A program made the position numbers and the translations under genes. Below the pieces are notes generated by a model. The model saw only the letters and a list, made by a program, of their open reading frames with translations, had not been told where the DNA came from and made no database searches. Positions 1 to 64,000 of a stretch of DNA of 64,000 nt are shown in pieces. Each line of letters starts with the position of its first letter. Position 1 is the stretch's first letter. Origin of the DNA: Minisyncoccota bacterium. Its GTDB lineage: Bacteria; Patescibacteriota; Minisyncoccia; Phycocordibacterales; UBA9973. The DNA lies in contig JAQULK010000001.1 of the NCBI GenBank assembly GCA_028718635.1, positions 242,944 through 306,943 on the forward strand, read 5' to 3'.

Positions 1-1
1 A

Positions 2-340
2 GGAAATACGACAGGGGATATTGGGTATGCGATAGAGAGTTTTATTAATTCGCAAAAATACCATAAGTATGGCATTGTGGAAGTTTTGGCTGGGCATGGT
101 GTCGGGCGAGCAGTTCACGAAGATCCTTATATCCCGAATTTTGGAAAAAGAGGCAAAGGGGAAAAATTAATTCCGGGGATGGTGGTGGCCTTAGAGCCGA
201 TGATAAATCTTGGTACCAAGAATGTAACGATAGATGGGGATGATTGGACTTTTCGCACTGCTGACAGAAAAAACAGCGCGCATTTTGAACATACGATTTT
301 GATTACTGAAGGGGAGGCAGAAATTTTGACTAAAATTTAA
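2..340 (+). CDS. map: methionine aminopeptidase type I, C-terminal part (gene starts upstream of window)
   Basis: Frame is open from nt 2. Translation GHGVGRAVHEDP...MVVALEPMIN...AHFEHTILITE matches the MAP C-terminal metal-binding region. Confidence 0.8.
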   Translation, partial: GNTTGDIGYAIESFINSQKYHKYGIVEVLAGHGVGRAVHEDPYIPNFGKRGKGEKLIPGMVVALEPMINLGTKNVTIDGDDWTFRTADRKNSAHFEHTILITEGEAEILTKI

Positions 341-370
341 AAACTCTTTCAGAAAAAATTTTAAAATAAA

Positions 371-451
371 ACTTTTTCCGGTACGGATTTTTTGAAGCTT
401 AAAAAATCCTGAAATTTTCGGCTCGACAGCCTCAAAACCCCTCCAAAAGTT
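371..451. repeat. 80-bp intergenic repeat, copy 1 (about 90% identical to 9560..9639)
   Basis: Direct comparison of ctttttccggtacggattttttgaagcttaaaaaatcctgaaattttcggctcgacagcctcaaaacccctccaaaagtt with the 9.5-kb copy. It contains the near-palindrome GGATTTTTTGAAGCTTAAAAAATCC. Confidence 0.75.
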
Positions 452-500
452 TATTCTAAAATTTTTTTTAGGATAGCTTGTGTTATAATTATACTAATGA

Positions 501-622
501 ATCCCGTTAGAAGTCCTATAGTTAATTAAAATCACAACTAGTGATATAATGAAGTCATGTCTTGTAGTCTTTATTATTTAATTTACTACGGAAATCTAAA
601 GATTTCCTACTTCTAACGGGAT
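501..622 (+). repeat. start-codon-embedding inverted-repeat element, copy 1 (ATCCCGTTAGAAG ... CTTCTAACGGGAT)
   Basis: Perfect 13-bp terminal inverted repeats at 501-513 and 610-622. The ATG of the downstream gene (621-623) shares its A and T with the right repeat. The interior is AT-rich and contains a GGAAATC-TAAA-GATTTCC sub-hairpin. It is flanked by direct ATGAAT(CCC). Confidence 0.8.
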
Positions 623-3389
623 GAATCCCTCATTCTTTAGAGAGATGCCGAAGTTTAAAAGTCCTGACGAGGAGCTGGATTATTTGCGTGCTCATGTGAA
701 AGCCAGAGAGGAAGAGCTTATAAACACAGGGCATATAGAACATGCTACAGAGAATGCTGCCCATGGCGTAATCAGTGAATATAAAAATATACCAGCCGAA
801 CAATTAATTCATAAAAATAATCTAATAAATGAAAAAGAGGCGGAAGGTATCGTGTTAAAACTAAAGCCGGAATCTCATGATAGCGTGATGGAAGAACTTT
901 TGGGAATTGTTATTACTAAAGGAGTTCGCAATGCCCTTTCTGTGGTGGAAATGATGAACAATCCACACGTGGATGATGATTTTCACAGAATTCTTATTCA
1001 GTATCTAAAAACTGGGGTGGCAAAATTAGATTTGCGAGAAGATTCTCCTATTTATAAGGCTCTCCATATGACCCTTTTCGAAATTACTCTTCCGCCACCA
1101 GAGGAAGAAGCAGACAAATCGAAAAGTTTTAAAGAATTTATCGGCGCCATGGAACAATTTTACGCTGGAATGCAATCCATCGGAGAAGGCAAATATAATG
1201 AAAAAGAAAACTATTTTACTTTGGAGATAGCCCTCGGCAATCAAAGCGATGAAGTCGTCGTCTATGCAGCTATTCCCAATAAATATCTTTCGCTTTTTGA
1301 AAAACAAATTTTGGCTTTTTATCACTATGCAAAAATCAAAGAAGTCGCGGATGATTACAATATTTTCAGCGAGAACGGCGGGTCAGTTGGCGCTTATGCG
1401 AGTTTTACCGAGCGCGCAGTGATGCCGATCAAAACTTATGACAATATTGAGCATGATCCTATGAATCCGATCTTGAATGTTTTTTCTAAATTGCAAACAT
1501 CAGGAGAAGGCGCGGCGATTCAGCTCGTGATAGCGCCAGCCGGAGATAAATTCATAAATGAATTTCACAAAATTTTAGATGATGTTAAAGACGGTACTTC
1601 GGTAAAACATGCAGATGATAATTTTTACAAATTCAATAAAGCTTTTTTAAAAGCAGGCAAAGGCTTAATGTTCGGTCATAAAGAAAAAAGCGAAGACGAG
1701 AAAAAAGAAAAATATATGAAAGGCAGGCGCGCGGTAGATGAGGGTGCTGCTGAAAAGATAGGAAACAAGATAAAAAGCACTATCATGAAAGCGAATATTC
1801 GAGTGATCGCTTCGGGAGGGACGCCGGAGCGCGCAGAGGCAATTTTACGGGAAATAGAATCTTCTTTTAATCAGTTTTCCGAAGCAGCCAGCAACTCTTT
1901 TGTTTTTGAACAAGCAAGAGGAGGCGAATTAAAAAAACTTTTCCATGATTTTTCTTATCGTACATTTTCTGCCGATAAAATATTGCCTTTGAATTTAAAA
2001 GAGCTTGCTTCAGTATTTCATTTCCCAGTCGGAATGGGGAGCCAGCCACAATTAAGAGAAGCCAAAGCAGGCATTGCTCCTGCTCCGATAGAAATGGGCC
2101 AAGAGGGAGTAATTCTTGGGGTAAACAGTTATAGAGGCAAAGATACCGAAATTCACCTTGCGCGCGAAGATCGCATGCGGCATTTTTATGTCATCGGCCA
2201 GACTGGTACTGGTAAGACGAACATTATGCTCAATATGATAACGCAGGACATTAAAAATGGAGATGGGTGTTGCTATATTGATCCGCATGGAACCGATATT
2301 CAAACGATCCTTTCTCGAATACCAAAAGAACGCATTGAAGATGTGGTTTATTTTGATCCAGCTTATACTGCGCGACCAATGGGCCTCAATATGCTCGAAT
2401 ATGATCCGAAATATCCGGAGCAGAAAACTTTTGTGGTGAATGAAATGATGGGAATCTTCAACAAGCTTTTCGATATGAAAGTCGGAGGCGGAGCGATGTT
2501 TGAGCAATATTTTAGGAATAGCGCCTTTTTAGTGATGGAAGATCCGGAGTCTGGTTCAACTTTGCTTGAGATTACCCGTGTCTTGGGTGATAAAAGTTTT
2601 CGTGATATGAAGCTCGCTAAATGCAAGAATCCTATCATCAAACAATTTTGGATTTCAGCAGAACAAACGACGGGGGATCAATCGCTCGCGAACTTTGTGC
2701 CTTACATTTCTTCTAAGTTCGACAACTTTATCAGCAATGACATCATGCGTCCAGTAGTGCTTCAACAAAATTCTGTTTTTAATTTCAGGAAAATTATGGA
2801 TGAGAAGAAAATTCTTCTAGTAAATCTTTCTAAGGGTAGACTGGGAGATATTAATGCGAACTTAATTGGTCTGGTGCTCGTCGGTAAGATTCAAATGGCA
2901 GCGCTTTCTCGCGTGGATATGTTTGGCAAACCTATGAATGATTTTTATTTATATATTGATGAGTTCCAAAATGTTACCACGGATTCCATTGCTTCTATCT
3001 TATCCGAAGCTCGAAAATATAGACTGTCTTTAAATATTGCGCACCAGTATATCACTCAGCTTGAAGAAAATATTAAAAATGCTGTTTTTGGCAACGTCGG
3101 ATCCATGGCAGTATTTCGAGTGGGCACCGAAGACGCCACTTTTTTAGAGCCGAAATTTAAGCCTCAATTTTCTGCTCGAGATATTACCAAGCTTGAGAAT
3201 CGAAATGCTTATATAAGTATGCTAGTAAATGGCCAACCAACAAAGCCATTTAATTTAAAAACTTTAGATGCAAAAAAAGGCAATCCAGATATTGTAGATA
3301 ATTTAAAAGAACTTTCCTATCTAAAATTTGGCCGAGACCGAGAAGAAGTAGAGGCGGAAATCATGGCAAGGTATTCGGGGATGGAGTAA
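621..3389 (+). CDS. large P-loop ATPase, VirD4/TraG/HerA-like (DUF87-type AAA-like domain) with an N-terminal domain of about 400 aa of unknown function
   Basis: 922-aa ORF. Walker A GQTGTGKT is followed by YIDPHG and a Walker B-like YLYIDEFQN, as in T4SS coupling-protein/HerA-like ATPases. Confidence 0.5.
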   Translation: MNPSFFREMPKFKSPDEELDYLRAHVKAREEELINTGHIEHATENAAHGVISEYKNIPAEQLIHKNNLINEKEAEGIVLKLKPESHDSVMEELLGIVITKGVRNALSVVEMMNNPHVDDDFHRILIQYLKTGVAKLDLREDSPIYKALHMTLFEITLPPPEEEADKSKSFKEFIGAMEQFYAGMQSIGEGKYNEKENYFTLEIALGNQSDEVVVYAAIPNKYLSLFEKQILAFYHYAKIKEVADDYNIFSENGGSVGAYASFTERAVMPIKTYDNIEHDPMNPILNVFSKLQTSGEGAAIQLVIAPAGDKFINEFHKILDDVKDGTSVKHADDNFYKFNKAFLKAGKGLMFGHKEKSEDEKKEKYMKGRRAVDEGAAEKIGNKIKSTIMKANIRVIASGGTPERAEAILREIESSFNQFSEAASNSFVFEQARGGELKKLFHDFSYRTFSADKILPLNLKELASVFHFPVGMGSQPQLREAKAGIAPAPIEMGQEGVILGVNSYRGKDTEIHLAREDRMRHFYVIGQTGTGKTNIMLNMITQDIKNGDGCCYIDPHGTDIQTILSRIPKERIEDVVYFDPAYTARPMGLNMLEYDPKYPEQKTFVVNEMMGIFNKLFDMKVGGGAMFEQYFRNSAFLVMEDPESGSTLLEITRVLGDKSFRDMKLAKCKNPIIKQFWISAEQTTGDQSLANFVPYISSKFDNFISNDIMRPVVLQQNSVFNFRKIMDEKKILLVNLSKGRLGDINANLIGLVLVGKIQMAALSRVDMFGKPMNDFYLYIDEFQNVTTDSIASILSEARKYRLSLNIAHQYITQLEENIKNAVFGNVGSMAVFRVGTEDATFLEPKFKPQFSARDITKLENRNAYISMLVNGQPTKPFNLKTLDAKKGNPDIVDNLKELSYLKFGRDREEVEAEIMARYSGME

Positions 3390-3396
3390 AAATGAA

Positions 3397-3436
3397 TCAC
3401 CACCCCTAGCCCCTCCTCGACAAGGAGGGGAGGAAT
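3397..3436. repeat. GC-rich hairpin repeat, copy A (CACCCCTAGCCCCTCCTC-GACA-AGGAGGGGAGG)
   Basis: GC-rich stem-loop immediately 3' of the ATPase gene in an AT-rich background. It is near-identical to 62778-62818 and related to 6909-6967 and 54547-54616. Confidence 0.7.
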
Positions 3437-3477
3437 ACTTTTGCAAAATTATTTTTTTCTGCTAAGATATTCTTATT

Positions 3478-4008
3478 ATGACAAACACACAAGAAAGAAC
3501 ATTGGTTATTTTTAAGCCTGATGCAGTGCAGAGAGGGCTAGTAGGGGAAATATTGTCTCGTTTTGAAAAAGCCGGATTTAAAATTGTCGGTATGAAAATG
3601 CTGAGACCGGATCAAAAACATTATTTTCATCACTATGAAACTATAGGCAAAATGATTTCTCGCCATAATCAAAAGATTTTTGATATAACAGTTGAAATGA
3701 TGAGTGAAGGTCCTGTCATAGCTACCGTGTTAGAGGGAGTAGAAGCAGTTTCTTTTATAAGAAAAATGGTTGGTCCTACAGAATCAAAGAGCGCTTTACC
3801 TGGTACTATCCGAGGGGATTATTCTCATATGAGTTTTGCTCATGCTGACAAAGAGGATGTTGGGTTGCCAAACTTACTACACGCTTCTGGTGATACAGAA
3901 GAAGCAAAGTTAGAAATTGCGCATTGGTTCTCCGATAATGAACTTTTTGATTACGAAACAGTACACGAAAAGTTTACTCAAACCCAAAAACATCATTCAA
4001 GAAAATAA
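3478..4008 (+). CDS. ndk: nucleoside diphosphate kinase
   Basis: TLVIFKPDAVQRGLVGEILSRFEKAGFKIVGMKM ... the NDK fold signature and a conserved His region (YSHMSFAHADKED). Confidence 0.9.
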   Translation: MTNTQERTLVIFKPDAVQRGLVGEILSRFEKAGFKIVGMKMLRPDQKHYFHHYETIGKMISRHNQKIFDITVEMMSEGPVIATVLEGVEAVSFIRKMVGPTESKSALPGTIRGDYSHMSFAHADKEDVGLPNLLHASGDTEEAKLEIAHWFSDNELFDYETVHEKFTQTQKHHSRK

Positions 4009-4013
4009 TTTAC

Positions 4014-4042
4014 AAAATCCTCGAAAGAGGATTTTGTTTTTT
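4014..4042 (+). terminator. rho-independent terminator after ndk
   Basis: AAATCCTC-GAAA-GAGGATTT hairpin followed by a T-run. Confidence 0.7.
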
Positions 4043-4111
4043 GTAACATTAATTTTTGATTAAAAAATTATTTGAAATAGTAAAAAAGTTGTGGTGTCTT
4101 GAAAAAATTTG

Positions 4112-4139
4112 TTGCCAAAAAATTTTAATAGCATATACT
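4112..4139 (+). promoter_or_regulatory. sigma70-like promoter (-35 TTGCCA, 16-nt spacer, -10 TATACT)
   Basis: Hexamers read at 4112-4117 and 4134-4139. It would drive a structured transcript of about 150-250 nt upstream of the 4401 gene. Confidence 0.4.
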
Positions 4140-4354
4140 CAAGGTAGGGTTATTTCCGATTATTACCTAGAACACTAATTTATGGGAGTTTCGATCGCTT
4201 TAGGCCTTGGCCCAACGCGTCTAACACCCACTTAGCTTTAAAGCTACGGTAATACATCAGAGATAGTCCTAAGAAGAACTCCGCTACTTAAATTTATCTT
4301 AATTTATTTTGGCGGATTTTTTCTTTTACATAAGTTTTTTTTGTGATATTATCA

Positions 4355-4394
4355 AAGAACGGTTCTTAGAGAAACTCTCTTAAGAACCGTTCTT
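4355..4394 (+). promoter_or_regulatory. near-perfect 18-bp inverted repeat (AAGAACGGTTCTTAGAGA / TCTCTTAAGAACCGTTCTT) ending 7 nt before the ATG of the 4401 gene
   Basis: Read directly from the sequence. There is no T-run after it on the + strand, so it looks like an operator or translation-control hairpin rather than a terminator. Confidence 0.45.
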
Positions 4395-4400
4395 AAAAAA

Positions 4401-5765
4401 ATGAAAAAAACAGCCAAAATAACATTTTGCGGGGGGGTAGGCACAGTAACGGGTGCTAATTTTCTTTTAGAGATTGACGGCAAGAAAATTCTAGTCGATT
4501 GCGGTCTTACTCAAGGAGACAAAATGGATGACGCCATCAATTGGGAGCCTTTTATATACGATCCGAAAGAAATAGATATTCTTTTTGTGACCCATGGGCA
4601 CATCGATCACTTGGGAAGGATTCCAAAATTAATCAATGACGGATTCCATGGAAAAATTTATTCCACCGAACCGACAAAAGGACTTGCCTTGCCTATGCTT
4701 GAAGATACTGCAGGCATCTTGAGCAACTACACTGCCCTCGGTTTAGATAAAATCTACACAGCGGAAAATATAAAATCAGCTTTATCGCTTTGGCAGGGCT
4801 TTACCTATCACGAGACGATAAAAATCACAGATAATTTAGAGGTTGTTATGTTAAATGCCGGGCATATTTTAGGTTCGGCGATGATTGAGTTTCTTTATAA
4901 TGGAAAGAAAATTCTTTTTACCGGAGATCTAGGCAACAGTCCTTCGCCGATCCTTCCTGATACAGAAAAAGTCACTGATGCGGATTATTTAATAATTGAA
5001 AGTGTTTATGGAGATAGGAATCACGAGTCGAGAGAAGATCGCAAAAGATTCTTGGAAGAAGCAATTGAAGATAATTATAAAAGAAAGGGTACATTAATTA
5101 TTCCTACTTTTTCTCTCGAGCGTTCTCAGGAGCTTTTGTTTGAATTGGATGATTTGGTCACTAATAATCGCATTCCAATGATGCCTATTTTTTTAGATTC
5201 TCCTTTGGCTATTCGTTTGACTGAAGTTTTCAAAAAATATAAAAGTTATTTTAATGAGAATGCGCAAAAAGTGATACATCCTGGTAGACATCTTTTTGAT
5301 TTTCCGGGGCTTCACGACACTTTGCAATCCAAAGAATCGCAAATGATTAGAAATGTGCCCAATCCTAAAATAGTTATCGCTGGGTCCGGAATGTCGACTG
5401 GCGGACGTATCGTGCATCATGAAAGACATTATTTGCCAGACCCAAACAATACTTTGCTTTTGACTGGGTATCAATCTGTCGGCACCCCGGGGCGTCTAAT
5501 AGAGGAAGGAATGAAGACAGTGCGAATAACTGGAGAAGATGTGGCCATAAGGTCGCATATTGTAAAGATTTCTGGGTACTCAGGACACAAAGATTCGGAT
5601 GGGCTTGTAAATTTTGTGGGAGATATGGAAGATACAGTCAAGAAAGTTTTTGTGGTTATGGGAGAGCCAAAATCATCGATGTTTTTAGTTCAGAAATTAA
5701 GAGATTGTTTAGGCCTTGAAGCTTTTGCTCCGGAGAGAGGGGAGAGCGTGGTTTTGGAATGTTAA
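4401..5765 (+). CDS. metallo-beta-lactamase fold, beta-CASP family ribonuclease (RNase J-like)
   Basis: ILVDCGL...HGHIDHLG MBL motif, with later HxH/D motifs and beta-CASP-like spacing. 454 aa. Confidence 0.6.
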   Translation: MKKTAKITFCGGVGTVTGANFLLEIDGKKILVDCGLTQGDKMDDAINWEPFIYDPKEIDILFVTHGHIDHLGRIPKLINDGFHGKIYSTEPTKGLALPMLEDTAGILSNYTALGLDKIYTAENIKSALSLWQGFTYHETIKITDNLEVVMLNAGHILGSAMIEFLYNGKKILFTGDLGNSPSPILPDTEKVTDADYLIIESVYGDRNHESREDRKRFLEEAIEDNYKRKGTLIIPTFSLERSQELLFELDDLVTNNRIPMMPIFLDSPLAIRLTEVFKKYKSYFNENAQKVIHPGRHLFDFPGLHDTLQSKESQMIRNVPNPKIVIAGSGMSTGGRIVHHERHYLPDPNNTLLLTGYQSVGTPGRLIEEGMKTVRITGEDVAIRSHIVKISGYSGHKDSDGLVNFVGDMEDTVKKVFVVMGEPKSSMFLVQKLRDCLGLEAFAPERGESVVLEC

Positions 5766-5886
5766 TCCCGTACGAAGTCCTTCAGTTAATTAAAGTCATA
5801 ATAAATGTTATACTAAGACAGTATTTTAAAGTCGTTATTAATAATTTAACTACGGAAATCTAAAGATTTCCTACTTCGTACGGGAT
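5765..5886 (+). repeat. start-codon-embedding inverted-repeat element, copy 2 (ATCCCGTACGAAG ... CTTCGTACGGGAT)
   Basis: 13-bp inverted repeats at 5765-5777 and 5874-5886. ATG is at 5885. The interior is about 70% similar to copy 1, including the GGAAATCTAAAGATTTCC sub-hairpin. Both arms carry compensatory TTAG>TACG and CTAA>CGTA changes. Confidence 0.8.
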
Positions 5887-6505
5887 GGATTCTAAAATTA
5901 ATTTTCCAGACAAACATGGACATAACCAAATAAAGATTTGTGTTTCAGGCGCGGCGGAGACAGGAAATTGCGGAGTAGACGCACTAGAAAAAGCCAAAGA
6001 ACTTGGACGCGAGATTGCGCGTCAGGGAGCCGTGCTTGTAACAGGCGCCACGACCGGATTTCCTTTTTGGGCAGCGATGGGAACGAAAGAAGCAGGCGGG
6101 ATTTCTGTGGGGATATCTCCTGCAGCTTCAGAAAAAGAACACGTCGAAGTGTACAAGCTTCCTCTAGATTATATGGATTTGATTATTTATACTGGTTTTG
6201 GTTATCCCGGGCGCGATCTTTTACTTACTCGCAGCTCTGACGCAGTTATTTGCGGTTGCGGGCGCATAGGTACTATTCACGAGTTCACAGTTGCTTTTGA
6301 AGATGGAAAACCTATTGGTATTTTCAAAGGTACATGGGAAATGGGAGCAGAACTTGAAGAGATTATTGCCAAGGGGCATCGCCCAAATTCTAAAATAGTC
6401 GTCGGGAATGATCCAAAGGAACTTTTAGAAGACGTTATTGCCCTTGTTAGAAAAGACAAGATACCGGAATACAAAATTACAAAAACTCCAATGCCCAGCA
6501 AGTAA
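5885..6505 (+). CDS. Rossmann-fold SLOG/TIGR00725-like nucleotide-binding protein
   Basis: KICVSGAAETG...VLVTGATTGFPFWAAMGTKEAGG...VICGCGRIGTIHEF resembles TIGR00725/LOG-like proteins. Confidence 0.45.
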   Translation: MDSKINFPDKHGHNQIKICVSGAAETGNCGVDALEKAKELGREIARQGAVLVTGATTGFPFWAAMGTKEAGGISVGISPAASEKEHVEVYKLPLDYMDLIIYTGFGYPGRDLLLTRSSDAVICGCGRIGTIHEFTVAFEDGKPIGIFKGTWEMGAELEEIIAKGHRPNSKIVVGNDPKELLEDVIALVRKDKIPEYKITKTPMPSK

Positions 6506-6551
6506 GAAACTATAAAAAACTCAAGATTTATCTTGAGTTTTTTATAGTTTC

Positions 6552-6896
6552 TTACTTTATCGCTGCTAAAACTTTAGCAAAAGTTTCTGGGTGATGTTCT
6601 GCGAAGTCAGAAAGGATTTTTCTATCCAGCATTATGTTTTTCTTATGAAGGGCACCGATCAATTTTGAATAAGACATACCGAGCTCTCTCGCGCCGGCGT
6701 TGATTTTTATATTCCAGAGTTTGCGATTGTGAGATTTTTTATCTTTTCTGTGGGCGAAAGAATAACTTCCAGCATGCAGAAGCGCATCTTTTGCTAGGCG
6801 TTCCTTGGTAGAACGTCCATGGCGCATTCCTTTGGTCTGTTTCAAAACACTTCTTCTTCTTTTTAACGCATGTACTCCTTTTTTTACTCTGGTCAT
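6552..6896 (-). CDS. rplT: 50S ribosomal protein L20
   Basis: MTRVKKGVHALKRRR...GRSTKERLAKDALLHAGSY... is the canonical L20 sequence. Confidence 0.9.
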   Translation of the reverse strand: MTRVKKGVHALKRRRSVLKQTKGMRHGRSTKERLAKDALLHAGSYSFAHRKDKKSHNRKLWNIKINAGARELGMSYSKLIGALHKKNIMLDRKILSDFAEHHPETFAKVLAAIK

Positions 6897-6908
6897 GAAT
6901 ATAATTTA

Positions 6909-6967
6909 CCTCACCCCTTCGCCCCTCTCCATAATTTTCAGATTATGGAGAGGGGTTGGGGAGGGGT
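6909..6967. repeat. GC-rich hairpin repeat, copy B, in the rpmI-rplT intergenic region
   Basis: CCTCACCCCTTCGCCCCTCTCCATAATTTTCAGATTATGGAGAGGGGTTGGGGAGGGGTC forms a long imperfect hairpin. It belongs to the same family as 3397 and 62778. Confidence 0.65.
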
Positions 6968-7165
6968 CTAACTAAATGGTAATAAGTGACTTTTTGGTTT
7001 GTTTTTAATAACAAAATTCTGCCCTTTTTTGCCGGCGAGCTGGGTTCCGCGCGATTGTTTTGCATTGAAATGATTAAAACCGGGCTTGCGGGAAATTATC
7101 TTTCCGTTTTTCGTAAGTTTTAATCTCTTGCTGTATGATTTATTTGTTTTCATTCCTTTTCCCAT
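6968..7165 (-). CDS. rpmI: 50S ribosomal protein L35
   Basis: MGKGMKTNKSYSKRLKLTKNGKIISRKPG... matches the L35 family. Confidence 0.85.
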   Translation of the reverse strand: MGKGMKTNKSYSKRLKLTKNGKIISRKPGFNHFNAKQSRGTQLAGKKGQNFVIKNKPKSHLLPFS

Positions 7166-7168
7166 AAA

Positions 7169-7699
7169 TTATTTTTTCTCTATTGTTGTTGTTAAACCTT
7201 TTGGACCCCTTTTGTAATTATCTGATATTTTATAATCTTCGGTAATTAAATGTAAAACTCTATCTAAACGTTCTCTCAAAAATTTTTCATCCATATATTT
7301 CGCGCGTCCTGCGAGGAAAAGCTCAACTTTGATTCTGTGGCCTTCCTTTATCCACTTTGAAGCAGTTTTTGCTTTCAGCTCTAAATCATGATCTCCTGTG
7401 CCTATTTTTATTTGGATGGACTTGGTTTCCGTCTTATTTGAGCTAGCCTTAGCCTTTTTTAATTTCTTGGCAGTTTCATATTGGTATTTGCCGAAGTCCA
7501 TCAGCTTGGCGACTGGGGGATTGCCATTCGGGGATATCTCAATTAAATCCAATCCTTTGCTTTGAGCTAGCTCTAAAGCATCTCTGATACTTAAAACACC
7601 GAGATTTTTATTTTCACTGTCTAAAACCCGCAGTTCTTTCGCTCGTATTTGGTTGTTTATTCTTTCTCGCAATTGATATAGTAGGCTTTGACTACACAA
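7169..7699 (-). CDS. infC: translation initiation factor IF-3 (true start may be a non-ATG codon further upstream)
   Basis: LDLIEISPNGNPPVAKLMDFGKYQYE and the C-terminal domain are conserved. Operon order is infC-rpmI-rplT. Confidence 0.85.
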   Translation of the reverse strand: MCSQSLLYQLRERINNQIRAKELRVLDSENKNLGVLSIRDALELAQSKGLDLIEISPNGNPPVAKLMDFGKYQYETAKKLKKAKASSNKTETKSIQIKIGTGDHDLELKAKTASKWIKEGHRIKVELFLAGRAKYMDEKFLRERLDRVLHLITEDYKISDNYKRGPKGLTTTIEKK

Positions 7700-7759
7700 G
7701 GAATATTAGCTTATTTGGACGTTAAAGTCAAACATTATGTGCAATTTCAACAAAATGGC

Positions 7760-7786
7760 TTGACTTAATTATTTGCATAGTATATC
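7760..7786 (+). promoter_or_regulatory. candidate promoter upstream of the toxin-antitoxin-like cassette (-35 TTGACT; -10 TATATC or TAGTAT)
   Basis: TTGACT at 7760-7765. The spacing to the -10 candidates is ambiguous. Confidence 0.3.
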
Positions 7787-7844
7787 ATTATTGATATCTT
7801 ACGATAAATAAGAAAATTGTAGGTCGAATATTAAAAATAACTAT

Positions 7845-8198
7845 ATGGAAATTATTATTCCTGAAAATAATAAAGATGGTCAGAAAGTTAGCGATTTTTT
7901 GAAATCTAATTTTACTGATATGGAGCGAGTTGAGGTTTTTGAAAGAATGGAGACTTATGAAAAATTTAGTATTCTAGAACTTATACAAAAACACAAAATT
8001 GAAAAGTTGAAGGGATCTCTATATGAGCTCAGGATCCCAATAGCTAAAACTAAATTAAGATTTTTTGGTGTAGTGTGTAAAGATAAACTTATACTAATAT
8101 ATGTTTTTAAGAAAAAAACCCAACAGATACCAAGAAGAGAATTAAAAATAGCAAAAACAAAAGCATCTTTATTGGATATTAATAATTACAAAAAATAA
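7845..8198 (+). CDS. RelE/HigB-like toxin of the phage Gp49 (PF05973-like) family
   Basis: The GSLYELRI...LRFFGVVCKDKLILIYVFKKKTQQIPRRELKIA motif is typical of Gp49/HigB-like toxins. It lies immediately upstream of an XRE HTH gene. Confidence 0.55.
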   Translation: MEIIIPENNKDGQKVSDFLKSNFTDMERVEVFERMETYEKFSILELIQKHKIEKLKGSLYELRIPIAKTKLRFFGVVCKDKLILIYVFKKKTQQIPRRELKIAKTKASLLDINNYKK

Positions 8199-8199
8199 C

Positions 8200-8610
8200 A
8201 TGAAAATAGGAGATATAAAAAAAGAAATATTAAAAAATAAACCCTATATTGATCTTGAGGTTAAGAAAGATCTAGCTTTTCAAGTTGCTAGACATTTTGA
8301 AGAGGCGAGATTGGTAAAAGGTCTTACTCAAAAAGAATTGGCAAAAAAAATTGGTACAAGTCAATCAAATATAGCAAGGACGGAAAATGGGAATTCTCTA
8401 CCAAGTTTATCTTTTTTAAAACGCGTAGCCGAAGCCTTCAATACCTATCTTTTGCCACCCAAATTCGCTTTTATGGAAAAACAGAGTAATCATATCGTTA
8501 ATACAAATGCTCCGAATTCTACTAATAATGTATATGATTTTCCAACTCTCACTCCATACTTTGTAGGGGACAGGTCAAATAATAGTCAGTTAATAATAAA
8601 CACAATATAA
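8200..8610 (+). CDS. XRE-family helix-turn-helix protein (HigA-like antitoxin)
   Basis: LTQKELAKKIGTSQSNIARTENG HTH. It starts 2 nt after the stop of the toxin gene. Confidence 0.6.
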   Translation: MKIGDIKKEILKNKPYIDLEVKKDLAFQVARHFEEARLVKGLTQKELAKKIGTSQSNIARTENGNSLPSLSFLKRVAEAFNTYLLPPKFAFMEKQSNHIVNTNAPNSTNNVYDFPTLTPYFVGDRSNNSQLIINTI

Positions 8611-8613
8611 AAA

Positions 8614-9087
8614 ATGAAAAATTCACTTAATCATGTTTGGTCTATAATTTGTTCTAATTCACTTCTTGATAAAGATACAAATAATTTAAGTTTTTTCAAT
8701 GCAATTGAAAAATTTACTTTTAAAATACAAGAATCTGAGTTAGAAAAAATAAAAAAAGACAACAAAGAAGATATTATTTTTCAAATTCCTTTTCAGGTTG
8801 TTAGTCGTTTTGCTCGCCAAGATACTGGAAAAGTTGAAACACTTGATTATAAAGTAATGCTTATTAGTCCTGAAGGTAAAATTATATCTACTTCCAATCA
8901 AAAATTAGCAATAGAAAAAAACATTAAAAATTTTAGAGTTAGAACTAATTTTCAATCATTACCAGTAAGTAAGTCTGGGGATTATCTAATTGCTATTGAG
9001 TTTAAAGATCTTATAGAAAATAGGTTTAATAGAGTTGCTGAGTTGCCCATAGAAGTGGTTTTGGAAATTATCCCAGATAAGAAATAG
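8614..9087 (+). CDS. hypothetical protein (third gene of the cassette)
   Basis: 157-aa ORF tightly spaced after the HTH gene, with no recognisable motif. Confidence 0.35.
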   Translation: MKNSLNHVWSIICSNSLLDKDTNNLSFFNAIEKFTFKIQESELEKIKKDNKEDIIFQIPFQVVSRFARQDTGKVETLDYKVMLISPEGKIISTSNQKLAIEKNIKNFRVRTNFQSLPVSKSGDYLIAIEFKDLIENRFNRVAELPIEVVLEIIPDKK

Positions 9088-9102
9088 ATAAATAATTAAA
9101 TC

Positions 9103-9129
9103 AAAAAACACCCTGCAGGGTGTTTTTTG
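9103..9129. terminator. bidirectional rho-independent terminator (AACACCCTG-CAGGGTGTT flanked by A-run and T-run)
   Basis: Hairpin plus T6 on the + strand after the 8614 gene. The A-run on the other side makes it usable by minus-strand ssrA. Confidence 0.7.
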
Positions 9130-9135
9130 ATTTTG

Positions 9136-9532
9136 TGGAGATGGGGGAAATTGAATCCCCGTGCAGAAGGTTATTGTAAAGAAGTCTACATATATAGCGC
9201 GCTTTTTTGTTTAGATTAAAAAATTCTTAAGCGAGCCAAATATTTTTTAATCGAGTTCTTTTGTTTCGAAAAAAAGTCAGAACAGTCTTTTCTCTATCCC
9301 GATAATATTATGCCTCATCTTATATATCGGAAGTCTATAAGAGAGACACCAGCCGAGCTTACGCGAAGGCTGGAGCGAAAGCGAAATCCTTCATACCGAA
9401 GTAAGGAGAAAGTGCAGCTTTTGCTTTAGCAGTCAATTTTGCAATTAACATTTGGACGAATTTTTACGAGATTACGTCCATGCTCGATATGCATCAATAA
9501 CAAATGGCCAACTGTCTATGCCTGGCATCCCC
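9136..9532 (-). ncRNA. ssrA: candidate tmRNA (ssrA), about 397 nt
   Basis: On the minus strand, 5' GGGGATG pairs with 3' CATCTCC to give a 7-bp acceptor stem (one G-U), followed by discriminator A. The T-arm is GGGGA-TTCAATT-TCCCC. An internal ORF GCT AAA GCA AAA GCT GCA ... GCT CCA GCC TTC GCG TAA encodes a tag ending AFAPAFA*. It lies adjacent to smpB. Confidence 0.55.
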
Positions 9533-9559
9533 ATGTTTATAAAAAATGTTGGAACATAT

Positions 9560-9639
9560 CTTTTTCCGGTACGGAATTTTTGAAGCTTAAAAATTCCTGA
9601 AGTTCTCGGCTCGACAGCCTCGAAACCCCTGCAAAAGTT
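9560..9639. repeat. 80-bp intergenic repeat, copy 2, bracketed by the 12-bp inverted repeats ATGTTGGAACAT (9546-9557) and ATGTTCCAACAT (9640-9651)
   Basis: About 90% identical to 371-451. It lies between the smpB stop and the predicted ssrA 5' end. Confidence 0.75.
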
Positions 9640-9652
9640 ATGTTCCAACATT

Positions 9653-10096
9653 TTAGTTTTTCAAGGTTCTACGAATCTCGCGATCAGTATCGCGTTTCTT
9701 TATAGTTTCTCGTTTATCAAATTTTTTCTTACCTTTTACTAAAGCAATTTCAACTTTGATTTTTCTGTTTTTATTATACACTGAAATTGGTACTATTGTC
9801 AAACTCTTATTTTTCTCACTTCCTGCCAGTTCCGCTATTTCTTTTTTAGTGAGCAAAAGCTTTCTATTGCGAAGCGGGTCATAGTCTTTGGGTGAGTTTT
9901 TTACTTGGTATGGTGGAATATTTGCATTGATTAAAAATGCTTCCCCTCCACGAATAATAACAAAAGCTCCTTCGAGCGACATTTGCCTTCCACGCACAGA
10001 TTTTACTTCTGTACCCAAAAGCTCAATACCAGTCTCGTATTTTTCCAAGAATTCATAATTGAATCGCGCTTTTCGGTTTTCCGCATAGCTTGCCAT
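9653..10096 (-). CDS. smpB: SsrA-binding protein SmpB
   Basis: RKARFNYEFLEKYETGIELLGTEVKSVR...LLLTKKEIAEL is the canonical SmpB sequence. Confidence 0.9.
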   Translation of the reverse strand: MASYAENRKARFNYEFLEKYETGIELLGTEVKSVRGRQMSLEGAFVIIRGGEAFLINANIPPYQVKNSPKDYDPLRNRKLLLTKKEIAELAGSEKNKSLTIVPISVYNKNRKIKVEIALVKGKKKFDKRETIKKRDTDREIRRTLKN

Positions 10097-10152
10097 AAGT
10101 TTATCTTAGCACAAATTCTTTTTATTTTTTTTTAATTTTCTTTTCATGTATT

Positions 10153-12105
10153 TTGTGCTATTATCATCCTATGGATTTGAATTTTTTCAACAAAAAGGAA
10201 CCAAATAATAAAGGAAAAAAAATTCCACCCAAGAGCAATTTCGGCGGGAATATTGCCGGCGCGATAGTTTTTTTTATGCTCATTACAGCGCTTTATTTAG
10301 TGGTGTCTGGAGACGGGAAAACAACTCCCCAAGTTTCGATTTCTGAATTAGCCAATAGTGTCGTGGCAGGGAATGTCAAAACCATCTTAGTGGAAGGGGA
10401 TAAGCTCACTATCACTTATCAAAATGGCGATGTTAAAGAATCTAAAAAAGAAGTCGGCGCGCCGCTTTCGCAAACACTTTTTGATTATGGGGTAACATCT
10501 GCCGCGATTGCAAAAACAGACATTCAAATAAAAAACGAGAGTGGTTTTATGTTTTGGCTGGTAAATTTGCTGCCGTTTATTTTGCCGATAATTTTTATTT
10601 TAATTTTCTTTTGGTATTTGTCTCGGCAAGTCAAGGGCGCAGGAATGCAGGCTTTTACTTTTGGACAATCCAAAGCTCGTCTCACGAATCCGGATGATAA
10701 AAACAATCGGGTCACCTTTAAAGATGTGGCTGGTTGCAAAGAGGCTAAAGAAGAATTAAAAGAAATAGTAGATTTCTTAAAAAGTCCCAAAAAGTTTTTA
10801 GATATTGGAGCCAGAATTCCCAAAGGAGTCATTTTAACCGGCGCCCCAGGGACTGGCAAGACTTTGCTCGCGCGAGCAGTGGCAGGAGAAGCGAACGTGC
10901 CATTTTTTCATCTTTCTGGAAGTGAGTTTGTGGAAATGTTTGTCGGAGTCGGAGCTTCTAGAGTGCGAGATCTTTTTAAAATGGCCAAAAAAGCGGCGCC
11001 TGCTATTATTTTCGTAGATGAAATAGACGCCATAGGCCGTACTCGCGGAGGAGGATTCGGAGGAGGGAATGACGAACGCGAACAGACCTTAAATCAAATT
11101 TTAGTAGAGATGGATGGTTTTGAGCCGAACGACAAAGTAATAGTGATGGCAGCGACTAATAGGCCAGACGTGCTAGATCCGGCACTCATTCGTCCAGGGC
11201 GTTTTGATCGAAAAGTTATGCTTGATTTGCCTGATCGTACCGATCGCGAAGAGATATTGAAAATTCATGCATTAAAAAAACCGTTAGCTGAAGATATAAA
11301 TTTGAAATTGATTGCTGAACGCACTCCCGGTTTTTCCGGCGCGGATTTGTATTCACTTATGAACGAAGGCGCCATCTTGGCGGCTCGAGAAAATCGCAAG
11401 AAAGTTTTTCAATTTGATTTGATTCGCGCGATTGAAAAAGTGATGCTTGGTCCAGAGCGAAAAAGTCATTTACTTTCCAAAAAAGAAAAAGAAATTACTG
11501 CTTACCATGAAGCCGGGCATGCGATCGTGGCATCGGTGCTTCCGCATGCAGATCCGGTGCACAAAGTTTCTATTATCGCTCGCGGAAATGCCGGGGGATA
11601 TACTTTAAAGTTACCGCTTGAAGAACGACGTTTGCAATCCAAAAAAGAATTTATTGATGACATCGCTATGTCCCTCGGCGGATATGTGGCTGAGCAAATG
11701 ATTTTCGGAGACATCACCACCGGACCGTCGAGTGATTTGCAAGTAGCGACAAATCTAGCGCGAGCGATGGTGACGAGATGGGGGATGTCCGATGTTATCG
11801 GACCGATAGCTTTAGTGGATTCTCCCGGTAGGTCTCAATATGGTGAAATGTCTGCTGAAAAAGAATTTTCTGAAGCCGTTTTCACTAAAGTCGATAGAGA
11901 AGTTTCGAGAATCATAAATGATGGGTTAAAGACTGCGCAAAAAGTGTTGGAAGAAAACAAAAAAGCATTTACCGCCATTGCTTTAAAACTTATAGAAGTG
12001 GAAACTTTAGAACAGGAAGACTACGAGAAAATTTTGGTTGCTCATGGTATTATGTTAAAAAAGAAAGATGTTATAGAAACATCCGTCCTTAGCTCAGTTG
12101 GTTAG
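10153..12105 (+). CDS. ftsH: ATP-dependent zinc metalloprotease FtsH (start possibly at the MDL codon at 10171; the 3' end runs about 23 nt into the tRNA)
   Basis: N-terminal TM segments, AAA module GAPGTGKT...[11 protein letters not shown], and the zinc motif HEAGHA. Confidence 0.9.
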
Positions 12106-12156
12106 AGCACAGAGCTTATACCTCTGGGGTCCTTGGTTCGAATCCAAGAGGACGGA
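12083..12156 (+). tRNA. tRNA-Ile, apparent anticodon TAT (UAU)
   Basis: Manual fold: acceptor CCGTCCT/AGGACGG, D-arm GCTC-AGTTGGTTA-GAGC, anticodon arm CAGAG-CTTATAC-CTCTG, T-arm CTTGG-TTCGAAT-CCAAG, discriminator A. Confidence 0.7.
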
Positions 12157-12220
12157 CACGAAGAGTCTTTTTTAAAAAATCTCTAAAAAGCCAAATGTCA
12201 AGAAGTTTTACATAACATGC

Positions 12221-12248
12221 TTGACTTCTTTACATTTATCTATATACT
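12221..12248 (+). promoter_or_regulatory. sigma70-like promoter (-35 TTGACT, 16-nt spacer, -10 TATACT) ending 6 nt before the ATG, suggesting a leaderless transcript
   Basis: Hexamers read at 12221-12226 and 12243-12248. ATG is at 12255. Confidence 0.45.
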
Positions 12249-12254
12249 AATTAC

Positions 12255-12929
12255 ATGAGTAATAAATATGCACAATTTATAAAAACTACTAGAAAAGAGC
12301 GTGGACTTTCTCAGTCTTTCTTGGCTAATAAATTAGGTATTTCTAGACCTTCCTATATAAGCATAGAACAAGGCAAAAGAGAATTAACCTTGGGAGAGTT
12401 TGAAAAGCTTTCCGGAGTTTTGGGTGTTTCTTTTGAAGAATTAGAGGGAGGAGAATCTCCGAATTATGAAAAGTACAAGCAAATGATCTTGGCTTTCTTA
12501 CGATTAGACAAAAAAATTCCAAAAACTAAACTTGCAAAACTTGTGTATCTTGCAGATGCTGGTTGGTTTTATTATCGTTTGCGCAGTATGAGCGGTATGC
12601 AATATAGAAAAATCCAATATGGTCCAGTAGCAGAATCATATTTTAGTATAATAGATGAGCTATATCAAAATGGTCAAATTGAGATAGAACAAACAAAAGA
12701 AGGCGCCATGCTCGTATCTCAAACTCGCGCTGGCGGAAAAAGTTCTTTATCTGAAATAAAGAAAGAAGAATTAAAACTAATAACAGATGTTAATCACAAA
12801 TGGAAAAATAAAAAAACTAAAGAAATCGTTGAGTTTACTCACAATCAACTTCCATATTTATGCGCTAAAAAAAATGAAATTATCACTCTTGGCTTAATAA
12901 CACAGGAAGATCCGCATGAATATTACTAA
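12255..12929 (+). CDS. XRE-HTH fused to a DUF4065 (Panacea)-like domain, an antitoxin-like protein
   Basis: N-terminal HTH LSQSFLANKLGISRPSYISIEQG. The C-terminal KLAKLVYLADAGWFY resembles the DUF4065/SocA-like antitoxin domain. Confidence 0.5.
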   Translation: MSNKYAQFIKTTRKERGLSQSFLANKLGISRPSYISIEQGKRELTLGEFEKLSGVLGVSFEELEGGESPNYEKYKQMILAFLRLDKKIPKTKLAKLVYLADAGWFYYRLRSMSGMQYRKIQYGPVAESYFSIIDELYQNGQIEIEQTKEGAMLVSQTRAGGKSSLSEIKKEELKLITDVNHKWKNKKTKEIVEFTHNQLPYLCAKKNEIITLGLITQEDPHEYY

Positions 12930-13317
12930 TGAATACGAAGTGGTGTTTGAGCCTTTTTCCGAAAGACATTTCATAAAAACTTTTTCGAAAAAATATAAAA
13001 ATGCATGGGATAGCACTTTCTTTTTTATAAAAGAAGAGTTTAAGTTTTTTGATGTTTTATTTAGTAAAAGTATTGCGGAATATATTACTGATAAAAATGC
13101 AGACATTGCTATTTGTAAAACAGAATTTAAGATTTCTGGTACGAAAGAATCTCGTCATGGTTCTGGCAATAGATGTATTGTCGCTATTCATAAAAATATA
13201 AACAAAGTTTGTGTTTTGCTTGTGTATCATAAAAATGACATGGGAGGGGGTAGTGAAACGGGTAATTGGGTTAAATTAGTTAAAGAAAATTATCCCCAAT
13301 ATTCTAAAATCTTGTAA
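12916..13317 (+). CDS. hypothetical protein, candidate cognate toxin
   Basis: 133-aa ORF that overlaps the upstream gene by 14 nt (translational coupling). No known motif. Confidence 0.35.
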   Translation: MNITNEYEVVFEPFSERHFIKTFSKKYKNAWDSTFFFIKEEFKFFDVLFSKSIAEYITDKNADIAICKTEFKISGTKESRHGSGNRCIVAIHKNINKVCVLLVYHKNDMGGGSETGNWVKLVKENYPQYSKIL

Positions 13318-13403
13318 AAGGTACCTCCCAAAGACTCAAAAATATTTATAATAAATGGGCTATATTTAGATAGGTGATTTTTGGATATTTATAATTTTTT
13401 ATT

Positions 13404-14033
13404 TTGTGTTTTAATGCTAAAAATCATGGTTATACACCTTACCTAAGAGGACTAGTTTCGTGTATAATGATTTTTATGAGTGTAGTTAAAGAAAATTATT
13501 CTAAATTCTCCCCGAAGTTTTTCTTTGCTCTCCTTTTGTGTTTAGTCGTTCGGTTGATTCCGTTCCGTGCGCCGAACGTTGAGCCTATCCTCGCGACGAT
13601 GATGCCTTTTTCAAAAGCTTATGGAGCATTTATTGGTTTTTCTTTTGCTGTTTTGAGTATTTTTATTTACGATTTATTAACTGGCACTATGGGAATACAG
13701 ACGCTCTTTACTGTCGGGGCATATGGAGTGCTTGGTTTGTGGTCAGCGAGTTATTTTAAAAAATATCAAGGCAGCAGATGGGATTATGTCCGTTTTGCCA
13801 TTTTTGGGACGCTTTTTTTTGATGCGTTTACCGGGTTCACAGTCGGTCCTATTTTCTTTCATCAATCATTCACCCAGTCTTTCTTCGGCCAAATTCCATT
13901 TACCGCGCTTCACCTGACAGGTAATGTAATTTTTGCCCTAATTTTATCTCCTGCGATTTACAAAAATTTAATTAAGAAAAAAGAAAAAAATTTGTTATCA
14001 CCCTCTAACATCTTTAATCCTAAAATAATTTAA
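13404..14033 (+). CDS. polytopic membrane protein, possibly an ECF-type S component (true start likely downstream of 13404)
   Basis: 5-6 predicted hydrophobic helices over about 190 aa. It lies directly upstream of the B12-dependent reductase. Confidence 0.3.
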   Translation: MCFNAKNHGYTPYLRGLVSCIMIFMSVVKENYSKFSPKFFFALLLCLVVRLIPFRAPNVEPILATMMPFSKAYGAFIGFSFAVLSIFIYDLLTGTMGIQTLFTVGAYGVLGLWSASYFKKYQGSRWDYVRFAIFGTLFFDAFTGFTVGPIFFHQSFTQSFFGQIPFTALHLTGNVIFALILSPAIYKNLIKKKEKNLLSPSNIFNPKII

Positions 14034-14037
14034 AAAA

Positions 14038-16332
14038 ATGAAAAAAACAGAAAAAATTTTAAAAAGTGAATTAGCAAAAATAAAATCAATCCGAAGAAGA
14101 ACTGGTGAGGTTGTTTCTTTTGATTTAGGGAGAGTGGCTCGAGCAATTTTGAAAGCTTTTGAGGTGACAGGAGAAGGAGGAGAGGCAGAATCACAAGAAG
14201 TCGCTAAGCGCGTTTTTAGAAATCTTTTAAAGATTCAAGCCGGCTTGGTAAGTGCGCATAAAGGAGCAAAATTTTTACCTACCGTTGAGATGGTTCAAGA
14301 TCTAGTGGAAAAAGAATTAATGAAAAACAATTTTACCGATACCGCTAAAAAATATATTCTTTACCGCAATAAACGTTCAGAGCTTCGCGCTGCTTTCGGT
14401 CCTGTGCCTGAATCTGTCCGGCTGGCTGTAGAAGAATCCAGTAAGTATTTTAGCAGTCCTTATTCTGAATATATTTTTTACCAATTTTATTCCAGGTGGG
14501 TTCCAGAGCTGGGACGCAGAGAGACCTGGATCGAGGCTATTGATCGCTTTATGTCTTTTATGAAAGAGAATATGGGAGATAAACTTACCGCTAAAGAATA
14601 TGTGGATGTTCGCCAGGCCATTTTAAATCAAGATATTTGCCCTTCTATGCGTCTTTTGTGGTCTGCTGGAAAAGCTTGCCGTGAGTCTAATGTTTGGGCG
14701 TATAATTGTTCATATATTGCTCCAACTTGTCCTCAAGATTTAGGTGAAATAATGTATATTTCCATGTGTGGGGCTGGTCTCGGCTTTGCCGTTGAATGGG
14801 AAAATGTTCAACAATTTCCCCAAATAAAAAAACAAACAAAAGAAAAGCCAACAATTCATATAGTTCATGACAGCAAAGAAGGCTGGGCGAATGCTTTTGT
14901 TTTAGGACTCAAAGCTTGGTTTGATGGCAAGGATGTGAAATTTGATTATTCTGCGATCAGACCAGCTGGAGCACGGCTCGAAACAGCAGGCGGGAGGGCC
15001 TCCGGACCACAACCCTTGATGGATTTAATGGAATTCGCTAGACGTAAAATTTTATCAAAACAAGGCCGTCGTCTTTCAAATCTAGACATGCATGATATTA
15101 TTTGTCAGATTGGAATGATCGTGGTGGCAGGAGGAGTCAGGCGTAGCGCTTTGATTTCTCTTTCTGAATTAGAAGACAAAGAGATGCGAGATGCCAAAAA
15201 AGGACAGTTTTATTTAACCGAGGGTCAACGTTCTATGGCAAACAATTCCGCAGTCTATAATTCTAAACCATCAGCTGAAGAGTTTCTAAATGAATGGACT
15301 GCTTTAGTGAAATCTAAATCCGGGGAGCGTGGGATTTTCAATCGAGGCGGATTAGAAAAACAATTACCAGCTCGCAGGTGGGCAGCTATAAAAGATGAAC
15401 GACAAATAGGAATGAATCCTTGTGGAGAAATTTATTTGCGTTCCAAACAATTTTGTAATTTGACCAGTATCGTGATTCGGCCAAAGGACACCATTGAAAC
15501 TCTCAAAAGAAAAATGGAATTAGCGACTTTGCTCGGGACTTATCAATCTACTTTGACGAATTTTGGTTATCTTTCAAAAAAATGGAAAGAAAATTGTGAA
15601 GAAGAAAGATTGCTCGGCGTATCCCTCACAGGTTATTACGACAATCCTCTTATTAGAAATGATAAAGTATTGGACATTCTTCGTCTTGATTCTATTGAGA
15701 CAAATAAAAAATATGCGAAACGCTTCGGAATCAATCCTTCTACCGCGATAACTTGCGTGAAGCCCCATGGCAATTCCGGTCAGCTCTTGGGAGTCGGTTC
15801 TGGTATGCATCCTTGGTATGCTCCGTATTTTATTCGCCGAGTACGAATTTCTCACACCGACACATTACTTCAAATGGCTCGAGACCAAGGGGTACCTTGT
15901 TTACCGGAAGTCGGTCAGTCTTCCGAATCCGCAACCACTTACGTTTTAGAATTTCCAGTCAAAGCGCCAGCAGGAGCAATCTTCAAAGACGAAGTTTCAG
16001 CCCTTGATTTGATTAAAGAATGGAAAAGACTCAAGGAGCATTTCGTGGAACACAATCCATCCGCGACGATCTATGTCGGTCCGGATGAATGGCTCGCTGT
16101 TGGAAATTTCGTTTACGAAAACTGGGATGTGATCGGCGGGCTTTCTTTCCTTCCTCGATCGGAGCATGTTTATCAATTAGCTCCGTATGAAGCAATTACC
16201 AAAGAAGAATACGAGAGGCGCGCTCGAAATATTGGCAAGATTGATTTCTCAAAACTTTCTCAATATGAAGCGACAGACAACACCACTGGAGCGAAAGAGT
16301 TTGCTTGTGTTTCTGGTGTTTGCGAATTGTAA
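14038..16332 (+). CDS. nrdJ: adenosylcobalamin-dependent ribonucleoside-triphosphate reductase (class II, monomeric NrdJ type)
   Basis: 764 aa with the NPCGEI active-site motif and the general class II architecture. Confidence 0.75.
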   Translation: MKKTEKILKSELAKIKSIRRRTGEVVSFDLGRVARAILKAFEVTGEGGEAESQEVAKRVFRNLLKIQAGLVSAHKGAKFLPTVEMVQDLVEKELMKNNFTDTAKKYILYRNKRSELRAAFGPVPESVRLAVEESSKYFSSPYSEYIFYQFYSRWVPELGRRETWIEAIDRFMSFMKENMGDKLTAKEYVDVRQAILNQDICPSMRLLWSAGKACRESNVWAYNCSYIAPTCPQDLGEIMYISMCGAGLGFAVEWENVQQFPQIKKQTKEKPTIHIVHDSKEGWANAFVLGLKAWFDGKDVKFDYSAIRPAGARLETAGGRASGPQPLMDLMEFARRKILSKQGRRLSNLDMHDIICQIGMIVVAGGVRRSALISLSELEDKEMRDAKKGQFYLTEGQRSMANNSAVYNSKPSAEEFLNEWTALVKSKSGERGIFNRGGLEKQLPARRWAAIKDERQIGMNPCGEIYLRSKQFCNLTSIVIRPKDTIETLKRKMELATLLGTYQSTLTNFGYLSKKWKENCEEERLLGVSLTGYYDNPLIRNDKVLDILRLDSIETNKKYAKRFGINPSTAITCVKPHGNSGQLLGVGSGMHPWYAPYFIRRVRISHTDTLLQMARDQGVPCLPEVGQSSESATTYVLEFPVKAPAGAIFKDEVSALDLIKEWKRLKEHFVEHNPSATIYVGPDEWLAVGNFVYENWDVIGGLSFLPRSEHVYQLAPYEAITKEEYERRARNIGKIDFSKLSQYEATDNTTGAKEFACVSGVCEL

Positions 16333-16360
16333 CTACAAAACTCGTTGCAGGTGTAGTTTT
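16331..16360 (+). terminator. possible terminator after nrdJ (AACTACA ... TGTAGTT followed by TTTT)
   Basis: 7-bp stem with a 14-nt loop and a short T-run. Confidence 0.35.
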
Positions 16361-16469
16361 ATGGAAACATTGCGCAGGCGGGTAGCCGAGCATAGCAAAA
16401 AATCAGCAGATTTTTATGCGTGTTGACAGAAAACTATACCAAGAAAGAGTTTTGTAGTAATATAAATTT

Positions 16470-17027
16470 ATGCTCTACACTAGAAAAGGAGACAACGGCA
16501 CAACGAAAACTTTTGCTTGCGATCAGCGTATTTCTAAAAGTTCCATAGTGGCTGAAGCCTTAGGCGCGCTCGATGAAGCGAACTCTTTTTTAGGTTTAGC
16601 CCGCGCTAGAACCAAAGATAAAGTTTTTGAAATTAAAGGTGAGCGAATAAAATTTCCTGACCTTATCTTAGAGATTCAGCAGAATTTATTTATTGTGCAA
16701 GCAGAAGTCGCCGGGGCGACTCTTTCCATAGAAGGAGAGAAAGTAAAAAAAATAGAAAAAATAGTGGATGAAATTGAAAAAATCTTACCGCCTATTAAAA
16801 CTTTTTTTATCAGTGGCGCCACAAAAGATGGAGCAGTGCTGGATATTTCTAGAACCTTGGTGCGACGCGCGGAGAGGAGGGTGATAGATGCAAAAGAGGA
16901 AGGAAAAACAAAAATCAGCGTTGAGACGCTGACATATCTTAATAGACTCTCTAGTTTACTATACGCCTTAGCTCGCATCGCGAGCCACTTAGAAGGCGAA
17001 GAAGAAATCAAACCGGAGTATAAATAG
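16470..17027 (+). CDS. ATP:cob(I)alamin adenosyltransferase, PduO type
   Basis: N-terminal MLYTRKGDNGTT...EALGALDEANSFLGLARA matches the PduO/MMAB family. Confidence 0.75.
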   Translation: MLYTRKGDNGTTKTFACDQRISKSSIVAEALGALDEANSFLGLARARTKDKVFEIKGERIKFPDLILEIQQNLFIVQAEVAGATLSIEGEKVKKIEKIVDEIEKILPPIKTFFISGATKDGAVLDISRTLVRRAERRVIDAKEEGKTKISVETLTYLNRLSSLLYALARIASHLEGEEEIKPEYK

Positions 17028-17063
17028 TTGACATTCTGTAGCACATTGTGCTACACTTGAAAT

Positions 17064-17279
17064 ATGAGAACAACATTAAACATTTCAATGCCACCACTTC
17101 AAAAAAAGAATGTGGATCGCATGATAAAAGATTATAATTATTCTTCTACTAGTGAGTTTTTTCGTGATGCTGTTAGAGCTCTTGAGGAAGACAAGCTTAT
17201 TAAGGATATTATGGAAAGTGAGCGAGAGTTTGCTGCTGGTAAGGGTAAAAAACTTCGTTCATTAAAAGATTTGATGTAA
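17064..17279 (+). CDS. ParD-like ribbon-helix-helix antitoxin
   Basis: 71 aa (MRTTLNISMPPLQKKNVDRM...SEFFRDAVRALEEDK). It precedes the ParE/RelE ORF with a 4-nt gap. Confidence 0.5.
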   Translation: MRTTLNISMPPLQKKNVDRMIKDYNYSSTSEFFRDAVRALEEDKLIKDIMESEREFAAGKGKKLRSLKDLM

Positions 17280-17283
17280 ATTT

Positions 17284-17541
17284 ATGGAAATCGAGTATTC
17301 TCCAAAATTTATAAAGCAATTTAAAAAGCTACCTAAAGAGATAAAAGAATCTGCTCTAAAATGTGAGAAATTATTTCGAGAAAATCCATTTAATCCTAAA
17401 TTAAAAACACATAAATTGCATGGAACTATGCAGGAGTACTGGGCATTTTCTATTTCTTATAACTATCGTATAGGTTTTACTTTTTTTGATACTAATTCTG
17501 TACATTTTCATGCAATTGGTAGTCATGATATTTATAAATAA
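17284..17541 (+). CDS. ParE/RelE-family toxin
   Basis: KLHGTMQEYWAFSISYNYRIGFTFFDTNSVHFHAIGSHDIY is typical of the RelE/ParE C-terminal part. Confidence 0.6.
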   Translation: MEIEYSPKFIKQFKKLPKEIKESALKCEKLFRENPFNPKLKTHKLHGTMQEYWAFSISYNYRIGFTFFDTNSVHFHAIGSHDIYK

Positions 17542-19728
17542 TCACTCGAAATGAAATTCGCTGGTTTTTTGGTGCACTTTTTGTTTTAGGAGGGGGTATT
17601 TCAAGAGTTCTGGATCTTTTTCTATTAGAGCTATGGCTTCTGTGCGGGCGGCTTCTACCATTTTTATATTCTTTATGGCTTCCATGCCGAGATCGGTGAT
17701 ACCCCATTGTTTCGTACCTCCGAGTTCTCCTGCACCGCGGATAGTTAGGTCTAATTCAGCCAATTCAAAACCATTTTTGGCGGTTTTTAAAGCTTTTAAG
17801 CGAGCAATTGTTTTTTCGCTTTTCGCTTCAGCGAAAATATAACAATAAGCTTGATGGGAACTTCGGATGACGCGTCCGCGAAGTTGGTGAAGTTGGGCTA
17901 GGCCGAAACGTTCAGCCCCTTCGATTATTATTACTGTCGCGTTTGGAACATTAACCCCCACTTCTACCACAGAGGTAGCACACAATATATTTATTTTCCC
18001 TTCGGTAAATTCTTGCATCACTTTTTCTTTTTTTTCTTTGCTCATTTTACTGTGCAAAACTCCTATTTCATATTCTTGAAAAACCCCTTTTTTTAATCTT
18101 TTAGCCTCGGCTTCTGCTGATTTTACATTGAGAGCTAATTCTTTTTCTGGATCTGGTTCGTTGATTCTCGGGCAAATAACATACAGCTGTCTGCCAGCTT
18201 TTAATTCTTGGCGAATTTTTTCATAAGTTTCATTGCGTTTATTCGGGGTGATTATTTCAGTAATTATTTGTTTTCTGCCCAGAGGCATTTCCTCAAGAAG
18301 AGATAAATCCAAGTCACCATATATTGTGAGCGCAAGTGTGCGGGGTATGGGGGTGGCAGTCATTGAGAGCAGGTGTGGTGCAATGTTATCTTTGTGGACA
18401 AGTTTCCTTCGTTGGGCTGTGCCGAAACGGTGTTGTTCATCAATTACCACAAAAGCCAAATTTTTAAATTTTACAGTTTTTTGAATAAGCGCATGGGTGC
18501 CGATTAAAATTGGGATTTCTCCATTTGCTACCCATTTTAATAGTTGGGCGCGAGAGATAGTGGTCCAACCGCTAGGATTTAATTTAGAAGGAAATTTACG
18601 ACAACCTGATCCAGTGATGAGTCCGATGTTTATTGGTAGATGTTTAAAATATTCTATAAAAGATTCGAAATGCTGGGTGGCCAATATTTCTGTCGGTGCC
18701 ATATAGGCTGTTTGTAGATTACCAAAAGTTTGAGATTTGCCAGAAGTGTTATCGAAGGGTCTTTGATTTTGAACTACATAAGCCGCGGTGGCAGCGACGG
18801 CAGTTTTGCCGCTCCCTACGTCGCCTTCAAGCAAGCGAGACATTGGAAAAGTTTTTCCCATGTCATTCAGTATTGTTTCTATAGCTTTTTTTTGTGAGAC
18901 AGTTAGTTCAAAAGGGAAACGAGATAAAAATTTATCTACGTTTAAAGCAAGAGGTCCCACTTTTATTTGGAAAGATTTATTTTTTCTATATTCAAATTTA
19001 TCGTGTTGGCGTTCCAGCTGGATACAGAAAACTTCCTCAAAAGCGAATCTTTTGCGCGCAGACTCCGCATCCTTTTTATTTTTTGGTTTATGTATCCAAA
19101 CAAGCGCAGTTTTTAAAGTCGGTAAGTGATATTTTTTAAGAATATTGTCTGGGATATAATCTTGGATGTTATCTAATGTTTTATCTTTAAATATTTTTTC
19201 TATTGCGTGATAAAACCATTTAGAAGTAATGCCTCGAGTTTCAGCGTAAATAGGGTAAGAAAAACCAGAATTGGAGGTTTTGTTTTTTGTGAATAGAGTA
19301 TCGTGCATATCTATCGGCATATTGGGTAATTTTTCAAATTCTGGATTCGCCAAATAAATACTATTTTTCCCTTGGCTAACTTTCCCTGTAAGTTTCACAT
19401 TTTCTCCTTCTTTCATCATTTTGGCTAAATAAGCTTGGTTGAACCAAGTTATTTTTATTTTTCCAGACAGGTCTTCTATTTCACCCTCAGCCATAGGAAT
19501 ATGAGATCGAAAAGCTTTTTTTGTTTTCAGTTTTGATACTTTGCCGTAGACCGTAGCCATATCGCCAGCAACAAGATCTGCAATATTTTTTACTTCACTC
19601 ATATCGCTATATCTGACAGGGAAGTATCCAAGCAAATCTGCCACTGAAAAAATATTTAATTTACGCAAAGCTCTTTTTTGATTTACATCTAGGCGGAATT
19701 TTTCTTCCAGTTTGTTATGAAGCTCCAT
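17542..19728 (-). CDS. recG: ATP-dependent DNA helicase RecG
   Basis: Wedge domain, GDVGSGKT, VIDEQHRFG, and the helicase C-terminal motifs. Confidence 0.85.
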   Translation of the reverse strand: MELHNKLEEKFRLDVNQKRALRKLNIFSVADLLGYFPVRYSDMSEVKNIADLVAGDMATVYGKVSKLKTKKAFRSHIPMAEGEIEDLSGKIKITWFNQAYLAKMMKEGENVKLTGKVSQGKNSIYLANPEFEKLPNMPIDMHDTLFTKNKTSNSGFSYPIYAETRGITSKWFYHAIEKIFKDKTLDNIQDYIPDNILKKYHLPTLKTALVWIHKPKNKKDAESARKRFAFEEVFCIQLERQHDKFEYRKNKSFQIKVGPLALNVDKFLSRFPFELTVSQKKAIETILNDMGKTFPMSRLLEGDVGSGKTAVAATAAYVVQNQRPFDNTSGKSQTFGNLQTAYMAPTEILATQHFESFIEYFKHLPINIGLITGSGCRKFPSKLNPSGWTTISRAQLLKWVANGEIPILIGTHALIQKTVKFKNLAFVVIDEQHRFGTAQRRKLVHKDNIAPHLLSMTATPIPRTLALTIYGDLDLSLLEEMPLGRKQIITEIITPNKRNETYEKIRQELKAGRQLYVICPRINEPDPEKELALNVKSAEAEAKRLKKGVFQEYEIGVLHSKMSKEKKEKVMQEFTEGKINILCATSVVEVGVNVPNATVIIIEGAERFGLAQLHQLRGRVIRSSHQAYCYIFAEAKSEKTIARLKALKTAKNGFELAELDLTIRGAGELGGTKQWGITDLGMEAIKNIKMVEAARTEAIALIEKDPELLKYPLLKQKVHQKTSEFHFE

Positions 19729-20007
19729 ATAGTTTATAATATACCCATGGACACACTTCTACAATCTCAAGTTTTCTTTTTTATATCTTCTATGGGCTTT
19801 GTTGTTTTGTGGATTTTAACAGCGATATTTTTGTTTTACCTTATTCGCATCACTCGCGCCTTTTCAAGGATTATGGATAAAATAGAAGATAATATAAATG
19901 AAATTGGTGATACTACGAAAGAAATGTTGGGAGATTTACGAGATAGTGCATTATTTAGTTTCTTTTTAAGAAAAAAAAGAAAAAGTCGCAAGGGTCGTGA
20001 AGATTAA
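19717..20007 (+). CDS. small membrane protein (hypothetical)
   Basis: 96 aa with one long hydrophobic helix. Confidence 0.3.
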   Translation: MKLHIVYNIPMDTLLQSQVFFFISSMGFVVLWILTAIFLFYLIRITRAFSRIMDKIEDNINEIGDTTKEMLGDLRDSALFSFFLRKKRKSRKGRED

Positions 20008-20113
20008 TCCCGTTAGAAATTTACAAAACGGGAAAATATTATTAAATTAACAATAATCAACTGTCTTTATATATAAAAATAAATGTACAGATAGTATGAT
20101 TTCTAAACGGGAT
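20007..20113 (+). repeat. start-codon-embedding inverted-repeat element, copy 3 (ATCCCGTTAGAAAT ... ATTTCTAAACGGGAT, one bulged A)
   Basis: Inverted repeats at 20007-20020 and 20099-20113. ATG is at 20112. A proximal AAACGGGA at 20027-20034 can alternatively pair with the left repeat. Confidence 0.75.
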
Positions 20114-20486
20114 GAAAAAAAATAACAAAAAAATGTCAGTTGGGAAAAAGGTAGCAGTGGGAGCAGCAGGGGCAGCAGCTATTAGCGCAGTTGGAGCTGG
20201 AGTATATTATTTATTCGGTCCCAAAGCTAAAGTGCACCAAAAGAAAACAAAAGCTTTGATCTCCAAGATGAAAAAAGAGATAGACAGAGAAGTAAAAAAA
20301 GCCAGGAAGGTTACCGCCCCTATTTATGACGACGTCGTAAATGCCATTTCTTCAAATTACGCTAAACAATATAAAATTCACGAAGGAGATATAAAAGCTC
20401 TTGCCAAGAAAATGAAAGATGAATGGAAAGGAGTGAATAAAGTTGCTAAAAAAACTGTAAGAAATATTAAAAAGAAAAGTCTATAA
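20112..20486 (+). CDS. lysine-rich membrane-anchored protein (hypothetical)
   Basis: N-terminal hydrophobic segment VGKKVAVGAAGAAAISAVGAGVYYLF followed by a charged tail. Confidence 0.35.
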   Translation: MKKNNKKMSVGKKVAVGAAGAAAISAVGAGVYYLFGPKAKVHQKKTKALISKMKKEIDREVKKARKVTAPIYDDVVNAISSNYAKQYKIHEGDIKALAKKMKDEWKGVNKVAKKTVRNIKKKSL

Positions 20487-20491
20487 GAATT

Positions 20492-21427
20492 ATGAAAAAA
20501 GAAATAGGCTATATTGGGCTTGGGAGAATGGGGAAAAATATGGTTTTTCGATTGTTAGGTGCAGGTTGGAACATCGTCGCTTATAATCGAAGTCCGGAAA
20601 GCGTCAAAGAAGTAGGGGCAAAAGGCGCTGTCGGAACATCCAGTATAAAAGAATTAGTCTCCAAACTTCCTACTCCTCGTGTTGTATGGATAATGGTTTC
20701 TCATCAAGCGGTTGATGAAGTGATAAATGAAGTGGCGCCAATGCTTGAAAAAGGTGATTTGATAGTGGATGGTGGAAATTCTCCGTACCGAGAATCAATG
20801 CGCCGAGCTAAAGAATTAAATGCCAAAGGAATTGAATTTTTGGATATCGGCGTTTCTGGCGGACCTGGGGGATCACTCAATGGCGCTTGTATGATGGTGG
20901 GTGGAAAAAAAGAATTGTATGATAAATTTGATGGTGTAGGATTTTTTAAAGATACTTGCAAGCCGGAAGGTTGGGGGCATTTTGGTCCGTCCGGAGCGGG
21001 ACATTTCGTGAAAATGGTTCACAACGGCATAGAATATGGAATGATGCAGGCTATCGCAGAAGGGTTTGACCTCATGCGTCACTCAAAAGAATTTAATAAT
21101 TTAGATTTGGAAAAAATAACAGAAGTGTATTCTCATGGAAGCGTGGTTACCTCGAGTTTGGTTTCATGGATGAATGATGGATATAAAAAATATGGGAAAG
21201 ATTTAAATGAAATTTCCGGCAAAGCTTCTGCTTCCGGAGAAGGCCATTGGACAGTGGAAGCAGGGAAGAGAGAAAATATTCCTATGCCTGTTATTCAAGC
21301 GTCCCTCGATGCGAGAGAGGCCTCACAGAAAAAACCATCCTATCAAGGAAAAGTAGTTTCTACTATGCGTGGAGAGTTTGGCCAACATCCCGTCAAAAGA
21401 TCTCCCGACGAACCGGAGGTGTTGTAA
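20492..21427 (+). CDS. gnd: 6-phosphogluconate dehydrogenase (decarboxylating), short NAD-binding form
   Basis: GLGRMGKNM Rossmann motif, GGNS, and GHFVKMVHNGIEYGMMQAIAEGF. Confidence 0.75.
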   Translation: MKKEIGYIGLGRMGKNMVFRLLGAGWNIVAYNRSPESVKEVGAKGAVGTSSIKELVSKLPTPRVVWIMVSHQAVDEVINEVAPMLEKGDLIVDGGNSPYRESMRRAKELNAKGIEFLDIGVSGGPGGSLNGACMMVGGKKELYDKFDGVGFFKDTCKPEGWGHFGPSGAGHFVKMVHNGIEYGMMQAIAEGFDLMRHSKEFNNLDLEKITEVYSHGSVVTSSLVSWMNDGYKKYGKDLNEISGKASASGEGHWTVEAGKRENIPMPVIQASLDAREASQKKPSYQGKVVSTMRGEFGQHPVKRSPDEPEVL

Positions 21428-21600
21428 GAAAAGTCTCAAGTTGGAGATCTCGTGTTCGGACTTTTCAATAACAAGCCCTGTGACGTTATTTATTATAATT
21501 TTGTCTTTTACCACAAGGATACGTTTCGTGCGAGCTAAAAAATGACAAAAATGACACAGGATAAATTTTAAATGTTACAGCTATCTGTAACATTCCTTTT

Positions 21601-22125
21601 TTAAATCTTAGTGCTGTCATAGGCCCAATGCAAAAGTGCCTGCCTTTGTCCTGGACGGCAAGCAAGGTCTTTTACTCTACAGTTCTTAACGATCTGGGCG
21701 ACGTGCCGCCTTATTGCTTTCCATCGCTTGATCTGGCGCTCGTCCTCATCTGGCAATCTTCTACCCATATAATACCGGCCATACCACTGGAACCATCCGC
21801 GCGGATCATGTTCTTCATTGATCCATCCTTTCTCTTCCCACACCTTAAGTGGTTGGCTGGCATGTTTGTGAAAATAGTTAAGCGTATCGTCGTGGTGCTT
21901 TGGTGACAGCTTGGCATGGATAAACCAGCTTTTAGGGAATTCTCTTCTACAGTCGGTCATATATTTGCCTCCAAAGACACCAAGCTTAAGCATTTTCTTC
22001 GGTGTAAGTTCTGGCTTGAAGTCAGAGTGAAAATTTCTGCCAACTGGTTCAGAAATTTCATATCTATAGCCCTTCTGGAATTTGTCGTTTACTATAACTA
22101 CTTTTATCCTGTGCTTAGGTTTCAT
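21601..22125 (-). CDS. conserved hypothetical protein
   Basis: 174-aa ORF with no assignable motif. Confidence 0.35.
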   Translation of the reverse strand: MKPKHRIKVVIVNDKFQKGYRYEISEPVGRNFHSDFKPELTPKKMLKLGVFGGKYMTDCRREFPKSWFIHAKLSPKHHDDTLNYFHKHASQPLKVWEEKGWINEEHDPRGWFQWYGRYYMGRRLPDEDERQIKRWKAIRRHVAQIVKNCRVKDLACRPGQRQALLHWAYDSTKI

Positions 22126-22128
22126 AAT

Positions 22129-22584
22129 TTAATTACCTACTATATACACCACAAGTAAAATAAGTCCGCCCCACCAACCGATGTCTGAGACAATGAGACT
22201 TATTATGATTTTCTTCTGCCACGATGCAGGCAGTAGCTCTCCCGATCGTCCTTCTTTTTCACGCTGCAGTAAAAATGGACTGACTTTGAAAGAAAGAAAA
22301 TAGCCATTAGTAATGAGGAGAAGCGCGGTAATGAAATGAATGAGTGGAATACCCGAAAAAGATTGATGGCGGTAGAAAATCAAACCACCAATTGTGGCAA
22401 GAATAATTCCAACCCAAATCATAGGTTTTGTAACCTTGTGCGTTCGTGTTGTCGCTTCAGTCCAATAGGAGGATTTTCTTCCGAGAAAGCCGTGAATATC
22501 GATGACTGTCACAGCTCCGAGTCCAATAATAAAACCGGAAATAAAAATAAAGAGTCCTAAAAAATTCAATGTTGTATTTGCCAT
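22129..22584 (-). CDS. membrane protein (about 4 TM), hypothetical
   Basis: Hydrophobic helices throughout. Confidence 0.4.
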   Translation of the reverse strand: MANTTLNFLGLFIFISGFIIGLGAVTVIDIHGFLGRKSSYWTEATTRTHKVTKPMIWVGIILATIGGLIFYRHQSFSGIPLIHFITALLLITNGYFLSFKVSPFLLQREKEGRSGELLPASWQKKIIISLIVSDIGWWGGLILLVVYIVGN

Positions 22585-22693
22585 AGTTTATTAACATAAT
22601 TATACCATTTTTGTGTCGAACTATGCTATGATTGAAGTATAAAAGTGTTATGGTCGAAACACACAAGTAAGTTAAAAAAATTAAATTAAAATT

Positions 22694-22900
22694 ATGAATA
22701 AACTTAATGTTCTCGACTGGCTTGCGCTCGTTTTGGTGATAGTAGGAGGTCTTAACTGGGGTCTCGTAGGTGCTATGAATTTTGACCTTGTTGCCACAAT
22801 ATTTGGCGACATGTCTGTTCTTTCTCGTATAATATATGTATTAGTGGGCATTTCTGCAGTATATCTTGTTTTTGTATGTTCCAAGTTTTCTAGAAAATAA
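22694..22900 (+). CDS. DUF378-family small membrane protein
   Basis: LDWLALVLVIVGGLNWGLVG...RIIYVLVGISAVYLV matches the DUF378 pattern. Confidence 0.6.
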   Translation: MNKLNVLDWLALVLVIVGGLNWGLVGAMNFDLVATIFGDMSVLSRIIYVLVGISAVYLVFVCSKFSRK

Positions 22901-22912
22901 TTTTTGCTCCAA

Positions 22913-22944
22913 AAAACCACTCCGTAAATCGGAGTGGTTTTTTG
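22913..22944 (+). terminator. rho-independent terminator
   Basis: CCACTCCG-TAAAT-CGGAGTGG followed by T6. Confidence 0.75.
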
Positions 22945-23158
22945 TTTGCGGGCAGTTTGGTACGTCGCTCAAGCCTTGAGGATCTTCAGATTTGAATGAG
23001 TTTTTTGGAGTCGTGCGAGGATATGCCAGATATATTAAGAAACAGGAGTGATATTGAGAAGAGAGAGCTATTGGGATGTTTGAAGAGTAAAATATTGCTG
23101 GCAATTACGCACAAAAAACAAGCTTAAAATCTAAGCATCTCGTGCTATCTGTTGCTTG

Positions 23159-23247
23159 CGGAGCCGGGCGGATTCGAACCGCCGAGGGGTTTTAAAGCCC
23201 CTGCCTCTTTAGCAAAGAGGTACGTTAGACCACTCTGACACGGCTCC
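23159..23247 (-). tRNA. tRNA-Ser (GCT)
   Basis: Minus-strand fold: acceptor GGAGCCG/CGGCTCC, anticodon arm CCTCT-TTGCTAA-AGAGG, long variable arm, T-arm GGCGG-TTCGAAT-CCGCC, discriminator G. Confidence 0.8.
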
Positions 23248-23317
23248 TGTTGAACTTATTTACTCTAGCATATTACTGCTCTTTTTTCATTTTTTTGTTA
23301 TACTCTTCCTAAGTTTA

Positions 23318-23404
23318 GGAGAGATGGGTGAGTGGTTGAAACCAACAGTTTACTAAACTGTCGTCCCTTTAAAAGGACCGAGGGTTCGAATCCCTCTCTC
23401 TCCG
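23318..23404 (+). tRNA. class II (Ser-type architecture) tRNA with an unusual anticodon loop TTACTAA, apparent anticodon ACT
   Basis: Acceptor GGAGAGA/TCTCTCC, 3-bp D-stem GGT/ACC with loop GAGTGGTTGAA (parallel to E. coli tRNA-Ser), anticodon arm ACAGT-TTACTAA-ACTGT, long variable arm GTCC..GGAC, T-arm GAGGG-TTCGAAT-CCCTC, G73. Confidence 0.6.
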
Positions 23405-23492
23405 CAGTCAGTATTTAGTATCGGAAGACTCTGATGCTCGACACTTTCTTTAGTGTGATAACTATTGGTTTTTAATATATACTTTACTCAGT

Positions 23493-26400
23493 ATGAAGAA
23501 AGTATCACTAACCGAAAAGCTGCAAAAAAGAATTTGGAGGGACGCTAAAGATGCAGCTGGTCCTCGCTATACCAGCGATATAAATGTTGAATTGGAAATA
23601 AAAGATGTATTCGATGGTATTGGTAGGACTGAGAAGATTTTTGAGGAAATTGAAGAATTTAGAAAAAAAATAAGAAGTGCATATAAATCAATCAGTCACC
23701 TAAAAACTTCAGAATATAAAGACGACGTTATAAAAAAGAATCTCAAAAAAATTCAAGCTCTTGGAAAATTTTTCCTAGTAACCACCGAAAAATTTGGCAA
23801 GGACCAGTCTAGAATGATTGATTTAAAATCAATCATTCTAGCAACAAAAAAAATTTCTCCCTATTTTTCTCCTATTGAAAGGAGTATATGGGATTTTGAG
23901 AGAAAGGAGGATGATGAACAAAGGGAAAAAGCAAAGACTGAGAACCGACAGTACTTTGGACATAGCCAGTCGGACGAATTAAGAAAACTTAAAAGCCTTG
24001 AGCATAATCTCAGAGAATTTAGTAGAGGTATTCGAGAAATAGATTATTTTGCAAAAAGTCACAAGGCACAACTTTTAAATAATCCTTTTTTGCTCATCCT
24101 TGGTCAGGCAGGAATGGGGAAAACACATTTGGTATGTGATATAACTAAAAACCGCCTTGAAAATGAACTTCCGCCAACTGTGATTGTTTTAGGTGAAAAA
24201 CTTCTAGACATTCAAGATTCTCTTGGTGCCATATTCAGCGCCGTCTCAATAAAAGGATCTAAGAAAAAGATTTTAAATGAACTTAATGAAAGAGGTAAAA
24301 AAGCAAATCGAAGGGCTTTAATAATTGTTGACGCAATAAATGAAGCTGACAGACGAGGTTGGAAATCGGGAGTGTATAAACTTATTCACGAGGTAAAGAA
24401 TTATCATTGGGTTGGGTTAGTGATGACATGCAGAGTACCCTTCCAGTTTCTATACCTTCCAAAAAAGTTAAAAATAATAACGGAATATCATCAAGGTTTT
24501 CAAGACAACGAGTTAGAGGCCATGACTGCATTCTTTAATTTTTACGGTTTATCTTTACCTCAAGTGCCACTTCTTATATCCGAGTTTAGTAGCCCACTAT
24601 TCCTTAGTTGTTTTTGTAGAACGGCGAGAGATATTAAAGGTGGGAAAGCAAAGGTAGTAAAAGGGATTAATGACCTTGCTTTGGGTCAAGTGGGAATGAC
24701 TAAAATCTTGGAAGATTTCTATATCTCGAAAGAAGAATGGATAGTAAAGAAACACACATCAAAATTCAAAATTCTTATAAAGCAATCTTGGATTTGGCAT
24801 AAATCTGGAGATTGTCTTATAAAGAATATCGCCAAGGTAATGGCAATTAACGGACAACAGTATCTCAAAGAAAACGAAGTGCTTCAGGTTATTAAAGACC
24901 TATCTAATAATAAGTATTCATTCATAACATGCTCAAAAGTTTTAAAAATTTTAATAGAAGAAGGAGTACTAATTCGAGATGCAGCTTGGGATGATCAAAC
25001 AAAAAAATATTTTGACGTATTCAAATTCTCTTTTCATAAATTTAGTGACCATATAATTGCAAGATATCTCTTGGGGGGATTTTTTGACAGCAAAAAGATA
25101 ACAGCTAGTCTCCATGCTTCAAATTCTCTTGGTAACCTTTTTTCTTCAGAAGAAAGTATATTAAGAAACATAGGATTGATTGAAGCTCTGATGGTTGAAT
25201 TTCCAGAAAGAATAAAGAAAAATCCAAAATTAACAGAAAGTGACTTAATTGATTACATACCAGAAACACTCAAGGCTGATTCTCAAATCATGTCAGCTTT
25301 TATCGAAAGCTTATATTGGAGGAAGCCTGAGAATTTCCTAAACACTAAAGGACTAATCAAAAAGTCTATAGTTGATTATATAAATAAAACGCTTCTACGT
25401 TACGAAAACTCTTCTCGGGAATTTTTAAACCTATTTGTTGCAACAGCCACAAAACCATTCCATCCCTTTAACTCAAAAATGCTCAACAAATATTTATTGA
25501 AATTCTCGCTTACTGATAGAGATTTAATCTGGTCTGAATATGTAAGAAAACAATATGGTTCAGGCAGTATATATAAACTAATTTCTTGGATTGAAAATCA
25601 AACTCTTGAAAAAATTACGGCTGACCAAGCTGCTTCTGTAATTACAGTATTATCATGGGCGTTGGGAACAAACGTTAAATTACTGAGAAATAGAGCTACA
25701 CGGTGTTTGTATATTGTTGGCAAGATTCATCCGGAGGAATTTTTTAAATCTCTTCAAGAAATTATACACATAAACGACCCTTATATCCGAGAACGAATTC
25801 TATCCGTAGGGTATGGAATTGCAATGGCGATTGAGGACCTAGATAAAAAGCTAATTTCAAAAGTCTTATTTCCTAATGCTAAAACTATTTATGCTCTTTT
25901 TTTTAAAAAAGGAGCTAAGTTGGGTTCAACAAATGTTCTCATCAGAGACTATGTTCGAGGTATTATTGAGGTAGCGTTATATCATAATGAGAAATTACTT
26001 TCACCTGCTCAAATAAGACGTGTTAGACCACCCTATACTGACGGTGGCACCCGCAAATGGGGTCGCAACCTAGACAAGGATGAAGGCAAATATCGAGATG
26101 GTAATTCACCTTTAGGGTGGGAGTTTGAAAAAGACACTTTAAGACACCTTGTTGGTAGTCAAGCTTATGATGATAAGGACAAGAATTACATTCGTCTAAA
26201 AGAAAACATGATGTGGCGACTTTATCAGCTTGGCTATTCTCTTGAAAAATTTGGCGAAATTGATAAAGAAATTGTTCGTAATACAAGATACGATGGACCT
26301 CAAAACTATGCTGGAAAAATAGAAAGATATGGAGAAAAATATTCTCTTATCGCATATCATGAAATGCTAGGTATTAAGCTAGATAAAAAGAAGTTGGACC

Positions 26401-27392
26401 GTTGGTGGTACACAGAAGATGGGAGAAACAGTGAGTTTGAAGTAGATGCTAGTTTTCCACAAACACCGAAACGAAATAAATTATTTTCAAAAGATCTGAC
26501 CTCTGGTCCAACAGATATTAAGAAATGGATGGTTCAGAAAAATCCTCCTGATATTTCCAATTATTTAGAAATTGATAAGATTGATGGCCTTCCAGGCCCT
26601 TGGATTTTAGTTGATGGAATTATTGGGGAGAAAAATACAAATAAAAGTCGAAAAGTCACAACTTTTATTTATGGTATTCTTGTAAATGAGGTAAATGAGA
26701 AAAAAATCGAGGAATTCATGGCAAAGACTCCATTTCCAGGAAATGATAATATCCCTTCTCTACCTGAAACCAGAGAAGTTTTTGCAGGAGAGCTTGGATG
26801 GAGAGAGAAAAATACACCAGATCCAAATTTATATATCAAAATTAAACGAGGAGAAATACAAAAAAAACTTACGGAAAAAGAAAAAAGGTTCCATTCTATC
26901 CGATTCGCTTTCTTTGGAGAAAAGGAAGTTGTCCAAAAGAAACAATCACTACCAGAATTTAAAACAGAAACTATATATGAAGAGATACCAATACAGCGTC
27001 TTGCAAGATGGTTTGTATCAAAGGATTACACCTACATTAAAGATAACGATACAACCGGACTACATTTATTGAGTAAGAAAATAGTAAAAAAATATAAACT
27101 GCATTGTGCTCCAGCATCATTCAATATCTTGAACGCCAAGAGAGAAGTTGTTGCTATTCCTGTTTCTGTAGGAAATCAATATGGCACACATGAGAACCTA
27201 CTCTATGCAAGAAAAGATTTAGTTGATCTTATATTAAAAGAGAGCGGTAAAAAGATGCTTATTGTCACTTGGGGCGAAAGACAATATTGGCCAGAAAATT
27301 TAGATGACATACACCGAACTGACCATAGAAGCATAATTGAAAAACGTGAGAATATATACAAACAAAACTACAGCTATCCTTTTAAAAAGTAA
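23493..27392 (+). CDS. giant (1299 aa) P-loop NTPase, STAND/AAA-like (Avs/NACHT-like architecture), a candidate defense protein
   Basis: Walker A LILGQAGMGKTHL and Walker B RALIIVDAINEAD at about aa 195-290, with an N-terminal domain of about 190 aa and a C-terminal helical region of about 900 aa. Confidence 0.5.
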   Translation: MKKVSLTEKLQKRIWRDAKDAAGPRYTSDINVELEIKDVFDGIGRTEKIFEEIEEFRKKIRSAYKSISHLKTSEYKDDVIKKNLKKIQALGKFFLVTTEKFGKDQSRMIDLKSIILATKKISPYFSPIERSIWDFERKEDDEQREKAKTENRQYFGHSQSDELRKLKSLEHNLREFSRGIREIDYFAKSHKAQLLNNPFLLILGQAGMGKTHLVCDITKNRLENELPPTVIVLGEKLLDIQDSLGAIFSAVSIKGSKKKILNELNERGKKANRRALIIVDAINEADRRGWKSGVYKLIHEVKNYHWVGLVMTCRVPFQFLYLPKKLKIITEYHQGFQDNELEAMTAFFNFYGLSLPQVPLLISEFSSPLFLSCFCRTARDIKGGKAKVVKGINDLALGQVGMTKILEDFYISKEEWIVKKHTSKFKILIKQSWIWHKSGDCLIKNIAKVMAINGQQYLKENEVLQVIKDLSNNKYSFITCSKVLKILIEEGVLIRDAAWDDQTKKYFDVFKFSFHKFSDHIIARYLLGGFFDSKKITASLHASNSLGNLFSSEESILRNIGLIEALMVEFPERIKKNPKLTESDLIDYIPETLKADSQIMSAFIESLYWRKPENFLNTKGLIKKSIVDYINKTLLRYENSSREFLNLFVATATKPFHPFNSKMLNKYLLKFSLTDRDLIWSEYVRKQYGSGSIYKLISWIENQTLEKITADQAASVITVLSWALGTNVKLLRNRATRCLYIVGKIHPEEFFKSLQEIIHINDPYIRERILSVGYGIAMAIEDLDKKLISKVLFPNAKTIYALFFKKGAKLGSTNVLIRDYVRGIIEVALYHNEKLLSPAQIRRVRPPYTDGGTRKWGRNLDKDEGKYRDGNSPLGWEFEKDTLRHLVGSQAYDDKDKNYIRLKENMMWRLYQLGYSLEKFGEIDKEIVRNTRYDGPQNYAGKIERYGEKYSLIAYHEMLGIKLDKKKLDRWWYTEDGRNSEFEVDASFPQTPKRNKLFSKDLTSGPTDIKKWMVQKNPPDISNYLEIDKIDGLPGPWILVDGIIGEKNTNKSRKVTTFIYGILVNEVNEKKIEEFMAKTPFPGNDNIPSLPETREVFAGELGWREKNTPDPNLYIKIKRGEIQKKLTEKEKRFHSIRFAFFGEKEVVQKKQSLPEFKTETIYEEIPIQRLARWFVSKDYTYIKDNDTTGLHLLSKKIVKKYKLHCAPASFNILNAKREVVAIPVSVGNQYGTHENLLYARKDLVDLILKESGKKMLIVTWGERQYWPENLDDIHRTDHRSIIEKRENIYKQNYSYPFKK

Positions 27393-27397
27393 AAAAA

Positions 27398-28717
27398 TTA
27401 ATCAATCAAAGTAAGAACTTTTACAGTAATTTTTATTTTAGACTTAAAACATCCCATCAGCTCTCGCTTTTCTTGATTGGTGCCTTCTTTAAAAATATAC
27501 TTGGCATAAGTTCTTAAATCTATGTCTTCGTGCTTAGTCTTTGAATTTTGGACTCCCAATACTCCTTTTTGAAATCTATTATGCCGCTTCAATTCATCCT
27601 CAAATTTATGTTGTATCCCAATTTTATTCAGATCCACCTTATCTAGACTAATAAGGAGTTGATCAATTAATTCTTCTTCCCTCATATATGGGTTCTTGCA
27701 ATGTCGATCCCTTGATCTTCCGCATCCATAGTAAATATACTTAGCTACCGTTCCATCTTTTAGTTGTTTGTATTTCTCTTCAGCTGATATTCCAGAGCCA
27801 CATAGTCCGCAGGTCATTAATTTTGTAAAGGCAAACTCATGACTTTGTCGTATAATATTGTCTCTTTTTAATTGTGCCTGCACTTGTTCAAATAATTCTT
27901 TAGTGACTATTGGTTCATGTTTGCCTGCGTACCAATTACCTGATTTTTTTGGATACTCAAATGTTCCATAATAGAATGGGTTCATCAAAGTTCGGTAAAT
28001 ATTTCCAAGTGCTAGGTTTTTATTTCCTATTGTCTTGAAATTTAATTCAAACTTAAGCCACTGATGTACCTTTCTGCCGGACCATTTATCGTATGCAACT
28101 TTTTCGTACATTTTCTTTATGATATGCCCACGATCAGGATCAATAATTACCTGACACTTTTTATCCATAAGTTTTTGATTAAGATATCCAGTTGGTGCCA
28201 CTCCAGGCCATAACCCCATCTCTACTCTTGTTCTCAACCCTCGCTTCACATTAATTCCTCGATTATCATTTTCAAGTTTTGCTTGTCCACATAAAATCAT
28301 CAACATGAATTTGTCGTTTGGCGAGTTCATGAACCGTTGACCAAATGTTCGGATGTCTTGCAATAAATTCGCATCCATTAAGTCTACAATTTTCCCAAGA
28401 TCGCCCGCGTTACGACTGATGCGGTCAGGAGCCCACGTCAAAATTCCATTGAATTTTCCTTGCTTTAGTTCTTCAATAATTTCGTTAAAGACTGGTCGTT
28501 GTCCGGTTTCTTTTGCACTATGTGATTCTCTTTTCATTGTAATAACCTCTAATCCCTCACGATCTGCGAGTTGTAACATCTCCTTAATTTGGCTGTCTAT
28601 GCTCAAAACCTGCCGTTCTTCAGACTCAGTGCTTTTTCTTGCATAAAGGCAGTATTTTACCTTTATGGGAGTTGCTTGTTTGACCGTCACTCCAGTCGGC
28701 ATTTGCATCGTATTCAT
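27398..28717 (-). CDS. large serine recombinase (resolvase/invertase-type catalytic domain plus recombinase and zinc-ribbon domains)
   Basis: YARKSTESEERQVLSIDSQ (catalytic Ser region), a resolvase fold, and a C-terminal CGLCGS...YYGC zinc ribbon. Confidence 0.8.
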   Translation of the reverse strand: MNTMQMPTGVTVKQATPIKVKYCLYARKSTESEERQVLSIDSQIKEMLQLADREGLEVITMKRESHSAKETGQRPVFNEIIEELKQGKFNGILTWAPDRISRNAGDLGKIVDLMDANLLQDIRTFGQRFMNSPNDKFMLMILCGQAKLENDNRGINVKRGLRTRVEMGLWPGVAPTGYLNQKLMDKKCQVIIDPDRGHIIKKMYEKVAYDKWSGRKVHQWLKFELNFKTIGNKNLALGNIYRTLMNPFYYGTFEYPKKSGNWYAGKHEPIVTKELFEQVQAQLKRDNIIRQSHEFAFTKLMTCGLCGSGISAEEKYKQLKDGTVAKYIYYGCGRSRDRHCKNPYMREEELIDQLLISLDKVDLNKIGIQHKFEDELKRHNRFQKGVLGVQNSKTKHEDIDLRTYAKYIFKEGTNQEKRELMGCFKSKIKITVKVLTLID

Positions 28718-28834
28718 ATATACCTAATGAATGACGCAAAGCCCTGTAGGAGTCCAGAGCGTCTCGGTTGGTACTGTTGGTAACTTTAAAGCTTTAGAAT
28801 CATTAAAAATAATGTTAAAATGAATTAACTATTT

Positions 28835-30142
28835 ATGGAGAACTTTAACGATAAATTTTTACTTTCTTTTGAAAAAGAATTTAATATCAATTATCCAAAA
28901 ATTAACTCTGCAACATATAAGAGTCTTGTTAATTATGCTTCTGATTTAGATTTACCAATACAAAGCTGGTATCGCTACAAGGAAGGATACTCGATTAAGC
29001 TAGTTGATCAAGTTCTTACTAAGTACAATGTAAAACAAGGCGACCTAATAGTCGACCCTTTTTGTGGTAGTGGAAGTACTCTTTTACAAGCCAAAATAAA
29101 TAGATGTAACAGCATTGGTTTTGAGATAAATCCTTTTTCTGCATTTTTAGCAAAAGTAAAGACTCAAGATTATAAAAAACAAGATATTTTAATATTTAAT
29201 GAAAATGTAATTGAACTTAAAAAAGTGACAAGTAAACAGAACGTTGATATTCCAAAACTTTCAACAATTGAACAACTTTTTGAAAAAAAAGCACTATTTT
29301 ATCTTTTAACTTTAAAAGATAAAATTAATAAAATAAAAAATAAAAAAGTTTCTAATTTACTGATGCTCGCTTGGTTGGGTATTCTTGAAGAAGCATCAAA
29401 TTATAAAAAAGCTGGTAATGGTTTAAAGTTCCGTAAAACTATTAAAAAAACACTTCGAGATCAGGAGTATGTAAGAAAAATATTCTTTAAGGCAATCGAT
29501 AATATAAAAAATGATTTAGATTTTGCGGTTAAGATATCTAACAAGGTAGATACAGAGGTCATTGAAGACTCTTGTTTTAATTTAAATAAATACACAAAAA
29601 AAAATTCTATAAAAGGTGTTATTTTTTCACCCCCTTATGCTAATTGTTTTGACTATACAGAAATATATAAAGTAGAACTTTGGATGGGTTCTTTTGTAAA
29701 AGAATACTCTGATTTAAAAGTTTTACGAAAGAAAGGTATTAGATCTCATTTAAATGGATATGAAATAGAATCTAAGCTTGCAGTAAAAAGCGTTCCAGAG
29801 TTAGGAGCATTAGTGAAGGAACTTTCTTTAAAAAAACTTTGGGATAAAAGAATTCCAAAGATGATAGAAGCATACTTTAATGATATGTTTCGTTCAATGG
29901 CTGAAATATATAAAGGATTAAAAAAGAATGGGTTTTGTGTAATTATTGTTAGTAATTCTGCATATGGAGGAATAGTTATCCCAACTGATCTATTATTAGC
30001 AAAATTCGCTAAGCATTTAGGTTTTAAGGTTTCTTCAATTGATGTTGCTCGTAACATTATTACTAGTTCACAACAATACAAAGAAACCGAAAAATACCGT
30101 GGTTACTTAAGAGAAAGTATCATTTACTTGGAAAAAAAATAG
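28835..30142 (+). CDS. DNA methyltransferase (alpha-class N6-A/N4-C), motif I DPFCGSGST, motif IV SPPY
   Basis: LIVDPFCGSGSTLLQA at about aa 70 and VIFSPPYANCFDY at about aa 265. Confidence 0.7.
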   Translation: MENFNDKFLLSFEKEFNINYPKINSATYKSLVNYASDLDLPIQSWYRYKEGYSIKLVDQVLTKYNVKQGDLIVDPFCGSGSTLLQAKINRCNSIGFEINPFSAFLAKVKTQDYKKQDILIFNENVIELKKVTSKQNVDIPKLSTIEQLFEKKALFYLLTLKDKINKIKNKKVSNLLMLAWLGILEEASNYKKAGNGLKFRKTIKKTLRDQEYVRKIFFKAIDNIKNDLDFAVKISNKVDTEVIEDSCFNLNKYTKKNSIKGVIFSPPYANCFDYTEIYKVELWMGSFVKEYSDLKVLRKKGIRSHLNGYEIESKLAVKSVPELGALVKELSLKKLWDKRIPKMIEAYFNDMFRSMAEIYKGLKKNGFCVIIVSNSAYGGIVIPTDLLLAKFAKHLGFKVSSIDVARNIITSSQQYKETEKYRGYLRESIIYLEKK

Positions 30143-30144
30143 AA

Positions 30145-31440
30145 ATGGAAAAAGATGAAAAAGAGAAAATTATAGAAGTAACTAATATCCCAGCAAAACC
30201 AAAAGACGGGGATGTTTTTTTAATAAAAGCATTTGGTATTTCAAGTTTTACTCATGGCATTTTTAAGTACCCATGTAAATTCATACCACATATCCCACGT
30301 TGGTTTATAGAAAATTATGCTTCAACTGATACAAAAAAATATGGTGTAATAGATCCATTTATGGGTTCAGGAACAACTCTCGTAGAAGCTTCTTTGTTAG
30401 GTTATCCTAGTTATGGTATTGATATTGATCCATTAAGTAAATTATTGAGTAATGTTAAAACCACACCATTTTATGATAGAGAATTTTCTATTATTGATCA
30501 ATTTATCTCTGATTATAAAATAACAATAAAAAAGCCTGATCAATTAAAAAATAAGATTGAGGAGTTTGTTCCTGATAGGGATTTAATTAATTACTGGTTT
30601 TCTGAGTCTACAATTAAAGATCTCGCACTTATTCGTTTTCTAATTCAAAAAAACTTTACTCAATTTAAGAATAAAAAGGTAAAAAACTTTCTTGAAATTG
30701 TATTGGCTTCTATAATACGAAAAGTTTCTAAGGCGGATAATCAATCACCTAAACCGTATATTTCAACTAAAATAAAAAAAGATCACGTTATTGTGTTTGA
30801 TGAATTTTATAAAAACCTAATTAAGTATATAGATTCAATTAAGCAGTTTTCAGATGAATCAAAAGCAGAGGTAAAAATAATTGGATTTGACGCAAGAAGT
30901 GTTGATAAAAAATCTCTCTATTTTAATAAGGTTAGTTTAGCAATGACATCACCACCTTATATAAATGCCTTCGATTATGTTCGTTCCTTAAAGCTAGAAA
31001 ACTTTTGGCTTGATGGTTTTAGTAAACAAAAGTTAGATGAACTTTATGATCATCAGATTGGCTCAGAAAAAGTAAAAACTTTAAAAGAAGTTCCTGCATA
31101 TGGAATTAAAGAACTTGATTCTGTATTGGCTCAAATATATTTATTAGACAAAAAAAGAGCATGGATTACTTTTAAGTATTTTCAGGCAATGACAGAAAAT
31201 CTAAAATCTATACATGATTCTCTTCAAAAAGGAGGATATTATTGCATAGTTGTAGGAAACAGTAAAATAAGAGGATTTGATGTTGATACAGCTAGTATTT
31301 TGTTAAAAATAGCAAAAGATGTAGGATATAAAAAGAAGCTTGTCTTTTCTTATATAATAAGAAATAGATACCTTCGTATCCCAAGATCTGGTCGAGGTGG
31401 ATTTATCCCTAAAGACTATGTATTAGTTTTTGAAAAATAA
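30145..31440 (+). CDS. second DNA methyltransferase (alpha-class), motif I DPFMGSGTT, motif IV SPPY
   Basis: IDPFMGSGTTLVEA and AMTSPPYINAFDY. It starts 3 nt after the first methyltransferase gene. Confidence 0.7.
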   Translation: MEKDEKEKIIEVTNIPAKPKDGDVFLIKAFGISSFTHGIFKYPCKFIPHIPRWFIENYASTDTKKYGVIDPFMGSGTTLVEASLLGYPSYGIDIDPLSKLLSNVKTTPFYDREFSIIDQFISDYKITIKKPDQLKNKIEEFVPDRDLINYWFSESTIKDLALIRFLIQKNFTQFKNKKVKNFLEIVLASIIRKVSKADNQSPKPYISTKIKKDHVIVFDEFYKNLIKYIDSIKQFSDESKAEVKIIGFDARSVDKKSLYFNKVSLAMTSPPYINAFDYVRSLKLENFWLDGFSKQKLDELYDHQIGSEKVKTLKEVPAYGIKELDSVLAQIYLLDKKRAWITFKYFQAMTENLKSIHDSLQKGGYYCIVVGNSKIRGFDVDTASILLKIAKDVGYKKKLVFSYIIRNRYLRIPRSGRGGFIPKDYVLVFEK

Positions 31441-33145
31441 TTTTATGACACGAACAAGGAGTTTAGAAATTTGGCATATACCAAAGAGACAAAATATCCA
31501 TCAAATTATTGGTTCTGTAGAAATCTTATCTCAAGATAGTTTTAATGGAAAATCTTGGACTTCAATGAAACAAGAAGCTTTTAATACTCTTCTTGGGAAA
31601 CATGGCTTAACTAAAAGAGGTAGACCTTTATCTCCATCAGCAAGAAGAACATTAGAGGCCCTAATTAAATATTTAGGTTTTATTGTTATCGATAATTCCA
31701 CAACACCTTCAACAATACATGTAACAAATGCAGGTTTTGAGCTAATAAAAAAACACGGTTCCGTTTTGGGTTTAGGAAAAAATTTAACTATTGTTTCTGG
31801 TAATGGAAAAGAAATTTTGGAATCTAAGGTTGTGGAACACCAAATGAATAAGTTGCAAATTACGAATCCTGTAATAAAGGAGGATTGTGTAAATATTCTT
31901 CTTTTCCCATTTCGTGTTACCTTAAAACTTTTATTAGAACTCGAATCCCTTTCGAAGGAAGAATTAGGATACATTGTTTTCTCAATGAAAAAGGAAGATG
32001 AGTATAAATTAATTATTGAAAAAATTAAAACTTTTAGACAACTACCAGAGAAACGAAGAAAAGCAGAAATTGATGCTTTTAAAAATACTGAGGTTGGTAA
32101 TCTTACTTTAGTACAAGCACCTACCGCAGGTTACTATATTGGTCTTTGTGTTGCTACAGGTTTATGTGAAAGAAAATCTAGTGATTTATGTATAAAAGTA
32201 GATAAAAAAGAAGAAATACTTTTAATCCTTGAAAAATACAAAAATATTAGACCATTTGATTTTGGAGATAATTTAAGACTTTGGATTGAATATTTTGGTG
32301 ATTTCAAAAGAATACGGCCACCATTACTTGTTAATGTTCACATTAACTTACCTGAAAAATGCTATGTTCGTGTTTATAACCACGAAAATAAAGAAACTTC
32401 TTCTGGTGTTGTTTCGGGTTCTTTATCCTTTGGCGCCGCTCTTTTTGAAAATGAAGAGTATAAATTTGATTTTTTTAGTTTTAGTGATGCAACACTTTTT
32501 TACTCTGAAAAGAAAAAAATTAAATCAGATACTATTAAATTTTTACTCCCCACGGTGAAAAAAGCTATACAAGGAGATGATACACAAGAAATATTAGAGA
32601 AGAAAATTTTAGAGCTTATAGCTAGTAAAGATTATGATTCTTTATATGGTCATCATATATCTATAGTTAGTTCAATTACCGGTAAGAATAATTTTAATAC
32701 TGCCCAACTTAGGGGTGGCCGACTAGAATATTTATTTTTTAAATTACTTCAAAAGTATAAAGACTTAGGTAAAATCGATGATGTTATATGGAATGGTCGG
32801 GTTGATGAATTTGGAATTATGTATCCAGCATTGGGTGGTAAAGAAGGATATCCGGATGTATATTTTTTTATAAAACAAAATGTTTATGTTCTAGAACTTA
32901 CAACAATAAGGGCTAATGCAATGCAGTGGTCTGCGGAAGGAGGTTCCGTGCACGATCACATAATGAACCTTCAAAAGAAAATCGGTACTCAGTATTTTAC
33001 TCATGGTATTTTTTCTGCACCAACTATTGCACCAAGAATTGAGGGAATGTATAAACACATCGCTACAAAAGAAGATACTCCTCATCACACAATACCAATT
33101 GAAGCATTGATAAAGGAACTTAAAAAGTTGCCGAATATTTTTTAA
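31430..33145 (+). CDS. hypothetical 571-aa protein, a candidate restriction endonuclease partner of the two methyltransferases
   Basis: It overlaps the second methyltransferase gene by 11 nt (operon). The C-terminal GYPDVYFF...VLELTTIR is weakly PD-ExK-like. No firm motif. Confidence 0.3.
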   Translation: MKNNFMTRTRSLEIWHIPKRQNIHQIIGSVEILSQDSFNGKSWTSMKQEAFNTLLGKHGLTKRGRPLSPSARRTLEALIKYLGFIVIDNSTTPSTIHVTNAGFELIKKHGSVLGLGKNLTIVSGNGKEILESKVVEHQMNKLQITNPVIKEDCVNILLFPFRVTLKLLLELESLSKEELGYIVFSMKKEDEYKLIIEKIKTFRQLPEKRRKAEIDAFKNTEVGNLTLVQAPTAGYYIGLCVATGLCERKSSDLCIKVDKKEEILLILEKYKNIRPFDFGDNLRLWIEYFGDFKRIRPPLLVNVHINLPEKCYVRVYNHENKETSSGVVSGSLSFGAALFENEEYKFDFFSFSDATLFYSEKKKIKSDTIKFLLPTVKKAIQGDDTQEILEKKILELIASKDYDSLYGHHISIVSSITGKNNFNTAQLRGGRLEYLFFKLLQKYKDLGKIDDVIWNGRVDEFGIMYPALGGKEGYPDVYFFIKQNVYVLELTTIRANAMQWSAEGGSVHDHIMNLQKKIGTQYFTHGIFSAPTIAPRIEGMYKHIATKEDTPHHTIPIEALIKELKKLPNIF

Positions 33146-33403
33146 GTCTTAAAAACAAAATGCCAAAAACAAAAAAACTTAAAAAACCGACTCCCTCAGA
33201 AATACAAAAAAGAAAAACAATTGAGTTAGGTGCTGAACGACTCGCTGAGATTTTTATATCACAAATTGACGAACAACACCTATCAAAAAATAAGGACTCG
33301 TCAGATTCAGCTGTTGGTAACTAAACTACACAAATCCTATGATCTAAGCTAGGATGGCAAGACCTCTAAAAAAGAGGTATAATCTCATTACAAATTAATA
33401 AAG

Positions 33404-33585
33404 TTGACCTAACCCCTAAAATCTTTAGGATATGGTCTTATGAAAACTCGCTACAAGATAAAGAACCCTTCGTCAGGGTACTTGTAGCGAGTCATAATCG
33501 GAAACGGTTATGGGTGGTCGAAAGACCATCGCCCGGCGGAGGGCTTTTTGTCTCTCTAGGCAACTAATAAAACTCGCTACAAAAA
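33404..33585 (+). promoter_or_regulatory. promoter-like site (-35 TTGACC, -10 TAGGAT) plus a structured leader with three copies of AACTCGCTACAAG (two direct, one inverted) and a terminator-like GCCCGGCGGAGGGC-T5
   Basis: Repeats at 33442-33455, 33481-33494 (inverted) and 33572-33585 (abutting the ATG at 33586). A GGTGGTC-GAAA-GACCATC tetraloop hairpin sits at 33513-33530. Confidence 0.4.
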
Positions 33586-34242
33586 ATGAAAACACAACAG
33601 AGTGTAATTCAAGATTTATTTCTTGAATATGGGCTACTCAATTCGGATCTCACAATCAACGAATTAAAAATTAAACCAATCTTGGCAAAATTAAAGAAGG
33701 GTCTAAAACAGTATTTAAGTATTCAGCGAAGCGTTAATATTACGGATACAAGCAAAGATATCTTGTTCCAAGAAATGTTTAGTAATTTTTATGGTTTTGA
33801 TCGAAATAGAGATAGCGCTTGGAAAAAAGAATATTTTAATTTGTTTGAAACATTAAAAATAAAAGACAGAGATTTCAAGAAAACACTTGAAGGAGTGTAT
33901 ACAAAAACAAATAAAATAGAGCCGTCATTTTCCAGTAAGCTTTTAGCAACTCTTAATCCTGATTTACCTGTAATAGATAAGTGGATACTAAAAAATCTTT
34001 CTCTTGAAAAGGAATCTCAAAAAATAAGCAGACTGAAAGATGTATCAGAGCGACTTAATGAAACTGAAAATTTGTACAAAAAATTGTCAGAAATGTTTGA
34101 AGAATTTATAACCACAAAAGGTGCAGATAATTTATTTGATCGCTTTGTTTCTGAATATCCTTTCACTAATACAACACAAAATTCCAGCCTAACGAAAGCT
34201 AAGATGCTTGATCTCATACTTTGGCAATTACGAAGGAAATAA
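33586..34242 (+). CDS. hypothetical protein
   Basis: 218-aa ORF with no motif. Confidence 0.3.
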   Translation: MKTQQSVIQDLFLEYGLLNSDLTINELKIKPILAKLKKGLKQYLSIQRSVNITDTSKDILFQEMFSNFYGFDRNRDSAWKKEYFNLFETLKIKDRDFKKTLEGVYTKTNKIEPSFSSKLLATLNPDLPVIDKWILKNLSLEKESQKISRLKDVSERLNETENLYKKLSEMFEEFITTKGADNLFDRFVSEYPFTNTTQNSSLTKAKMLDLILWQLRRK

Positions 34243-34246
34243 TACC

Positions 34247-34768
34247 TTATTCCCAACTTTCTCTGGGTCTTTTGTTTCTTTCCCTTGCATTTTTTAAAAT
34301 ACTTTTCATAAGTGCATCTTTTTCTTTTTTTGCTTTTGGATTTGACAATCTTGTGACCTCTGCCTTTATTCTTTGTTTCATTTCTTGTTCTTTATTTTCT
34401 TTTTCGACAGCTACACGAATGCAAAGTTCACAGACTTCTGATTCATCATTGTGTTGATGTACGAAAAGTGGAGGAGGATCAATATTCCGCTTTGGAGCAT
34501 ATTTTGGATTATTGTTAATTAGATGAAATTTGATTGCTGGAAAGTATCCTTCCTTTAGTTTCTTTGCCAACCCCATTTCTGCAATTTCATCTATTTGAGA
34601 CACTCCTGCTTTCATGGCAACATTCACTTCTCGTCTGAATTCAGGACTATCCTTCATCCATCGGTAAATTGTAGCCCTCGAAATACCCGTCTTTTTGGAG
34701 GCGAACGAGATCCATGGAGATTCACGAAGAATCTCCAAAAACTTTGATTTTTCATAATTATGTTTCAT
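34247..34768 (-). CDS. HTH-containing small protein (phage terminase-small-subunit/Psq-like HTH)
   Basis: ISFASKKTGISRATIYRWMKD HTH. It lies directly downstream of the ParB-methyltransferase gene. Confidence 0.4.
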   Translation of the reverse strand: MKHNYEKSKFLEILRESPWISFASKKTGISRATIYRWMKDSPEFRREVNVAMKAGVSQIDEIAEMGLAKKLKEGYFPAIKFHLINNNPKYAPKRNIDPPPLFVHQHNDESEVCELCIRVAVEKENKEQEMKQRIKAEVTRLSNPKAKKEKDALMKSILKNARERNKRPRESWE

Positions 34769-36094
34769 TTAAGATAATTTAATCCTTCTTTTACCAGTGA
34801 ACTTCTCCCAGCGATTAATAATAACTTCTGTGTAGACTGGAGACTTCTCCATGACAAAACATCTACGTTTTAGCTTTATTGATGCAATTAACGTCGAACC
34901 TGATCCGCCAAATGGCTCAAGCACTAATTGATCCCTAGTCGTTAGAACTTTGATATATGGAATTAAGATTTCTAACGGTTTGGTTCCAAAGATAATGCCT
35001 TGTCCTGATGATTTTTCGTCAGCGGCAAGATGTTCAATATGATCTGTGGGACAATATTTTTTACCTTTACCATAGCTTTCCCATTGAGGACTGCCTGAGA
35101 TAGCAAACAGAGCCGTATTATATTCATTCTCCAGTAATTCTTCCTCGATTTCAGTCTGCAAGCCCTCATGCTGTTCGCTAGTTGCCACCATCGCAATATC
35201 GTACTTCGAGAAAAATTTATGCTTACCCGCATATCCTTGGTTTCTGTTAGCAAGATGCCACACGAGCATATTTTTAACTTTCCAATACTTTTCCATTTCA
35301 TTCCAAATGGTCCTGATATTTTTCCAGTTCTCATAACAAATAATGGAAAAATCTTCTGCTTGTACTTTATGCACATTCGCCATCCATAATTCAGTAAAAT
35401 TATCAGGCAAGACATCAGTTTCAAGATATCGTCTATTTTTCTTTGCGCCAAATCCTTCAGTCGCTTTCCCTTGGCGGCTTTTTCCATGGAGATAATCTAA
35501 AATATATGGCGGATCAGTCATAACCATATCTATTTTATCTTCACCACAGAGCTTTAACATATCTGCTTCTACCGTACTATCGCCACACATAACTTTTGAA
35601 CCATCTAAGTCATACACATCTCCTTTTTCAACAGTTATCTTTTCGATATTTAATTTTTCTAGCTCTTTGTTTAGGTCGAATTGTTCTTCCACTTTGTCTT
35701 CTTCAAAGATGCTGTCTATGTCCTCAGAAGTAAAACCGACATCTGCGAGGAATGCTTCGTCGAACTTAGCTAAAAGATTAAAGTCAAACTCTCCAGTATT
35801 TTTGTTAAGCCTGATATTTAGTTCTTTTTCTTTTTCGATATCAGGAATATTAATGTAGACAACTGGCACTTCTTCAATACCAAGTTCCTTGATCACAGAC
35901 AATCTAAAGTGACCTCCGATAACAACATTTTTTCTTTCTTCGGCAGAATTCACAAGTAGTGGATCTACTATACCGAATTTTTTAATACTTTCTTTTAACT
36001 GACTCTCTGCTTCTTTATCCCATTTTCTAGGATTATATTCTGCAATCTTGAGTTCGCTTACAACCACATGCACTATTTTTATTTTTTCTGGCAT
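34769..36094 (-). CDS. ParB-like nuclease domain fused to an N6-adenine/N4-cytosine DNA methyltransferase (DPPY)
   Basis: The N-terminal ParB/Srx-like region VHVVVSELKIAEYNPRKWD...GIVDPLLVN and MVMTDPPYILDY are common in phage/plasmid methyltransferases. Confidence 0.7.
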   Translation of the reverse strand: MPEKIKIVHVVVSELKIAEYNPRKWDKEAESQLKESIKKFGIVDPLLVNSAEERKNVVIGGHFRLSVIKELGIEEVPVVYINIPDIEKEKELNIRLNKNTGEFDFNLLAKFDEAFLADVGFTSEDIDSIFEEDKVEEQFDLNKELEKLNIEKITVEKGDVYDLDGSKVMCGDSTVEADMLKLCGEDKIDMVMTDPPYILDYLHGKSRQGKATEGFGAKKNRRYLETDVLPDNFTELWMANVHKVQAEDFSIICYENWKNIRTIWNEMEKYWKVKNMLVWHLANRNQGYAGKHKFFSKYDIAMVATSEQHEGLQTEIEEELLENEYNTALFAISGSPQWESYGKGKKYCPTDHIEHLAADEKSSGQGIIFGTKPLEILIPYIKVLTTRDQLVLEPFGGSGSTLIASIKLKRRCFVMEKSPVYTEVIINRWEKFTGKRRIKLS

Positions 36095-36128
36095 ATTTTT
36101 TTTAAGTTAAATTTAATAATGAGACAAC

Positions 36129-36160
36129 AAAAAAACAGCTTGGTAGCTGCCTTTTCTTTT
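36129..36160. terminator. bidirectional terminator-like hairpin (A-run, CAGCT-TGGT-AGCTG, T-run)
   Basis: Read from the sequence in a 440-bp divergent intergenic region. Confidence 0.35.
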
Positions 36161-36535
36161 CAATAAAATATTAAATTTATTGATGAAGAATTGGCAACTT
36201 TTTGAAACACTAAACAGATTGTTTAGTCACAAGATTGCCAACTCCACACCAATTCCCTAATTTACGACTTCGGCCATTCGTTTACCTGAATGATAAGGTT
36301 ATGCATTTAAATCGACCATTAAAACATAAGATACTTTTTGCCTCTTTAGCTTTGTAAAAAAGAGAATAAATATTTGTTGGGACAATGCACAACTCTTACT
36401 CTTTAAAGATAAAGAAAAGATTATTGCACATTGGTCTGCGTTATAAACTCAAAGAACTATTTTTAGTATATCAAGCGTAAATAGCTAGGCAAGGAAAAAA
36501 GTGGAAAACTTTTATAAATTTTCTATAATAAATAC

Positions 36536-37795
36536 ATGGAAAAGCATCTTAAAGACAAGCAATATTATATTGACCTTTACGACCGCCACACCGTTAAACG
36601 CTGTCGAGACCTCGTACGCACTCATTCAGAACCAATAAAAAATCCTCCACTGATTGAGGGCAAAAAACCAACACAGAAAATGGTTGATGCCATTTCAAAA
36701 ATGGCTCTTGAGTGGAGTATGATGTTTCAAACAGGCGAAAGATATTTGAACAAAGAAGAGACAATCCGAAAATGGATGGATGCTGATAAAAGAAAAGACG
36801 AATTGTATGAAACAGCACAAGCACCAGAAAATATACGCTGTCTAACCTGTCGAAATCTTCTAAAACCAACATTTAAAAATCTATGGTCTGAAAATGGTAA
36901 AGAAGACAGAATGTTTTTTATGTATGATTGTCCAAATCAATGTTTACCAAGAAGAGCATTTTTCTCAGACGGCGAAGAATGGAGACCTAAGCCAAACCCT
37001 TGCCCAAACTGCAAAGCAAAACTCGATTGTAAAGATGCAAGTACTAAAGAAAAATTTATTACTGAATACACCTGCATAAATTCAGAATGCGGATATGTTA
37101 AAAAAAGTGAAATAGAAAGAAACGCAATAAAAGAAGAAGAGTTTGATGAGAAATTTACCGAAGATAGAGATCGTTTTTGTTTAACTGAGGAAGCAGGTAA
37201 AAAATGGCAAGAAGAAAAATGGCGACTAGAACAGCTTGGTAAATTTATGGATGAATGGAAAGAGGAAGAAAAACAAAGAGCAGAAAAATTAAAGGCAAAT
37301 CCGAAAGGATTTCATCTTGAAGGTGCTGGTTATCGCTGTGCTATATGCGGTGATGGCACTCCCGAAGGTGATAATTGGTATGACGAATATGGCATAAAAT
37401 GTTTGATCTGTCAGAAAGCAATCGATGAAGGAGAAATACCTGCATCTGTTGCAAAAGACAAAGATAGTTGGTATTCAAAATACGATATTGAAAGCAGGTT
37501 CGGTGTCAAAGGTCCAACGTTTTATAAGTGGGTAAGGAAAGGGATTATTAAACCAAGAATTATTACTCGTTACGGTAAGGGCGAACATTGTCATATTTTT
37601 ATGGTTAAAGACAATAAAGATATCTTGCCACCCAAGAAGCTGACTGAATCACAAATGGGTAGAGAGACAAAAGATGGAAAAGAATTAAATTCAATGCATC
37701 CTTGGTATCATTTTACTCATTTAGTTGAAGAGGTGAAAAAGTATAAGATTATGGATTATATTAAACTTGTTCCTATGGAAGAAAATAAAAAATAG
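36536..37795 (+). CDS. hypothetical protein with multiple CxxC zinc-ribbon pairs
   Basis: CLTCRN, CPNQC, CPNCKAKLDC, CINSECGY, CAICGD, CLICQK. Confidence 0.35.
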   Translation: MEKHLKDKQYYIDLYDRHTVKRCRDLVRTHSEPIKNPPLIEGKKPTQKMVDAISKMALEWSMMFQTGERYLNKEETIRKWMDADKRKDELYETAQAPENIRCLTCRNLLKPTFKNLWSENGKEDRMFFMYDCPNQCLPRRAFFSDGEEWRPKPNPCPNCKAKLDCKDASTKEKFITEYTCINSECGYVKKSEIERNAIKEEEFDEKFTEDRDRFCLTEEAGKKWQEEKWRLEQLGKFMDEWKEEEKQRAEKLKANPKGFHLEGAGYRCAICGDGTPEGDNWYDEYGIKCLICQKAIDEGEIPASVAKDKDSWYSKYDIESRFGVKGPTFYKWVRKGIIKPRIITRYGKGEHCHIFMVKDNKDILPPKKLTESQMGRETKDGKELNSMHPWYHFTHLVEEVKKYKIMDYIKLVPMEENKK

Positions 37796-37802
37796 ATGTA
37801 CG

Positions 37803-38195
37803 TTATTTTTCCCATTCCTTAACATCAGGATGAAAATCTACTTGATATTCTGGGATACCTAAGGAAATACCATACTCCTTTGCCTTATTATATTCTTCAA
37901 TACTATTTCTATTTATATAAAATACTTTATCTCTGAAAATAATATAGTGATGCGTTTTGTTTCTAAAATCAGCATACCAATTATGCTCTTTATCTAAAGA
38001 TACACTAATCTCTTTAGCTATGGCTTCAGCTTCATTTTCTGGAATTAAAACAGTGTGCAACGTCCATTGTTTAACCCAAGGAGTTTTATGTTTTTCTGCA
38101 ACAACACTGACTTTGGTTTCCAAAATCTGAACTTTCTTAAGCACTTCTTTGTTTTCTAAACTTTCTTCAATTATTACTCCACGATAATTATCCAT
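37803..38195 (-). CDS. hypothetical protein
   Basis: 130-aa ORF. Confidence 0.3.
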   Translation of the reverse strand: MDNYRGVIIEESLENKEVLKKVQILETKVSVVAEKHKTPWVKQWTLHTVLIPENEAEAIAKEISVSLDKEHNWYADFRNKTHHYIIFRDKVFYINRNSIEEYNKAKEYGISLGIPEYQVDFHPDVKEWEK

Positions 38196-38199
38196 AATT

Positions 38200-38673
38200 T
38201 TATTTATGCTTTTCTTTATACTCTTTATAAATTTCTATTATTTTTGGAACAGCAAAGGAACAATTTTCTGGAAGTTTTTCGGGGTCATACCAACCTGAAT
38301 CAATTATTTCAAAATTATCAATTTTTACAAAAGAAGAATCTGTATGTAAATAAAAACATTTTACGATATTTTTCTTAAAATAACGTTCTGACGAATATTC
38401 TCCCATTTCAATTATATCTTGAGCTTTTATTCCTACTTCTTCTTCTAACTCTCTTAATCCTGCTTCTTTAAAAGATTCATATTTATCTACTCCACCCCCT
38501 GAGAATGTCCACCCCTTATGGGCATAACCAATTCTGACCATAAGAATTTTATTATTATTTTCAACTACTACTTTTACTCCGAGAGACTTTGGTCTAAAGA
38601 TGAAACAATAAAATTTATAAACTGGATTTCTAAAAAAATAATAAAGTTTTTTAATTTTTTGTTTAAAATTCAT
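38200..38673 (-). CDS. NUDIX hydrolase
   Basis: Nudix box GGGVDKYESFKEAGLRELEEEVGI. Confidence 0.7.
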   Translation of the reverse strand: MNFKQKIKKLYYFFRNPVYKFYCFIFRPKSLGVKVVVENNNKILMVRIGYAHKGWTFSGGGVDKYESFKEAGLRELEEEVGIKAQDIIEMGEYSSERYFKKNIVKCFYLHTDSSFVKIDNFEIIDSGWYDPEKLPENCSFAVPKIIEIYKEYKEKHK

Positions 38674-38857
38674 ATTATCTTATTTTGATATCATCTTTAC
38701 CTCTCCAATTTATCTCAAAAGAGATTGAATGCTTGTTTGGAATTTTCCATTTAGAAAATCTAAAACAAAAAAATTGAAATTTATTTTCAGCAATCTTTCC
38801 AAATCCAAACCTATTCAAAGTAAGTTCTATATCTATAACCATTTTTTTACATTAAAT

Positions 38858-39643
38858 TTATAATTTACCTAACTGGACAGCTTCAACAATTTCATTATGC
38901 AAAATACCATTTGAAACAATACATCCAAGTCCGTCTTGATCGTATCTTCTTTCTTCTCCATTTAGATCCGTAACCTTTCCTCCAGCTTCTTCTGTAATAA
39001 TTTTTAATGAGGCAACATCATGAGCATCTTTTTTATAAAATACAGCTCCGGTATACTTTCCATTAGCAACTTGAACACCACCATAAATAAAAGAAGGGAG
39101 CTTCATGTATTTGCAACCCTTTTCAATTATTAATTTAATGAAGGGCAATGTTGAAAAACCAACCGTTTTTCCTTCAGCACCGATATTTAAATATGTATTT
39201 TTTAAAGTAGTCTCTTTTGAGACAAATATTTTTTGACCATTTCTATATGCTCCGCCCTCTTTATATGCCCAATATGTTATTTTCATTATTGGATCATATA
39301 TTAAACCTAAAATAGGCTGACCATTTGATTGATCAACTAAAGCAATAGAAAAAACGAATATGGGTAAACCAACCGAAAAAGCCATGGTTCCATCTATTGG
39401 GTCACAGACCCAAATGTATTTAGAACCTCCTTTTCTGTCACTTTTTTCTTCACCATAAATACTATGTTCTGGGTAAGTTTCATTAATTCTTTTTATAACT
39501 AAATCGTTTATTTCTGTATCCGCTAAAGTTAATGGAGTGTTGTCTCCCTTCCAAGTGTTTTCTACTTCAAAACTAAAATATTTCAAAGCTATTTCTTCAG
39601 CTTCTTTGGCTAGTTTCTTTGCAAATTCTAAATATTGTTCCAT
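38858..39643 (-). CDS. inositol monophosphatase family protein
   Basis: WVCDPIDGT motif and the overall IMPase fold. Confidence 0.7.
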   Translation of the reverse strand: MEQYLEFAKKLAKEAEEIALKYFSFEVENTWKGDNTPLTLADTEINDLVIKRINETYPEHSIYGEEKSDRKGGSKYIWVCDPIDGTMAFSVGLPIFVFSIALVDQSNGQPILGLIYDPIMKITYWAYKEGGAYRNGQKIFVSKETTLKNTYLNIGAEGKTVGFSTLPFIKLIIEKGCKYMKLPSFIYGGVQVANGKYTGAVFYKKDAHDVASLKIITEEAGGKVTDLNGEERRYDQDGLGCIVSNGILHNEIVEAVQLGKL

Positions 39644-39648
39644 GGATA

Positions 39649-40137
39649 TTAATTTATTATTTTTTTTAATTCTTTTAAATCTAGTTCGGTTCTAGTATCA
39701 ATAGAATTTCCATCTATTTGACCTGTTCCATTAATCCATATTTTTTCTGGAACAAATTTATAAACTCTCCTAGGATATGAAGTCAAAAACATAGCCACAT
39801 CTTTCATTTTGTGCTTACTTCTCATATAGACACATTTTATACCAACTAAAATCTCAATAGGATTAGTTAATTCATAAGATTTACCTTGAAAGTATACTCC
39901 AATACCAGTACTGGCTGGTACGGTTGAATCATAGATTGTAGTAAAAGTATTTGGGTTATTTCTTATATTTATTGAATGTTGATTTTCTTTCCAAGATAAC
40001 CAGTAGAAATTAAGTTCTTTATCATAGGCACAATACACTGGGCTATTCCAAGGCAAACCCTCTGGGGTAATGGTAGCTGAATTGAGATATTCAATCTTTT
40101 CTATTATTTCTTTTGATTTTTTTAAAAGATTTTCCAT
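39649..40137 (-). CDS. hypothetical protein
   Basis: 162-aa ORF. Confidence 0.3.
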   Translation of the reverse strand: MENLLKKSKEIIEKIEYLNSATITPEGLPWNSPVYCAYDKELNFYWLSWKENQHSINIRNNPNTFTTIYDSTVPASTGIGVYFQGKSYELTNPIEILVGIKCVYMRSKHKMKDVAMFLTSYPRRVYKFVPEKIWINGTGQIDGNSIDTRTELDLKELKKIIN

Positions 40138-40379
40138 TATTTATTTATTAATTCTAATTTCTTATTTTTTCTTAATTTTTTAATTCTAGCTTCTTCTTTT
40201 GAGGCGGTAGATCTGTTTTTGAATTTCTTTGAATAAACAATTTTTACCGGTCTTCTAGAAACAGTATACCTTGCTCCCAGCTTTGTATTATTGTGTTCAA
40301 CAGTTCTTCTTTCTAAATTTGTGGTAATTCCAGTATATAGAGTTTTGTCAGCACATTCAAGAATATAAAGATAATACAT
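40137..40379 (-). CDS. GIY-YIG domain nuclease (UPF0213-like)
   Basis: YYLYILECADKTLYTGITTNLERRTVEHN. Confidence 0.7.
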   Translation of the reverse strand: MYYLYILECADKTLYTGITTNLERRTVEHNNTKLGARYTVSRRPVKIVYSKKFKNRSTASKEEARIKKLRKNKKLELINK

Positions 40380-40392
40380 ATATTCTTTGAAG

Positions 40393-40956
40393 TTATAGAA
40401 TCTTTCTAATTTTTTCTAATAAATCAGGGAAAGTTAAATATCCAGCTCTTGCATTAAAATGTCCAGCGTTTGGAATAAAGGAAAGCTCAACGCCTAACTC
40501 TTTAGCTAATTGTTCTCCATTACCTAAAGACACATAAGGATCATTGTCTGAATGATAAACGGTGAAATGTTTTGAGTTATTTTTTATGGTATTCCAATCA
40601 AAATCAAAACCACTAAAACTACTATCTCGATCATAATTTAGAATCGGTTTTACTCCTATTGGGGTTCCAGTTAGAAAAACTGCCCTAATTGGATACTTGA
40701 GTTTTTCTAAAACTCTCAAAGCAAAAACACCACCTAAACTATGTCCAATAATAATGGTATTTTCGTCAATATCCTGTTCATAGTTTTTTAGCACTTCAAA
40801 CCATTCAAAGATTTTGGCTGGCACTACAGCTGGTGTTGGAAATTGAGGCACAATAACCTTGCAACCTTTTTCTTCCAGTTTTTCTTTTAACCAAGGAAAC
40901 CAATTTTCCTGCGGATGCCCCTCTGTTCCATGAAAGATGAATACGTTATTAATCAT
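40393..40956 (-). CDS. alpha/beta hydrolase (serine esterase-like)
   Basis: GHSLGG nucleophile elbow. Confidence 0.55.
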   Translation of the reverse strand: MINNVFIFHGTEGHPQENWFPWLKEKLEEKGCKVIVPQFPTPAVVPAKIFEWFEVLKNYEQDIDENTIIIGHSLGGVFALRVLEKLKYPIRAVFLTGTPIGVKPILNYDRDSSFSGFDFDWNTIKNNSKHFTVYHSDNDPYVSLGNGEQLAKELGVELSFIPNAGHFNARAGYLTFPDLLEKIRKIL

Positions 40957-41371
40957 GCCCTGATTGTATCAAAAATTCAAAAAAAGAGACATCTAACGGA
41001 TATCGCATAAAAGTGTCTCATTTGTCTCATTTTGACGTAAAATAAGGTTATATTGTCGTTTAAAAGACACACTCCTGTTTTTCTTTTAGCGACTCGAGTG
41101 CCTCAGCAACACCCGGAAAAAAGTGCTAGAATACCTTTACATGGTCTCATTAGCACAGTACTTAACTCTTAGACACCGCAGTCAGTATTTATTATCGGTA
41201 GACGTTGAGGCCTTATTTTCCCGCACTTTTTTGCGCTGATTTTTCTAAAAAACCATGACCCATCCGGGATTCGAAATAGGAAGTAAATTAACTATATTTT
41301 AAATATACAATGTAAAAATGTATTCAGAACTAAAAAAATAAAAAAATTATTTATGTTATACTGCAATAGTA

Positions 41372-41938
41372 ATGAAAAAAACCGACGAACAATTAATTTC
41401 AGATTACCTAGAAGGAGATGAAAAATCTCTAGAAGTGCTTGTCGATCGATATCTTATAAATATCTATAATTTTGTATATAAACTAGTAAACGATCGTCAA
41501 GCAGCGAATGACATCAGTCAGGAATCTTTCATAAAAGCTTGGAAAAATATTCGTAAATATCGACAAGGAAGTAATTTTCAAAATTGGCTTTTAACTTTAA
41601 CTAGAAATACAGCTATTGATTGGTTGCGAAAAAGAAAAGACCTTTCTTTTTCTATTTTTGAAAACGAGAAGGGTGTAAATATATTTTCAGAAACCTTAGT
41701 TGACGATAAACCTTCTCCTTTCGAACTTCTTACTCAAGCTGAAGACACAATATTTGTGGAAGCACTTTTGAATGAACTTAATCCCCAATATCGTGACGTA
41801 CTAACGCTTCGATATTCAAGTGATTTTACATTCGAAGAAATTGGAAAACTCTTAAAGAGACCTCTTCATACCGTTAAAAGTCAACATCGTAGAGCTCTTG
41901 TTGCCCTTCGTAGATTACTGGAAGCACAGTCAGCCTAA
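41372..41938 (+). CDS. RNA polymerase sigma factor, ECF (sigma-70 region 2/4) family
   Basis: Region 2 FIKAWKNIRKY...WLLTLTRNTAIDWLRKR and region 4 LTLRYSSDFTFEEIGKLLKRPLHTVKSQHRRAL. Confidence 0.75.
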   Translation: MKKTDEQLISDYLEGDEKSLEVLVDRYLINIYNFVYKLVNDRQAANDISQESFIKAWKNIRKYRQGSNFQNWLLTLTRNTAIDWLRKRKDLSFSIFENEKGVNIFSETLVDDKPSPFELLTQAEDTIFVEALLNELNPQYRDVLTLRYSSDFTFEEIGKLLKRPLHTVKSQHRRALVALRRLLEAQSA

Positions 41939-41963
41939 ACTCAAATAAATATTTTTTATTGTA

Positions 41964-42371
41964 ATGCACCAAAATGCATGGCAATTTCGTTTATATAGTA
42001 TGAACAAGTTGAAACCAACAAAAGAGCTTAGAAACAACATCCTCTTTAGGATTAGGCAAGAAGAGCGTCGTAGGGCTAAAGTTTACCTTTTTAGTTATGC
42101 AAGTATTATCCCTTTTTCTTTAATTGGAGTTGTTCTCTCGATTCGATATGTATCGGAAGGATTTTATCAATCAGGTTTTTATGAGTATCTTTCACTTCTC
42201 TTTTCAGGTGATAGTGCCGTATACACTTATTGGAAAGAATTATCACTTTCTTTAATTGATTCAATGCCAATTATTGGGATAATTGCTTTTCTTATGGCGC
42301 TCGGAGCTCTTATCTGGTCAGGTGCTAATACATTTACTAATACTCGTCGTTTTATTTTACAAGCCAATTAA
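41964..42371 (+). CDS. membrane protein, possible anti-sigma factor
   Basis: Position downstream of the ECF sigma gene, with two TM helices. Confidence 0.3.
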   Translation: MHQNAWQFRLYSMNKLKPTKELRNNILFRIRQEERRRAKVYLFSYASIIPFSLIGVVLSIRYVSEGFYQSGFYEYLSLLFSGDSAVYTYWKELSLSLIDSMPIIGIIAFLMALGALIWSGANTFTNTRRFILQAN

Positions 42372-42383
42372 TATTTAAAAAAT

Positions 42384-42872
42384 ATGGATTTAAAAGATAT
42401 ACACAAATCAAAGACCGTTCGCGGAATTATCATAGGGCTAGGAGTTGCCGTCCTTGTTCTTGGGATTTTTAAACTTGGACAGGTTTCCGGTTACCACAAA
42501 GCAAGATTCTCTCAAAAATTCGGAGATAATTTCAATAGAAATTTTGTTGATCCTCGTGGAGAAGGGTTCTTTAAAGATTTCTCTGGTGGGCTGGATCCCA
42601 TAGGAGGTCACGGAGCAGTCGGGAAAATTGTAAGCATTGCATTACCTCTTATTGTTGTGGCTGGTCCAGATAATATTGAAAAAACAATTATGATAAGTGA
42701 AAGTACTGAGATACGCAAGTATCGTGATGATATAACCACTACTGATTTGAAGGTCGGAGATTTCATTGTTGTTTTAGGAACTCCCAACGATGATGGACAG
42801 GTTGAAGCAAAGCTTATTCGTACATTACCACCTCCACCAGAAAAATTGCCAACTAATCAACCTATCCAATAA
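42384..42872 (+). CDS. hypothetical membrane-anchored protein
   Basis: N-terminal TM followed by a soluble domain. Confidence 0.3.
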   Translation: MDLKDIHKSKTVRGIIIGLGVAVLVLGIFKLGQVSGYHKARFSQKFGDNFNRNFVDPRGEGFFKDFSGGLDPIGGHGAVGKIVSIALPLIVVAGPDNIEKTIMISESTEIRKYRDDITTTDLKVGDFIVVLGTPNDDGQVEAKLIRTLPPPPEKLPTNQPIQ

Positions 42873-42874
42873 TT

Positions 42875-44527
42875 ATGAAATCATTTTTACTAAAACTAAA
42901 AAGCTGGGTTTTTGCTCACAAGAAAACAGCTATCCTTCTAGTTATTATTCTAAGTGCAAGTGTCTATGGAATTTTCAAGATTTTTAACAACTCTGCACAG
43001 GAAACTCGGTATGTTTTTGCGAGTGTTGAGAGAGGCACGATAGTCTCTTCTGTTTCAGGAACAGGCCAAGTATCTGCCTCAAATCAAATTGAGATAAAAC
43101 CAAAGATATCTGGTGATGTTATTTATATTGGCGTTCAGAGTGGGCAAGAAGTAAAAGCTGGAGCCTTAATTGCTCAGATTGACGCAAAGGATGCGCAGAA
43201 ATCTATTCGTGATGCAGAAATTAATTTGGAAAGTGCCAAATTATCTTTAGAAAAATTAAAACTTCAAAACTCAAATGAAAATATGAATGCAAATTTAACG
43301 AAAGCATATGATGATGGTTTTAATGCTGTCTCTGATACTTTTTTAGACTTACCGTCAACCGTAACTGGACTTGAAAATCTTTTAAATCAAAACAATCTTT
43401 CAGAAAATGCTGCACGGGTGAGTGGAAAAACTGCGCAAGATTATAGAAGTACTGCTGAAACTGCATATTATGATGCAAAAAATGCCTTTGATAAAAATAG
43501 AATATATTACAGAACCCTCAACCATAATTCTCCCGCTAAAGATATTGATAAAATTATTAATCAAACCTATGAGACGACTAAGCTTATCGCTGATGCCATA
43601 AAGAAACTCCGAAATTTCGTAGATTTTTTATCAGAAGATACAGGAAGGACTTCAGAATTTACCTCCTATCAAAACACACTTTCTACCTATACTAGTACAA
43701 ACAATGGACACCTTGATAACCTTCTCACAATAAAAACTAACATTAGAAATTACAATGACGCTTTTCCTAATGCAAACTTGGATTTACAATCTTCAGAACT
43801 TTCTGTAAAACAAAAAGAAAATACTTTACAGGATACAAAAGACAAACTGGCAGATTATTATATTCGAGCGCCTTTTGAAGGAGCCATAGCGATTTTAAAT
43901 ATTAAAAAGTCGGATTCTGTAAGTTCCAGTACAGTAATTGGAACTCTTGTCACAAAGCAGAAGATTGCAGAAATTTCACTGAACGAAGTAGATGCGACAA
44001 AAATAAAAGTTGGACAGAAAGCTACACTCTCCTTTGACGCAATCGAAGATCTTACTATCACAGGAGAAGTAATAGAGGTTGATCTTATAGGTACAGTCAG
44101 CCAGGGAGTAGTAAGCTACATCGTAAAAATTGGTTTTGATACGGGTGACGATAAGGTGAGGCCAGGTATGACCGTGAGCGCAAATATTATTACCAACATG
44201 AAGCAAAATGTCCTAATTGTTCCATCAAGTGCTGTGAAAACCCAAGGCAATACAAGTTATGTGGAAATTGTTAATGAAGACCTACCACTAACACAGACAA
44301 GTCAAACTGCGGGTGTTCTTCTGCCTACTCTTCCAATTCAGGTGCCTGTGACGTTAGGTCTTTCAAGTGACGAATCAGTGGAAATTGTTTCAGGACTCAC
44401 AGAGGGTGATAAGTATGTGGTTCGTAAAATTACAACTGTAACAACATCACAACCGATCTCTACTTCTGCTCCGAGTCTTCTAGGAGGAGGTGGTGTCAGA
44501 ACAGGAGGAGGAAATTTCCCAAGATAA
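42875..44527 (+). CDS. efflux transporter periplasmic adaptor (HlyD/MacA-like membrane fusion protein)
   Basis: N-terminal TM, biotinyl/lipoyl-like IKPKISGDVIYIGVQSGQEVKAGALIAQID, long coiled-coil, beta-barrel. Confidence 0.65.
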   Translation: MKSFLLKLKSWVFAHKKTAILLVIILSASVYGIFKIFNNSAQETRYVFASVERGTIVSSVSGTGQVSASNQIEIKPKISGDVIYIGVQSGQEVKAGALIAQIDAKDAQKSIRDAEINLESAKLSLEKLKLQNSNENMNANLTKAYDDGFNAVSDTFLDLPSTVTGLENLLNQNNLSENAARVSGKTAQDYRSTAETAYYDAKNAFDKNRIYYRTLNHNSPAKDIDKIINQTYETTKLIADAIKKLRNFVDFLSEDTGRTSEFTSYQNTLSTYTSTNNGHLDNLLTIKTNIRNYNDAFPNANLDLQSSELSVKQKENTLQDTKDKLADYYIRAPFEGAIAILNIKKSDSVSSSTVIGTLVTKQKIAEISLNEVDATKIKVGQKATLSFDAIEDLTITGEVIEVDLIGTVSQGVVSYIVKIGFDTGDDKVRPGMTVSANIITNMKQNVLIVPSSAVKTQGNTSYVEIVNEDLPLTQTSQTAGVLLPTLPIQVPVTLGLSSDESVEIVSGLTEGDKYVVRKITTVTTSQPISTSAPSLLGGGGVRTGGGNFPR

Positions 44528-44528
44528 C

Positions 44529-45242
44529 ATGATTACAGTCAACGATATTACAAAAACATATGGCTCGGGTGATACGGCATTCCAGGCTCTCAAAGGTGTT
44601 TCTTTTACGATTAAGGACGGAGAATTTATCGCTATTATGGGTCCTTCTGGTTCGGGAAAATCGACATTGATGCATATATTAGGTTGCCTAGATATTCCCA
44701 CTACAGGCAAATACCTCCTGAATAAAAAAGATGTATCCATGTTCACTGACGACGAGCTTGCCGATATCCGTAGATTACATATCGGCTTTGTTTTTCAGAC
44801 CTTTAATTTACTCCCGCGCACAACTGTCATGCGGAATGTGATGTTGCCACTTATATATGCAGGGGTTAATGAAGAAGATAGAGAGACAAGATCAAAGAAG
44901 GCACTCGTTGCAGCAAGCATGACAGAGTCCCATTTTTTTCACAAAAGCAATCAACTCTCGGGTGGACAGATTCAGCGTGTAGCAATTGCGAGAGCGCTTG
45001 TGAATGATCCTTCTCTCATTCTTGCCGATGAACCCACCGGGAACCTCGACACAAAAACAGGAGAAATTGTTTTGGGGACATTTCAGAAGTTAAACAAGGA
45101 ACATGGTCGTACTATTATTTTAATTACGCACGAGCATGATGTTGCAGAATATGCGGAACGTATTATTACTCTCCGTGATGGCATCATTGTTTCGGATTCT
45201 AAATCTCATGCGCGTAAGCATGCAAAACATTATGAAACTTAA
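44529..45242 (+). CDS. ABC transporter ATP-binding protein (MacB/LolD type)
   Basis: GPSGSGKSTL, LSGGQIQRVAIARAL, ILADEPTGNLD. The start was chosen at MITVNDITKTYG, right after the upstream stop. Confidence 0.85.
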   Translation: MITVNDITKTYGSGDTAFQALKGVSFTIKDGEFIAIMGPSGSGKSTLMHILGCLDIPTTGKYLLNKKDVSMFTDDELADIRRLHIGFVFQTFNLLPRTTVMRNVMLPLIYAGVNEEDRETRSKKALVAASMTESHFFHKSNQLSGGQIQRVAIARALVNDPSLILADEPTGNLDTKTGEIVLGTFQKLNKEHGRTIILITHEHDVAEYAERIITLRDGIIVSDSKSHARKHAKHYET

Positions 45243-46458
45243 CGATATTATTCACGAGACATACGCAGCACTATCGGCGAACAAGGTTCGATCTGGACTT
45301 ACAATGCTCGGCATTGTGATTGGCATATCATCGGTCATCGCGATGGTTTCGATCGGCACAGGCGCATCAAATACCATTTCATCCTCCATAGAATCGCTCG
45401 GATCAAATCTCATTCAGATTATGCCTGGGGCACAGCAAAGGCAAGGATTCGGTGTTTCGAGCGGTCGCGGAGGTGCAAAGACTCTCACAAATGAAGATGC
45501 AGCTGCAATTGCAGAACAGATTATGGATGTTGAAGCAGTAGATTCTCAAGTGTCCGGACGATATCAAATTACCGCTAAGGGTACTAATACCAACACCAGT
45601 GTAACAGGTGTTACTTCAAAATACTCTCAAATTCGTAATATAGAAATAGCAGAAGGATCATTTATTTCCGACACCCAGAATAATTCTGCATCAAGAGTTG
45701 CCGTGTTGGGACCAACCACTCGCGATGATCTTTTTGGAGAAGGTGCAACAAATGTAGTTGGACAATCGATTCGTGTTAATAGTTTAGAATTCAAGGTGAT
45801 AGGTATTACCGTAGCGAAAGGAGGAAGTGGTTTCCAAAATCAAGACGACATGATTTACATCCCGGTCAAAAGCGCGCAACGTTATCTTTCAGGCGATCAG
45901 TATTTAACAACAATTGCTGTGCAAGCATCTTCGCCAGACACAATGACACAGGTGCAATCGGATATTACAGCACTTCTATTAGATAGGCATAAAATCAGAG
46001 ATGCGACTTTAGTCGATTTTAGTGTTCTCAATCAGAGCGATATCCTATCGTCAGCATCGAGCATCACCTCAACCTTGACGTATTTATTGGCGGCAATAGG
46101 ATGTATTTCACTTCTAGTCGGTGGCATTGGTATTATGAATATGATGCTCACCACAGTAACTGAACGTACGAAAGAAATTGGTCTTAGAAAAGCAATTGGG
46201 GCACGTAAAAATGATATTTCAACGCAGTTTTTGGCTGAAGCAGTCGCATTAACCCTTGTTGGTGGTATCATCGGTATTGCGCTTGGATGGCTAATCTCGT
46301 TTGTTGTAAATTTGACTGGTCTTGTGGCGACAAGTGTTTCGCTTGTTTCAGTTCTTATTGCTTTTGGTGTTTCAGCGTTAATTGGAATTATCTTCGGATA
46401 TTATCCTGCTCGTCGAGCAGCAGGACTCAATCCGATTGATGCTTTGAGGTACGAGTAA
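45229..46458 (+). CDS. ABC transporter permease (MacB periplasmic domain plus FtsX-like 4-TM)
   Basis: MKLNDIIHETYAAL... with a C-terminal FtsX-like region. It overlaps the ATPase gene by 14 nt. Confidence 0.8.
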   Translation: MMKLNDIIHETYAALSANKVRSGLTMLGIVIGISSVIAMVSIGTGASNTISSSIESLGSNLIQIMPGAQQRQGFGVSSGRGGAKTLTNEDAAAIAEQIMDVEAVDSQVSGRYQITAKGTNTNTSVTGVTSKYSQIRNIEIAEGSFISDTQNNSASRVAVLGPTTRDDLFGEGATNVVGQSIRVNSLEFKVIGITVAKGGSGFQNQDDMIYIPVKSAQRYLSGDQYLTTIAVQASSPDTMTQVQSDITALLLDRHKIRDATLVDFSVLNQSDILSSASSITSTLTYLLAAIGCISLLVGGIGIMNMMLTTVTERTKEIGLRKAIGARKNDISTQFLAEAVALTLVGGIIGIALGWLISFVVNLTGLVATSVSLVSVLIAFGVSALIGIIFGYYPARRAAGLNPIDALRYE

Positions 46459-46486
46459 TTAATAGTTAATAATTTATATAAAAATT

Positions 46487-46906
46487 ATGAAGAAAAAAAT
46501 AATTGTATCGGTTATCGTAGGGGTAATTATCGTTGGAGGAGGATCATTTTATGCAGGAACAAAATATGCTAGCTCTAGTAGAGCTCCCGAGGCAAATTTT
46601 ACTAGTCAGATGCGTGGTAGTCAGAGTGGTTTTGGTATGGGAATGCGAGGCGGGCAAGGACTTGGTGGGGTAACTATGGGAGAAATAATTTCTAAAGATG
46701 GTACAAGTATTACGGTTAAACTTCCTAATGGAGGATCTAGAATAGTTTTCTTTACTGGTAAAACGGCAATTACAAAAAATATAACTGGTTCTATTGCAGA
46801 CCTTGTAGTAAATGAAAATGTAGTAGTTAATGGTTCAGCTAACACAGATGGAAGTATTAATGCACAAACGATTCAATTAGGCTCTATCTCCAATTTAAAT
46901 AAGTGA
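46487..46906 (+). CDS. secreted or membrane-anchored hypothetical protein
   Basis: N-terminal hydrophobic segment followed by a Gly-rich region. Confidence 0.3.
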   Translation: MKKKIIVSVIVGVIIVGGGSFYAGTKYASSSRAPEANFTSQMRGSQSGFGMGMRGGQGLGGVTMGEIISKDGTSITVKLPNGGSRIVFFTGKTAITKNITGSIADLVVNENVVVNGSANTDGSINAQTIQLGSISNLNK

Positions 46907-47282
46907 TCGTTAACTGCAAGACAGTCGCAAAAGTAACCCAAAGTAGATAGGGGATTTGAATGTATGATAAATAGGGAGCGTGCGGATATATGGCAATTAT
47001 TGCCCAGATTAAAGTTCCTAAAACAAAAAGAATATCAAAAGCAGCAAGTAAATTATTTTGTAATCCGAATTGCAGTGGAGTAAATGCAAGATTGAAAATT
47101 ATATTTAAAATAAATGGCAAAGCTACGGTAAATGGAATCTGTTTCTGCCAAGTCATCAGAAATACTTTGCCGAAAGAAAAAATAATTAAGACATAAAGAA
47201 AACTCCAAACTGGCCCGAAGAGCCATGCAGGCGGGGACCATGAGGGCTTGATAAGTTGCGAATACCAATTATATGTATTCAT
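46884..47282 (-). CDS. tryptophan-rich sensory protein TspO/MBR family
   Basis: LIKPSWSPPAWLFGPVWSFLY matches the TspO signature. Confidence 0.65.
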   Translation of the reverse strand: MNTYNWYSQLIKPSWSPPAWLFGPVWSFLYVLIIFSFGKVFLMTWQKQIPFTVALPFILNIIFNLAFTPLQFGLQNNLLAAFDILFVLGTLIWAIIAIYPHAPYLSYIQIPYLLWVTFATVLQLTITYLNWR

Positions 47283-47334
47283 TATTAAATTTTAACATAG
47301 ATAGAATTTTTTTTCTTCTATTTTTTAAACATTT

Positions 47335-47838
47335 TTATTTCCACCTAGCCAGCTGGGCTTTTTTGATATTAGTTCTTTGGGCTATTTTCTGCTTCAGAGT
47401 AGGTTTTGAACTTTCAGGGACATTCGCTCGGGGATAAGCTTTAAAAATATCGCCTTTAACTCGAAGGATTGGTCCTCTTAAGTTTTTGAGAACCGATTTT
47501 GCCTTAGCTTCTTTAATTATCAGTTCTCGATCTCTTATCTTCGCATCTTCTTTGGAGACTAACCATGCGACGGTATCCCATGAACCACTTGAACGTCTCC
47601 CCGCCAATCTTTCAAGTCCGCCTTTTCTGCCTACATCTTGAATGCGAAAAGTTTTAAATTCGCTTTTAGGACGCACTTCAATTCTGAAGAATTTTCCTTT
47701 GCCGGTAGTCCCGGGCTTTTGTCTGGCCATACCTTCCGGCTGAGCCAGAGCATGTTGCCTGTGAGTCATACTTTTCCATTTTGCTTGCGCCTTTTTTATA
47801 TTCTTTTTTGCCGCTACTTGCTGTTTTTTTGTAGCCAT
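47335..47838 (-). CDS. basic hypothetical protein
   Basis: 167-aa Lys/Arg-rich ORF. Confidence 0.35.
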   Translation of the reverse strand: MATKKQQVAAKKNIKKAQAKWKSMTHRQHALAQPEGMARQKPGTTGKGKFFRIEVRPKSEFKTFRIQDVGRKGGLERLAGRRSSGSWDTVAWLVSKEDAKIRDRELIIKEAKAKSVLKNLRGPILRVKGDIFKAYPRANVPESSKPTLKQKIAQRTNIKKAQLARWK

Positions 47839-47996
47839 AATTTTATATTTTATATTTATTAAGTTTTTTAATAGGATTCATTTTTGCGTTTTTCACCACG
47901 CCTTCGAGCCGAGGAGGCCGAGTGAGGTGGTTTGATTCGCGCAGAAATTTCTTTTTATCTATTAGTTTATGTTTTTTCATTAATTATTATTTATGG

Positions 47997-48374
47997 TTAA
48001 TGTGTTGTTGAAACACTTGCGCTGGTTTCACCTATCATGGTGTGAATTACTGGAGCAAGGAGTATCAAAGCATAAGCCAACCAATATTCCCACCTACCGA
48101 ACAAATCAGCCATAAATCGCATACTAATTAACAAGTCAAGCACCACTCCTACGATAACCCAAGAAACACCATAACCAAAAGCGGTAGAAGGTTTCAGCGA
48201 TTTTGCATCCGGTGTAAACAAATAGGACAGAACTCCGGCAGCAAGCACAATAATTATTTTAGAAATTACAGAGTCAAACAAAGAAAGACTTATTAAGAGC
48301 CAAACAAAAGCAAACATTATTACCCAGATCAAAGCTCCGTAACCTGCTACCTTAAACCAATTAAATTTTTCCAT
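47997..48374 (-). CDS. membrane protein (hypothetical)
   Basis: About 4 TM helices. Confidence 0.35.
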   Translation of the reverse strand: MEKFNWFKVAGYGALIWVIMFAFVWLLISLSLFDSVISKIIIVLAAGVLSYLFTPDAKSLKPSTAFGYGVSWVIVGVVLDLLISMRFMADLFGRWEYWLAYALILLAPVIHTMIGETSASVSTTH

Positions 48375-48546
48375 AAAATTATTTTTATTAAATTTATAAT
48401 ATTTCCTTATTTATAAGGTTCGACCATTATTGCAGTATATTTTCAACTTCATTTCTTAATTTATCATTAACAAAGATGGTCCCTCGGGTGTTGCAATCTG
48501 GGACATACATTGTATAGTATGATAGTTAAGCGTTAATGTTAAAATT

Positions 48547-49032
48547 ATGACCTTTTTTGATAAAATAAAACAAAAAATTTGGGACTTTTTTTATGGTTTT
48601 TTTCTGCCAATTCGTAAATTTCTTTTAAAAACTGGAATTATTTGGCATAAAAAAGGCAGGCAGAGATATCATATCGGATGGCTGGCTTCTGGGAAAACTT
48701 TAGAGGATTTAAAAAAACATCTTCATGACGAGTGGGGTTTTGGTAATCATTTCATTGCTTGGATAGATGAAGATCAAGTTTTGAGTTGGCGAAAATTAAC
48801 CGATTTTCAAGATCAATATCATCTGCGTGTTTACAGAGATGGAGAGATATGCGGGCATTTTGAATTTACTCCTGAAGCGCATCCGCTTGAGCATATGGAA
48901 GAAAAAGGGGAGGTAGATAAAAAAGAAGATTTTTTAAAATTTCTCGGAGATTTTGTGACACAAGAAAAATATATCTCATGTCTTAAAATGGATCCGAATG
49001 CTTTTGATCCAAAGTCAGAAATTACATTTTAG
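48547..49032 (+). CDS. hypothetical protein
   Basis: 161-aa ORF. Confidence 0.3.
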   Translation: MTFFDKIKQKIWDFFYGFFLPIRKFLLKTGIIWHKKGRQRYHIGWLASGKTLEDLKKHLHDEWGFGNHFIAWIDEDQVLSWRKLTDFQDQYHLRVYRDGEICGHFEFTPEAHPLEHMEEKGEVDKKEDFLKFLGDFVTQEKYISCLKMDPNAFDPKSEITF

Positions 49033-50251
49033 ACTCTGGCAATATTAAATCCCAAAGTTTGCCGGCGACGTTGTTTGGTTTTCCAAAAAGAGGATAATGA
49101 TGCAGGTCGATAAATGGCAAGCTGTTGCATTCGATGATTCCACAGTGTTGTTCCCTGCCTGTCCGGTAGGCAGGTTCTTTCCATGATTTTGTAATGTCTT
49201 CAATTATAAAATCAATACCGACAAGCGGGTCATTAAGAAATTTAGCCGCGTGTTCAAGCATTTCTACGTTTTCTGGGTGAGTGATATCTGTGACTTCGGT
49301 CGTAGTGCCTCCGCATCCCCGGCTTGTTTTTTGGGAAAACGTTACCACTTTATTTTTCTCTATCACATCCTCGAGTTTCACCTTTTGTCTTTTGAGTTCT
49401 TCCTCCGCCTCTTTATCAATAATTATTTTATGGAAAATCGGGCCATTACGTTCTGGTCTTCTGTTTTCTTCCTCCAACAATTCTTTTACGGTATTTATCC
49501 CATTGCCGATTACTTCAGGCTGGTCGCGTTTGATCACTCCGGCTAATTTTCCTCCGATTAAAGTTCCTCGGAAAAGATATCCCCGCAATTCTTCTTCTAC
49601 CACGACAAGCGGGGAGAGTTTCTTGGCTTTTCTAAAACCGATCATTAAATCTTCCGGCGTGTTTATGTGGATCATAGTGTGCCGACTGCGGGAACCGAGG
49701 TTAGGCTTGGTAATCACAGGTCTTTTTTTGGGCTTGGTTATATCATTAAAAATCTTAAGCGCAGTTTTTTTCGTAAAAGCAACTCCTCCACGCGCTACTG
49801 GCAAACCTTCTTTTAAGAATTTTGTTTTCATAATACCTTTATTGTCCATCCATTTTAAAGCAGGGGATTCTTTGAAACCTGGTCTTGGCAAGCCGTCGAA
49901 AATTATTATTTTTTTCTGATTGTCTTTTTGATACTCTGCCACAAAGCCGTCTTGAACTGGACCTAAATGAAATTCTCGCATTTTTATCCCGCGTTTTTCC
50001 GCTTCTTCCCAAAAACATTTCGTCCGCCAGGTGTCTTTGTCGTCAGGTTCATTAGAAAAGTGTCCAAGTTTTAAAAAAACCATTAAATTGAAAAAAGGAA
50101 GGGTAATTTTATCAGAAATTGTTTCCGCTGTATTCTTAAAAAGATATTCCATCAAATTAAAAAACGGCTCATCTATCCAGCCTAAAATCACTGAGGTATA
50201 CGCTACGAAATGATTTTCTTGCGCTGGTTCGCAGTCTTTACAGTGTTTCAT
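49022..50251 (-). CDS. ATP-grasp domain protein (cyanophycin-synthetase/RimK-like)
   Basis: Central ATP-grasp-like region VVVEEELRGYLFRGTLIGGKLAGVIKR ... GIIECNSLP. Confidence 0.4.
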   Translation of the reverse strand: MKHCKDCEPAQENHFVAYTSVILGWIDEPFFNLMEYLFKNTAETISDKITLPFFNLMVFLKLGHFSNEPDDKDTWRTKCFWEEAEKRGIKMREFHLGPVQDGFVAEYQKDNQKKIIIFDGLPRPGFKESPALKWMDNKGIMKTKFLKEGLPVARGGVAFTKKTALKIFNDITKPKKRPVITKPNLGSRSRHTMIHINTPEDLMIGFRKAKKLSPLVVVEEELRGYLFRGTLIGGKLAGVIKRDQPEVIGNGINTVKELLEEENRRPERNGPIFHKIIIDKEAEEELKRQKVKLEDVIEKNKVVTFSQKTSRGCGGTTTEVTDITHPENVEMLEHAAKFLNDPLVGIDFIIEDITKSWKEPAYRTGREQHCGIIECNSLPFIDLHHYPLFGKPNNVAGKLWDLILPESKM

Positions 50252-50915
50252 CTTCTTTTTTTAGAAATAATTTCCAATCTTTTTTGAACAAAAACTTGCA
50301 TATATGGAAAATAGAGAAAGTAATGAAATATGCCGACAATACGTCTATAGAATAATGCAGATGTCCGAGCAGAACGACAATGGCGAACATAACAGAGAAA
50401 GCCAAGAAAATAAAACGTAACATCTCATCTTCCCAGAATATTAAAGCTAGAAGAAATGGAATCCCCGTATGTCCAGAAAAGAAAAGGTCGTTGCCGGTAA
50501 AGATGCCATTAAAAACTTCTCTATTAAAAAAAGGCGAGTCTATCACCACTCGCGTAGGGAACGGGCTGATGTGCGTGAGGCTGATAAAAACTGATCTGAT
50601 AAAAGTAAAAACAGCGATGCTCTTCATCAGAAAAGGCGCGCGATTAGGTTTGTTCAACGCTATGAAAGCGCCTATCGCCACTAATAAGATAGCTCCCCAG
50701 ACGAAAATAACCGACACGTCATACACTCGAGTATTGCTGAGGATAATATCCGTGACAGAAGAGCTCGCAGAACGGTTGACGTAAATACTTATGTAAAATT
50801 GCGTTACGAGACTGGCTGCCAGTAGCACCATACCGCTCAGGAAAGAGATTATGAATTTTTTGTCAGAAAAATAAGTTTTATACGTCTGCCACATGCATTT
50901 AGTATACCCCAACAC
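50238..50915 (-). CDS. PAP2-superfamily membrane phosphatase-like protein
   Basis: FFSGHTGIPF and HLHYSIDV resemble PAP2 motifs 2 and 3. Multiple TM segments. Confidence 0.45.
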   Translation of the reverse strand: MLGYTKCMWQTYKTYFSDKKFIISFLSGMVLLAASLVTQFYISIYVNRSASSSVTDIILSNTRVYDVSVIFVWGAILLVAIGAFIALNKPNRAPFLMKSIAVFTFIRSVFISLTHISPFPTRVVIDSPFFNREVFNGIFTGNDLFFSGHTGIPFLLALIFWEDEMLRFIFLAFSVMFAIVVLLGHLHYSIDVLSAYFITFSIFHICKFLFKKDWKLFLKKEDETL

Positions 50916-50968
50916 TTATTTTAATTCAAAATTTAAAATAAGTGTACGGGTATAGCAAAAAGTACTTT

Positions 50969-51787
50969 TTAAGAAAATACCCCTTTGTTTTTTTCTATAA
51001 AAGACTCTATAGTTTCAGATGTCTTTTTAACGTCTTTAATCATAAAAAAATGGTCAGTATCTGGCAGAAGTATAATTTCTGAATCTTTTATTTTTCTGGA
51101 CAAAATAATTGAGTTATCCGATACCGCTAAAGTGTCTCTTTTTCCGTGCATAAAAAGGATCGGTATCTTTATTTGCTCCAGGGCGTATTCCTGTTTAGGA
51201 AGCATGCATTGTTTTAAACAATGTAAATAAACTCGTAAGGTTGTGTTTGGAATATCTGCCAAAATTCTTTTAATATCCCAATCGGTAGTATTTTGATGTT
51301 TAGTGTAGTCTATATGGCTACCTTTTCTATGATTAAATGGGAATAAATTTAAAATAGAAGTGAGTTTTAAAAATTGTCGTAAAATTTTCTTCGCGTATTT
51401 TTTGTTTGGATTAAAAATTGGCGATAATAAAACACCTGCCAATACCTTTTCTCCATAAAGCCTAGTGTATTCAAGAGCTATAAGCGTGCCAAACGAATGA
51501 CTAACTAAGATTAATTTTGAAATATTTAAATGCATGATTAAATTATGTAAATCTTCCGCAAATCTTTTTATTTCATAATCGGAAAAACTAGGATATTTTT
51601 TTGACTTCCCATGTCCGCGGATATCGTAAGTTAAAATATTGTATTTACTTTCAAATATTTTCTCATATGGAATCCAGACAGAGGATGAACCTGAAAGCCC
51701 ATGAATAAATACTAAAGTTGGTCGATTTTGTTCAAAAGTGTTTATTCTATAATATAAACCTTTTTCTTTTAAATATGATTCTTTCAT
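50969..51787 (-). CDS. alpha/beta hydrolase
   Basis: VFIHGLSGSSSVW and VSHSFGT nucleophile elbow. Confidence 0.6.
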   Translation of the reverse strand: MKESYLKEKGLYYRINTFEQNRPTLVFIHGLSGSSSVWIPYEKIFESKYNILTYDIRGHGKSKKYPSFSDYEIKRFAEDLHNLIMHLNISKLILVSHSFGTLIALEYTRLYGEKVLAGVLLSPIFNPNKKYAKKILRQFLKLTSILNLFPFNHRKGSHIDYTKHQNTTDWDIKRILADIPNTTLRVYLHCLKQCMLPKQEYALEQIKIPILFMHGKRDTLAVSDNSIILSRKIKDSEIILLPDTDHFFMIKDVKKTSETIESFIEKNKGVFS

Positions 51788-51792
51788 TGTTA

Positions 51793-52530
51793 TTACCTTA
51801 TGTCTTTATACGACTTTGTAACAGACTTTTTTGTAAACACTTGAGAAAAGAAATTTAGAATATAAATAAAAGTTGTCTTTGCCATACCCTGACCGTGCAT
51901 CCTTCTTGCAGAGGAATATACAACAAAACCTAACTTAAATTTTACCTTTCCATGTTTACTAGCGCGACGGGCTATATTAGTGTCGTCTCCGTAGAATATG
52001 GTTGTATCAAATCCGCCTATTTTTTTAAGTGTTTCTTTTTTAATTACTAAATTCCCATTCATAGCCATATATCCTACGAAAAGATAAACAGGATAGGCAA
52101 AGTACCAAAACAATAAGGACAAAAATTGTTTAGATTTTGAAAAATCATAGTATATATACGGTCCGCTCAAGCACACAAGTTCTGAATTATTTTCGAATTC
52201 TTTTATTAAGATATTAATCCAATTTTTTGGTATATGATTATCAGCATCTATGAACGCTAAAATATCTCCACTGGAAACTTCAAAACCCTTTTGTCTGGCA
52301 AAATTCGCTCCTTTTTGTATTTCCTGTACGACTTTTACTCCCGGAATTTTCTCTGCTATCTCCTTGGTTCGATCAGTGCTGTTATTGTCGACAACTATTA
52401 TTTCATGTAATTTTCTAGAAGAATTTTCCATAGCCTTTTCCAGACATGTTTTAATATAATTTTCTTCATTATATGCACAGATGATAAGACTAATTTTCAT
52501 ATTTTTAAAATTTAACGAATTTCTTCCCAA
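51793..52530 (-). CDS. family 2 glycosyltransferase
   Basis: ISLIICAYNEENYI ... DADN. Confidence 0.7.
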   Translation of the reverse strand: MGRNSLNFKNMKISLIICAYNEENYIKTCLEKAMENSSRKLHEIIVVDNNSTDRTKEIAEKIPGVKVVQEIQKGANFARQKGFEVSSGDILAFIDADNHIPKNWINILIKEFENNSELVCLSGPYIYYDFSKSKQFLSLLFWYFAYPVYLFVGYMAMNGNLVIKKETLKKIGGFDTTIFYGDDTNIARRASKHGKVKFKLGFVVYSSARRMHGQGMAKTTFIYILNFFSQVFTKKSVTKSYKDIR

Positions 52531-53234
52531 ACTTCATGATAAGAATGTTTTTTTGTCATGACTGTTAGTCCATTTATAGTCCAATTAAAAAGTAATTTAG
52601 GCCAGCCTATTTTATGCGCCCTTCTACCTGGATGCATAATTTTGAGTGACATTTCTATCCTTGTTTTACCCTTTTTTGCCAAACGTTGAAACATATCAAT
52701 ATCTTCTGCCACGGCTATTTTTTCATTATATCCCCTGAGTTCTTTAAAAGCCGAAGCTCTGATCATTTGAAATTCACCGCTTGCTCCACCAAAACCAACA
52801 ACATTATTTAAAAAGAAATTAATATAATCAAATGCCCCTAAAATTATTTTATCAGCCAATGTTTCTACATCCTTATGAATTTTAATACGAGTTGTTAGTC
52901 CGGTTAATTCTTTTTGTTCTTCGAAAAGTTTAACGGTTTTTTTAAAAAAATTATTTATATTAGGAATTTCAACATCTGCGTCTAGAAAAACCAGAAGCTC
53001 CTTTGATGCAATAGACGCTCCTAAATTTCTGCCGTGGCTAATAGTCTGTCTGGTCATACCCTCATAAACTATTACCTTTGCTCCGTGTTTTTTAGCAATT
53101 TCAATTGTTTTGTCTTTGCTTCTTCCATCAGAAATTATTATTTCATAATCAAAATCTCTAAGTTCTTTTAAAGTTAGAAGAGTTTTTTCAATAATTTTTT
53201 CTTCATTTAGAGTTGGAATAATGATTGAAATCAT
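52512..53234 (-). CDS. family 2 glycosyltransferase
   Basis: ISIIIPTLNEEKII ... DADV. Confidence 0.7.
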   Translation of the reverse strand: MISIIIPTLNEEKIIEKTLLTLKELRDFDYEIIISDGRSKDKTIEIAKKHGAKVIVYEGMTRQTISHGRNLGASIASKELLVFLDADVEIPNINNFFKKTVKLFEEQKELTGLTTRIKIHKDVETLADKIILGAFDYINFFLNNVVGFGGASGEFQMIRASAFKELRGYNEKIAVAEDIDMFQRLAKKGKTRIEMSLKIMHPGRRAHKIGWPKLLFNWTINGLTVMTKKHSYHEVWEEIR

Positions 53235-53827
53235 AAAGATTCGTCTATAGGCATTTTATTACGAACATATCTAGTAATACTTACTAATACCACAAATATT
53301 ATAACTATCAAAGACAAAATTCCTAATTTACCCAAAAAGCTATCCACTTTTAAGTAAAAATTTCCCAAATAAAATCCAATTGACATCAAAACGGCAACCC
53401 ATACTAATTCTCCCAGAGCATTCCAAAAAATAAATTTTTTTATGGGAATTTTTACCAATCCCGCAGTGATTAATGTGACTAGCGAAAAACCAAAACCCAT
53501 GGTTATTTTTGAGATAAAAAGAATTTTTGCGCTGTGTTTATGGAATATTTTTTTTACTTTTAATATATTTTGTTCTGCGACGTTGAAAAATTTCCCGAAT
53601 TTATTTACAAAACGCATTCCAAATACATTTCCTAATTCATACCATAAAATATCTCCAAATAAATCTCCCATAACAAGTACTAAATAGGTGTATAAAAAAT
53701 TTAAATATCCAAGTTTAACTAAAAATCCAGATACCATCATTACTAGGGGACCTTCAAGTACTACTATCGGAAAAAGTATAAGATATTTCAGAGAGAGTAT
53801 TAGACTGATAATACTTGTGCTTGGCAT
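53231..53827 (-). CDS. DedA/SNARE-associated family membrane protein
   Basis: FPIVVLEGPLVMMVSGFL...GDLFGDILWYELG. Confidence 0.55.
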   Translation of the reverse strand: MPSTSIISLILSLKYLILFPIVVLEGPLVMMVSGFLVKLGYLNFLYTYLVLVMGDLFGDILWYELGNVFGMRFVNKFGKFFNVAEQNILKVKKIFHKHSAKILFISKITMGFGFSLVTLITAGLVKIPIKKFIFWNALGELVWVAVLMSIGFYLGNFYLKVDSFLGKLGILSLIVIIFVVLVSITRYVRNKMPIDESL

Positions 53828-53830
53828 AAT

Positions 53831-54250
53831 TTATTGATTTGAGAGCAGGATTCTTCTACGTAAATCACTGCTCGAAAAATTGTGATCACGGCTATTGTAA
53901 ATAACTTTCATGTTTGGTAACAAATCTCTGGAATAATTAGGTTTATATTTCCAATCTGCTCCCATGAAACGAATATCCGGATTTATTTTTTTTAAAAGAT
54001 TGTAAAGGCCAATTTCTGTATTATATACTACGATTTCATCAACATATTTACATCCTTGTAAACGAATCATTCTTTCCTCCAGTATTTCTATGGGCTTTTT
54101 TTTGTAAGGGCGATCAATTGATGGGTCAATTTCTAGTCCAACTATCAAATAGTCGCATTGTTCTTTACATTCTTTTAACATAAGCACATGTCCCGCATGT
54201 AATAAATCCATAGCGCCACAAGTAAATCCTATAATCTTAGACATATGCAC
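53831..54250 (-). CDS. cytidylyltransferase-like nucleotidyltransferase (TagD/RfaE domain II-like)
   Basis: GFTCGAMDLLHAGH HxGH motif. Confidence 0.6.
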   Translation of the reverse strand: MHMSKIIGFTCGAMDLLHAGHVLMLKECKEQCDYLIVGLEIDPSIDRPYKKKPIEILEERMIRLQGCKYVDEIVVYNTEIGLYNLLKKINPDIRFMGADWKYKPNYSRDLLPNMKVIYNSRDHNFSSSDLRRRILLSNQ

Positions 54251-54276
54251 AAATTATATACTTTTTTAGAAAATTT

Positions 54277-55014
54277 CTAATGCGCCACGGTGAAAGCGAT
54301 GATTTTTCTGGCGCCGGCTTGCTTTAGAACCTTTCGTGCTTCACTTAAGGTGGCGCCGGTGGTGGTGATGTCGTCTATTAAAATTATATTTCTATTTTTT
54401 ATTAAGCTTGTATTTTTTTCCGCACTTTTAATTGCAAACGAACCAATCAAATTTTTTAATCTAATCCGTCGATCTTTGATGCGCGCTTGGTGTTCAGTTT
54501 CTTTTATTTTTATTAAAATATTATTTTCTAATTGCAAATTTATATTTCCCTCACCCCCAGCCCCTCTCCAACTTTGTTGGAGAGGGGAGGAATGCGAAGC
54601 AGGAGGGGTGAGGTGTCTTGTTTTTGATATGCGAACTATTTCCCTGCAAATTAATTCCGCTTGATTGTATCCTCGTTCCCAGTATCTCTTAGGTGAGAGG
54701 GGAACAGGAATTAAAATAATATTGCTAAAATTTTCCATCACAGATAATTCTGAAAGTTCCTCTAAAATTTTTTCGTAAATAATTTCTGCAAAAATACTGG
54801 CTAGTCTTTTTTTACCTTTATATTTTAAAAGCCACAGCGATTTTTTAATAGGCAGGTGGCGATAGTCATAAAGAGGGAAGATCCACTTGGCGCTTTCGCG
54901 TTCAGCCGAGGGCGCATCTCTCAAACAGGTTAGACATAGGTCTGCCCCATCTTCTTCGCACAAGATGCATTTCGTGGGGAAAACTACATTTAAGATGGTG
55001 TCTAAAAAACTCAT
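54277..55014 (-). CDS. comF: ComF-family phosphoribosyltransferase (zinc finger plus PRTase) carrying an in-frame GC-rich hairpin insertion
   Basis: N-terminal CILCEEDGADLCLTC and C-terminal ILIDDITTTGATLSEA PRTase motif. The repeat segment 54547-54616 encodes TRHLTPPASHSSPLQQSWRGAGGEGN. Confidence 0.6.
   Translation of the reverse strand: MSFLDTILNVVFPTKCILCEEDGADLCLTCLRDAPSAERESAKWIFPLYDYRHLPIKKSLWLLKYKGKKRLASIFAEIIYEKILEELSELSVMENFSNIILIPVPLSPKRYWERGYNQAELICREIVRISKTRHLTPPASHSSPLQQSWRGAGGEGNINLQLENNILIKIKETEHQARIKDRRIRLKNLIGSFAIKSAEKNTSLIKNRNIILIDDITTTGATLSEARKVLKQAGARKIIAFTVAH
54547..54616. repeat. GC-rich hairpin repeat, copy C, inside the comF coding sequence (in frame)
   Basis: TCCCTCACCCCCAGCCCCTCTCCAACTTTGTTGGAGAGGGGAGG... 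belongs to the same family as 3397, 6909 and 62778. Confidence 0.65.
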
Positions 55015-55055
55015 ATGTTATACTTAAGGGATATTTTAACATATATTAAAAATGG

Positions 55056-55177
55056 ATCCCGTTAGAAGCCGCGATCGCAATTTAAAATATAAACAAAATA
55101 TGAAATCAAGGAAAATAGAAATTAATAACTTAAAATATCAGATATGCGAATTGATCGCGATCTGCTTCTAACGGGAT
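55056..55177 (+). repeat. start-codon-embedding inverted-repeat element, copy 4 (extended GC stem GAAGCCGCGATCGC), preceding pilM
   Basis: Inverted repeats at 55056-55068 and 55165-55177. ATG is at 55176. It is flanked by direct ATGGAT. Confidence 0.8.
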
Positions 55178-56309
55178 GGATAATCCATTAAAACCATTAA
55201 AAAACTTTTTTTCTGGCTTAGGCAAGCTTGGAAGCGGCGGAGAAAATTCTGCTGTAGGAATTGATATTGGTTCTTCCGCGATTAAAGTAGTTGAAATTAA
55301 GTTGAAAGAAGGCAAAGCCGTGCTGGAGACTTACGGATCGATAGCCCTTGGCCCTTATGCTGACATTGATGCCGGCGGAGTTACCAATCTCCCAGTAGAA
55401 AAAATTGTTTTAGCTTTGAAAGAAGTTTTGAAGCAATCCGACATCACAAGCACTTCTGCCGCTCTCTCTCTTCCTATCCAATCGAATTTGATTTTCACCA
55501 TTGAGCTTCCAGCCAAAATAGACGAGAAAGAAATAGCTGCCATTGTTCCCATAGAAGCCCGTAAATATATTCCAGTTCCCATCACCGAAGTTTCAGTCGA
55601 TTATTTTATCATTCCTAAAAAAGAAGCTTCTTTTGAAGAAATGAACGCCGAGGATGCGGAAAAAAAGAAAGAAAAAACAAATGTCTTGGTTGTCACGACT
55701 CAAAACGACGCCGTGGCCAAATACCGTTCAATCGTTTCCGCATGCAACCTCTCAGCTTCTTTTTTTGAAATTGAGATTTTTTCTTCCATTCGAGCAAATT
55801 TTGAACATGAGCTTTCGCCGGTTTTACTGGTTGATTTTGGCGCGTCCCGCACCAAGCTTTCCATTGTCGAATTCGGCATGGTTACAAACTATCACACCAT
55901 AGACAGGGGAGGGGCGGACATAACCAATTCCATCTCCAAATCCCTTTCCATTTCTTTTTCTGAAGCGGAAAAAATGAAAAAAGAATTCGGTTTTTTTGGA
56001 AATCCCGCAGAAAAAACCTTAGTCGATATTATCAAGGTGCACATTGATTATATTTTTTCTGAAACCAATAATGTGCTGCTTGGATATGAAAAGAAAAATA
56101 ATAGAACTATCAGCAAGGTAATATTTACAGGCGGAGGCGCCTTGATGAAAGGGCTGTCTGAAGTCGCCGTAAATAATTTTCGCGCAGAAATAGAAATCGG
56201 GCGTCCTTTTTCGAAAGTGGGCGCGCCTGCATTTTTAGAAAAAGTTTTTTCGACTATTGGTCCAGAATTTGCAGTTGCTTTGGGCTTAGCCTTGCGAAAA
56301 TTAAAATAA
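55176..56309 (+). CDS. pilM: type IV pilus assembly protein PilM (actin-like ATPase fold)
   Basis: VGIDIGSSAIKVVEIK... Confidence 0.8.
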   Translation: MDNPLKPLKNFFSGLGKLGSGGENSAVGIDIGSSAIKVVEIKLKEGKAVLETYGSIALGPYADIDAGGVTNLPVEKIVLALKEVLKQSDITSTSAALSLPIQSNLIFTIELPAKIDEKEIAAIVPIEARKYIPVPITEVSVDYFIIPKKEASFEEMNAEDAEKKKEKTNVLVVTTQNDAVAKYRSIVSACNLSASFFEIEIFSSIRANFEHELSPVLLVDFGASRTKLSIVEFGMVTNYHTIDRGGADITNSISKSLSISFSEAEKMKKEFGFFGNPAEKTLVDIIKVHIDYIFSETNNVLLGYEKKNNRTISKVIFTGGGALMKGLSEVAVNNFRAEIEIGRPFSKVGAPAFLEKVFSTIGPEFAVALGLALRKLK

Positions 56310-56375
56310 ACCCGCACACTTGTGCACAAGTGTGCGGGTAAAGTTATACACAATTTACTTCTTTGAAATCCTCTT

Positions 56376-57008
56376 TTGCTGTATAATAAAGAAGGTAAGT
56401 GTAAAAATATGGAACAAAATTTTCAAACCTCATTTATCCCCAAAAAACCGATAATAAAAGAAAATACTGCTTATGGTGGACGTTCTATTGGTGTTTTTTT
56501 TATTATCTCTCTATTTATTTTTTTTGCCGTTCTTATCGTAACAGGAGGACTTTATTTTTATAAAGGAATTTTAGTAAAGAAAATTGCCAATATGGAAAAT
56601 ACTCTGAACTTAGCCAAAAATCGTTTTGAGCCTGCAAAAATAACCGAGCTTCAAACTTTTGATAAACGTTTGATTTATTCCAGCGAAATTCTAGCCAAAC
56701 ACATCACCGTCGTTCCTATTTTTAATGCCCTAGAACAGCTCACCATGAAAAGTGTCCGCTATACCAACTTTAGTTATAACATGGAAAGCGGTGACAAAAA
56801 TACCATAAATGTAAAAATGTCCGGAGTTGCTATCGGTTATCGTTCAATCGCCCTTCAATATGATTTGTTTGCAAAAAATAAAAATTTGATTGATCCTATT
56901 TTTTCAAATTTAACGCTTGATAATAGCGGTAATGTTCTTTTTGATCTACAATTTTCAGTCGATCCAAGTTTTGTTAATTATAAACAAACCCTTATGGTTA
57001 AAAGTTAA
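56376..57008 (+). CDS. PilN-like pilus assembly protein (single TM)
   Basis: Position after pilM. Single TM plus a periplasmic domain. Confidence 0.45.
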   Translation: MLYNKEGKCKNMEQNFQTSFIPKKPIIKENTAYGGRSIGVFFIISLFIFFAVLIVTGGLYFYKGILVKKIANMENTLNLAKNRFEPAKITELQTFDKRLIYSSEILAKHITVVPIFNALEQLTMKSVRYTNFSYNMESGDKNTINVKMSGVAIGYRSIALQYDLFAKNKNLIDPIFSNLTLDNSGNVLFDLQFSVDPSFVNYKQTLMVKS

Positions 57009-57014
57009 ATTTTT

Positions 57015-57617
57015 ATGATGAGATTTACAATACCAATTATTTTAATAGGAATTACCGGAGCATTCTTTTTTATATTTACCAATCCTATTTATAATAATAT
57101 TTCCGCACTAAATTCAGACGTTGCATCATACAATGGGGCGCTGGATAATTCTAAAATGTTTGAAAATGAACGTGATAAATTGACATCCAAGTATAATCAA
57201 ATTGACCCCGACAATTTAATGAAAATAAAAAAGCTTTTGCCTGATAATGTTGACAATATTCGTTTGATCTTGGAAATAGGGCAAATAGCATTACCGTATG
57301 GGATGGTTTTGAAAGATGTAAAATACAGCATGATAAACACAGATAATACCGCAGCAGCGGGAGCAGTTATCAAAGGAGGGTCAGCCTCTAAGCCTTCTCC
57401 AAATTATGGGGTTTTTGATTTAGAATTTTCCATATCGGGGACTTATGATAATTTTATTTCTTTTACCAAAGACTTGGAAAGCAATCTTAGAATTGTGGAT
57501 ATATCCTCCATTACTTTTTCATCCAATACTTCGAGTGTCGGCAGTAATCCAAAAATAAATTCTTCCGATATTTATAAATATGACTTTAAAATTAAAACTT
57601 ATTATTTAAAAAATTAA
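57015..57617 (+). CDS. PilO-like pilus assembly protein
   Basis: N-terminal TM with a coiled region, in pilM/N/O gene order. Confidence 0.4.
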   Translation: MMRFTIPIILIGITGAFFFIFTNPIYNNISALNSDVASYNGALDNSKMFENERDKLTSKYNQIDPDNLMKIKKLLPDNVDNIRLILEIGQIALPYGMVLKDVKYSMINTDNTAAAGAVIKGGSASKPSPNYGVFDLEFSISGTYDNFISFTKDLESNLRIVDISSITFSSNTSSVGSNPKINSSDIYKYDFKIKTYYLKN

Positions 57618-57644
57618 TTTTTAAGATAATTAAACAAGAAAAAA

Positions 57645-58076
57645 ATGCCAAAAATTAAAAACATTATAATATTCGTAGCAATAGCATTAATATTCTTTTT
57701 AATTTATCTTTTTTTTGCAAAACCAGAAGGAGAACAAGCCAGTCTAGTGTCTTCCGGGGCAAACGCCACTTTGCCAAACATGGATGGCTCTATCCCAAAT
57801 CCAAGTACTTCAAATACCAACTCTGAAGTCGCAAAAGATTTTCTTGTAATATTTTCTAATATCAAAAATATAAAGTTAAATGATGCTATTTTTTCTGATC
57901 CAGCCTTCAATAGCTTGCATGATTCTAGTATTATACTTATCCCAGATGGTACCGAAGGTAGGCCAAATCCATTTGCTCCATTTGGTAATGATGCCGCACC
58001 TGCACCAGCATCTACAACTGTAAATAATTCAACTTCCGCTCCAACTGCTCCAGCATCGTCTAATTCTAAAATATAA
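57645..58076 (+). CDS. TM-anchored Ser/Thr/Pro-rich protein (PilP-like position)
   Basis: N-terminal TM. The C-terminus is rich in P, A, S and T. Confidence 0.3.
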   Translation: MPKIKNIIIFVAIALIFFLIYLFFAKPEGEQASLVSSGANATLPNMDGSIPNPSTSNTNSEVAKDFLVIFSNIKNIKLNDAIFSDPAFNSLHDSSIILIPDGTEGRPNPFAPFGNDAAPAPASTTVNNSTSAPTAPASSNSKI

Positions 58077-58195
58077 TCCCGTTAGAAGCCGCGGTCGCAG
58101 TAATATAAAAAAATATGTTTATAAAAAATATAAAATTTAATAAAATAATAAAGCATAGTCACGGCATACTGACCGCGACCTGCTTCTAACGGGAT
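58076..58195 (+). repeat. start-codon-embedding inverted-repeat element, copy 5 (extended GC stem GAAGCCGCGGTCGC), preceding pilB
   Basis: Inverted repeats at 58076-58088 and 58183-58195. ATG is at 58194. The left repeat starts at the last A of the upstream TAA. Confidence 0.8.
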
Positions 58196-59936
58196 GAGTT
58201 TTTTAGAAGAATTAGCAAAAAAAGGTTTAATAAATGAAAGCCAAATTGGTGAAATCAATATTCGTGCAAGAAAAGATCATAATGGAGATATTGAGGAAAC
58301 CCTCGTTGAATTAGGCATAGGAGAGGATAAAATTCTTGAAGCAAAAGGAGAATATTTGGGAATTCCAGTAAGAAACGTAAACTCTAAAGAAATATCTTTT
58401 GATGTATTGAAATATATTTCAGAAGATTCAGCCGCTCATTATCATTTTGTGCCTTTGGCATTAAAAGATGGAGTACTAGAAGTGGGGGTGCTTGATCCGG
58501 AAAACATCCAAGCGATAGATGCCTTACAATTTATTTCAACGAAATTAGGTATTCCTTTTAAGATATTTTTGATTTCTAAAAGCAACTATGAAAGTGTAAT
58601 GCAATCCTTCAAAGGATTGGGAAGCCAAGTTGAAGAAGCTCTAAAAGAGTTAGGCAATGAAGAAACAATAAATATCAAAAGTGTCAGTGAGGAAAATTTA
58701 AGCAAAGAAATAAAAAACATAAAAGAAGGAGAAGAGGTAAAGATGGTAGAAGATGCGCCAGTAATAAAAATTGTTGCAGTTATTTTACGTAATGCCATAG
58801 AAAGAAATGCGTCTGATATTCATATTGAACATACCGGCGAAAAAGTTAAAGTGCGTTTTCGAGTGGATGGTATCCTGCATACCTCGATAGTATTACCGCC
58901 CACTGTTTATGGCGGGATCGTAGCGCGTATAAAAATTCTTTCTAAATTAAGACTGGACGAGAAGCGCAAGCCTCAAGACGGATCTTTTAGTGCGAATATC
59001 GATGAACGCAAAATTGATTTTCGTGTTTCTACTATGCCCGCATATAATGGGGAGAAAGTAGTTATGCGTATCTTGGATTCCGAGAAAGGAGTCAAACCTC
59101 TTGATCAACTTGGACTGTCAGAAGTAAACTTGAATATAATTAGGGAAGCAATCAAGAAGCCTTATGGACTCATCTTGATCACTGGTCCTACCGGATCTGG
59201 TAAATCTACCACCCTATATTCAATGATGAATGAACTTAATAAAGAGGAGAGCAATATTGTATCCTTGGAAGACCCCGTGGAATATCATATGCTAGATATA
59301 AATCAGTCCCAAGTGATGCCAGAAATTGGTTATACATTTGCCTCAGGGCTTCGTTCCATTCTTCGCCAAGATCCCGATATAATAATGGTTGGAGAAATAC
59401 GAGACAAAGAAACAGCCCAGCTTGCGATTCAGGCGGCTTTAACCGGACACCTTGTGCTTTCTACTCTGCACACTAATAATGCAATCGGCGCGATCCCTCG
59501 TCTTGTTGATATGGGTATCGATCCATACCTTATTGCGCCGACCTTGATTGTTTCTATTGCTCAACGTCTGGCTAGGATGACCTATCCGGCTTCACGCAAA
59601 GAAATACCATTAGAAGAAAGTGTAAAAAAACAAATAGAAGAACAGTTTAAAGATTTGCCTGACGAATTTAAGCCGAAAATAGGGGATAAAATGTATGAAG
59701 TCGTGCCGTCCACCGATTGTCCTTCTGGAACACGAGGACGAATTGCTATTTTCGAAATGTTCAAAATTGATAAGGAGATGCAGGCGGTAATCTTGAAAAA
59801 TCCGACGGATGTGGCAATTTATAAATTAGCTCGAAGTAAAGGAATGTTGATGATGAAAGAAGATGCGATATTAAAATCTTTGCAAGGATTAATTCCATTT
59901 GCAGAAGTGTATAATTTTAGCAACGAGAGCGAATAG
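58194..59936 (+). CDS. pilB: type IV pilus assembly ATPase PilB/GspE
   Basis: GPTGSGKSTTLYS, the GspE signature, a tetracysteine-like region, and the N-terminal GSPII_E_N domain. Confidence 0.85.
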   Translation: MSFLEELAKKGLINESQIGEINIRARKDHNGDIEETLVELGIGEDKILEAKGEYLGIPVRNVNSKEISFDVLKYISEDSAAHYHFVPLALKDGVLEVGVLDPENIQAIDALQFISTKLGIPFKIFLISKSNYESVMQSFKGLGSQVEEALKELGNEETINIKSVSEENLSKEIKNIKEGEEVKMVEDAPVIKIVAVILRNAIERNASDIHIEHTGEKVKVRFRVDGILHTSIVLPPTVYGGIVARIKILSKLRLDEKRKPQDGSFSANIDERKIDFRVSTMPAYNGEKVVMRILDSEKGVKPLDQLGLSEVNLNIIREAIKKPYGLILITGPTGSGKSTTLYSMMNELNKEESNIVSLEDPVEYHMLDINQSQVMPEIGYTFASGLRSILRQDPDIIMVGEIRDKETAQLAIQAALTGHLVLSTLHTNNAIGAIPRLVDMGIDPYLIAPTLIVSIAQRLARMTYPASRKEIPLEESVKKQIEEQFKDLPDEFKPKIGDKMYEVVPSTDCPSGTRGRIAIFEMFKIDKEMQAVILKNPTDVAIYKLARSKGMLMMKEDAILKSLQGLIPFAEVYNFSNESE

Positions 59937-59973
59937 TGTTGCAAAGTATTTTATAGTATAATGAATCATTCCT

Positions 59974-60375
59974 ATGGAAAGTGAAAAAAAGAAAATTTTA
60001 ATAGTCGATGACGATAGTTTCCTTTTAGATATGTATGCGCTTAAATTCAGCCAAAATAATTTTGAAGTTTACACTGCAAGCAATGGTGTTCATGCATTAG
60101 AAAAACTCAAAGGGGGACTATCTCCCGATATTCTTTTGATTGATATAATTATGCCGGAAATGGACGGTTTTGAAACCTTAACTCAAATAAATGCGGAGAA
60201 GTTGTGTCCAAATTCTGTAAAAATAATTTTATCCAATAAAAGTGAACAAAAAGATATAGATGAAGGCAACAAATTGGGGGTAGTGGGTTATATTGTGAAA
60301 GCAAATTTCACTCCAGGAGAAGTTATTGAACAAGTTGAAAAAATTTTAGAACAAAAAAATCATGGATCCCGTTAG
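59974..60375 (+). CDS. response regulator receiver domain protein (PilH/CheY-like)
   Basis: ILIVDDD...DILLIDIIMPEMDGFE. The TAG stop lies inside the left repeat of element copy 6. Confidence 0.75.
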   Translation: MESEKKKILIVDDDSFLLDMYALKFSQNNFEVYTASNGVHALEKLKGGLSPDILLIDIIMPEMDGFETLTQINAEKLCPNSVKIILSNKSEQKDIDEGNKLGVVGYIVKANFTPGEVIEQVEKILEQKNHGSR

Positions 60376-60446
60376 AAATAAAAAAATATTGAAAACGGGT
60401 TATAATAAGTTAAGTATTATTAATTAATATAAATTTCTAACGGGAT
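60366..60446 (+). repeat. start-codon-embedding inverted-repeat element, copy 6 (ATCCCGTTAGAAAT ... ATTTCTAACGGGAT), preceding pilT
   Basis: Inverted repeats at 60366-60379 and 60433-60446. ATG is at 60445. It is flanked by direct ATGGAT. A proximal AACGGG at 60402-60407 allows alternative pairing. Confidence 0.8.
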
Positions 60447-61503
60447 GGATTATAAAAAAGAACTTGAAGATCTTATTTTGAATGTTATTCACGAAGGTGG
60501 TTCAGACTTGCATTTGGGTGTTGGACGTGTGCCGGCGATTCGTGTGTCCGGAGAACTTATTTTTCTAACGAAACATTCAATTTTAACAAAAGAAGACGTT
60601 TTGGGAATTTTGGGAGAAATTCTAGAAAAACCGCAAATTGATAATTTCAAAGAAAATTTTGAAGCTGATTTTTCTTATGATTTTCGCGGAGAAGCCAGAT
60701 TGCGCGGGAATGCTTTTTTTCAAAAAGGTTTAATCAATATAGTTTTTCGATTGGTGCCTAAAGTCCAAACCATAGAGCAATTGCGTTTGCCTCCGATTTT
60801 AGCTGACTTGGCTCGTAAAAAACAAGGATTCTTTTTAGTCGTCGGTCCAGTTGGGCAAGGTAAATCAACTACATTATCTGCGATGATAAATGTGATAAAT
60901 AATGAGCAAGCGCGCCATATAGTAACCATCGAAGATCCGATTGAACACATATATGTGCCCAATAAATCCATAATCAATCAGCGGGAAGTTGGTATTGATA
61001 CCAAAGATTTTCATGTCGCGCTAAAAGAAGTTTTTCGCGAAGATGTAAATGTGATCATGGTTGGCGAAATGCGCACCCCAGAGACAATTTCCACTGCTGT
61101 AACGGCAGCTGAAACCGGGCACCTTGTGCTTTCTACTCTTCATACCAACAATGCTTCTCAAACTATAGATAGAATTATTGATTCTTTTCCAGGAAGCCAA
61201 CAAGATCAAATTCGCGCTCAGCTTTCTTCCTCCTTGCTCGGTATTTTTTCTCAGAGACTTATTCCCAGAATTGCGGGCGGGCTTGTTCCGGCTTATGAAC
61301 TTCTTTTAAACAACAACGCGGTTTCTAATTTAATTCGTGAAAAACGCACGCACGAAATAGATGTGGTTATAGAAACGGGGATGGAATCCGGAATGGTGGA
61401 CTTGAACCACTCCCTGCTTGAGCTTTTACGCGCTGGGGAAATTTCTATAGAGAACGCTTATCAGAACTCTTTTAATCCAAAAGGTCTAGAACGATTAATT
61501 TAA
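60445..61503 (+). CDS. pilT: twitching motility ATPase PilT
   Basis: GPVGQGKSTT and the PilT family length and motifs. Confidence 0.85.
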   Translation: MDYKKELEDLILNVIHEGGSDLHLGVGRVPAIRVSGELIFLTKHSILTKEDVLGILGEILEKPQIDNFKENFEADFSYDFRGEARLRGNAFFQKGLINIVFRLVPKVQTIEQLRLPPILADLARKKQGFFLVVGPVGQGKSTTLSAMINVINNEQARHIVTIEDPIEHIYVPNKSIINQREVGIDTKDFHVALKEVFREDVNVIMVGEMRTPETISTAVTAAETGHLVLSTLHTNNASQTIDRIIDSFPGSQQDQIRAQLSSSLLGIFSQRLIPRIAGGLVPAYELLLNNNAVSNLIREKRTHEIDVVIETGMESGMVDLNHSLLELLRAGEISIENAYQNSFNPKGLERLI

Positions 61504-61505
61504 GA

Positions 61506-61550
61506 TTCCGGACGTTGGACGTCCGAAAAACGGACGTCCAACGTCCGGAA
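61506..61550. other. perfect 20-bp inverted repeat TTCCGGACGTTGGACGTCCG-AAAAA-CGGACGTCCAACGTCCGGAA between pilT and pilC
   Basis: Read directly from the sequence. It is GC-rich in an AT-rich region, contains nested palindromes (GGACGTCC), and is not followed by a T-run. Confidence 0.85.
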
Positions 61551-61566
61551 TAAGGTAAACAAAACT

Positions 61567-62775
61567 ATGCTATTTAAATATAAAGCTATTAATGAAAAAG
61601 GTCAGAATAAAGAGGGAGAAATTGACGCGCCCAATCGTGATATGGCGATTAGTGGGCTTCAACATAGAGGTCTCGTTGTTATTTCTATCAATGAAGAAAC
61701 TGAAAAAAAATCTTTTTTTCAGTTTTCTTTTTTTGAAAAAATAAGGATGAAAGATGTTGTTATTCTTTCTCGCCAAATAGCCACGTTGTTTGAAGCGCAA
61801 GTTTCTGCCTTAAAAGCTTTCACTATGCTTGCGAACAATACTGAAAATAAACTTTTAGGACACAAACTTACTCAAATTGTCGATGATCTTCAAGCAGGAG
61901 TTTCTATTTCTGGCGCTCTATCTCATCATCCAGATGTATTTTCTGATTTTTATATAAATATGGTAAAAGTAGGTGAAGAAACTGGAAAACTCAATCAAAC
62001 CTTTTTACATTTGGCAGATTATTTAGATCGTCAATATTCTCTTACTTCTAAAACTAAAAATGCACTTATTTATCCAATTTTTGTTGTCATCACTTTCTTT
62101 GTTGTGATGACCTTAATGTTTACAGTTGTTATTCCTAAATTAGCAGTTATTATTCAAGATTCTGGTCAAACGGCTCCCTTTTTTACTCAAATAGTGATTG
62201 TCGTTTCAAATTTGTTTGTTCATTATGGTTTTCTTATTTTGATATTTTTGATATTAATAGGGGTTTGGATTTGGTATTTATCAACTACGGTAAAAGGCAA
62301 AATTTATCTTGATGATCTCAAGCTTTCTTTGCCCGGCATCGGTGATTTATATAAAAAACTTTATCTTTCGAGGATAACCGACAATTTGAGTACTATGATT
62401 GAGTCTGGTGTTCCTATAATACGATCGGTAGATATTACAGCGCAAGTCGTAGGGTCTTTGGCGTATAAAAATATATTAGGGGATGTGGCAGATAGTCTAA
62501 AATCAGGATTGGTGCTCTCAGAAGCATTTGGGAAATTTCCAGAGCAAATTCCCAAAATTTTCGTACAAATGGTTCAGGTTGGAGAAGAGACCGGTTCTAT
62601 GGGATCTATTTTAAAGAATCTAACTAACTTTTATGAGCGTGAAGTAGGCGCTGCGATAGATACATTGGTTGGTTTAATAGAGCCTGCGATGATTGTGGTT
62701 TTAGGTTTTGGGGTAGGGATACTTTTGGTTTCTGTCTTGATGCCTATTTACAATATGGCGGGGAGTATTAGTTAA
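61567..62775 (+). CDS. pilC: type IV pilus inner-membrane platform protein PilC/GspF
   Basis: Two GspF-like repeats and the typical 3-TM topology. Confidence 0.85.
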   Translation: MLFKYKAINEKGQNKEGEIDAPNRDMAISGLQHRGLVVISINEETEKKSFFQFSFFEKIRMKDVVILSRQIATLFEAQVSALKAFTMLANNTENKLLGHKLTQIVDDLQAGVSISGALSHHPDVFSDFYINMVKVGEETGKLNQTFLHLADYLDRQYSLTSKTKNALIYPIFVVITFFVVMTLMFTVVIPKLAVIIQDSGQTAPFFTQIVIVVSNLFVHYGFLILIFLILIGVWIWYLSTTVKGKIYLDDLKLSLPGIGDLYKKLYLSRITDNLSTMIESGVPIIRSVDITAQVVGSLAYKNILGDVADSLKSGLVLSEAFGKFPEQIPKIFVQMVQVGEETGSMGSILKNLTNFYEREVGAAIDTLVGLIEPAMIVVLGFGVGILLVSVLMPIYNMAGSIS

Positions 62776-62777
62776 AG

Positions 62778-62843
62778 TCACCACCCCTTACCCCTCCTCA
62801 ACAAGGAGGGGAGAATTCCTTCTCCTCCTTATGAAGGAGGAGT
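62778..62843. repeat. GC-rich hairpin repeat, copy D (near-identical to 3397-3436) plus a second hairpin TTCTCCTCCTTATGAAGGAGGAG
   Basis: CACCACCCCTTACCCCTCCTCAACAAGGAGGGGAG lies directly after the pilC stop. Confidence 0.7.
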
Positions 62844-62994
62844 GCCCAAAGGGCGAGGTGGTTCCCTGTGGATAACTCTCTTGCCTAAAAATTTTTGTCT
62901 CTATGATATAATAAATGTATTAGAAACAAGTCGAAATATTTTCGCCGGAGGCGAATAAAATTATAAGTTATTATTAATAATTAGAATTTAATTT

Positions 62995-63468
62995 ATGAAG
63001 AAATTTAAAAAAGGTTTTACGTTGATTGAACTTTTAGTTGTCGTTGCTATCATTGGTATCTTGGCATCGGTTGTGTTAGCTTCCCTTAACACTGCTAGGA
63101 CAAAAGGTACAGATGCTGCTATCAAGGCAAACTTGACCAATACTCGTGCTCAAGCAGCAATATTTTATGATTCAAATACCGCAGCAACTAATACATATAC
63201 TAATGTTTGTGCTTTAGGTCCAATAGTGGGTGGAGTAAATACAATCAATGCTGGGGTGCAAGCAGCCTCAACTGCAGCGGGTACTGGCACCGTTGTTGTT
63301 AATGGCGCAATCGGAAATGCAAATTGTAATGATTCCTCTTCTGCATGGGCAGCCGAGGTTAAATTAAAAGCTCCTACTACTACAACATATTTTTGTGTAG
63401 ATTCGTCTGGTGCTGCAAAGGAAACGACAACAGCACTTACCGATTCTGCAGATACTACATGTAATTAG
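62995..63468 (+). CDS. type IV pilin (prepilin with N-terminal methylation motif)
   Basis: KKGFTLIELLVVVAIIGILASVVL. Confidence 0.7.
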   Translation: MKKFKKGFTLIELLVVVAIIGILASVVLASLNTARTKGTDAAIKANLTNTRAQAAIFYDSNTAATNTYTNVCALGPIVGGVNTINAGVQAASTAAGTGTVVVNGAIGNANCNDSSSAWAAEVKLKAPTTTTYFCVDSSGAAKETTTALTDSADTTCN

Positions 63469-63520
63469 GGTAGGTAAGGTATAACAAAAAAACAGTTCTT
63501 ATGAAAATCAGAAAAAGTCA

Positions 63521-63560
63521 TTGAAAAATGGCTTTTTCTTTTTATATATATGGTATAATA
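63521..63560 (+). promoter_or_regulatory. candidate promoter with extended -10 (TGGTATAAT) for the second pilin
   Basis: TGgTATAAT at 63551-63559. The -35 is unclear. Confidence 0.35.
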
Positions 63561-63595
63561 TTGATAGGTTTTTTATAAATTTTATTAATCTTTTA

Positions 63596-64000
63596 TGAAA
63601 ACAAATTTGAAGAAAGGTTTTACATTACTTGAACTTTTAGTTGTCGTTGCTATTATTGGTCTTTTAACTATGGTTGTTGTGGCAGCGTTGAAAAGTTCAA
63701 GGGATAAGGGTGGGGATGCAGGAGTAAAAGCAAATTTACGAAATGCTATTGCGCAGGGGGAAATTTTTTATGGCACAAATACTGCTTCTCCAAATAGTTA
63801 TACTAGTGTTTGCACAAATGGTTTAGTGGGTGGTGCTTTGGGTGTCGGTGCACAAATTTTAGCTGCGGCAAAAGCTAATGGATATAGTTATGGTGTTTCT
63901 AATATAAATCCAGCTACTGTTGATATTTCAAAAGTAGCATGTAATTTTAATGCGAACGGTTGGGCAGCGCAAGTTCCGCTTAAAGAGACATCTGGGTATG
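63596..64000 (+). CDS. second type IV pilin (3' end truncated by the window)
   Basis: KKGFTLLELLVVVAIIGLL prepilin N-terminus. Confidence 0.65.

What the first reader, a model, noticed from the sequence alone, without database searches (positions are those of the whole stretch)
54547..54616. GC-rich hairpin repeat family (four copies), one inserted in frame inside comF
The motif CACCCC-N3-GCCCCTCYYC / GGAGRGGG occurs after the ATPase gene (3397-3436), between rpmI and rplT (6909-6967), after pilC (62778-62843) and inside the comF ORF (54547-54616). In comF it adds about 23 codons (…PPASHSSPLQQSWRGAGGEGN…) between the zinc finger and the PRTase domain without breaking the frame. These GC-rich palindromic units in an AT-rich genome resemble REP/BIME-like elements or intrinsic terminators. 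An in-frame coding insertion is unusual and implies either recent insertion or a tolerated linker.
Basis: seen in the sequence. Interest (0 to 1): 0.55.

Follow-up and report, generated by a model that had tools for sequence, protein, structure and literature searches.

The report
Selfish GC hairpin repeat translated inside comF
The four GC-rich hairpins are small copies of a widespread bacterial repeat (E. coli BoxC, or "triplex motif"); here they look like leftover ends of a tiny mobile element that carries a DUF559 nuclease gene, and one copy is tolerated in frame as a floppy loop of the competence protein ComF.

Summary
Four related GC-rich nested hairpins lie at the stated places. One adds 22 codons to an intact comF, which is the first hit of solved H. 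pylori ComF by fold.

The repeats are not REP/BIME elements or terminators. They match the BoxC / PIT / TMECO "intrastrand triplex motif": a C-stem, a loop, a G-stem, three bases, then a mirror-image G-stem. Allowed triads score 9/9 in all four copies.

A pattern scan found the same motif in many phyla. A covariation the pattern did not force was concordant in 145 of 149 matches.

New here: these motifs are the inverted ends of a roughly 0.5 kb unit encoding a DUF559 (Vsr-like) nuclease.
- 11 of 120 loci chosen only by the DNA motif hold such a unit.
- 8 of 8 DUF559 genes examined in the window's lineage have these ends, in at least six genomic contexts.
- E. coli ycjD ends in a degenerate hairpin, with a TMECO 170 bp away.
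- Whole units sit in frame in MetRS, LeuRS (twice) and a Type ISP enzyme. Bare motifs sit in frame in Dus, PurL, an M19 dipeptidase and an FtsX-like permease.

In comF the copy replaced an older comF-specific palindrome. It is 67/67 identical in three species and is predicted disordered. Mobility through DUF559 is inferred, not shown.

The parts
54549..54615 (-). Copy C, in frame in comF. Read on the - strand it is: outer arm CACCTCACCCC, filler with a small hairpin (TGCTTCGCA), a 12-bp hairpin CCCCTCTCCAAC/GTTGGAGAGGGG, CTG, then the mirror G-stem GGGGTGAGG. It encodes HLTPPASHSSPLQQSWRGAGGE.
   Evidence: Triads score 9/9. It is 67/67 invariant in three orthologs, against 72.6% invariant columns outside it. 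pLDDT is below 50 for residues 135-156.
54277..55014 (-). comF (ComF/ComFC-type phosphoribosyltransferase-fold protein, 245 aa), the host gene of copy C.
   Evidence: Pfam PF00156 and PF18912. Orthologs. Foldseek top hit is 7P0H, H. pylori ComF, E = 1.9e-8.
3398..3436 (+). Copy A, downstream of the 922-aa ORF 621-3389: CCACCCC, TAG, hairpin CCCCTCCT/AGGAGGGG, AGGAAT. It has the left-end architecture only (a solo end).
   Evidence: Triads on the - strand score 9/9. It is collinear with the left ends of the DUF559 elements. The terminator-like hit is marginal.
6909..6967 (+). Copy B, filling the rpmI-rplT spacer (both genes on the - strand). This is the minimal palindromic form: CTCACCCC, TTCG, a 14-bp hairpin, TT, GGGGAGGGG. 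A triplex motif can be read on both strands.
   Evidence: Folding z = -6.9 (+ strand) and -5.2 (- strand). Triads score 9/9 on the - strand and 8/9 on the + strand.
62778..62862 (+). Copy D, after the pilC stop codon. It is a MITE-like fusion of a left end (CCACCCC, TTA, hairpin 1, A), GAATTCC, and a right end (hairpin 2, TGCCCAAAGGGCG, AGGTGGT).
   Evidence: It is conserved at the same position in L018, L041 and L063, which fall in both major clades. It is collinear with the joined left and right ends of DUF559 elements from related genomes.
47893..47930 (.). Possible degenerate fifth copy in intergenic DNA: CACCAC ... GAGTGAGGTGG outer arms around a GC-rich core.
   Evidence: It was not analysed further.
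59937..59973 (+). Empty site. In relatives L012 and L049 a full DUF559 element with GC hairpin ends sits at the orthologous place, between the 580-aa T2SSE ATPase gene I call pilB and the response-regulator gene.

Best explanation
The four repeats are miniature, ORF-less derivatives (solo or fused terminal inverted repeats) of a compact selfish DNA element.

The full-length element is about 0.5 kb. It encodes a DUF559 (Vsr-like PD-(D/E)xK) nuclease between two inverted GC-rich ends. Each end is a hairpin (CCCCTCYCC / GGRGAGGGG), a short spacer, and a mirror-image G-run (GGGGTGRGG). This is the motif known in E. coli as BoxC, PIT or TMECO. As single-stranded DNA it can fold into a purine-motif triplex, and with both outer arms present it can fold as a nested hairpin.

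The ends are purine or pyrimidine tracts with few stop codons. A copy that lands in a permissive loop with a length that keeps the frame is therefore simply translated.

In comF such a copy replaced an older comF-specific 20-nt palindrome. It now adds a 22-residue Pro/Ser/Gly-rich disordered loop between helix 118-132 and strand 160-162 of the PRTase fold.

Shown here:
- The motif class.
- The insertion relative to orthologs.
- The flanking of DUF559 genes by these ends.
- In-frame copies in other genes.

Inferred:
- That the DUF559 nuclease mobilises the ends in trans, and by what chemistry.
- That the comF copy has no host function.
For: Motif class:
- All four copies score 9/9 allowed triads (G.G-C, A.A-T, T.A-T) on the - strand.
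- They fit the published pattern, C-stem N3-6 G-stem N3 G-stem, and resemble E. coli Table 1 sequences such as CCCTCTCCCTGTGGGAGAGGGCCGGGGTGAGGGC.
- In 149 matches from many phyla, the base before CACCCC, which the search pattern did not force, agrees with the arm base in 145 cases. T goes with T 86 times and C with C 59 times. That corresponds to A.A-T switching to G.G-C.

Link to DUF559:
- 11 of 120 loci selected only by the DNA motif contain a DUF559 ORF (four of the 11 confirmed with Pfam PF04480, E = 1e-33 to 1e-35).
- By my reading of the printed flanks, all 11 have inverted motif copies on both sides.
- 8 of 8 DUF559 genes examined in Paceibacteria have the same GC hairpin ends. They lie in at least six genomic contexts.
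- Copy D is collinear with the joined left and right ends of those elements.
- E. coli ycjD (DUF559) ends inside a degenerate motif hairpin. TMECO #9 lies 170 bp downstream, after a partial duplication of the ycjD 3' end.

In-frame tolerance:
- Motif-DUF559-motif units sit in frame in MetRS, LeuRS (two different sites) and a Type ISP R-M enzyme.
- Bare motifs sit in frame in Dus, an M19 dipeptidase, PurL and an FtsX-like permease.
- Copy C has 4 of 6 reading frames open.

comF history:
- Orthologs of 219-223 aa lack the segment.
- A tree of 1679 aa of pilus-cluster proteins puts the window with L001 and L005 (100% bootstrap). That group nests among alleles with the basal palindrome (clade B, 100%).
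- Other element-bearing alleles (L069, L076, L042) sit in clade A (95%).
- Both orientations and deleted forms occur at the same codon position.
- The insert is predicted disordered.
Against: - No DUF559 gene lies in this 64-kb window, so an autonomous partner in this genome is unproven.
- No target-site duplication or defined target was found, and nothing shows how a lone PD-(D/E)xK nuclease could move DNA.
- The DUF559 genes of this lineage are free-standing. The best 120 homologs are all 134-196 aa, so none is an in-frame fusion.
- The comF copy is 67/67 identical in three species, while 27% of the surrounding columns vary. That suggests constraint or recent lateral spread rather than neutral junk.
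- Most comF orthologs keep some hairpin at this site, with compensatory changes. That hints at a host function for a hairpin.
- Holder et al. found no mobility genes near TMECO and no triplex in vivo.
- My literature check covers open-access papers only.
Confidence: 0.7

Rival explanations
1. The nucleic-acid hairpin inside comF is itself functional, for example in mRNA stability or processing, as a translational pause between folding units, or as a DNA-level site. Any stable hairpin would do, so the GC-rich element merely replaced the ancestral comF hairpin functionally.
For: - Nearly all 84 ortholog loci encode some hairpin at exactly this loop, of at least three unrelated sequence kinds.
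- The basal palindrome AT[C/T/A]TACGCCATGGCGTA[G/A/T]AT shows changes on both sides that alter the amino acids. One pair reads CG 7, AU 3, UA 3. Overall 84% of cells are paired, and the covariation score is 0.27 against 0.18 in shuffles, reached by 1 of 500.
- That palindrome occurs only in comF within 970 kb of related DNA.
- The GC-rich copy is 67/67 invariant, loops included, across three species.
Against: - Several orthologs have no hairpin at all: L077, L065, L067, L078, L010, L028 and L073.
- The covariation support is modest and comes from related sequences.
- No known comF regulation of this kind exists (own knowledge).
- The same element family occupies unrelated intergenic and coding sites, so its presence in comF needs no comF-specific function.
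Confidence: 0.2
2. The segment is a conserved protein linker selected at the amino-acid level. Its palindromic DNA is incidental.
For: The frame is intact, and the peptide motifs HLTP...GGEV recur in many orthologs.
Against: - The recurring residues are exactly the translated outer arms of the element.
- The interior varies in length from 5 to about 45 residues, appears in both DNA orientations and is absent from many orthologs.
- Close relatives share identical DNA, not just identical peptide.
- The region is predicted disordered.
- The same DNA family is intergenic elsewhere in the window.
Confidence: 0.04
3. The intergenic copies A and D act as intrinsic transcription terminators or 3' mRNA stabilisers. 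Copy B sequesters the rplT ribosome-binding site for translational coupling. The family spreads because such hairpins are useful.
For: - A and D lie right after stop codons in the sense orientation.
- D is conserved at the same place across both clades.
- The scan gives marginal terminator-like hits.
- B ends in GGGGUGAGG about 12 nt before the rplT AUG.
Against: - There is no T-run directly after the stems. Convincing terminators in this window look different, for example 4012-4037 followed by TTTTTT.
- PIT/BoxC elements showed no terminator or promoter activity in E. coli (PMC4666352).
- The slot after pilC is empty or holds unrelated hairpins in many relatives.
- This reading does not explain the mirror-image third arm or the DUF559 link.
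Confidence: 0.15

Closest known systems
BoxC / PIT elements / TMECO G/C-rich class II intrastrand triplex motifs (Bachellier et al., 1990s; Hoyne and Maher, 2000; Holder et al., 2015, PMC4666352)
   Same: - The same three-block design: C-stem, loop, G-stem, N3, mirror G-stem.
- The same core, GGAGAGGG-NNN-GGGTGAGG.
- Inverted pairs, high conservation and multi-phylum spread.
- Association with local indel variability, matching the hypervariable comF loop and the slot after pilC seen here.
   Different: - Four Gs rather than three flank the short loop.
- The copies are nested in an outer Watson-Crick stem.
- The host is a Patescibacteria (Paceibacteria) genome.
- One copy is coding and in frame, whereas the E. 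coli K-12 copies are all intergenic.
- The published work found no associated mobility gene, whereas here the motifs flank DUF559 nuclease genes.
Rickettsia palindromic elements (RPE) (own knowledge, with PMC10969869 and PMC1779305 as pointers)
   Same: They work alike. Both are selfish palindromic repeats inserted in frame into conserved protein genes and translated as extra surface segments without destroying the host protein.
   Different: - No sequence relation.
- RPEs are longer (about 100-150 bp) and restricted to Rickettsia.
- To my knowledge RPEs have no triplex-type mirror arm and no known associated nuclease.
REP/BIME elements with RAYT (Y1 HUH) transposases (PMC3733652)
   Same: Short GC-rich extragenic palindromes with a conserved single-stranded tag next to the hairpin. 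A small enzyme gene is flanked by inverted copies of the repeat, and many ORF-less copies exist.
   Different: - The tag here is a 9-nt mirror G-run, not GTAG or CGTC.
- The associated gene is a PD-(D/E)xK DUF559 nuclease, not a Y1 transposase.
- REPs are lineage-specific in sequence, whereas this motif is nearly identical across phyla.
Vsr-like homing endonucleases and inteins (Dassa et al., 2009, PMC2677866)
   Same: A nuclease of the Vsr/PD-(D/E)xK kind embedded in frame, or next to, essential genes. Presence and absence vary at identical sites in distant lineages.
   Different: - Pfam scans of the host proteins found no Hint or intein domain, so the insert is presumably not spliced out.
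- The unit carries hairpin terminal repeats and leaves ORF-less miniatures at many unrelated sites, which homing genes do not.

Membership tests
BoxC / PIT / TMECO intrastrand triplex motif | A C-rich stem of about 9 nt, a short loop, and a complementary G-rich stem (a hairpin). | tested here: met
   CCCCTC(Y)CC / GG(R)GAGGGG hairpins occur in all four copies. In B and C the stem is extended to 12-14 bp, which leaves loops of 3-6 nt.
BoxC / PIT / TMECO intrastrand triplex motif | A second loop of about 3 nt followed by a second G-rich stem that mirrors the first, giving antiparallel G.G-C, A.A-T and T.A-T triads with at most one mismatch. | tested here: met
   On the - strand the second loops are CTA (A), CGAA (B), CTG (C) and TAA (D). 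Triads score 9/9 for all four, and 8/9 for B on the + strand. Covariation is concordant in 145 of 149 genome matches.
BoxC / PIT / TMECO intrastrand triplex motif | The literal published pattern CCCTCNCCC N3-6 GGGNGAGGG N3 GGGNGAGGG. | tested here: inconclusive
   The blocks and interruptions are the same (A/T at the centre, then A/A), but the register is shifted. Four Gs rather than three lie next to loop 2. Copies A and D use GAGGAGGGG / GGGGTGGTG.
BoxC / PIT / TMECO intrastrand triplex motif | Formation of a stable triplex by the single strand (CD or NMR). | not testable with these tools
   Only E. coli oligonucleotides were measured (PMC4666352). The folding tool used here models Watson-Crick pairs only.
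BoxC / PIT / TMECO intrastrand triplex motif | Intergenic location. | tested here: not met
   Copy C is inside comF. Further in-frame copies occur in Dus, PurL, an M19 peptidase, an FtsX-like permease and aminoacyl-tRNA synthetases. This is a habit of the E. coli copies rather than a structural criterion.
REP/BIME (RAYT-associated) | A GTAG or CGTC tag at the foot of the palindrome, and a RAYT (Y1 transposase) gene flanked by REPs. | tested here: not met
   No GTAG or CGTC tag is present. The genes found between inverted copies are DUF559 genes.
Intrinsic (Rho-independent) terminator | A GC-rich stem-loop immediately followed by a T/U run, at a gene's 3' end in the sense orientation. | tested here: inconclusive
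   A and D give marginal consensus hits, with tails AATACTTTTG and AATTCCTTCT. B and C lie inside a transcription unit and have no T-run.
MITE (miniature inverted-repeat transposable element) | Terminal inverted repeats shared with a longer autonomous element, and no ORF. | tested here: met
   Copy D is collinear with the joined left and right ends of DUF559 units from related genomes. Full units are seen in L012, L029, L049, L206 and L208-L211.
MITE (miniature inverted-repeat transposable element) | A target-site duplication and a parent element that encodes a transposase. | tested here: not met
   No direct repeats flank the filled sites. The parent encodes a PD-(D/E)xK nuclease, not a known transposase.
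Intein / homing-endonuclease insertion | A Hint protein-splicing domain around the nuclease. | tested here: not met
   Pfam finds only DUF559 and MTES_1575 within the inserts of MetRS, LeuRS and the Type ISP enzyme.
ComF/ComFC (host gene) | An N-terminal zinc ribbon, a PRTase fold with a PRPP loop, and a fold match to solved ComF. | tested here: met
   PF18912 and PF00156, the DDITTTGAT loop, and Foldseek 7P0H at E = 1.9e-8. The gene lies next to a type IV pilus gene cluster.

The most novel reading that the evidence does not exclude
BoxC / PIT / TMECO "triplex motifs" have been orphan repeats since the 1990s. They may be the terminal inverted repeats of an unrecognised, pan-bacterial class of minimal mobile elements of about 0.5 kb, driven by DUF559 (Vsr-like PD-(D/E)xK) nucleases. 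These elements and their ORF-less miniatures can live in frame inside essential genes such as aminoacyl-tRNA synthetases, ComF, Dus and PurL. There they would be expressed by read-through as part of the host protein, without any splicing.
Probability: 0.45. Interest if true: 0.85.

Novelty: new variant of a known kind. Interest (0 to 1): 0.66.

Why it matters
The repeat itself is a known kind, so the window holds nothing exotic on that score. Following it nevertheless links three loose ends.
- It offers a candidate origin and mobility gene for BoxC / triplex-motif repeats. The main study explicitly found no associated mobility function.
- It offers a candidate role for DUF559, a large family of unknown function that includes E. 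coli YcjD.
- It shows that in-frame, translated selfish palindromes, a textbook oddity of Rickettsia, also occur in Patescibacteria, Bacteroidota, Proteobacteria and others. Some of these copies sit inside aminoacyl-tRNA synthetases.

All three points can be tested directly in E. coli with ycjD and a marked mini-element.

For annotation, such inserts explain length variation and low-complexity P/S/G loops in otherwise conserved proteins. They also explain spurious "hypothetical proteins" of the PLSP..GEG..GVRG type.

Tried and rejected
- **Rfam.** The gathering-threshold scan of the window and permissive scans of copies C and D gave no family, only chance microRNA-like hairpin hits.
- **Literature search by raw sequence strings.** It returned only unrelated human G4 and primer papers.
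- **Protein-database search with concatenated element-encoded peptides.** It found 25 candidates and none scored, so one of the three searches was wasted.
- **comF gene tree alone (199 columns).** It was too poorly resolved to count gains. I replaced it with a 1679-aa concatenate of four pilus-cluster proteins (PilM, the two T2SSE ATPases, the T2SSF protein). A first bootstrap run timed out.
- **Pyrimidine-motif triplex on the C-rich strand, i-motif or G-quadruplex, and anti-Shine-Dalgarno mimicry.** I considered these for the mirror symmetry. I set them aside once the purine-motif reading explained the central A/T exception and matched published NMR and CD work.
- **E. coli strains without ycjD.** I looked for an "empty site", but the region is replaced by the eef efflux island, so this was uninformative.
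- **The basal comF palindrome as a second dispersed repeat.** Rejected, because it occurs only in comF.
- **Sequence search of solved structures.** It barely detected ComF. Fold search did detect it.
Full report
**1. Observation**

- The short motif CCCCTCYYC occurs 8 times against 0.72 expected.
- The long motif occurs 9 times against 0.37 expected.
- Copies B, C and D fold far better than shuffles, z = -4.0 to -6.9. Copy A reaches z = -2.2.
- The elements are 56-61% GC in a window that is mostly 29-42% GC.

Each copy has an outer arm (CYCACCCC or CCACCCC), three or four bases, and a perfect hairpin CCCCTC(Y)CC / GG(R)GAGGGG. In B, C and D a distal complementary arm (GGGGTGAGG or GGTGGT) closes a nested structure.

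Copy C lies inside an intact 245-aa ORF on the - strand.
- The ORF has PRTase and zinc-ribbon Pfam hits.
- Its AlphaFold model (pTM 0.80) has H. pylori ComF (7P0H) as its best solved-structure match, E = 1.9e-8.
- The gene lies next to a type IV pilus cluster.

**2. Is the comF segment an insertion?**

Homologs at 65-88% identity range from 219 to 269 aa, and all the length variation falls at one spot.

I collected 84 ortholog loci with their DNA. The distance between the invariant anchors ERGYNQ and EHQA is 43 residues in the commonest form and 65 in the window. The insert is therefore 22 codons.

The AlphaFold model places residues 135-156 in a loop with pLDDT below 50, between helix 118-132 and strand 160-162. 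The insert sits inside the PRTase fold, upstream of the PRPP loop. It is not at the junction with the zinc finger.

**3. The site is a hairpin slot**

Reading the DNA of the loop in all orthologs gave an unexpected picture.
- Most alleles encode a 20-nt palindrome, AT[C/T/A]TACGCCATGGCGTA[G/A/T]AT, translated as LRHGV(D/N/Y).
- Its third pair switches between C-G, U-A and A-U, which changes the amino acids.
- On 19 sequences, 84% of cells pair, four pairs change on both sides, and only 1 of 500 shuffles reaches the observed covariation score.
- This palindrome occurs nowhere else in 970 kb of related DNA.

Other alleles vary widely.
- Some have it duplicated, extended to 16-17 bp, or with a hairpin nested in its loop.
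- Some carry a different long palindrome (L024, L007).
- Some carry the GC-rich element in either orientation of its interior.
- Some have obviously deleted forms of the element (L064, L042, L076).
- A few have no hairpin at all.

**4. History of the comF copy**

I built a neighbour-joining tree on 1679 aligned residues of four pilus-cluster proteins: PilM, the two T2SSE ATPases I call PilB and PilT, and the T2SSF protein I call PilC.
- The window groups with L001 and L005 at 100% bootstrap. Their pilus proteins are 91-93% identical.
- This group nests among alleles with the basal or other palindromes (clade B, 100%).
- Other alleles with the GC element (L069, L076, L042/43) fall in clade A (95%).
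- So there were at least two gains, or many losses.

Within the window's group the 67-nt core is identical in all three genes, while only 72.6% of the other columns are invariant. The longest invariant run elsewhere is 15, giving p of about 5e-10. Small indels sit exactly at the element's borders.

The insertion is therefore not recent at strain level. Its perfect conservation, loops included, remains unexplained. It could reflect constraint on the nucleic acid or recent lateral spread into the same site.

**5. What the repeat is**

Rfam has no matching family.

I scanned one genome per species with CACCCC N3-4 CCCCTCYYC N3-20 GGAGRGG. They came from Chloroflexota, Cyanobacteria, Alpha-, Beta- and Gammaproteobacteria, Bacteroidota, Acidobacteria, Clostridia, Bipolaricaulota and a Nomurabacteria genome.

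Two features that the pattern did not force were nearly universal.
- CC precedes the tail.
- The next base (T or C) agrees with the variable base of the hairpin arm in 145 of 149 cases.

The tail plus the arm is therefore a mirror repeat.

A literature search for mirror repeats and triplexes led to Holder et al. 2015 (PMC4666352). That paper defines the G/C-rich "TMECO" motif, 5'-CCCTCNCCC N3-6 GGGNGAGGG N3 GGGNGAGGG. It is identical to E. coli BoxC and to the PIT elements of Hoyne and Maher. The paper reports the following.
- 3610 copies in 262 proteobacterial genomes, and abundant G/C-rich triplex motifs in cyanobacteria.
- A stable purine-motif triplex formed by the single strand in vitro.
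- No triplex detected in vivo.
- No promoter or terminator activity.
- All E. coli K-12 copies intergenic, often in inverted pairs, and linked to local indel variability.

Read on the G-rich strand, the window copies fit this design exactly. The second G-stem, antiparallel to the first, gives 9/9 allowed triads in A, B, C and D. This reading also explains why the tail carries an A where a strict pyrimidine mirror would have a T, because that position forms a T.A-T triad.

The one sequence difference from E. coli is four Gs rather than three next to the short loop. That is why my pattern did not recover E. coli.

**6. The link to DUF559**

I checked which motif copies in the 120 loci lie inside long ORFs.

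Four conserved genes carry a roughly 0.5-kb in-frame insert made of motif, DUF559 domain, motif. Pfam gives PF04480 at E = 1e-33 to 1e-35 in each.
- MetRS (L093).
- LeuRS at two different positions (L106, L194).
- A Type ISP restriction-modification enzyme (L177).

Bare motifs sit in frame in four more genes.
- tRNA-dihydrouridine synthase of a Nomurabacteria genome (L132).
- An M19 dipeptidase (L187).
- PurL (L120).
- An FtsX-like permease (L087).

A home-made DUF559 profile then found a DUF559 ORF in 11 of the 120 motif-selected loci. By my reading of the printed flanks, all 11 have inverted motif copies on both sides.

Two topologies occur.
- Outer arm, hairpin, ORF, hairpin, outer arm. This is seen in the window's lineage and in Bacteroidota.
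- Hairpin, arm, ORF, arm, hairpin. This is seen in Proteobacteria and is the arrangement of E. coli's paired type A plus type B TMECOs with the ORF removed.

In E. coli K-12 the DUF559 gene ycjD ends (..RRSPSP*) inside a degenerate motif hairpin. TMECO #9 from the published table lies 170 bp downstream, after a partial duplication of the ycjD 3' end. ycjD is present in 3378 of 5426 complete E. coli genomes.

Holder et al. state that they never found mobility functions near TMECOs. No paper in the searchable library links DUF559 or ycjD with BoxC or PIT.

**7. Back to the window's lineage**

Three comF-region loci of relatives hold a DUF559 gene: L012, L049 and L029. Five further DUF559 genes were sampled DUF559-first: L206 and L208-L211.

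All eight are flanked by the same ends.
- Left: TCCACCCCG, a small hairpin, CCA, CCCCTCAAGAGGGG, AAT.
- Right: ATT, CCCCTCTTGAGGGG, a small hairpin, CGGGGTGGA.

The ORF starts at an ATG in an A-rich leader just outside the left arm and reads through that arm. It stops at a TGA in the loop of the right hairpin.

The eight genes occupy at least six genomic contexts: after pilB, after pilM, after rpoD, in the adk-map cluster, next to terC, and the L029 site.

The window's orthologous site after pilB is empty, and no DUF559 gene lies within the 64 kb.

Copy D aligns collinearly with a left end joined to a right end, including the GAATTCC junction and the TGCCC-AAA-GGGCG-(A/G)GGTGG tail. That is what an internal deletion of the ORF would leave. 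Copy A is a solo left end. Copies B and C are the minimal fused forms.

The A-rich leader, and the ATGTATTT that follows the right arm, probably explain a pattern in comF. Alleles with the element also share SKT(N/R/K) before it and VF(T/S)L after it.

**8. Mechanism: shown and inferred**

Shown:
- The motif class.
- The insertion.
- Disorder of the encoded loop.
- Recurrence of in-frame copies.
- Flanking of DUF559 genes by the motif.
- The variable genomic position of those units.

Inferred:
- That DUF559, a Vsr-like PD-(D/E)xK nuclease, cuts at or near the structured ends or at target sites.
- That host repair or recombination then copies or moves the unit.
- That ORF-less miniatures are mobilised in trans or arise in place by deletion.

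No target-site duplication or target consensus was found. The preference for sites just after stop codons, and for a pre-existing palindrome in comF, suggests that hairpin-forming DNA is the target. This was not tested.

The in-frame state in comF is most simply a selection filter acting on an element with few stop codons. Four of six frames are open in copy C.

**9. Rivals**

- **A functional hairpin in comF.** This stays alive at about 0.2, because of the compensatory changes and the 67/67 conservation.
- **A protein-level linker.** This is essentially excluded.
- **Terminator or coupling roles for A, D and B.** These are possible side effects, but they are not supported by the tail sequences or by the E. 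coli data.

**10. Verdict**

The finding is real. The repeat is a member of a known kind (BoxC / PIT / triplex motif) in a new lineage and in an unusual coding position. Its behaviour parallels that of Rickettsia palindromic elements.

The most valuable outcome is the DUF559 link. It appears to be undescribed, and it makes the origin of these repeats and the role of DUF559 experimentally testable. The caveat is that my literature check covers open-access papers only.

Noticed in passing
window 62867-62875 (and the orthologous place in most of L001-L084): TGTGGATAA, a perfect DnaA-box consensus (reverse complement TTATCCACA), sits directly upstream of a -35/-10 pair (TTGCC, N17, TATAAT) in front of the pilin-like gene 62995-63468. 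It is conserved in nearly every ortholog locus, while the DNA between it and the pilC stop codon is hypervariable.
   Followed up: partly
comF loop in L003, L012, L016, L029 and others (orthologous to window about 54540-54620): A comF-specific 20-nt palindrome, AT[C/T/A]TACGCCATGGCGTA[G/A/T]AT, is encoded in the coding sequence. It shows compensatory changes that alter the amino acids. It is found only in comF, and its function is unknown.
   Followed up: partly
L093, L106, L177, L194 (loci from the genome scan): Units of triplex motif, DUF559 and triplex motif, about 0.5 kb long, are inserted in frame in MetRS, LeuRS (two different sites) and a Type ISP restriction-modification enzyme. Pfam finds no intein domain in them.
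   Followed up: partly
L205 (E. coli K-12 1349500-1352500): ycjD (DUF559) ends inside a degenerate BoxC-like hairpin. About 100 nt further on there is a partial duplicate of its 3' end, followed by TMECO #9. A 17-bp perfect inverted repeat, TCACCTCATTCTGACAA / TTGTCAGAATGAGGTGA, lies just upstream of the gene. ycjD is missing from 38% of complete E. coli genomes, and in an ST131 strain the eef efflux island takes its place.
   Followed up: partly
window 33406-33530 and 9133-9532: A LOOT RNA (Rfam RF03000, 80 bits) and a tmRNA (124 bits). These are ordinary features for this lineage.
   Followed up: no
window 6500-6557, 61505-61551, 56310-56339: Long perfect inverted repeats with 28-, 21- and 16-nt arms lie in short intergenic spacers, between convergent genes, between pilT and pilC, and after pilM. 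They are unrelated in sequence to the GC-rich family and look like ordinary terminator or processing hairpins.
   Followed up: no
L025, L060, L074, L069, L033, downstream of pilC: Repeats of the type TAGCTTTTAGCTAACTAGCTTGTAGC, rich in stop codons in all frames, occupy the slot after pilC in some relatives.
   Followed up: no
L001, L007, L012, L019, L069, L076, downstream of pilC: Another hairpin family, TGCAGGGTAGTGAGC..GCTCTACTACCCTG, occupies the same slot in other relatives. This shows a turnover of unrelated hairpins at one site.
   Followed up: no
L212 1-2498: In one assembly the gene caller merges DnaG primase and the sigma-70 factor into a single 982-aa product, just upstream of a DUF559 element. 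In the near-identical L211 they are two genes. This is probably a frameshift or an assembly difference.
   Followed up: no
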